DNA of 27,501 nucleotides from a virus (lineage: Duplodnaviria > Caudoviricetes): IMG/VR virus record IMGVR_UViG_3300049042_000403, positions 1-27,501 of that record. One strand, written 5' to 3'. How positions within the stretch are numbered: position 1 is the first letter of the stretch; each line of letters opens with the position of its first letter. A model generated the notes under the pieces. It ran no database searches, was not told the DNA's origin, and was given only the letters and a program-made list of their open reading frames with translations. Below are positions 1 through 27,501 of the stretch, one piece after another. A program made the translations under genes and the position numbers.

Positions 1-58
1 ACTCGGGGGGGGGTAAATTGTTGGCTTTTACTGCTTTAGACTTGGCCTCCCGCGCCCT

Positions 59-1087
59 CTAAAGCGCCCAGAAAGCCAGCGCCTCTTTTTTCCGCACCGC
101 CCGCGCATAGCGTTCCCGCACCATCTTCGGCGAGGAATGCCCGAGGTAGTAAGCCGTCTTGCCCGCATCCTGCCACGCCGCGTAGTGCATCGAGGCCGAT
201 GTGTGGCGCAGACAATTCTGCGGCCATTCGTCCCAGCCCATTTCAAGAGCCAGCGCCGTTCTCGCCCGCTTGATATGATCCTCGCCCAGGCAATCCCATT
301 TTTTCGGAAGGTGCCGCTTGAGCGCCGGCAGGATCGGCACGAAGCGCGGCCTCGGCTCGGGGTCCGTGGATTTGGTTTGCGGGACGAAAATTTCGACCGC
401 TTCGATATGCTCCGGCAACGCCCGCCCGACCTCCGATATCCGCATCCCGCCAAAGACTCCCAGAACCAGCCATGCGCGCGTCCGGTCACAATTTGAAGTG
501 AGGCCGATCAGCCTCTTAACTTGGGCCACCGTCAGCAAATGGTGGACCGGTGCCGCCTGCGGCCTCTCCGCCCGCTGAACCGGCGAGCGGTCCAGGTGCT
601 CGTATCGCACGAGCCAATTATAAAAGAGCCGAAGATAAACAAAGCCCTGTTGCCGCGTCGTGCCACTCCATTCCTTGCGCGCCAGAAACGCATCGATGTC
701 TCGAGGCGACACCGCCGCCAGCGGCATCCGCCCCTGAGCCTCGACATAGTGGCCGATCCACCAGCACACCAGCCGCGCATTACTCCCGCGAAGTTTCGGC
801 AGCCGGAGCATTTGAAACTCCCGCCACCCCTCCGCCACCGTCATGCCCGACACGGCAAACGACTCCGTCCCCTTCGCCTCAAGCTGGCGCAAAATCTGGT
901 CGCGGTAAGCCACCGCCCCCGCCGCCTCATCAAAGAAAGCCCGCTTCCGCTTCCCCGAGATTTTGCTCCACACGCAAAACTTTTCCACCCCCCGGACGCT
1001 CGCCCGCTGAATGGATACGGTGCTTGTGTTGCTCTGCGTTGCTAGGGCTGTTGGCACTGTTGGCACGATGTTGGCTCGTTTAGGCAT
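59..1087 (-). CDS. int: Tyrosine recombinase / phage integrase
   Basis: Catalytic motifs GMRISE (R), TKS (K), NCLRHT (HxxR with H->N), LGHSS, RY (Y); adjacent to att core. Confidence 0.92.
   Translation of the reverse strand: MPKRANIVPTVPTALATQSNTSTVSIQRASVRGVEKFCVWSKISGKRKRAFFDEAAGAVAYRDQILRQLEAKGTESFAVSGMTVAEGWREFQMLRLPKLRGSNARLVCWWIGHYVEAQGRMPLAAVSPRDIDAFLARKEWSGTTRQQGFVYLRLFYNWLVRYEHLDRSPVQRAERPQAAPVHHLLTVAQVKRLIGLTSNCDRTRAWLVLGVFGGMRISEVGRALPEHIEAVEIFVPQTKSTDPEPRPRFVPILPALKRHLPKKWDCLGEDHIKRARTALALEMGWDEWPQNCLRHTSASMHYAAWQDAGKTAYYLGHSSPKMVRERYARAVRKKEALAFWAL
1049..1077. repeat. Putative integrase arm-type sites (TGTTGGCAC x2, TGTTGGCTC)
   Basis: 9-mers at 1049, 1058 and 1069; the same pair with the same 11-nt spacing recurs at 1256/1267 across the att core. 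Confidence 0.7.
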
Positions 1088-1123
1088 TTACAGCAATCAA
1101 GCGCAACACAGAGAAACATCAAC

Positions 1124-1162
1124 AAAAAACCCGCAGAAGCACACCAGGAGCGCCTCTGCGGG
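1124..1162 (-). terminator. Intrinsic terminator downstream of the tRNA 3' fragment
   Basis: Minus strand CCCGCAGAGGC..GCTTCTGCGGG stem followed by TTTTTT. Confidence 0.75.
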
Positions 1163-1173
1163 CATTTAAGAAG

Positions 1174-1221
1174 GGAGCCGACGGCGGGATTTGAACCCGC
1201 GACCTATCGATTACGAATCGA
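1174..1221 (-). other. attP core: 3' half of tRNA-Thr(CGT)
   Basis: Minus strand TCGA-TTCGTAA-TCGAT-AGGTC-GCGGG-TTCAAAT-CCCGC-CGTCGGC-TCC gives anticodon arm (CGT), variable loop, T-arm and acceptor 3' strand; the 5' half is absent. Confidence 0.88.
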
Positions 1222-1238
1222 GAAATGACCCCTTATTT

Positions 1239-1544
1239 TCAAAGTTTTACAGAGATGTTGGCACGGCGTTGGCTCACTGGCCGGAAAATGGCGACTTCGC
1301 GGATGCCGTGGGCGGTCTGGATGTTGGCCTTGGATTTTTCAAATTTCTTTTGGCGGATGAGGACTCTTAGCCGGGAGGAGATTCCGGTGAGGCTGTGGCC
1401 GGTTTCTTCGACCATTTGCGAAATTGTTTTCCAGCCTTGTGCGGCAAGCGCGGCGAGGTCGTCCTCTTTGGTGGACTCGTAGAAATCCGCCCAGGCGCTT
1501 TTTAGATCGGGAGAAGCCAGGGCTGGCCTTTTTTTCGTTCGCAT
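1239..1544 (-). CDS. Small winged-HTH-like DNA-binding protein
   Basis: 101 aa; WKTISQMVEETGHSLTGISSRLRVL resembles an HTH followed by a beta-hairpin wing. Confidence 0.55.
   Translation of the reverse strand: MRTKKRPALASPDLKSAWADFYESTKEDDLAALAAQGWKTISQMVEETGHSLTGISSRLRVLIRQKKFEKSKANIQTAHGIREVAIFRPVSQRRANISVKL
1256..1275. repeat. Putative integrase arm-type sites, opposite arm (TGTTGGCAC-gg-CGTTGGCTC)
   Basis: Near-identical direct repeat of 1058-1077. Confidence 0.7.
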
Positions 1545-2233
1545 AAATTAACGGTGAGGGAATTTTCGCAGTAGTGGCCCCAGGCGAAACCCTGCGACCA
1601 CGCCAGCGTGGCGCGGCGTTCGGCGGCATAGGGCATGTCGAAGTTGGCTAGCATGCCGACGCAGTAGCCAGAGGCGCCGTCGATGTTGCGGGCGCGTTCC
1701 CAGCCGACGCGGTGGAGGTGGGCCATGATCACATTCCCGTAGGTCTCGGCGTGGTCTCTGATGGCGGAGACATTGAACATCGAGCCGTGGACGAATTTGG
1801 TGCCGCCGAGTTCGACGAAATTCCGGATTCCGTAGGGCGTGAGAGGGGCGCGGAGTTTTTTGGCGGTCTCTTCGATTTTCTGGATCGTGAGATTGGCCGC
1901 GTAGGCCAAGAGGGCGTTCGGGCTTTTTGAAAATTTCCAGAGGCGGGCTTCATGATTTCCGCAGAGGATTTGGTTTGGCTCTAGTTCGTGCAGGAACTCG
2001 ATGCCGGCCATGAGATCCCCTGCTACATCGGCGGCGTGGTCGGCGTCGTTGCTGTCGCGCACGGCTCCGGCGCGGAAGGCGGAGAGGTCAATGAAGTCGC
2101 CGAGGTGGATTGTGGTTTGGGGCTTCCAGGCTTGCTTGAATTTCAGCACGGCGGCGCGGGCTTCGGGATCGATCTCCGCGCCGTGGCTGCATCCCACGGC
2201 CATCCATTTTTTCCATTTCTTGATTGGTGTCAT
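1502..2233 (-). CDS. Calcineurin-like metallophosphoesterase
   Basis: Motifs GCSHG, GDFID, GNHE, HG, AHLHR; start at 2233 overlaps the upstream stop (ATGA). Confidence 0.85.
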   Translation of the reverse strand: MTPIKKWKKWMAVGCSHGAEIDPEARAAVLKFKQAWKPQTTIHLGDFIDLSAFRAGAVRDSNDADHAADVAGDLMAGIEFLHELEPNQILCGNHEARLWKFSKSPNALLAYAANLTIQKIEETAKKLRAPLTPYGIRNFVELGGTKFVHGSMFNVSAIRDHAETYGNVIMAHLHRVGWERARNIDGASGYCVGMLANFDMPYAAERRATLAWSQGFAWGHYCENSLTVNLCERKKGQPWLLPI

Positions 2234-2487
2234 GGCAGGTCGGGGATTTCGTTGTCTTTGCGGAGTTCCCAAATGTAGGAGCGGACTTTTTCGAGCGTGG
2301 CGTCGCATCCTTTTTGGGTGACGCCTTCGAAGTCTCGCCATTCGCGAAACTCGCCGCTGCCATGTTTAAGGTAGCAGCGGATTTCGTTAAGAAGCTCGTC
2401 GAGTATTAAAACGGTATCCATCCCCTTGACTGCGCAGATGTGCTCTGTGCGCTCCTCGGGCAGCGAGAACTCAAGTGTGGCCTTCAA
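2230..2487 (-). CDS. Hypothetical phage protein (85 aa, MKATLEFSLPEE...)
   Basis: TTG start overlapping the upstream TGA; coupled at both ends. Confidence 0.7.
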   Translation of the reverse strand: MKATLEFSLPEERTEHICAVKGMDTVLILDELLNEIRCYLKHGSGEFREWRDFEGVTQKGCDATLEKVRSYIWELRKDNEIPDLP

Positions 2488-2741
2488 GCGGTTTCCTCCT
2501 CGTCGTCCTCTTCCTCTTCCTCTTCGTCCTCGAGCGGCCAGAGAATTTCTTCGGCCTCTCGGGCGAGGTTGCGGGCGGCGTGGGAGTTGCCGAATTTGAA
2601 ATCCATGTCGTAGGTGGTGCCGGCGTCTTCCCACGAGACGACGCACACGCCGCAGTCGAAATGCTCGGCGAGGGTTTGCCGGACTTGGAGGAGGATAGCC
2701 TCACGGTCTTTCGGCAGGTTGGCTTTGGCTTTGCGGCTCAT
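2484..2741 (-). CDS. Hypothetical protein with acidic C-terminal tail (85 aa)
   Basis: ATGA overlap with the amidase stop; MSRKAKANL...EDEEEEEEDDEEETA. Confidence 0.7.
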   Translation of the reverse strand: MSRKAKANLPKDREAILLQVRQTLAEHFDCGVCVVSWEDAGTTYDMDFKFGNSHAARNLAREAEEILWPLEDEEEEEEDDEEETA

Positions 2742-3337
2742 GCGGCGCGGTTCAAAGCGGCGAGAAGGGCGGCGTGGGCGGCAGGACTGCAATCGTCTTT
2801 GCGGCCGGGTGCGACATCGGCGTGGCGGATGATGTTGGAAAGGGGAATGTGGTATTCGTCGAGGATTGGCAAAAGATATTCCACGGCGCTGAGGATGGCG
2901 TCTTCGCCGAGCGGCACTTGATAGGTGTCCCCTTCCCATGCGAGGCCGATGGCGAAGGAGTTGGCGTCTTTGCGGCCTTGCCACGAGCTGACGCCAGCGT
3001 GCCATGTGCGTTGGCTGGGCGTGGCGAGCACGGTGCGCTTGCCGTTTCGGGCGATGATGCAGTGGTAGGAGACTTTGCTCACGGGGTCCATGCACCATGA
3101 GACGCTCCCAGCGTAAGCGCCGGAGCTGTGGTGGAGCACGATGTGGGTCGGCTTGATGACGCGGCCGGCCGAGACATTCGGCGTCTTGCGGTTTGTTTGC
3201 TGGTAGTATTTTTTCGGCTCGGGAACTGGTAAGGATTTCTTAACAGTTGGCGCTGGCTTCGGCTCCGTTGGCGCTGGCTCGGCGGGCGGAATCGCGGCGG
3301 GGAACATGCGGCGGAGGAAGTCGAAGAGGTGCATCAC
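2738..3337 (-). CDS. Endolysin, N-acetylmuramoyl-L-alanine amidase (Amidase_2 type)
   Basis: IVLHHS, VSYHCII, TWHAG, IGLAWEG, IIRHADV...KDDC Zn-amidase motifs. Confidence 0.9.
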   Translation of the reverse strand: MMHLFDFLRRMFPAAIPPAEPAPTEPKPAPTVKKSLPVPEPKKYYQQTNRKTPNVSAGRVIKPTHIVLHHSSGAYAGSVSWCMDPVSKVSYHCIIARNGKRTVLATPSQRTWHAGVSSWQGRKDANSFAIGLAWEGDTYQVPLGEDAILSAVEYLLPILDEYHIPLSNIIRHADVAPGRKDDCSPAAHAALLAALNRAA

Positions 3338-3585
3338 TTATCTTTCCAGGCAGGGAGGGTTTGCTGGTATTGGCTGAGAGCGTGCAGAAGGTTGGCGTTT
3401 TCGCGTTCGCCTTCGGTGAGGCGTGGCTCGAAGCGGATGCTCGTGCGGATGTGCAGGGTTCCAGCTTCGCCGACGCGGTCACCGAATGGCGGCACCGGCA
3501 CGGCCACGCAGGAGGTGAGGAAGGCGAGAGCCAAGAACAGCCAGCCGAGGATCATCAGCACGGCGGCGACTTGCTTGGGCGTCAT
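3334..3585 (-). CDS. Lipoprotein, o-spanin candidate (83 aa)
   Basis: MTPKQ plus hydrophobic stretch plus lipobox LTSC, then Pro-rich segment; lies between holin and endolysin. Confidence 0.6.
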   Translation of the reverse strand: MTPKQVAAVLMILGWLFLALAFLTSCVAVPVPPFGDRVGEAGTLHIRTSIRFEPRLTEGERENANLLHALSQYQQTLPAWKDK

Positions 3586-3755
3586 TTTCCTTTTCGGAAA
3601 ATGTTGATGACGCCGACCAGCGAAAGCCCAGCGGCCACGATGGCTTCCTGATGCTCGGGCTCGACCTTTAGGCCGACAGCGGTGCCGACTAAAATAAGAC
3701 CGCGCCATGTGGAGTTCTCGCTGAGCCGGTCGAGGATGTAGAGGAGTGCTTTCAT
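3582..3755 (-). CDS. Putative holin, 57 aa (not in ORF track)
   Basis: MKALLYILDRLSENSTWRGLILVGTAVGLKVEPEHQEAIVAAGLSLVGVINIFRKGK: two hydrophobic segments, basic C-terminus, ATGA-coupled to the next gene. Confidence 0.7.
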   Translation of the reverse strand: MKALLYILDRLSENSTWRGLILVGTAVGLKVEPEHQEAIVAAGLSLVGVINIFRKGK

Positions 3756-3769
3756 CTCCCGTGGGGAGA

Positions 3770-3776
3770 TGTCAAA
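3770..3776 (-). promoter_or_regulatory. TTTGACA late motif, 14 nt before the holin ATG
   Basis: TTTGACA-N14-ATG. Confidence 0.65.
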
Positions 3777-3779
3777 GGG

Positions 3780-4037
3780 TCAGCGGCGCTCGAGGGCGCG
3801 GATGCGGCCTTCGTGGTCGGCGAGGAGGATGTCGTGGCGCTTGTCTGTTTCGGCGTTGGCTTCCATCCTGATCAACACGGCTTCGATTTTCTCAACGCGG
3901 CCGCTGAGTTTTTCCGACGCGGCTTCGAACTCGGTGCGGCTGACAAATTGGCTTTGCAGGACGATGACCACGAGAATCCCGGCGGGGGTTACCCACCGGG
4001 ATGCGAGGTCGATGGCTTTCGCTAAGCTCTCGCTCAT
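3780..4037 (-). CDS. Membrane protein with coiled coil (lysis-associated, i-spanin-like)
   Basis: N-terminal TM segment (GILVVIVL) then a heptad-rich helix. Confidence 0.55.
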   Translation of the reverse strand: MSESLAKAIDLASRWVTPAGILVVIVLQSQFVSRTEFEAASEKLSGRVEKIEAVLIRMEANAETDKRHDILLADHEGRIRALERR

Positions 4038-5266
4038 TAGCTTTGCGACTGAGCGAGAAGGGTGCCGACGATGTTCGTGGTCGCCACATTGGCGAGGCGG
4101 TCGGTGTTGAGCAGATCCGTCTTTGCTTTGATGGCTGTGATGTTGGCCGACGGGATGTCGCCTGTGGCTGCGGGTGACGCGGGCAGGTTGTCGGTCTTCG
4201 CTTTGATCGCGGTGATGTCGCTGTTCGCAGGCGCTGTGTAGGAACTGCTGGCGAGCCTGCTGCTGATGGCTTGGTCGATTCTCGAAAGCTCGGTGGATAG
4301 CTCGGTGCGTGTGGCGCTGGCCACTGCCGAGGCGCTAGGCGCGGCGGTCGTGGGGATGCTGTCCAGCTTTCCGCCGTTGCGCTCGAGGTCGGCGCGGACG
4401 GCGGCGACGAGCGAGACTTCGCTGAGGTTCTGGTTGCCGATGGCTCCGACGATGGCGTTCAGCACGGCTTGGCCGTCGCCTTCGTTGAGGATCGAGGATT
4501 CCACGGCGGCCGCGATGGCGGTGCGCTCGGCGCTGGTGAGGCTGTAGCCGGTCTTATCGGCAGCGGCCCACACGGCGGTGGTGATTTCTGCGGCGGTCGG
4601 AGGAGTTGTCGGGGCTGTGTAGGCGCTGCCTGCGAGACGCGACGAAACGGAGGCATCCAGGCGACTCAGCTCCACGGCCAGTTCGGTGCGGATGTCTGCC
4701 ACGGTTGGGGCTGAGGTCGGCGCGGTGTAGCCCGATGTTGCAAGACGACTCGAAACGGTGGCGTCGAGATTGGCGAGTTTGGTCGAGTTGCTGTCCATTT
4801 CCTGCCGGATTGCTGTGACCGTTGGAGCGGCGCTCGGTGCTGTGTAATCAGCGGCGGCGAGACGCGAGGATATGTTTTGATCCACCCGGCCAAGCTCCAC
4901 CGAAAGCTCGGATCGCACCTGGCTGGCAATGGCGCTCGCGGAAGGCACGGTTGGCGCGTTGGTTAGGGTTGTCGTGGTGGCGCACAGGGTGACATTGGCC
5001 ACAGTGTCGGATGATGGGTTGAAGGTGCTGGCTGGCACTTCGGCGCTTCCGCTCCAGACGATGCTGCCGCTGCCGACATTGGCTCCGGCGCTGATGAATG
5101 CGAGTTGATAGGTGCCTGCGGTGCCGGTCATGGTGCCGGTGTAAAAACCGGTGCTGCCGACTTCGGAGAGCGAGATGGCAGACCCGACGGCGGAGCCGGA
5201 TTGGTAGGGTTGAGCGGTGACGGTGAGGCCGCTGGTGGGCAGGGCGATGTTGAGTTCGTTGGCCAT
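4037..5266 (-). CDS. Repeat-rich virion/fibre protein
   Basis: Four RxEL..L.R.D..VSSRLA...YTAP-like repeats and two ITAIKAKTD repeats. Confidence 0.7.
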   Translation of the reverse strand: MANELNIALPTSGLTVTAQPYQSGSAVGSAISLSEVGSTGFYTGTMTGTAGTYQLAFISAGANVGSGSIVWSGSAEVPASTFNPSSDTVANVTLCATTTTLTNAPTVPSASAIASQVRSELSVELGRVDQNISSRLAAADYTAPSAAPTVTAIRQEMDSNSTKLANLDATVSSRLATSGYTAPTSAPTVADIRTELAVELSRLDASVSSRLAGSAYTAPTTPPTAAEITTAVWAAADKTGYSLTSAERTAIAAAVESSILNEGDGQAVLNAIVGAIGNQNLSEVSLVAAVRADLERNGGKLDSIPTTAAPSASAVASATRTELSTELSRIDQAISSRLASSSYTAPANSDITAIKAKTDNLPASPAATGDIPSANITAIKAKTDLLNTDRLANVATTNIVGTLLAQSQS

Positions 5267-5270
5267 GATT

Positions 5271-5687
5271 TTAGGAGTTTAGAGTGATGAGTGTTTCGGT
5301 GAGGGTTTCCTCAAAAGAGTGCGGGGCGGCGGGCCAGTTGCTGGCGGCGGGGGCGAGGCCGCTGGCGATCATGCCGTCGAGCCATGCTTGCACTGCGACG
5401 AGCTTGGGCGAAGATTTCGCGGCGGCGTCGAGGCGGAGCTTTTGGTAGAGGAGAGTGGTGCTGCGGTTGCCGCCGTAGCCTTGCTCGGCGGTCCATTCCT
5501 CGGCGGTGTAGGTGGGCGCGGCGGGTGTGACCCATTCGCCGTCCTGCCACACGGCGTCTTCGCTGGGCTTGGGCGGCAGCGGGGCGTAGTCGGCAGCTTT
5601 GGGGTTGCCGTTCGCGGCCCATGCGGCGAGGGTTTCGGGCGCGAGGGTGACGAGTTCGTTGGTGGTGAGGTTGTAATGGTTAGGCAT
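5271..5687 (-). CDS. Tail fibre assembly-like protein
   Basis: PPKPSEDAVWQDGEWV motif typical of fibre chaperones; follows the receptor-binding gene. Confidence 0.5.
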   Translation of the reverse strand: MPNHYNLTTNELVTLAPETLAAWAANGNPKAADYAPLPPKPSEDAVWQDGEWVTPAAPTYTAEEWTAEQGYGGNRSTTLLYQKLRLDAAAKSSPKLVAVQAWLDGMIASGLAPAASNWPAAPHSFEETLTETLITLNS

Positions 5688-6366
5688 AAACGCGTGGATG
5701 GTTGGCGACGGTCGCGCCGTTGTTGTTAGTGATTGTCAGCCCGCCTTTGACATCTTGTAGATTTCTGACGAGGGGGGCATAAAAAACGAGGTTCTGCGGG
5801 CGGATTTTGTCGCAGGTCATGCCTTTCGCAAGGGAGGCAATTTCAGCGGCGGTGAGGGCGGCGTTCCAGATGCCGACTTCGGCAGCAGAAAAAGTGCTTA
5901 AATTATTGGCTCCATTTCTGCCGTTGATTTGAGGAACAATGGCGTTTGTAATCGCAGAAGTCAGGGTGTTCCTGTTGACAACCGTTGTCACTTGCGAGCC
6001 ATTAAAGTAAAATTTTTGATCCAGCGTGTTCGCAGATGTTGTCGATGCAGCCATGTGCGACCACTGCCCCGCAACAGGCGAAGCAGAAGCGATTCCCCAA
6101 GATTCATTTGTGGAATTATTTCGCTTTGAAAAAGAAATCCAATTCCCTACTCCTTGACCTACATTTAATTGCCAAAGGAACCCCAAAGCCCAGCCTGTTG
6201 AATTCCCAAAAGCGTCCTGTTTATTAAGAAGTTGGAATGCTCCAGATGCAAGTGTCGGGAATAAAAAATTCCCTGCCACGGTAAAGACCGAGTCTTTATC
6301 AAAAGCCAAAGAAGCCGATGTGCCAATGTTGAGTCTGGCTCCAGCGGAGGTTAGTGCGTAAGCCAT
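5680..6366 (-). CDS. LamG/concanavalin A-like lectin, receptor-binding candidate
   Basis: GQWSHMAAS, KFYFNG, AEVGIWNAALTAAEIASL are LamG-type motifs. Confidence 0.75.
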   Translation of the reverse strand: MAYALTSAGARLNIGTSASLAFDKDSVFTVAGNFLFPTLASGAFQLLNKQDAFGNSTGWALGFLWQLNVGQGVGNWISFSKRNNSTNESWGIASASPVAGQWSHMAASTTSANTLDQKFYFNGSQVTTVVNRNTLTSAITNAIVPQINGRNGANNLSTFSAAEVGIWNAALTAAEIASLAKGMTCDKIRPQNLVFYAPLVRNLQDVKGGLTITNNNGATVANHPRVYA

Positions 6367-6370
6367 AAAA

Positions 6371-7081
6371 TCAAGCGATTTGCTGAATTTCGACGGCGAT
6401 GAGTTCGGCGTCGCCTGTCATAGTGTCGTTGGTGGCATCGTCGGCATCGCGGAAGACTTTGATGCGGAAGGTGTCGCCGACGACGAGGGAATCAATGGAG
6501 GTGGCGGTGATTTCGGCGATGGTGACTATTCCTGAGGTTCCGTTTGCGGCACTGGTGGTGAGCGTGGCGGTGTCGAAGGAGTCGGCATCAAGATCGGTAA
6601 CGCAACGCTCGAACTGCACGCCCCATCGGACATTGCCGGAGGTGGCGGAGGTGGCCATCCACGCAAGGCGGATTTTTAGGCCGCTGGAGAGATTGGCGTA
6701 GTCGGGGATGACGCCGGAGAAGATCGCGGCTTCGTCGGTGGCAGCGTCGAAATCGAGGACGGCGATGGAGTTTCGCGTGTCCAAGGTGGCGAAGGCGGTG
6801 GCGGGGGGCTGGTTCTCGCGGGGGGTGAATCGGGCGAGGGTTTTTGAGGCGAGGTAATAATTTTGCGTGCCTGTCGAGGCATTCAGAGTCGTTCCTGTGA
6901 TTGATAGCGAGCTGCCGAGTTCGAGGTGGGTGAGTTTGCCTGCGGAGTCGTCCCAGAAGAGGAGTTTGTCGGCTCCGGCGTCAGCGGCGGAGATGGCTCC
7001 GTCGGTGGCTGTGAGTGCGTCTGCGGCGGTGGGGTCGATAGAAACGCTGTCGCCGGAGGCGAGGATGGGTGTTGCGATCAT
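6371..7081 (-). CDS. Tail fibre-associated beta-rich protein
   Basis: 236 aa, Ala/Thr/Ser/Asp rich, within the fibre cluster. Confidence 0.6.
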   Translation of the reverse strand: MIATPILASGDSVSIDPTAADALTATDGAISAADAGADKLLFWDDSAGKLTHLELGSSLSITGTTLNASTGTQNYYLASKTLARFTPRENQPPATAFATLDTRNSIAVLDFDAATDEAAIFSGVIPDYANLSSGLKIRLAWMATSATSGNVRWGVQFERCVTDLDADSFDTATLTTSAANGTSGIVTIAEITATSIDSLVVGDTFRIKVFRDADDATNDTMTGDAELIAVEIQQIA

Positions 7082-7084
7082 GGT

Positions 7085-7453
7085 TTAAGAAAATTGGAGT
7101 GAGCTGCGAGAATTCCACGCTCCGGTTGCCGAGGCTTCGGTGGAGGAGTTGCCGTCTGCGGAAAATTGAGTGCGGGAGATTTCCCACGCGGTGGCGTCGT
7201 AGATGGAGCCGGTGGCGGGCACATCCGTGTAGAGGAGATAGCCGAGGTAGGTTGTGTCGCCGTTGGAGTCGAAGACGAACACGCGGTCGGGGGCTTCGCC
7301 TGCGCCTGCGAGGCGGTAGATTTCGCCTGTCGCGGGATTGCGCGAGTAAAGGCGGCGGTCGGCGTGGTTGATGGCGATCTCGCCGAGGGCGAGAGTGGGC
7401 GGAACTGCTCCGCTCTGGACCGACTTTTTCGGAATGATGGTTGGATTTGGCAT
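7085..7453 (-). CDS. Small fibre protein: Mtd_N-like N-terminus plus C-terminal W..R module
   Basis: N-terminus GAVPPTLALGEIAINHADRRLY; C-terminus similar to that of 8735..10417. Confidence 0.65.
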   Translation of the reverse strand: MPNPTIIPKKSVQSGAVPPTLALGEIAINHADRRLYSRNPATGEIYRLAGAGEAPDRVFVFDSNGDTTYLGYLLYTDVPATGSIYDATAWEISRTQFSADGNSSTEASATGAWNSRSSLQFS

Positions 7454-7542
7454 GGGCCTTTTTTATTCAGCGGAATTTTTTAAATCCCCCGCTTGGCGAG
7501 GCGGCATGGGCCGCCCCGCCGGGGAGTGGGTTGCGGGTTGGA

Positions 7543-8460
7543 TCAATAAACTCCGCCGTCGATCGTGGTCTCGAGCGCGCTGATGCGGGTCTCGTGGTCG
7601 GCGACATCGGCCTCGACTGCGTCCAGGCGGGAATCCGCGCTGGCGTTTTCGAGAGTGGTGATGCGGTTGCTGAGGCTGGTGTCCGCTGTGGAGCGGGTGG
7701 AAGCCTCGGCGTCGATGTTGTTTTGAAGAGTCGTGTCGGCATTCGCGCGGCTGGTCGCTTCGGCCGAAACGGCGGCGATGCGCGCGGTCTCTTCGGCGCT
7801 GATCGCCGTGGCGTTGTCCACGATGTCCTCTTCGGCCGCTGTGACACGGGTGGTCAGCGCGGTTAGGTTTGAGGAAACGGTGTTGATGTTATTCTGAAGA
7901 GTCGTGTCGCCTGCTTGGCGGTCGCTGACTTCTTGAGCGAGAGCGGCGTTGTTGCTGGTCACATAACCGGCGAACGCTTGGTCGTTAGTCGTGTCGACTG
8001 AATTGATGAGGGTGACGATTTCCGCGAAGCTGTCTTTGTCAGCCTGGGAAGCGGAGAGGATCGCGTCGACGCGGTTTTTCTCAGTCGTGATTTTGCCGTC
8101 GAGGACGGAGTCGGCTGCTTCACGAGCGGATTGCTCGGCGCTAACTGCCGCGATGCGTGCTGTCTCTTCCGCTGTGATGTCGTCGGCGAGGTCGCTCTCG
8201 GCACCTTGGGCGCGGGAGATCTCGGCGTTGAGGTTATTGGTCAGCGTGGTGTCGGCGGCTTCGCGGGCGGATTGCTCGCTCGAGACGGCGCTGTCGACAT
8301 AGGTCTTCTTTGCGAAGACATGCTCGCCGCCGATGGCCAGAGGGCCGGAGGCTGTGCCGATGAAGAGGGACTTGTTGAGGAGGTCCATCGCGAGTTCGCC
8401 CTGTTGGAGCGAAACTGGCGCGCCTGAACCGCGTTTGATTTTGAGGATGGGATTAGCCAT
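7543..8460 (-). CDS. Coiled-coil fibre with Mtd_N-like N-terminus, ending IDGGVY
   Basis: ILKIKRGSGAPVSLQQGELAMD; repeats AEETARIAAVSAE x2, EQSAREAAD x2, DTTL. Confidence 0.75.
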   Translation of the reverse strand: MANPILKIKRGSGAPVSLQQGELAMDLLNKSLFIGTASGPLAIGGEHVFAKKTYVDSAVSSEQSAREAADTTLTNNLNAEISRAQGAESDLADDITAEETARIAAVSAEQSAREAADSVLDGKITTEKNRVDAILSASQADKDSFAEIVTLINSVDTTNDQAFAGYVTSNNAALAQEVSDRQAGDTTLQNNINTVSSNLTALTTRVTAAEEDIVDNATAISAEETARIAAVSAEATSRANADTTLQNNIDAEASTRSTADTSLSNRITTLENASADSRLDAVEADVADHETRISALETTIDGGVY

Positions 8461-8508
8461 GGCTTTTTAGGTGGTGGTGGTGGTTGTGGGTTTCGTTGTG
8501 GGGGTGAG

Positions 8509-8515
8509 TGTCAAA
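8509..8515 (-). promoter_or_regulatory. TTTGACA late motif overlapping the upstream stop codon
   Basis: TTTGACA-N14-GAAACCC then an AC-rich leader to ATG 8460. Confidence 0.6.
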
Positions 8516-8738
8516 AAGCGCCCGCATCGATGATGGGAATCATGAGCGCGTAGGCGTTCGCGGAGCTGCTCCAGCGGTAGGGCATTCCTTCGTCGAGAGC
8601 CATGTAGAGGCGGTCGGATTTTCCGACGCTCGGGAAGCTCGAGCGTGTTGGGTATTCGACCACGACGGCGGGGAGCGTGAGGTCGAAGCTCGAGAGGTCG
8701 AGGCTTTGGCTGAGGTTGCTCTCGGTAATTGTTGTCAT
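8511..8738 (-). CDS. Small fibre adaptor ending IDAGAF
   Basis: 75 aa; SSFPSVGKSDRLYMALDEG..YRW module seen in fibre proteins. Confidence 0.6.
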   Translation of the reverse strand: MTTITESNLSQSLDLSSFDLTLPAVVVEYPTRSSFPSVGKSDRLYMALDEGMPYRWSSSANAYALMIPIIDAGAF

Positions 8739-10417
8739 GCGTAGGCGAGAGTCTCCCGGTTAGACCACGAGCCGATGGCCGAGGCGGTGGCGAGCACGCG
8801 ACCGGCGGCGTTGAGGGTGGTGCGTTTAATTGTCCAGGTGCTGGCGGTCTCGGGCAGTGCTGGCGCGGCGGGGCGGTCGGCGTTGAGGAGTCGGCCGCTG
8901 TAGGTCGTGAGGCCGTCGAGGCTGGAGTCGAAGGCGAAAAGGTAGAGGGTCGGATCGATCGGCGGCTGGACGGTTCGCAGGCCGAGGGCGGTGGCGGCGA
9001 TCTGGGTTCCGGCGGCGGGCGCGGAATCGAAGGTGATGGTGCCCGAGGCTTCGCTCACGGTGTAGTCGCTCGTCGGCGCTTGCGTGACGCCGTTGAGGGC
9101 GACGAGGACAGACTCGGGGTCGTTGCTGACGAGGCCGTCGATGGGGAAGGTGACGCTGGTGCCGTCTCCGTAACGGATCGTGCTGTTGATCGAAAGGCCG
9201 GGGGCCGAAGCGATGATGTAGGACGAAAGGCCGGTGATCTCGCTGGCGGCGTGGGTGTGGACCGTGTCGGCTTTTGAGAGATCGACCCAGAGCTTGAAAG
9301 CTGGTGAGGCGGAGGGGTCGAACGCGGCCCAGTAGCTGGAGCCGGGGGGATAGCCGGGGTTCGGCTCGCCGATTCGAACATAAAGCTCGCCGTTGAAAGA
9401 TACGACTTGGCCTGGGTAGTAGTCGGCCCCGTTGTCGTAGGTGCCACGGTAGTCCACGGCCTCGGGCTGGAGGGCGGTGTCGGCCTTGGCGCCTTGGGCG
9501 GCGGTGGCTTTGCCATCGAGCGCGGTCTGAAGGCCGGCGACTTCCGCGATGGTGTGGTTGTGCGCGGAAGGCGCGAAGGTGGAGGGCTTGCCGGTCAGGC
9601 TGCTCCAATCGACGGGAGGCGAGACGGCGACGACGGCAGAGGCGAAGTCGGTGATGTCGGCCGCGGTGTGGGTGTGCGTGTCGAGTTGGGTCTGGAGCGT
9701 GCCGATGCTGGCGGCGGCCTCGGCGATGGAGTCTAGCGCGGACGGGTCCAGATTGGCGGTGAGGTGGTCGATCCTGGCATCCAGCGCCGTATCGGCGGAA
9801 GTAAGGGCGGCGAGGTCGGCAGGCAGGCCGGTGATCTCGCTCTTGAGGTGGGTGTGGGCCGTGGCCGGGAAGGTGACTGGCTTGCCGGTTACGGATTCCC
9901 AAGTGGGAGGCGGCGCGAGTTCCGCGATGGCCTGCGCGGTCCGCAGGGGCGTCATCCATTTCGCGTTGTCTGTGCCTGCCTCGGCTTCGGCTTGGGTGGC
10001 TTTGCCGTCGGGAACCGCTTGTGGCGTTCCCTCAAGGCCGGTGATGACGGCATTCTGGAGTTCCACCGCGAGGGTGGCCGTGCGGTGGGCGGTGCCTGGC
10101 GCGCCCCAGCGGATCTCGAGGAGGGCGGAGATGCTGGCGGGGTTGGAAGAAAACGCGGCCTCGACCGGCAATGTATATAGATCGAGTGTGGTCTGACCGG
10201 GGGCCGCGTAAGATAAAAAATTAGCGTCGGAGAATTTGGCTTTGAGGCCGACGGCGGCGGTCGTGCCGGCGGGTGGCGTGGCGACTGCGCCGTTTTCCAC
10301 ATAGATGACTTCGATGGGGAGGGTATCGCGGCGCTTGAGGATAAGGCGGTCGAGCGCGACATTGCTCGCGGCGGACTTGACGAAGCGCCGGTTTTTGAGG
10401 TCGAGGAAGAGTTTCAT
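8735..10417 (-). CDS. Tail fibre protein
   Basis: HxH repeats (AHTH, THTH, AHNH, VHTH), W.S.TGKP repeats, KATQAEAEAGTDNAKWMTPLR, GDG...F/LNGVTQ module. Confidence 0.85.
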   Translation of the reverse strand: MKLFLDLKNRRFVKSAASNVALDRLILKRRDTLPIEVIYVENGAVATPPAGTTAAVGLKAKFSDANFLSYAAPGQTTLDLYTLPVEAAFSSNPASISALLEIRWGAPGTAHRTATLAVELQNAVITGLEGTPQAVPDGKATQAEAEAGTDNAKWMTPLRTAQAIAELAPPPTWESVTGKPVTFPATAHTHLKSEITGLPADLAALTSADTALDARIDHLTANLDPSALDSIAEAAASIGTLQTQLDTHTHTAADITDFASAVVAVSPPVDWSSLTGKPSTFAPSAHNHTIAEVAGLQTALDGKATAAQGAKADTALQPEAVDYRGTYDNGADYYPGQVVSFNGELYVRIGEPNPGYPPGSSYWAAFDPSASPAFKLWVDLSKADTVHTHAASEITGLSSYIIASAPGLSINSTIRYGDGTSVTFPIDGLVSNDPESVLVALNGVTQAPTSDYTVSEASGTITFDSAPAAGTQIAATALGLRTVQPPIDPTLYLFAFDSSLDGLTTYSGRLLNADRPAAPALPETASTWTIKRTTLNAAGRVLATASAIGSWSNRETLAYA

Positions 10418-10437
10418 GCCGCTACGCGAGCGGCGGG

Positions 10438-10444
10438 TGTCAAA
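10438..10444 (-). promoter_or_regulatory. TTTGACA late motif upstream of the tail fibre gene
   Basis: 20 nt before ATG 10417. Confidence 0.6.
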
Positions 10445-10475
10445 TCAGCTTGCGGAGTGGGTCGGAGGATTTTTC

Positions 10476-10587
10476 ACCACGGAGGGCACGGAGCACACGG
10501 AGGCGAAGAAGAGAAGGAGGAAACGGGGAGGGGGATTTTTTAAGACTGCCTCTGCTGTATCTCCGTGCTCTCTGTGTTCTCCGTGGT
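10476..10587. repeat. REPIN-like palindrome 1: inverted arms of 3x(NNCACRGAG)
   Basis: Arms 10476-10502 and 10561-10587 with a 58-nt spacer. Confidence 0.85.
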
Positions 10588-10914
10588 GAGAACTGCTGAC
10601 CACTTGCCGAGCGGGCAGGCTTCGGTGGCCATGCGCAATTTTGCCCAGGTGGAACAACCGCACTTGCGGCAGCGGCCGGTGTTGGACAGCGCGGCGGCGT
10701 CCCATTCTGGGCACGCGCGGCAGGTCGCTTCGCGGTCGGCGAGGATTTCGGGCGGGGTGGTGGCGAAGCCGGAGCGAGCGAAGCGGTTCGCGGCGTGGCC
10801 GAAGCGAGTAATCATCTCGGCGCGGAGCTGAAGCATTTTAGCCGCTTTTTCCGAGGCATTTTTTTGATTAAATTTATTTCTGAAAAAGTCACTATTGCTT
10901 ACATCCATAAACAT
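10540..10914 (-). CDS. Small Cys-rich Zn-finger-like protein (start uncertain)
   Basis: CRAC...CRKCGC...CPLGKW; the C-terminus reads into the repeat arm. Confidence 0.7.
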   Translation of the reverse strand: MFMDVSNSDFFRNKFNQKNASEKAAKMLQLRAEMITRFGHAANRFARSGFATTPPEILADREATCRACPEWDAAALSNTGRCRKCGCSTWAKLRMATEACPLGKWSAVLTTENTESTEIQQRQS

Positions 10915-11416
10915 TAAACATAACTTGAAATGATCCGCCGCACATTTCGATTCCGTTGTCTGTCCACTTCATCGCATAGACTGGGATTTGTGTATTAAAG
11001 TCCAGAGACTTTTGGTTTGCATTTGGACAACGCGAGTCTGCCCCTTGCGAAAGAGTAAATACCTTATCTTGCGGCCCTTCTCCTCCCCATGATTCCGCTG
11101 GCTGGGCTGTCCACATGCCGCCGTAATCAATTTGGCTACCGGCGGGAGCTGTTTTCCTCCATACCCAATTAACGGCGGCTGACCACGCTTCCGCTTTATA
11201 GGAGATGATTCCGCCGCTACCAATTTGGTAATAAGCTTGTGCGGACCAATAATCAATTTGTGGGCCAAAAATGGGATGAATTGAACCGTCACTACAATAA
11301 TACCCGCCAGCAAGATAATAACCTGCAGGTTCGCAACAATCGCACTCCACCGCGCGGGTGGTGCCGCCGTCGGTTTTGATCTTGATGCTGCCGGAGGATG
11401 TGCGGCCGAGGGTCAT
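10892..11416 (-). CDS. Tail-tip-region protein with CDCC motif and variable body
   Basis: 174 aa ORF; GC-rich 5' end, AT-rich remainder. Confidence 0.65.
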   Translation of the reverse strand: MTLGRTSSGSIKIKTDGGTTRAVECDCCEPAGYYLAGGYYCSDGSIHPIFGPQIDYWSAQAYYQIGSGGIISYKAEAWSAAVNWVWRKTAPAGSQIDYGGMWTAQPAESWGGEGPQDKVFTLSQGADSRCPNANQKSLDFNTQIPVYAMKWTDNGIEMCGGSFQVMFNVYGCKQ

Positions 11417-11431
11417 GGGAGAAGCGGTTTA

Positions 11432-11536
11432 ACCACAGAGGACACGGAGCACACGGAGAGGAAAGCAGAGGGCGGGTTGGGAATCCTTTTTAACATGTCT
11501 CTTCTTGGCCTCCGTGCTCTCCGTGTTCTCCGTGGT
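11432..11536. repeat. REPIN-like palindrome 2
   Basis: Arms 11432-11458 and 11510-11536 with a 51-nt spacer. Confidence 0.85.
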
Positions 11537-11547
11537 AAAAATCTGCA

Positions 11548-11823
11548 TTAGCATTCCTCCGTGGCGATCCATTGCAGTTGACCGCCTTCGGCGCCTAAAA
11601 CAAAAACTCCACCGCTTGGCACGGCGGGAATTTTGAGCTTTCGGGCCATGTGCCCACCTGCGCCGGTCGTCGAGGTGACTAGGCTTTCGTCAATTTGCAG
11701 CGTTGCAAATACAAAGTTCTCATCCAAATCCTTACCTTTTAATTGGTATGGATACCCGCCAGCTTTTGCAGAATTAGCTTGCTTCGCTAGAGCCTCAAAT
11801 GAGATGGGAGGGTTTTTACTCAT
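11548..11823 (-). CDS. Small tail-tip-region protein (91 aa)
   Basis: Overlaps the upstream stop; ends LQWIATEEC. Confidence 0.65.
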   Translation of the reverse strand: MSKNPPISFEALAKQANSAKAGGYPYQLKGKDLDENFVFATLQIDESLVTSTTGAGGHMARKLKIPAVPSGGVFVLGAEGGQLQWIATEEC

Positions 11824-12688
11824 CTAAAATTTCATAAAACGAGCCGAAATTGTATAAAATATTTGCTAACCCAGAGAAGTCACTTCCCCCTGGGTTTGCG
11901 TAAAAGTAAGTTTGCTCTGGCGAAGTTACATATTCGGTCTCGATATATTTACCAAAATTATTTTGGTTAAACTGGATAATATTACTATTTAAATTTGGTT
12001 CAACTCTTGTATCAAAATTTCCAGTGAAAGAATTTCTGGATATAAAACCAGGGAAAAAATATTCAAATTTTTTTGCCTGCGAGAGATAGGAAGTATCAAC
12101 CACCGTGCCGCCATTATTTTGTGCATATTCGTTTGCTTCTTCCTCGTTTTCAAAAATCTGATTGCCGACATTAAATTGCGGAACTATGACTTTTAAATTC
12201 CCCATGTCCGTGTCGTAAAAAACTTCTAGTGGTAGAGTTGTATTGACCGTCTCGGTATCCGCCACCACTTGCTTTACAGTGGTTTGCGTGTGGAAAATAG
12301 GCCTCGTTGCCACATAGTAACGAGGGAATGTGTGCGATGGTGGCGTGGTGACCGGCTTTAATTCGTAGTGGACTGCGCAGACCCCGACCGCGACGCCGGA
12401 AACAATTCGCCGAATGTAGCTTTTTTGGTCTGTCCAGCGAGAATACGCCGAGACGCGAAAGTCCAAAAGCCCTGGAGTCCCGCTCGACGCCACCTCCGGG
12501 AAAGGATAAACATAAAAAGGCGACTGGGCACCACTGCCTGCGGGGATGCCTATGGACTCGCCAGGGGCAAAGATGTCACTCGCCGATGTCGCTGAATAGT
12601 TCCCTGTATAAAGCGCGAGGCCCGAATCAAAAAGCTGGATTGCGTAATCTTTTAAAATTGGGCCTTGGTTTGCTGTGTAAGTAGGCAT
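11816..12688 (-). CDS. Putative distal tail/tail-tip protein
   Basis: Immediately downstream of tape measure; beta/aromatic-rich; AT-rich DNA. Confidence 0.6.
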   Translation of the reverse strand: MPTYTANQGPILKDYAIQLFDSGLALYTGNYSATSASDIFAPGESIGIPAGSGAQSPFYVYPFPEVASSGTPGLLDFRVSAYSRWTDQKSYIRRIVSGVAVGVCAVHYELKPVTTPPSHTFPRYYVATRPIFHTQTTVKQVVADTETVNTTLPLEVFYDTDMGNLKVIVPQFNVGNQIFENEEEANEYAQNNGGTVVDTSYLSQAKKFEYFFPGFISRNSFTGNFDTRVEPNLNSNIIQFNQNNFGKYIETEYVTSPEQTYFYANPGGSDFSGLANILYNFGSFYEILDE

Positions 12689-12692
12689 TTTT

Positions 12693-15185
12693 TTAAACCA
12701 GTGCGGGGACGGGCAGTTTGTTGGAGAGCGTGGTCATCGTGGTCTTGATTTCGCCGAGCAAGCCTTTGAGATCACCGAGGATTTTCGTGCCTTCGCCGGT
12801 CGTGATGGCGAGGTCGATGTTTTCCTTGAGCTTGGATTTTATGCCTTCAATGGATTTCGTGGCGTCGAGGTTGAGGGTTTGCGGGGTGGCGCCGAGGTCT
12901 TTGAGTTTGGTCTGGATGCCATCAAGTGCGGTCTTGCCGCCTTTTTCGTCGATGGGCTGAATGACGGGGAGTTTGCCACGCTGGCTGGAAATGTAGTCGA
13001 GGATCTGATTCATCTGCTCGGTGCCGGTGGATCCGAGGTTTTTGATGCCCAGCTCGCGGGCGATGTCTGGGAAGGATTTGTTTTTGAGATCCACGCCGAT
13101 GTATTCGCCGAAGGCGGTGATTTCCTTGCGGGCGTCGGCGGTCTGCTCTTTGAGGCTTTTCACAGGCTTGGAGGGATCCACGCCTTTGATGTAGTCGAGC
13201 CAGGTGGCGAAGGACTTGGCGGCCTCGGCGGCTTTGCTGGCCTCGGCTTTTGCCGTGCTGACCGTGGAGGTGTTGACATTCACGCTGGCGGCGGCGTTTT
13301 TGGCGTTGACCATTTGCTGGGCGAAAGCGGCGGCTTCTTTTTCGCCCATGCCGGAGTCGATGGCTTTTTGAATCTCGGCATTAAGGAGCTTTTGGTTTTC
13401 GAGGGTCTTGACGAGTTCGGTGTCTCCGGTGGCTTTGGCTTGGTTGATCGCAAGCTCGAAATTCAAGGCTTCGCTGAGTTTGTCTTTGCGCTCGGTTTCT
13501 TTGGCCGTCAGGGCGTCTTGCTTGGCTTGGATCTCGGCGAGCTTCTCGGCGTGCTTGCCGTAGGTGGTATCGATGAGCGAGGCGAGGTCTTTGCTGGTGG
13601 TAAGTTGCTCATTGACTCCTCCAAAGCCTGCAGTTTGCTCCTCGATTTTTCCGGTCATGGAATCGGCGAGGTTGTAGCTTTCGGAGAGGAGATTTTTTCC
13701 GCCGAGGATTTGCTCGTTTACTCCGCCCCACGAGCCGCTGATTTCCTCAAGTTTCGGAGCGAAATCGGAGGTGAGGGAAAAAGCGCTGGCGATGTTTTGG
13801 CCTGTGGCCTGCGCCGAGGTGCCAAGGGCGTCGACTTTTCCGGTGGCGGTGTCGGATGCGGTGCCGACATTTTCCAAGCCGGTGGTGGCTGTCTGCGCGG
13901 CGGTGCCGGTGCCTGCGATCGATGCGGCGGCGGTGTCTTGAGCATCGGCGGCGGCGCGGCCTTTCTGCTCAAGCATCGTCCAAAGATCATCCATCGGAGA
14001 GATGAAATTGATCGCCTTTTGCATGTAGTAATTGAACCCATCAAGGCTCTCCGCAACGGCGTTCACGGCTTGGCCAAAAGTGGAGGTGTTTGATGGCGCT
14101 GTCGTGAGAAGGTCGATGAGATCTTTTAGCGCTTCGGAAGCACCGATGGTGACATAGCTCAGCTTCTCCAAGCGAGGGGAAAGGAACTCGCCGACATCTT
14201 GGCCAAGTCCTGCCGCATCGACTTGCTCCATCGATTTGCCCAAATCCTCAAGCGCCGGGATCGTCTCGCTCAAAACTCCGGCGGCGAAGGCAGCCATCTT
14301 GCCTTTGACGGCATCGATGGTCTCGGCGGCAGCGTCGAAGGTGGCGGCGTTTTCATCCATGACCTGCTCGAGGGAGCCGACTTTGGCGCGGGCGTCTTCG
14401 AGGTTGGTGCTGAAATCGGAGAAAAGCGGAAGGAGCTTGCCACCCAGCTTGTCGCCGAAAACCTCGGAGGCGGCAGCGGCTCGCGCAGTGGGGTCTTCGA
14501 TGCCCGCGATGCGGTCGGCGAAGATTTTCATTTGCTCGGTCGGCGTCTTGCCCGCAAGTTCGCTCATCGAGACGCCGAGGCTTTGCATGGCCGCGCGCTG
14601 CTTGTCGCCACCATTGGCGGCATCCTGCATGAAGTTCTGGAGCTTATTGATCGCGGTGCCGACCGTGCTGGCTTCGAGGCCGGAGTTTTTGAAGGCGGTC
14701 TCGAGCACGAGGAGCTTGCCGGCCGTCTCGCCGGTGCGGCTGGAGAGTTCGTTTAGGCGGCCGCCGAGGTCGAGGGCGTCGGAGAAGCCTTGAACGACGG
14801 ATTGAGCCGCGCTGAATGCAAGCTCCACGATTTTTTGAAATCCTTGGGCGGCTAGATTGCCGACGGTGAATGCTCCGGCGATTTTCTTGAACTCGGCATC
14901 GAAGATTCCGCCAACCGATTGGGCGCTTGATCCGGCGGTGTCGATGTCATCACCGAGCTTTTTGATTTTCGGGGAGGATTCGGCAGAGGCGTCACCCATG
15001 GCCTTGAGGCGTTTCTCCATGTTCTCGACTTGGCCGATGCGCCGCATCGTTTGCTCCAGTTCTTCCATGGAAAGCTCGCCGCTCTTGACCTTCCCCTGGA
15101 GGTTGCCCATCTCGGTCTGGATTTGCTGGAGGGCTTTTTCCAGCCCGACATCTGTTGCACCGAATTCTACTGAGACATCTGCCAT
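12693..15185 (-). CDS. Tape measure protein
   Basis: 830 aa, Ala-rich helical; SSRTGETAGKL, RAAAASEVFG..GKLLPLF motifs; follows the chaperone genes. Confidence 0.9.
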   Translation of the reverse strand: MADVSVEFGATDVGLEKALQQIQTEMGNLQGKVKSGELSMEELEQTMRRIGQVENMEKRLKAMGDASAESSPKIKKLGDDIDTAGSSAQSVGGIFDAEFKKIAGAFTVGNLAAQGFQKIVELAFSAAQSVVQGFSDALDLGGRLNELSSRTGETAGKLLVLETAFKNSGLEASTVGTAINKLQNFMQDAANGGDKQRAAMQSLGVSMSELAGKTPTEQMKIFADRIAGIEDPTARAAAASEVFGDKLGGKLLPLFSDFSTNLEDARAKVGSLEQVMDENAATFDAAAETIDAVKGKMAAFAAGVLSETIPALEDLGKSMEQVDAAGLGQDVGEFLSPRLEKLSYVTIGASEALKDLIDLLTTAPSNTSTFGQAVNAVAESLDGFNYYMQKAINFISPMDDLWTMLEQKGRAAADAQDTAAASIAGTGTAAQTATTGLENVGTASDTATGKVDALGTSAQATGQNIASAFSLTSDFAPKLEEISGSWGGVNEQILGGKNLLSESYNLADSMTGKIEEQTAGFGGVNEQLTTSKDLASLIDTTYGKHAEKLAEIQAKQDALTAKETERKDKLSEALNFELAINQAKATGDTELVKTLENQKLLNAEIQKAIDSGMGEKEAAAFAQQMVNAKNAAASVNVNTSTVSTAKAEASKAAEAAKSFATWLDYIKGVDPSKPVKSLKEQTADARKEITAFGEYIGVDLKNKSFPDIARELGIKNLGSTGTEQMNQILDYISSQRGKLPVIQPIDEKGGKTALDGIQTKLKDLGATPQTLNLDATKSIEGIKSKLKENIDLAITTGEGTKILGDLKGLLGEIKTTMTTLSNKLPVPALV

Positions 15186-15189
15186 AGCT

Positions 15190-16023
15190 TTACGCGGGTT
15201 TCAGCCGCTTTTTGAGGATGGTCTCCATTTGTTTTTTCATTTTCTCGGCAACGATGTTCAGCGCCATGAGTTGCTCGCTGGGGCGAATGACTTTGTCGGC
15301 CCACGGAATGGAATTGGTGAGCACCACGGAGGGGCGTTTGTTTGAGGTCTTAAACATCGGGCGAGCCGAGGTGCCGAGGGAGACGACATTGTCGGATTTA
15401 TCCACCACGGTGCCGAGGCCGCGCGTGTGCCGGGTGACCCATGGTTTGATGCCGCGCGACATGCTGCCCTTAACGACTTTTTTCAAACCCTCGGCGCACT
15501 CGCTCCATCCGCTCTTGCTAATGCCTGCGGCCTTCTGGCGGGTGGCGATATAGTTACTCAATGCAGAGGAATCAGTAGCTAGATAAAATTTATTTGGGCG
15601 CTTGTAGGTGCGGCCGGTCTTGATGTTCCGGTTCACTTCGTGGGTGTCGCGCATGTCGTCGCGGTTGATTAGCGTAAAGGCCTCCGCCCCCATGCCGACC
15701 TTGGCTAAAGTTTCGGCAAGGACGCTCCATTTCCCGGCAAAATAGTTTTTTTTCAGTGAGGCTTTCAGCCGCTCGTTGGTGGTTCGGCCGAGGAATTTCA
15801 AAAAATAAATTGGCGGCTTGATGATGTGGGAGATGTCTTTGCGGATGCGCTCCTTTTGCTGCTGCTCGCTCTCGTGGCCGAATGCCTGCGTGCGCCTCGC
15901 CAACTCGACGCAGAGGAGGCGGGCATTGGTATGCACGGCCTCGGGCAGCGTCTTTTCCAGAATCGTGGCGTAATCATACATGATTCGCTCGAAGCGGAGG
16001 TTGGTGAGTTTGAACTTTGGCAT
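15190..16023 (-). CDS. Basic neck/tail-completion-like protein
   Basis: 277 aa, Lys/Arg-rich; LARRT, G.SKSGW, TNSIPWA reminiscent of the HK97 gp10-like family. Confidence 0.5.
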   Translation of the reverse strand: MPKFKLTNLRFERIMYDYATILEKTLPEAVHTNARLLCVELARRTQAFGHESEQQQKERIRKDISHIIKPPIYFLKFLGRTTNERLKASLKKNYFAGKWSVLAETLAKVGMGAEAFTLINRDDMRDTHEVNRNIKTGRTYKRPNKFYLATDSSALSNYIATRQKAAGISKSGWSECAEGLKKVVKGSMSRGIKPWVTRHTRGLGTVVDKSDNVVSLGTSARPMFKTSNKRPSVVLTNSIPWADKVIRPSEQLMALNIVAEKMKKQMETILKKRLKPA

Positions 16024-16253
16024 CAGGTGATTTTTGCGAATGCGGCGTCTATGGCAGCGAGGGAGTCAAAATCCACCTTGCGCGAGTTGCGCGTCCAGAT
16101 GCGGCGGCGGCCGTGGGCGGCGTCGTCGGCATGGATGATTTGCAGCCCTGCGGCGAAAGGGAGGTCTTCAAGGATTTCGCGGAAGCCCCAGCCGGTGGTC
16201 TTAGCGATGCGGTAAACATAGCCTGCGAGCCAGCCGGGGCCGTTTAGTTTCCC
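16023..16253 (-). CDS. Tail assembly chaperone extension (gpT-like, -1 frame)
   Basis: -1 frame open from the slippery site: KLNGPGWLAGYVYRIAKTTGWGFREILEDLP... Confidence 0.75.
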   Translation of the reverse strand, partial: GKLNGPGWLAGYVYRIAKTTGWGFREILEDLPFAAGLQIIHADDAAHGRRRIWTRNSRKVDFDSLAAIDAAFAKIT

Positions 16254-16633
16254 GAGGCGGACTTTCCGCCTTGGGTCTCGCTGAAGCTGGCGAAGTATTC
16301 GTTGGTCCTCTCGAGGCAGAGCTTTTGGAGTTCGGCGATCTCGGAGGCGGATGGGTTTTGTTTTTCCATCCAATCATCCACGGCGGCGACGAAGCGGGCG
16401 TGGTCGTTCACGGTTGAGCGCACGGAGGATTTGGGCGCGGAGTGGATGAAGGCGAAGCCGCCGGAGCGCCAGAGGATATCCATCTCGGGGCTGAGGATTT
16501 TGTTGCGCTGCATCCAGGAGATTTCGAGCGCGGCGGTGGGGCGCATTTCCCAGCGGGAGAGTTTTTGCGGGCCGCTGGTCATGGCTTGCTCGCGCAGGGC
16601 TTCGTCGTCGGTGAGGAGGTCGGTGTCTGTCAT
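16244..16633 (-). CDS. Tail assembly chaperone (gpG-like, 129 aa)
   Basis: Start MTDTDLL after an A-rich leader; ends TCG GGA AAC TAA. Confidence 0.75.
   Translation of the reverse strand: MTDTDLLTDDEALREQAMTSGPQKLSRWEMRPTAALEISWMQRNKILSPEMDILWRSGGFAFIHSAPKSSVRSTVNDHARFVAAVDDWMEKQNPSASEIAELQKLCLERTNEYFASFSETQGGKSASGN
16247..16253 (-). promoter_or_regulatory. -1 ribosomal frameshift slippery heptamer G GGA AAC
   Basis: Correctly phased X XXY YYZ just before the stop; compare lambda GGGAAAG. Confidence 0.8.
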
Positions 16634-16658
16634 TTTAGTGTTTTGGTTTTTTTGTTTC

Positions 16659-17051
16659 TTAGAGCAGCGAGCCGAATTTTTTTCGGGTTTCCTCGCTGGC
16701 GTTTTCGGAAAGGTAGAGGGTCTTGCCGTTGCGTTTGATCTCGACCAGTCGCGGCGTTTTTTTGTGGAGGTCGATGGCGGTCTCGCGGTTCGCAAAGGCG
16801 GCGCGGATGTAGTTGACCGGGTGCTCTGGGTCGCGGGCTTCCAGTTCGGCGTGGCCTTTAGTCATCCAATAAATGACCTGCGAGGCGCGCTCGCCTTTTG
16901 GACCGTGTTCCTTGAACCAGTAGGAGGAGGTTTCCTTGCCGTCCTCGCGGTGGATGCGGACGCAGGGGGAGCCTTCTTTGAACTCGAAGCCGAGGGACAT
17001 CAGGGCAGCGGCGGCCTTGATGTTGGCGGTGTAGGTGTAGGTTTCTTTCAT
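16659..17051 (-). CDS. Hypothetical protein (130 aa)
   Basis: Clean ORF between tube and chaperone genes. Confidence 0.7.
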   Translation of the reverse strand: MKETYTYTANIKAAAALMSLGFEFKEGSPCVRIHREDGKETSSYWFKEHGPKGERASQVIYWMTKGHAELEARDPEHPVNYIRAAFANRETAIDLHKKTPRLVEIKRNGKTLYLSENASEETRKKFGSLL

Positions 17052-17066
17052 CGGGTTTAATGTTTC

Positions 17067-17098
17067 AAAAAATCGGCTCCCTTTAGCCGGGGAGCCGG
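17067..17098 (-). terminator. Intrinsic terminator after the tail tube genes
   Basis: CGGCTCCC..GGGAGCCG followed by ATTTTTT. Confidence 0.75.
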
Positions 17099-17112
17099 TC
17101 GGCGGGGTGGGG

Positions 17113-17469
17113 TTACGACAGCTCGGCGTCGTATTGCGTGGCGCTGATTTCGATCGTTCGGAAGTTGTCGCTGCTCAAAGTCTCGGTCACGGAATCGATG
17201 AGGATCGTGCCGTTGAGTTGGCCTGCGGCGGTGTTTGCAACAACCAACTCATCCCCGACGGCGGGAGCAGATGAATCACTGATCCCCGAGATGGAGATAC
17301 TGGCTTTTTTGTTGAAGCGGGCGACTTGTGCGAGTTCTCCCTCGGTGTCGTAAAGCTCCACTTTGTCGCTCGAGACTTCGTAGGAGAAAGACTGAACGAG
17401 CATGTTGGCTTCGGCGGTGATTCCAAATTCGGCAGTGATGCCACCGGCGGCGTAAAATGATGCGGGCAT
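17113..17469 (-). CDS. Tail tube-like protein 2 (118 aa)
   Basis: Alternating beta pattern; paralogous to 17476..17787. Confidence 0.6.
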   Translation of the reverse strand: MPASFYAAGGITAEFGITAEANMLVQSFSYEVSSDKVELYDTEGELAQVARFNKKASISISGISDSSAPAVGDELVVANTAAGQLNGTILIDSVTETLSSDNFRTIEISATQYDAELS

Positions 17470-17475
17470 AATATT

Positions 17476-17787
17476 TTAGTTCTTGGTTGCGGTGATTTCG
17501 AATTCCGCAAATCCGTCGATGGATCGCGAGGTGGAGATCGAGTCGATCGTGTAGCTGCCAGTGACGCCTGGCATGGAGCCAAGCGCGCCGCCGACTGCTA
17601 GGCTGCCTGCATCGCCGACGCCGGAGATGGAGACCTCCGTCTTAAATTTGTTGTAGCCGACAGCGGCGATGTTGCCGGTTGGGCCTTGGAGTTCCTGCTT
17701 GGAGGATGTGTGCGAGAGCGACACCGAATTCACGATGATCGATCCAGTGGCTCCGCCGGTGATTCCGAATGTGTATGAGGCTGGCAT
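17476..17787 (-). CDS. Tail tube-like protein 1 (103 aa)
   Basis: Follows the terminator-like gene; own motif and AC-rich leader; beta-rich. Confidence 0.6.
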   Translation of the reverse strand: MPASYTFGITGGATGSIIVNSVSLSHTSSKQELQGPTGNIAAVGYNKFKTEVSISGVGDAGSLAVGGALGSMPGVTGSYTIDSISTSRSIDGFAEFEITATKN

Positions 17788-17813
17788 GGTGGTGGGTTTG
17801 TTGGTTGGTGGGT

Positions 17814-17820
17814 TGTCAAA
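17814..17820 (-). promoter_or_regulatory. TTTGACA late motif overlapping the upstream stop codon
   Basis: 26 nt before ATG 17787. Confidence 0.6.
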
Positions 17821-18220
17821 TCGGCGCGATGAGGCCGATGGTCAGGGAGGCGGTGGTGAGCCAGCGGTCGGACTCGCGGGTCTCGGAAATCTGGCTGAGC
17901 ACGGCCCCGGCGAGGGTGATCGTGCTGGGGAAGCTGGCAGCGAGCTGGTCGGCGGCGAGGATCGCGGTGCGGAGATTGGCGGAGATGCCCGAGTGGGTCT
18001 CGAGCGCGCCTTCGACGATGCACGGCGTGGCTGCGACAATGGAGACGGCGAGCTTGTAAAGCTGCGCGGCGATCACCTCGGAGGAGTCCACGCCGACGAT
18101 GAGGACGGGCTGGTCGTTTGCGATCGGGTCGCTGCTTTGGCCGGTGTGGACGGGGATGCCGTCAAAGGCGGGCTGGCTGCGGAGCCAGCCAGCGAGGGAG
18201 GTTTCGACTTCTAAATTCAT
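17816..18220 (-). CDS. Putative tail terminator protein
   Basis: 134 aa; synteny and alpha/beta pattern. Confidence 0.55.
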   Translation of the reverse strand: MNLEVETSLAGWLRSQPAFDGIPVHTGQSSDPIANDQPVLIVGVDSSEVIAAQLYKLAVSIVAATPCIVEGALETHSGISANLRTAILAADQLAASFPSTITLAGAVLSQISETRESDRWLTTASLTIGLIAPI

Positions 18221-18543
18221 TGGCCACCTCCGGCGGGTGAGACGGTGCAGGTGAACTCGGCGGGGTTGTTGAGCGATTCGCCGACTTGCTGGACGAGGTA
18301 GGACCGGCCGTGGAAATGGATGCTCTCGCCACGGCGTGGGGCGCTCTCGAGGTCGCTGGCTTGAAATCTGACCGTGAACTCGCCGCCTTGGCGGAGGCCG
18401 CCGCTCTCGAGATCAAAGGAGACGGCGACGGGGGAGATGCAGGCTTTCAAATCCTGCGCGCGGAATTTTACCGGAATGCCGAGGAGCGAATTGCGCGCGG
18501 AGGCGGCGAGGGTTTCGAGGCGGGATTTTTGCTCAGGCGACAC
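18217..18543 (-). CDS. Putative head-closure / head-tail joining protein (gpFII-like)
   Basis: 108 aa, PRRGESIHFHGRSYLVQQV motif; synteny. Confidence 0.65.
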   Translation of the reverse strand: MSPEQKSRLETLAASARNSLLGIPVKFRAQDLKACISPVAVSFDLESGGLRQGGEFTVRFQASDLESAPRRGESIHFHGRSYLVQQVGESLNNPAEFTCTVSPAGGGQ

Positions 18544-18556
18544 GCTTCTCGCTGCG

Positions 18557-18563
18557 TGTCAAA
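18557..18563 (-). promoter_or_regulatory. TTTGACA late motif, 13 nt before GTG 18543
   Basis: TTTGACA-N13-GTG; shares its T-run with the terminator. Confidence 0.65.
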
Positions 18564-18607
18564 AAGCAGAACGCCCCGCCGGGAGTGAGAACCGGCGAGG
18601 CGTTTGC
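18561..18607 (-). terminator. Intrinsic terminator after the capsid operon
   Basis: AACGCCTCGCCGG..CCGGCGGGGCGTT then CTGCTTTTT. Confidence 0.75.
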
Positions 18608-18639
18608 GGGCTGGCGCGGGGAATCGCGCGGGTAGCGGG

Positions 18640-18882
18640 TTATTTCTTTTTTGGCTTTGGGGACTCTTCTTCCGGCTCGGTGGCGACGACGGGGGCGCTG
18701 GCTTTTTTGGCGTGGCGCTTGAGCGTGTCACCGAGGCTGACGACGAGGGTTTCGTCGGCAGTGAACTCGCCGGCGACTTGCTTGGCTTTGAAGTCGGCGA
18801 GTTGCTCGGCGAGTGGGACGCTCGGCAGGTGCGTGACCTGCCAAGCGTTGCCGATTCGGTTCAGTGTGAGGCCGAGGCGCAT
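18640..18882 (-). CDS. Small protein downstream of the major capsid gene
   Basis: 80 aa with charged C-terminus. Confidence 0.65.
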   Translation of the reverse strand: MRLGLTLNRIGNAWQVTHLPSVPLAEQLADFKAKQVAGEFTADETLVVSLGDTLKRHAKKASAPVVATEPEEESPKPKKK

Positions 18883-18887
18883 CAGGC

Positions 18888-19793
18888 TTAGGCGCTGACG
18901 ATACGCTTGAGGGCGGCGGCGTGGCCGAGGGCGTAGCCGTAGTTGACCTCGATGACACTCTTCTCAGTGTCGGTGTCGGGATCGCCCCATGAGCGGTATT
19001 CGATGGTGAGGCCGGTTTCGGGATCGGTGGCCTTCTCGTAAGCGTTGAGCTTTTGGAGCACGGCTGGAGCGGGTTGGATTGGCGAGAAGGCGACCAAGAT
19101 CGCTTCAGGCAGCGCGACCATACCGACGAGGTTTTGGCTGTTTCCGGGGATAAGGTTTGTGCCGACGACATTGAAACCAGCGATCTGCGGGAGCTGGCCC
19201 TGTTGGATCGCAGAGGAGCTGCCGACTGCGGAGGCGTTTTTGATCGACGCGTCTTTAAGGAGTGCGCCCTCGTATGTGTTGTCGAGGATGATTGTGCGGC
19301 TGGTGCGGGACCACTTGGCTTGGTCAAGCGCGGTCTTGATGGTGATCAAGTCATCGCTGTCGAACGCGGAGGCGGCTCCGGTGTGGATTGGCGCACCGTA
19401 GTTCGCGAGGGTGACGATGCTGAGGATGTCGCGGAGGATGTCTTCGGCGAGCTTGCGGCCTTTGAGGAAACCGAGTTGCTCGGGATCAAAATAAGGCTGG
19501 CGAGCGAGTTCTGCGCTGGTGAAAGAGAGCGGCTGATATTTACGCTTATTGATCGTGACCTCGCGGCTGTTGATGGCGTTCGTATCGCCGAAAGAATAAG
19601 TGCCGTTGAAGTCGCTCGTCGCGTCAGTGGCGAGAGGGAAAAAAGGCACTGCGACTTTGTCGGTGCCTTGCAGCGGCACATCATTGAAGACGCGGCTGAA
19701 GGAGTTGATCGGGAGAAGCGATTCACGCAGTGCGACGAGCGCGCTGTCGAGGACGACATTCAGTTTGAGTTCGGAGCTGATGGTTGTGGCCAT
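18888..19793 (-). CDS. Major capsid protein (HK97 fold)
   Basis: 301 aa after protease/scaffold; QGTDKVAVP, GQLPQIAGFNVV, VNYGY motifs. Confidence 0.88.
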   Translation of the reverse strand: MATTISSELKLNVVLDSALVALRESLLPINSFSRVFNDVPLQGTDKVAVPFFPLATDATSDFNGTYSFGDTNAINSREVTINKRKYQPLSFTSAELARQPYFDPEQLGFLKGRKLAEDILRDILSIVTLANYGAPIHTGAASAFDSDDLITIKTALDQAKWSRTSRTIILDNTYEGALLKDASIKNASAVGSSSAIQQGQLPQIAGFNVVGTNLIPGNSQNLVGMVALPEAILVAFSPIQPAPAVLQKLNAYEKATDPETGLTIEYRSWGDPDTDTEKSVIEVNYGYALGHAAALKRIVSA

Positions 19794-19844
19794 TTGAGTG
19801 GGTGGTTTGGTGGGTTAGGTTTTGGGTTTCGTGGATTAGTCGGG

Positions 19845-19851
19845 TGTCAAA
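19845..19851 (-). promoter_or_regulatory. TTTGACA late motif overlapping the protease stop codon
   Basis: TTTGACA-N14-GAAACCC then an AC-rich leader to the capsid ATG. Confidence 0.6.
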
Positions 19852-20380
19852 TCGCAGAGGTCTTCGCGTGGGCTTCGAGGGCTTTGCGGTTCGCGCGGAA
19901 AATGCGGGTCTTCTCGGCTCCGGTGGCGTTTTTCCACTGGTCGTAGATGCTCGCGGTGTTCGCGCTCTGATCGATTTCGGGAACGACGCGGGCGGCGGAG
20001 AGACCGAAGGAGCGTTGCAACCGGCCGAGGTCTTCGCGGTCTTGAGCGAGTTCGCTGCGGAGGGTTTCGACTTCGCTGTTGAGGGCTTCAAATTTCGCGC
20101 GGTAGGCGCTGGCTTCAGCGAGGGCGGCGTCGCGTTCGGCGATTGCGCCGTTGAATTTGGCGAGGATCGAGTCAGCGGCGGAGATTTTGGCTTGAGGCTC
20201 AACGACCTCGGCGGGTTGCTCGGCGGCTGGGGCTTCGGGGGCTTCCTCGGCGGCGGGAGTTTCGACGACTTCGGGCGCGGAGACTTCGGCGTTTTCGCTG
20301 ATGACGGTGGCCTCGACGGGCGCTTGAGCTTCGGGAGCCTCGGCGATCTCGGGCGTTTCGGTGACAGGGTTTTCAGTCAT
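19847..20380 (-). CDS. Nested in-frame scaffold protein (lambda Nu3-like, 177 aa)
   Basis: In-frame ATG (MTENPV) at the domain boundary, 14 nt after TTTGACA; Glu/Ala/Pro linker plus coiled coil. Confidence 0.65.
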   Translation of the reverse strand: MTENPVTETPEIAEAPEAQAPVEATVISENAEVSAPEVVETPAAEEAPEAPAAEQPAEVVEPQAKISAADSILAKFNGAIAERDAALAEASAYRAKFEALNSEVETLRSELAQDREDLGRLQRSFGLSAARVVPEIDQSANTASIYDQWKNATGAEKTRIFRANRKALEAHAKTSAI

Positions 20381-20974
20381 GCCCTTGGCGAATTTGTCAA
20401 ACCGAGCGCGAAGACTTTCCGGCGTGGCGGTGGCTGCGGCGGCGACGCCTTCCTCGATGGCGTCGGCGAATCCGAGGGCCACGGCTTCGACGGCATCGAG
20501 CCAGGTCTCGGCATCCATCATCTCGGCTACCTGCGCCTGCTCCATGCCGGTTTTGCGGACATAGGCGTTGACGAGGGTGGACTTGAGCTTGTCGAGGAGG
20601 TCGGCTTCTTTGCGGAGCTGGTCGCTGTCGCCTGCGCTAACGGTCCACGGATTGTGGATCATGAGGAGCGCGTTGTCGGCGATATAGACCGGGTTGCCCG
20701 ACATGGCGATGACGCTGGCCATCGAGGCGGCGAGCGCGTCGATGTGGACGGTCAGCCCGCCTTTGTGCCGGCGAAGGGCGTTGTAAATGGCCGTTCCCTC
20801 AACCACGGACCCACCGGGCGAGTTGATGCGGAGGTGAATGTGTTGGCCGTCGAGCTTTCCGAGGTCTGCGAGGAACTCTTTTGAGCCTGAGCCGAAAGCA
20901 CCGACTTCATCGTAGAGATGTATCGTTGCCTCGCCGTTGTCGGATTTTTCCAGTGCATAGAATTTTTTGTTCAT
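19847..20974 (-). CDS. ClpP-type prohead protease with C-terminal scaffold (375 aa)
   Basis: INSPGGSV, AASMASVI, MIHNPW, ETWLDAVEAVALGFAD; start MNKKF overlaps the portal stop. Confidence 0.92.
   Translation of the reverse strand: MNKKFYALEKSDNGEATIHLYDEVGAFGSGSKEFLADLGKLDGQHIHLRINSPGGSVVEGTAIYNALRRHKGGLTVHIDALAASMASVIAMSGNPVYIADNALLMIHNPWTVSAGDSDQLRKEADLLDKLKSTLVNAYVRKTGMEQAQVAEMMDAETWLDAVEAVALGFADAIEEGVAAAATATPESLRARFDKFAKGMTENPVTETPEIAEAPEAQAPVEATVISENAEVSAPEVVETPAAEEAPEAPAAEQPAEVVEPQAKISAADSILAKFNGAIAERDAALAEASAYRAKFEALNSEVETLRSELAQDREDLGRLQRSFGLSAARVVPEIDQSANTASIYDQWKNATGAEKTRIFRANRKALEAHAKTSAI
20395..20401 (-). promoter_or_regulatory. Intragenic TTTGACA late motif
   Basis: TTTGACA-N14-ATG inside the protease gene. 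Confidence 0.65.
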
Positions 20975-22479
20975 GGTGTTTGTTGGGTGGGTTGAGTGAC
21001 TTCGTCCGCGTCCTCGTCGTCGCTTGATTCGGCGGGCTGTTGCGCGGCGATGCCGCTGCGGATGGAGTTCGGGAAGACCTGGGCGACATCGAGGCCGAGG
21101 GCTTCGCATTTTTGTTTGCGCCGGAGGTAGGTCTCGATGACATCCGCCTCCTCTTCCTCGGCTCTCAGCCCTTGCATGTTGTAAAAGCGGGTCGGGCTGA
21201 GGTGGCCTTTGTCGAGTTGCTCGCTGAAGGCGCGGGCGTCGCGGCCGCTGTCCACCGTGATCTTTTTCGGGGCGAGCCATTCGTGCCGCCACCAATCATC
21301 GCCGGGGTATTCGAGGCGACCGGACTGCATTTCGTGCCACAACCAATATTTGTAAAAGGGGCGGCAAAACTGATCGATGACCTGCTGCTGGAGACGCTCG
21401 AGGAAATTCTGCGTGACTTCGAGGACGGCTCTTTGTTCGGTGCCAGCGAGGCCGACATTGACCATCATGGCCTCGGGCGGGAGGCCGACGGCGAAGGCGA
21501 CATCGGAGCGGAGGGCGCGCATGACGGCTTCATAGGTCTGGCCGGGGATGTCGTTCTTGAAGGCTTCGAGTTTTTCGCCGGGCTTGAGGCGAGGGAGGAG
21601 GATGCCGTTCGGGAGGTCGCTGGTTTGGAGTTCGCCGACTTCGTTGGTCGTGGATTTGAGGCCAGCGCCGAGGCCGATCTTGGCGACTTCGGTGGAGGTG
21701 ACCATGTAGCCGATTTGCGCCCCTGCTTTGTAAGCGCCCTTCACGAATCCGTTGATTTCGGAGATGTCGCGGAGGTTGGAGACGGCGGAGTGGAACCACG
21801 AAACGCCGCGCGGCTGGGCGTGGCGGCGGATGTGTCGGAAGTGGAGAATGTCTTCGGCGGGGATGCGGGTGCCGTTTTCGGCGTTGATGGTGTAGGAGAC
21901 GGGCGCGCCGAAGCGGTCCATCGTCACGCCGTCGTGGGTCATGTCGTCGGGGTTGCCGTAGCCTGCGGAGCCGCCGATGGACTCGCCACCGATGAAGCGG
22001 ACGCGGGCAGCGCCTTCTTTGGTCTTGAGAAATTGCGCGAAGAAATCGCCGTCGATGGCGACCTGTCGGAGGATGAGGCTTTGGGCGGTGTAGAAATTGA
22101 CCTGCGCGCCGGCATCGAATGCCCACGCCTCGGCGCAGTTGCGGTCCTCGAAATACTGGTCGACCTTTTTGTTCCACGCGAGATTCGAGGTTTTGGGTTG
22201 GACGACAATGCCGGTGCCTATGGCGCGCTGGGCGAGGTGCTCGACGATGTAGGTGGCCTGAGCGGCGTTGTTGTAGAGCCACCGCGAGAGGCGGAGGATT
22301 TCAAGTCGGGTGTGGGCGGTCAGCTCGCGCTTCGGATCGGTGGTCGGAACCCAGATGAGGCCGCGATTCAGCGAGGGCTGAGCGGCTTCAAAGGCGGCAG
22401 CTTTTGCGTCTGGCTTGCGCGGGCGGCCTGCTCCGGGACGGGTTCCACCCCAACTTGATTTTTTGATTTTCGACGGCAC
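20971..22479 (-). CDS. Portal protein, lambda family
   Basis: 502 aa; DGVTMDRFGAPVSY, EDILHF, QPRGVSW, LKPGE, FCRPFY motifs. Confidence 0.92.
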   Translation of the reverse strand: MPSKIKKSSWGGTRPGAGRPRKPDAKAAAFEAAQPSLNRGLIWVPTTDPKRELTAHTRLEILRLSRWLYNNAAQATYIVEHLAQRAIGTGIVVQPKTSNLAWNKKVDQYFEDRNCAEAWAFDAGAQVNFYTAQSLILRQVAIDGDFFAQFLKTKEGAARVRFIGGESIGGSAGYGNPDDMTHDGVTMDRFGAPVSYTINAENGTRIPAEDILHFRHIRRHAQPRGVSWFHSAVSNLRDISEINGFVKGAYKAGAQIGYMVTSTEVAKIGLGAGLKSTTNEVGELQTSDLPNGILLPRLKPGEKLEAFKNDIPGQTYEAVMRALRSDVAFAVGLPPEAMMVNVGLAGTEQRAVLEVTQNFLERLQQQVIDQFCRPFYKYWLWHEMQSGRLEYPGDDWWRHEWLAPKKITVDSGRDARAFSEQLDKGHLSPTRFYNMQGLRAEEEEADVIETYLRRKQKCEALGLDVAQVFPNSIRSGIAAQQPAESSDDEDADEVTQPTQQTP

Positions 22480-22492
22480 GCCGAGGCGGGCG

Positions 22493-22499
22493 TGTCAAA
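22493..22499 (-). promoter_or_regulatory. TTTGACA late motif, 13 nt before the portal GTG
   Basis: Overlaps the upstream TGA; N13-GTG. Confidence 0.65.
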
Positions 22500-22770
22500 C
22501 GAGCGTGCCGTAGCGGGAGCGGTCGGCGATGGCGAAAAGCTGGCGACCGTTCGGGCCTTCGCTTAGGAGTTCTTCGGCGGCTTGCAGGAGGAGCCACTTG
22601 GGGAACGAGATTTGTCCGGCGCTGCTGGCGCCTTCGGAGCCGAGGGATGTGATGACGACTTCCTCGGTTGCACTGGCGAATGTGGCGAGCGCGAGGGCTT
22701 CGAGTTCGGCGGTGGTCTTGGTGCGGCGGAGGAAGGCTTTAACGCCGGAGATTTTGTCGAGGTCGGTCAC
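22495..22770 (-). CDS. gpW-like head-tail adaptor
   Basis: 91 aa helix-hairpin-helix pattern immediately before a lambda-type portal. Confidence 0.55.
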   Translation of the reverse strand: MTDLDKISGVKAFLRRTKTTAELEALALATFASATEEVVITSLGSEGASSAGQISFPKWLLLQAAEELLSEGPNGRQLFAIADRSRYGTLV

Positions 22771-22783
22771 GCCTCGGCGGGCG

Positions 22784-22790
22784 TGTCAAA
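22784..22790 (-). promoter_or_regulatory. TTTGACA late motif, 13 nt before GTG 22770
   Basis: TTTGACACGCCCGCC is shared with the portal copy. Confidence 0.65.
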
Positions 22791-22798
22791 ATGATTTC

Positions 22799-22825
22799 AC
22801 CACGGAGAGCACGGAGAGCACGGAG
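22799..22825. repeat. Solo arm of the 3x9-mer repeat family
   Basis: ACCACGGAG AGCACGGAG AGCACGGAG. Confidence 0.8.
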
Positions 22826-22828
22826 GAG

Positions 22829-22870
22829 AAAAGAAAAACGCGCCCTTGATGTGCATCACCTTTGAGGGCG
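22829..22870 (-). terminator. Terminator-like hairpin after the candidate ncRNA
   Basis: CGCCCT..TGATG-CA-CATCA-AGGGCG then CGTTTTTCTTTT. Confidence 0.6.
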
Positions 22871-22895
22871 AGCGGCACGGCGCGTGTGTTTTGTT

Positions 22896-23037
22896 TTGCA
22901 GGGACGGCGCGGCCGCACCTTTTCAGACGCCGGGTTTCCAATCTTGCGGCACGCCATACGGTGGCCTCCCGAGATCGATGTGGCGGGTCGAAGCCATGCT
23001 CCACTGCCGCTCATCAGTGTCTCTCGTCTGCCTGCAA
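22896..23037 (-). ncRNA. Candidate structured non-coding RNA (family not recognised)
   Basis: Three nested perfect long-range helices plus three hairpins, with an upstream TTTGACT motif and a downstream terminator. Confidence 0.55.
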
Positions 23038-23075
23038 GGATTTGGGGGAGTCAAAAGCTACAGGCGAGAAAGATG

Positions 23076-23094
23076 CTACATTTGGCAAATGTAG
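23076..23094. promoter_or_regulatory. Perfect palindrome CTACATTTG-G-CAAATGTAG (operator candidate)
   Basis: 9-bp arms with a 1-nt spacer, about 20 nt upstream of the TTTGACT motif. Confidence 0.5.
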
Positions 23095-23146
23095 AGTCCG
23101 GCTGTTTAGATTTTGCCTTAAAACTCAAGCGTGGCTGGAAGTTTGG

Positions 23147-23335
23147 CTACAATTTCGACTCGATGTATTTTCCGCGTGACTGGTCGCCTCGGTCGCGGTC
23201 GAGCTTTTGCCAGCTCTCCGGTTGCATGGAGACTGAACGCGTGACAGCTGTCCGGCCTTTGGCGTTTTTGTTTTTGCTGCCGGTTTTGCGGCCGGCGCCT
23301 TTGCGCGGGCCGCCGTGGGTGGTGGGCTTGCTCAT
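23147..23335 (-). CDS. Ribbon-helix-helix-like regulator with GGxRxGAGRK arm
   Basis: HGGPRKGAGRK then VTRSVSM strand and two helices (SRGKYIE). Confidence 0.7.
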   Translation of the reverse strand: MSKPTTHGGPRKGAGRKTGSKNKNAKGRTAVTRSVSMQPESWQKLDRDRGDQSRGKYIESKL

Positions 23336-23481
23336 TTCGGGCGCGGGTAGTAGCCAGAGGGGGTGTCCACTTGGGTCAGCTTTGGATCCTGCTGGAGGAT
23401 GACTGCGGCCTCGCCGGGCGTGATGTCTTTGGTGACAACGGCTCGCGTGCCGATGGTTTTGAATTTGATTTCGGTTTTCAT
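23332..23481 (-). CDS. 49-aa hypothetical protein (not in ORF track)
   Basis: MKTEIKFKTIG...YYPRPK; ATGA overlaps at both ends. Confidence 0.65.
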   Translation of the reverse strand: MKTEIKFKTIGTRAVVTKDITPGEAAVILQQDPKLTQVDTPSGYYPRPK

Positions 23482-23639
23482 TTTTTCGAGCGGGTGGAGG
23501 TTTTGAGGTTTTGGGCGAGGAGGATTTCTTCGGATTTTTGGATGGCGAAGGTCAGTTCCTCAAGCGTGTTTTTGAGCTGCTTGCCGAAGATCACGAAGTA
23601 GGCGAGCGCGTTGTAGAGTTGTTTGTCGTTGGTTTTCAT
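23478..23639 (-). CDS. 53-aa hypothetical protein (not in ORF track)
   Basis: MKTNDKQLYNALAYF...TRSKK; A-rich leader; ATGA-coupled. Confidence 0.65.
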   Translation of the reverse strand: MKTNDKQLYNALAYFVIFGKQLKNTLEELTFAIQKSEEILLAQNLKTSTRSKK

Positions 23640-23653
23640 TTTTGTCGTGGGGT

Positions 23654-23680
23654 TGGTGGCGCGGGGATCGAACCCGCGCC
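23654..23680 (-). other. tRNA minihelix mimic
   Basis: GGCGCGGG-TTCGATC-CCCGCGCC-ACCA. Confidence 0.7.
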
Positions 23681-23690
23681 GGGGGGGAGG

Positions 23691-24104
23691 TTAGGCGAGG
23701 GTGAGTTTTTGGTTCATGACTTCGCCGACTGTGATCGGCGACCAGTAAAGGTCTAACTCCGCACCGGCTTCGAGAAGTTCGGGGATGCTAATGTAGCCAA
23801 GCTCCGGCTCGTATCCTAGGCAGGCCACGCCAAAGGCTTGGTGCTGCTCTTGCTCCATGTCGCGCTCAACGATCCACCAATCACAACCGCCCTTGAAATA
23901 ATGAAGAGAGATTTTGGCGCTGCGACCTTGGCCGTCAGTTTCGTAGGTTTTTGGCATCGTCTCGATGGTGGTTTCGATTTCAGCCATTTTGTTGGCGAAA
24001 AACTCGCTCTCGTCTCCCTTAAGAGAGAGGTGGAACAATGTGCGGAGCTGGGATTCTCCGATGAAGTTTTTGAGGGTTTTTAGCGTGGCGGCTTGTGTGT
24101 TCAT
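23691..24104 (-). CDS. DUF2958-like protein
   Basis: MPKTYETDG..LHYF..DWWIVE..AFG..ELGYISIPEL..ELDLYW signature. Confidence 0.7.
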   Translation of the reverse strand: MNTQAATLKTLKNFIGESQLRTLFHLSLKGDESEFFANKMAEIETTIETMPKTYETDGQGRSAKISLHYFKGGCDWWIVERDMEQEQHQAFGVACLGYEPELGYISIPELLEAGAELDLYWSPITVGEVMNQKLTLA

Positions 24105-24128
24105 TTTATGTTGTGGGGTTGAGGTTAG

Positions 24129-24377
24129 TTAGGCGGCGAGGATTTGGTTTGCGTAGAAACTTGGGCACATGCTGTAGCGTTGCGGGCAAATGAATTCGAC
24201 GCCGTTCCATTCATCAATTTTCGCCTTGCGAACTTTGCCATCGTATTCGATCTGTGCGGTTTTTGGGGTGCGGGAAATAACGCGCAGGCTGTAGATGCAA
24301 TCGTAATTGCATGTTGAGCGTGTCGCGAGGATTTGGCCGGGTTTGATTTTTGTTTCGGTGGTGCGGATGAGGTTCAT
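24129..24377 (-). CDS. Hypothetical protein (82 aa, small beta-barrel-like)
   Basis: First gene after the cassette promoter; RVISRTPKT motif. Confidence 0.7.
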   Translation of the reverse strand: MNLIRTTETKIKPGQILATRSTCNYDCIYSLRVISRTPKTAQIEYDGKVRKAKIDEWNGVEFICPQRYSMCPSFYANQILAA

Positions 24378-24433
24378 TTTTTGTCGTTGGTTTTTGGTTT
24401 TTGTCTCTGCCGTGGGGGCTTCGATCTGGGATG

Positions 24434-24462
24434 ACTATCTCACCAACTTGATTTCTCGTCAA
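24434..24462 (-). promoter_or_regulatory. Sigma70-type promoter of the accessory cassette
   Basis: TTGACG-17 nt-GATAGT with TG extension and AT-rich upstream DNA. Confidence 0.7.
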
Positions 24463-24534
24463 CAATTTTTTATCAAGAAATGAAAATAATTTTGGTGGCT
24501 TGCGGAGCCGCTTAAAACCTAGCTCGGCGGGCGG

Positions 24535-24582
24535 GTTCGGGGAAAAGTTCGGGGAAAAGTTAGGGGAAAAGTTCGGGGAAAA
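24535..24582 (+). repeat. Tandem repeat 4 x GTT(C/A)GGGGAAAA
   Basis: 12-bp units at 24535, 24547, 24559 and 24571. Confidence 0.92.
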
Positions 24583-24583
24583 T

Positions 24584-24799
24584 TTAGGACATCCCGAAGA
24601 TTTTCATAAGGTCGGCAACGGCGGTGGGGTTTTCTGGCTGAGGGGGTGGGGCGTGTTCGTCTTCGCCTTCGTGGAGGGCCAAGTCCCATGTCTGGTCGAA
24701 CATCTTGCGGAGGCCGCGCGTTGACAAAGTCACATTTCCATCGCGCTCAAATGCGGGATTCTTTGCGCAGTATATTTTCCAGAGTTGGGATTTTTTCAT
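24584..24799 (-). CDS. Hypothetical protein (71 aa, MKKSQLWKIY...)
   Basis: ATGA overlap with the TerL stop; the real 3' part of the 644-aa shadow ORF. Confidence 0.65.
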   Translation of the reverse strand: MKKSQLWKIYCAKNPAFERDGNVTLSTRGLRKMFDQTWDLALHEGEDEHAPPPQPENPTAVADLMKIFGMS

Positions 24800-26475
24800 T
24801 TGAATTCGATGGCTCCGGCTTTGCGGAGTTGTTGCGCGCAGGCGTAGTTGAGGCGAACGGAGTCGGCGAAGTGGTCGCCTGCGACCGAGCGCCATTCCTT
24901 GCGGCCTTTTTTGCTGACGATGATTTTTTGCCCCATGAAGGCGGACAGGAATTCTTCGCCGGAGTCTTTTGGGAAAAATAGAAAGGGGGATTTCCGCTTG
25001 GCGATGCGGTCGATGAAGAGGGAGACTTTCGACGCGAATTCGTTGACGGTGTAGAGGGGCATCGTCGGGTATTCCTTGAGCACGCTTTCGCTGATGCTGC
25101 CGAAATTCGCGCCGGAGCCTTTGGCCGGGAAAAAGAAATTTCCCGAGAGATAGCAGGCGCGATAAACGGCGTTGGCGTTGAAGCCTGAGTCGAGGAGGCC
25201 GCCGATGGGGGTGACTTCCCTGCCGTCGGGCGTTTTGAATTTCTGCGACTGCGCGATCTGGATCATGTCGTCGATGCCGGTGACGGTGCCGTAGTCGAGC
25301 ACATAGGAGTCTCCGTTTTCCGAAAAGGCCATGGTCGTCCAGTGCGAGGTGTCTTGGCCGACATCCGCTGACAGGGTGATGGCGACGGGCTCGATGGGGC
25401 AGGCTCCTCGGAGGTAGTCTTTGCGACAGGCGAGCACCTCGGCGCTGGTGGCTCCGGTGCCTTGGACGGTCCACCGGCGGGCGTTGCGCTTTTGGATGAA
25501 TTGTTTCATGGCCTCGGTGTCTCCGGCCTTGCGGTCGAGATCGGCCTTGACCCACTCGACAGCGAGCGATCCCCACGGAATCCACCAGACGGCGCTGGCA
25601 TCGTAGTGGAAGGCGATGCGACCGGGCGCGCCGTGCGACTTCACGATGTAGCGGGAGCCGGAGGACAGGGCGCGGCGGATGCGCGGGTCGTCCATGTATT
25701 CGTGCGAGCATGTGGGGCAGACGAGCCGCGCGCTCTTTGCGACGCGATCCCAGAGCATGGCGCCATTGGCGTCGGTCTCTCGGTCGAAGGCTATGTTTTT
25801 GAAATCCCACGGATGCACTTCGCCGCATAGGCACTGCCAGGAGAATTCGCGCCTTTCGCATAGGTCTTCTGCGTCGTGGAAATCGTCGCCTTCCTCGCCG
25901 CCTTGGGAAACGAGGATGCGGCGGGCGTTCCATCGGTCGTGGGTGCGCCGGCGGAATTCCTCGAGCATGCCGCGCTTCCATCGCCAGACCTCGTCGGCGA
26001 TGGCCCAGCGGATGGATTTTTCTTGGAGGCTGGTGAGGTTGGCCCCGCCGATGAAGAGGGGCATGTGGGGAAAGAGGATCTCCGTCTTGCGCTTTTGGTG
26101 GCGGTCTTTCGGGAAGAGCTTGGCGACTGATGGGATGGCTTCGAGCATCGGACCGAGGCGCGACTCGGCCCACTGCTTGGCGGTCTTGTCCGTCTGGCCG
26201 GTCACCAATGTCGGGCCGGGGTTCTCGCTGATGATCCACGCCAGAAGCGCCTCGAATAGCGTTGTCTTGCCGCTGCCGACAGGCGCGCAAATGATGATCT
26301 CGTCGTTGGTGTCTTTGGCGATTTCCTCGATGGGCTCGTTCATCCATTGCGCTGTCGTGGAATCGAATTGCGTATTCCGAGCCGAATGCGGGACGACGAC
26401 ATGGCGGGCCATCCATTGCACCGGACTCAGCCGCTCGCCGGGGTTGACTCCGAGTTTGAAGAATTCCGCAATCAT
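24796..26475 (-). CDS. terL: Terminase large subunit, lambda gpA family
   Basis: Walker A PVGSGKT, Walker B WAIADE, CLCG/CPTC Zn knuckle, nuclease ADVG, DSGF, DHFADS. Confidence 0.93.
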   Translation of the reverse strand: MIAEFFKLGVNPGERLSPVQWMARHVVVPHSARNTQFDSTTAQWMNEPIEEIAKDTNDEIIICAPVGSGKTTLFEALLAWIISENPGPTLVTGQTDKTAKQWAESRLGPMLEAIPSVAKLFPKDRHQKRKTEILFPHMPLFIGGANLTSLQEKSIRWAIADEVWRWKRGMLEEFRRRTHDRWNARRILVSQGGEEGDDFHDAEDLCERREFSWQCLCGEVHPWDFKNIAFDRETDANGAMLWDRVAKSARLVCPTCSHEYMDDPRIRRALSSGSRYIVKSHGAPGRIAFHYDASAVWWIPWGSLAVEWVKADLDRKAGDTEAMKQFIQKRNARRWTVQGTGATSAEVLACRKDYLRGACPIEPVAITLSADVGQDTSHWTTMAFSENGDSYVLDYGTVTGIDDMIQIAQSQKFKTPDGREVTPIGGLLDSGFNANAVYRACYLSGNFFFPAKGSGANFGSISESVLKEYPTMPLYTVNEFASKVSLFIDRIAKRKSPFLFFPKDSGEEFLSAFMGQKIIVSKKGRKEWRSVAGDHFADSVRLNYACAQQLRKAGAIEFK

Positions 26476-26876
26476 TCGTCGGCGAGGGTTTTGAGGATGC
26501 GGTTGATTTCGTCCTCAAGGATCGGGACCATCTGAGCCGCCGATAGCCCCTCGAGCCGCCCAGGCAATGCGCCCACCCACGAAAGGAGTTGAGCCTTCAC
26601 GGCCATGCCGAGCGCAATCATTTCTTCCTCTACTTTCTCTTTCGCAATGTGTTTTCCCTTCGTCACCTCCAAGAGATATTCGATGCGGTCGCCCTCGAGC
26701 TTGAGCTTCCTCAGCCTCGCCGCCTTCATGTCCTCCACCGGCATTCCGGTCGTATCGGATTCGGCGGCGAGGTTGCGAGCCTGCCGTTTCGTTACAGCAA
26801 GCTCGTCGGCAATGCGATCCGTTACCGGATTGCGCGGGCGACCCTTGCCTCTCTTTGGGGTGATCTTCGGTTTCAT
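26472..26876 (-). CDS. Terminase small subunit (Nu1-like)
   Basis: HTH (IADELAVTKRQARNL), coiled coil, GKHI..ALPGRL; overlaps the terL start. Confidence 0.8.
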   Translation of the reverse strand: MKPKITPKRGKGRPRNPVTDRIADELAVTKRQARNLAAESDTTGMPVEDMKAARLRKLKLEGDRIEYLLEVTKGKHIAKEKVEEEMIALGMAVKAQLLSWVGALPGRLEGLSAAQMVPILEDEINRILKTLADE

Positions 26877-26944
26877 TATAGGGAAATGGGAATTTTATTG
26901 CTCACACGAAACTAACGAGCGACTGGCAAACTGCTGGAGTCGAG

Positions 26945-27397
26945 TCAGTTGGTAGGGTTCCCATGCCCACCCCCTCCAATGAGCAAGCGAATGCGCGCGG
27001 CCTCCTGCTCGAATGGCGTGAGGAGTTCGAGCGCGCGGTTGAGCCGGTCGGCGTCCCACCCAGTGATCTCGGAATCCATCTTGCGCTGCCAGAGTTCGAA
27101 CTTCTGTGACAACCCTTCGATGGTGATAATAGCGCGCGTCTTGTCGGCTGGGTTCAGTGCAGGCTTGGCATCTGGCAGGTTGAGGCCGAGATCAAGCTCG
27201 AGCTGAGCCTCGGTGTCCGCACAAAACTCCACGCCCCAGCGCCCCGTGCTGTAGTCGCGGGATTGCTGTAGCCACTTGGTCGCGGCCTTCTTGCATACGA
27301 GGATGTCGCGGTGAATCGCGGTCCACTCGGCAGGTGTGAGGGTGTCGGGTAGGTTCAGCGCGTGAAGCGTGAACATGGTCGTGTCGATTAGTTGCAT
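26945..27397 (-). CDS. Hypothetical protein (150 aa)
   Basis: Clean helical ORF with AC-rich leader. Confidence 0.7.
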   Translation of the reverse strand: MQLIDTTMFTLHALNLPDTLTPAEWTAIHRDILVCKKAATKWLQQSRDYSTGRWGVEFCADTEAQLELDLGLNLPDAKPALNPADKTRAIITIEGLSQKFELWQRKMDSEITGWDADRLNRALELLTPFEQEAARIRLLIGGGGHGNPTN

Positions 27398-27501
27398 GGT
27401 GTTGTTGTTTTGGTTTTTAGTCTGCGAATGGCAGCCGCCTTGGCCGCCGTGAATGGATCGGTCGCCTTCGCTGCGAAGGTCGCCCGTGATGAGTTGCGCT
27501 T
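27388..27501 (-). CDS. 3' end of an upstream gene (partial)
   Basis: Open frame KRNSSRATF...TPCN* running from the window edge. Confidence 0.4.
   Translation of the reverse strand, partial: KRNSSRATFAAKATDPFTAAKAAAIRRLKTKTTTPCN

Follow-up and report, generated by a model that had tools for sequence, protein, structure and literature searches.

The terminase-head interval of a lambda-like phage

The window, the whole stretch of 27,501 nucleotides that was analysed, is a lambda-like phage record with terminase small and large subunit genes, a variable slot of ~2 kb, a 91-aa gene, and portal, protease and capsid genes. The genes around the slot are:

24796..26475, minus strand: terminase large subunit (phrog_15, E 1e-58), upstream edge of the variable slot
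22495..22770, minus strand: 91-aa conserved head-module protein with 104 homologues and without a family name, downstream edge of the slot
20971-22479: lambda-family portal, after the 91-aa gene

Position alone suggests a head-tail joining role for the 91-aa protein. The window portal occurs at 88-98% identity in three Verrucomicrobia genome bins, one of them named Terrimicrobiaceae, and because of this occurrence the phage group is taken to infect Verrucomicrobia and its host to belong to Terrimicrobiaceae (the host family below). Among relatives the terminase-head interval ranges from 36 to 2778 nt in length. In the window it contains an island of small ORFs behind a sigma70-like promoter (~24465-23147, minus strand), the last of which encodes a 62-aa basic protein; between the small ORFs lies a hairpin whose 7-nt loop resembles that of a tRNA T-arm, with ACCA after it (~23682-23655, minus strand); this hairpin is repeated in many relatives. 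Other RNA-like cassettes were seen in the same slot of relatives. One, closed, ~150 nt long and unrelated to the RNA described here, stands behind TTTGAC (L138:2770-2950, L079:578-760, L142, L736), has no Rfam match and, as judged by eye, has a short A-rich module in common with one of the P5 arms described below. Another, of ~105 nt, has paired ends and a U-tract (L040:3978-4110, L141:1750-1880) and no Rfam match in the copy tested (L141).

An earlier note had proposed a novel structured noncoding RNA between terminase and portal, of a family it did not recognise, in a gap without a convincing ORF. All strings and coordinates that it quoted are present in the sequence, including TTTTGACT 13 nt before G23035. 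The 72-aa ORF in the gap is interrupted by stops in relatives L004, L083, L126 and L130, in agreement with the note, and three plus-strand ORFs spanning the gap gave no family match. Nor did Rfam recognise the family: there was no match to it in the window, nor at E up to 10 in 22700-23200, and with Rfam 15 the element in 20 diverse loci gave no match at E up to 5 except three weak miRNA-model overlaps in L523. Two family variants had no match among 50,697 annotated phage records. We found no Rfam family, annotated phage record or description of this RNA in the literature searched (mostly non-subscription papers); a prior bare listing is possible. Three supplements of Fremin et al. 2023 (PMC10690425) held no match, and the family may be among their candidates. 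The predicted features of the RNA, which we call the scaffold RNA, are:

22898..23035, minus strand: whole scaffold RNA, 138 nt, predicted transcript unit; sole window match of family model R1 (94.7 bits, with the window sequence part of the R1 training set)
23050..23055, minus strand: TTTGAC motif, a putative late promoter element of the phage; the first paired G follows 14 nt on
23025..23035, minus strand: 5' strands of P1 (23035-23031 with 22902-22898) and P2 (23030-23025 with 22929-22924)
22977..23015, minus strand: P3 arm, a conserved 4-bp base (23015-23012 with 22980-22977) carrying swappable cargo
22940..22976, minus strand: P4 (22976-22973 with 22943-22940), with the 5' pseudoknot strand and the swappable P5 arm 22967-22944 inside it
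22930..22972, minus strand: pseudoknot (22972-22968 with 22934-22930), after the purine-rich linker 22939-22935
22906..22919, minus strand: P6 hairpin, whose palindromic loop is the predicted site of kissing-loop dimerisation

Fold of the scaffold RNA and its palindromic loop

Queries with the portal and the 91-aa protein fetched 147 loci, many of which kept the two ends of the element around very different interiors, and pattern scans of viral and metagenome collections raised the set to 99 distinct copies of 92-185 nt from several unrelated freshwater phage groups. Of the matches to the 3' end in the scan of highest specificity, 51/52 had a matching 5' end; in a looser scan set, 93/135 matches without one were dropped as chance. 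P1 and the bases next to the side hairpin were fixed in the search patterns, so that their invariance is partly built in.

In 91 copies the strands follow the order P1, P2, a joiner of 8-12 nt, P3 with its variable arm, P4, a 5-nt strand and the variable arm P5, and then the second P4 strand, a linker rich in purines, a 5-nt strand able to pair with the earlier one (the pseudoknot), P2, four purine-rich bases, P6 and P1. Pairs of P2 are kept in 88-91 of the 91 copies per position, with double changes (3/6 pairs in an independent count), and in the P3 base all four pairs change on both sides. P4 occurs in seven variants, paired at each position in 91/91 copies, with a register that differs by one base between subtypes. 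The central three pairs of the pseudoknot are kept in 91/91 copies, two of them with compensatory changes. Overall, P3, P4 and the pseudoknot take 12, 7 and ~9 sequence forms, respectively, with pairing kept in 81-91 of 91 copies per position. A control with shuffled interiors was run because the parser picks registers that maximise pairing: all 13 core pairs form in 80/91 copies and in 5/1820 shuffled interiors. The core comprises 24 distinct haplotypes, related by descent, and has few invariant junction bases. A MAFFT alignment of 28 copies covering P1, P2, P3 and P6 gave 99.4% paired cells and double changes in 8/18 pairs, a level reached by 0/500 shuffles. A compensated 6-bp P1 is present in L633 and L635, copies found with model R1. 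We concluded from this covariation that the interior is a predicted helix-helix-pseudoknot core with two interchangeable arms.

The conserved ends, variable middle and patchy presence of the element would also suit a mobile or recombination element acting at the DNA level, with inverted ends that merely resemble RNA helices. We consider this extremely improbable: G-U-type pairs outnumber A-C pairs 25 to 2 on this strand, so that wobble favours a minus-strand RNA, the interior helices and the pseudoknot covary, and one copy per contig or genome was found wherever searched.

Several helices proposed by the earlier note are borne out by covariation among the relatives, namely P1 (as 5 bp, 23035-31/22902-898), P2 and the hairpin at the P1-P2 junction, which is P6. 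Its third nested helix is not: all six pairs form in the window only, 2-5 of them form in the other 29 of the 30 closest-type copies, and its pair probability is 0.00. The 14/16-nt purine-rich internal loop likewise finds no support among relatives, and the CUGAUGA and the T-loop-like hairpin described there occur in only 16/99 and 2/99 copies, respectively. Of the checks that the note had named, covariation among collected relatives came out strong, and folding energy against shuffles gave no signal (z -0.42 for 228 nt; family median -0.56, with 8/99 copies below -2) under an energy model that leaves out the pseudoknot; taken alone, the note's own criterion would make this an adverse result.

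The central 4-mer of the P6 loop is self-complementary in 31/31 true variants, which exclude three non-palindromic false matches (4/6 P2 pairs, no core), and five different 4-mers occur. The palindrome reaches six bases at the same position in 28/31 variants and one base over in the other three; the closing stem covaries as well. Because these central bases cannot pair with each other inside a hairpin and are otherwise free in sequence, pairing between two molecules is the simplest reading, and the loop predicts kissing-loop dimers. The HIV-1 dimerisation site is described as a loop with a 6-nt palindrome and flanking purines (PMC5874298), and two P6 variants share its hexamers GCGCGC or GUGCAC with flanking purines. 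The P6 loop also stays self-complementary through sequence change, as expected of a kissing-loop dimerisation hairpin. P6 differs from the described site in its 2-5 bp stem within a three-way junction of a small phage RNA and in having many more palindromes, some of them A-U rich; the likeness is only a convergent resemblance, not kinship. Self-association, predicted here, is also known from GOLLD, ROOL and OLE, phage or bacterial RNAs of several hundred nt described as forming cages or pipes (10.1101/2024.12.08.627333). Some of those RNAs also lie near tRNA genes or have variable regions; compared with that description, the present family is smaller (92-185 nt), folds differently and has no Rfam match.

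Transcription, distribution and genomic context

Twelve of the 14 TTTGAC copies in the window are on the minus strand, in a total not above shuffles, and in 5/12 of these a start codon follows 14-15 nt on. TTTGAC stands 14-15 nt ahead of the start codons of head and lysis genes, and one site lies in the protease gene (20401) before an in-frame-looking ATG. This placement suggests leaderless late transcripts. A TTTGAC-type motif is found 14-15 nt upstream in 49/99 family members, which together with the covarying homologues supports the earlier proposal of a structured RNA behind a late-type motif. The other 50 copies have an AU-rich run that ends 1-2 nt before the first G, with T at -4 in 48/50; such a run would fit release from a longer transcript by a single-strand nuclease. 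One metatranscriptome held two homologue contigs (189 and 151 nt), each starting 12 nt before the inferred or aligned start; they may represent DNA, their ends and levels are uninformative, and we did not count them as expression.

The element is present in 32/100 distinct terminase-head intervals. Among relatives with portal identity of at least 95%, it is absent from L001, L002, L003 and L006-L009 and present in L004, L005 and L459. Its upstream neighbours in other phages (37-62% G+C) are helicase, HNH or resolvase genes or tRNA clusters, and in 17/24 loci examined the gene that comes next has the opposite orientation. Because it is accessory (32/100 intervals) and often faces the next gene, the element as judged from these loci is unlikely to be a packaging or leader element. 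Model R1 finds the RNA in 5/102 host-family genome bins, on phage-like contigs (three on terminase or portal contigs, two ahead of a viral scaffold-like gene), and in 0/150 genomes from the rest of the phylum, and hence it is no core gene of the host; on this distribution we regard it as phage-borne. A cognate host toxin for the scaffold was considered and dropped, since the host-family matches sit on phage-like contigs. Members L633 and L635 (G003:C20, G249:C126), with the 6-bp P1, stand ahead of a viral scaffold-like gene of 357-359 aa and appear to mark another phage group binned with the host family; a scan of the viral collection for the 6-bp P1 variant returned nothing.

The earlier note had thought of an assembly or packaging role, and an RNA forming oligomers at the portal in the manner of phi29 pRNA would suit the position between terminase and portal here, the position before the scaffold-like gene in L633 and L635, and the self-pairing loop. 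The prohead RNA of phi29 is essential and has a three-way junction and intermolecular pairing by two different complementary loops. The scaffold RNA shares the three-way junction and, by prediction, the intermolecular loop pairing, but it is dispensable and has one palindrome, which would give dimers, not rings. It is missing from seven of the ten relatives with portal identity of at least 95%, and in other phages it has no tie to head genes, lying after replication genes or tRNAs or head-on to the terminase. A packaging role is very improbable on these counts.

A role in cis on neighbouring genes, as a leader, a riboswitch or a 3' structure that stabilises the mRNA, appears quite improbable. 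The RNA does precede head genes in the lambda-like group and ends early operons in others, but the neighbours are unrelated and, in most loci examined, the next gene is on the opposite strand; the head gene also has its own TTTGAC.

One copy lies 4 nt after a tRNA-Glu gene and another 107 nt after a tRNA-Ala gene, as might be expected of a new class of ribozyme in which self-cleavage or processing serves to mature phage transcripts or tRNAs. (Two members, L591:4869-5028 and L494:220-378, start a few bases past the terminal CCA of the final tRNA in a cluster.) Small ribozymes have a compact nested-plus-pseudoknot core with variable peripheral stems, and the scaffold core is likewise built. This reading, hinted at in the earlier note, is nonetheless improbable: a tRNA is directly upstream in 2/51 loci examined only, junctions hold few invariant bases, copies without the core exist, and no Rfam ribozyme model matched at E up to 10 or 5. 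The hammerhead-like letters are not conserved among relatives. The hammerhead was rejected, as CTGATGA occurs in 16/99 and GAAAC in 24/99 copies, the letters are located in P3 and in the linker of the pseudoknot, and there is no Rfam match. HDV-like, twister, pistol and hatchet ribozymes also had no Rfam match, and their strand order differs from that of the scaffold.

Interchangeable arms and their likeness to abiF RNA

The arms fall into 23 clusters of P3 cargo and 15 of P5 cargo of 19-84 nt, and make up 50 arm/core/loop combinations among the 91 copies. Eight minimal copies (92-94 nt) have dropped the core and consist of P1, P2, one CCTCT-bearing arm and P6 only. The window P3 cargo is common to L601 and L635. 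No host counterparts were found for the window arm, the L004 arm or the L138 cassette, the matches being phage contigs or chance; for 6S RNA, RNase P RNA, tmRNA and rRNA fragments of the host, the best BLAST score among the 99 copies was 24 bits, with shuffles reaching 30.

The main rival to the interpretation developed below is that the core has a conserved job of its own (binding one host protein or a small molecule, or nuclease resistance), with the arms as tolerated variation and the abiF-like arm as a passenger from neighbouring free abiF RNAs. We think this unlikely, though a serious contender. The core is present in 91/99 copies whatever the arms, all 60 viral matches to one core type sit in the frame, and the arms range from 12 to 84 nt with most clusters matching nothing known. 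The minimal copies speak against it, as they discard the core and keep the frame, the palindrome and the CCTCT-bearing arm; the apex, which in L608 stands circularly permuted in the other arm, suggests selection for display.

The RNA abiF (Rfam RF03085) serves as the antitoxin in AbiF/Abi_2, a HEPN toxin-antitoxin and abortive-infection system, and AbiF is the proposed ancestor of Cas13. The commonest P3 arm resembles the abiF apex, with the same GC-closed 11-nt loop and the same letters in the 3' bulge: the apex pattern is found in 28/99 copies and in 6/4950 shuffles. A profile of four distinct Abi_2-linked host apices scored at least 10 bits in 21/99 copies, 16/1980 shuffles and 2/54,966 window positions. 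A 16-nt exact match links the free abiF RNA of L132 to the arm of L518 (shuffles reach 11); except for L518, the longest words shared by free abiF RNAs and arms are at chance level. In L608 the abiF apex stands in the P5 arm in circularly permuted form. Another 26 copies, which include the minimal ones, have CCTCT in longer hairpins, possibly distant abiF-like forms, and 45/99 are without even CCTCT. The likeness is limited to the apex: neither the Rfam abiF model nor R2, a model made from abiF RNAs of the hosts, scores the embedded P3 arms, their lower stem differs from that of abiF, and the bulge geometry varies. The scaffold as a whole is unrelated to abiF RNA, has no toxin gene attached, and in the window has arms that do not match it. 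A single capture, not 28 independent events, is the probable origin of the 28 apex arms. An apex-pattern match in two hosts was rejected, as it lies inside a coding gene.

Free abiF RNAs and an abiF-like hairpin occur in these phages, those of the first three lines in the same slot:

22830..22892, minus strand: putative abiF-like hairpin, divergent, which has an A-rich leader and a U-tract and is the terminator of the earlier note; no toxin gene after it
L060:1944-1980 (50.6 bits), L106:249-285 (48.7), L038:3591-3627 (48.0), L043:2851-2887 (47), L015:4381-4417 (42), L019:1298-1335 (38.7): toxin-less abiF RNAs above the Rfam cut-off (37 bits), six loci
L132 (36.2 bits), L151 (30.9): free abiF RNAs below the cut-off
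L610:2699-2752, L582:4748-4801: toxin-less abiF RNAs, further loci, like the others in phages of the host family

The hairpin and U-tract downstream of the window copy do exist as the earlier note had described; they are no fixed part of the family, since a U-tract lies at most 60 nt away in 9/99 copies. The hairpin (22892-22830) is the best R2 match in the window (24.2 bits, E 4e-4 by rough calibration, part of it from the generic leader and U-tract; next match 11.7 bits), has no Rfam match and is found in three other contigs; the L174 version scores 29.9 bits with R2. Free abiF RNAs are present in 22/100 terminase-head intervals, with no ORF >91 aa behind any of the 22 copies, and no Abi_2 was found among the 43 window ORFs scanned. 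Scaffold and free abiF RNA occur together in 10/100 intervals where ~7 are expected, which does not clearly indicate an association; in other phage groups a free abiF RNA lies near the element in 3/53 loci, one of them 79 nt upstream. L608 also carries, at 6683-6778 on the minus strand, an abiF-like RNA with a 48-nt loop insert, itself a frame with cargo. In the host family, abiF RNA scores above the cut-off in 16/102 genomes, the same-strand downstream ORF is Abi_2 in 10/12 tested, and Abi_2 is encoded in 28/102 genomes.

The reading that we prefer, tentatively and at somewhat less than an even chance, is a phage-borne RNA gene that acts as a stable homodimeric scaffold presenting decoys of host antitoxin RNAs, that of AbiF included, and so keeps abortive-infection nucleases off. 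It is drawn from sequence comparison: the fold, the modular arms, the palindrome, the patchy presence, the toxin-less abiF RNAs and the AbiF systems of the host family. A protein sponge, which the earlier note had raised, lies in the direction that this evidence favours. AbiF is reported to be a HEPN nuclease that forms homodimers with two bound RNAs and whose neutralisation works in trans (10.1101/2025.04.15.648962, PMC12737573), and according to a review AbiF can be inhibited as well by a phage hairpin that does not resemble the antitoxin (PMC13064643). The RNA would be made during infection from the TTTGAC motif, or released at the AU-rich site in other phage groups, and would fold into a closed, pseudoknotted and hence long-lived frame. 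Two molecules may dimerise through P6 loop-loop pairing and so show their arms in pairs to dimeric host defence proteins, of which AbiF is the only nameable target; abiF-like arms would bind the two RNA sites of the AbiF dimer. The window copy has other arms, and its abiF-like sequence, just downstream as a separate hairpin, would be co-transcribed. Three points tell against the decoy reading: the window's own arms are without the abiF apex (0.4 bits), covariance models do not score the embedded arms, and AbiF mimicry does not account for the elaborate pseudoknot core.

A precedent is given by phage PhiTE, whose pseudo-ToxI repeats are described as a noncoding RNA that silences a type III toxin by RNA antitoxin mimicry (PMC3475682). 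The scaffold would work alike, as a phage mimic of an RNA antitoxin; as described, PhiTE uses tandem repeats of one mimic, whereas here single mimics would stand in a folded, self-pairing frame with swappable arms. A search for ToxN in 102 host-family genomes was empty, with the control silent too. The scaffold is not a member of pseudo-ToxI or of any family tested. It is also conceivable, though we find it doubtful, that the RNA is a plug-in platform for counter-defence: a nuclease-resistant, self-dimerising frame common to unrelated phages, in which antitoxin or guide-RNA mimics are swapped and the 20-odd arm types face RNA-dependent host defences, mostly undescribed.

The family adds a well-covarying RNA fold with a built-in, predicted rule of self-association, and a small natural frame that tolerates inserts of 12-84 nt at two sites may be useful for RNA display. 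The toxin-less abiF RNAs of these phages are anti-AbiF candidates on their own. If the decoy reading is true, the scaffold would be an RNA counter-defence against AbiF with a two-fold symmetry that matches the enzyme's, and the other arms would be baits for unknown RNA-controlled defences.
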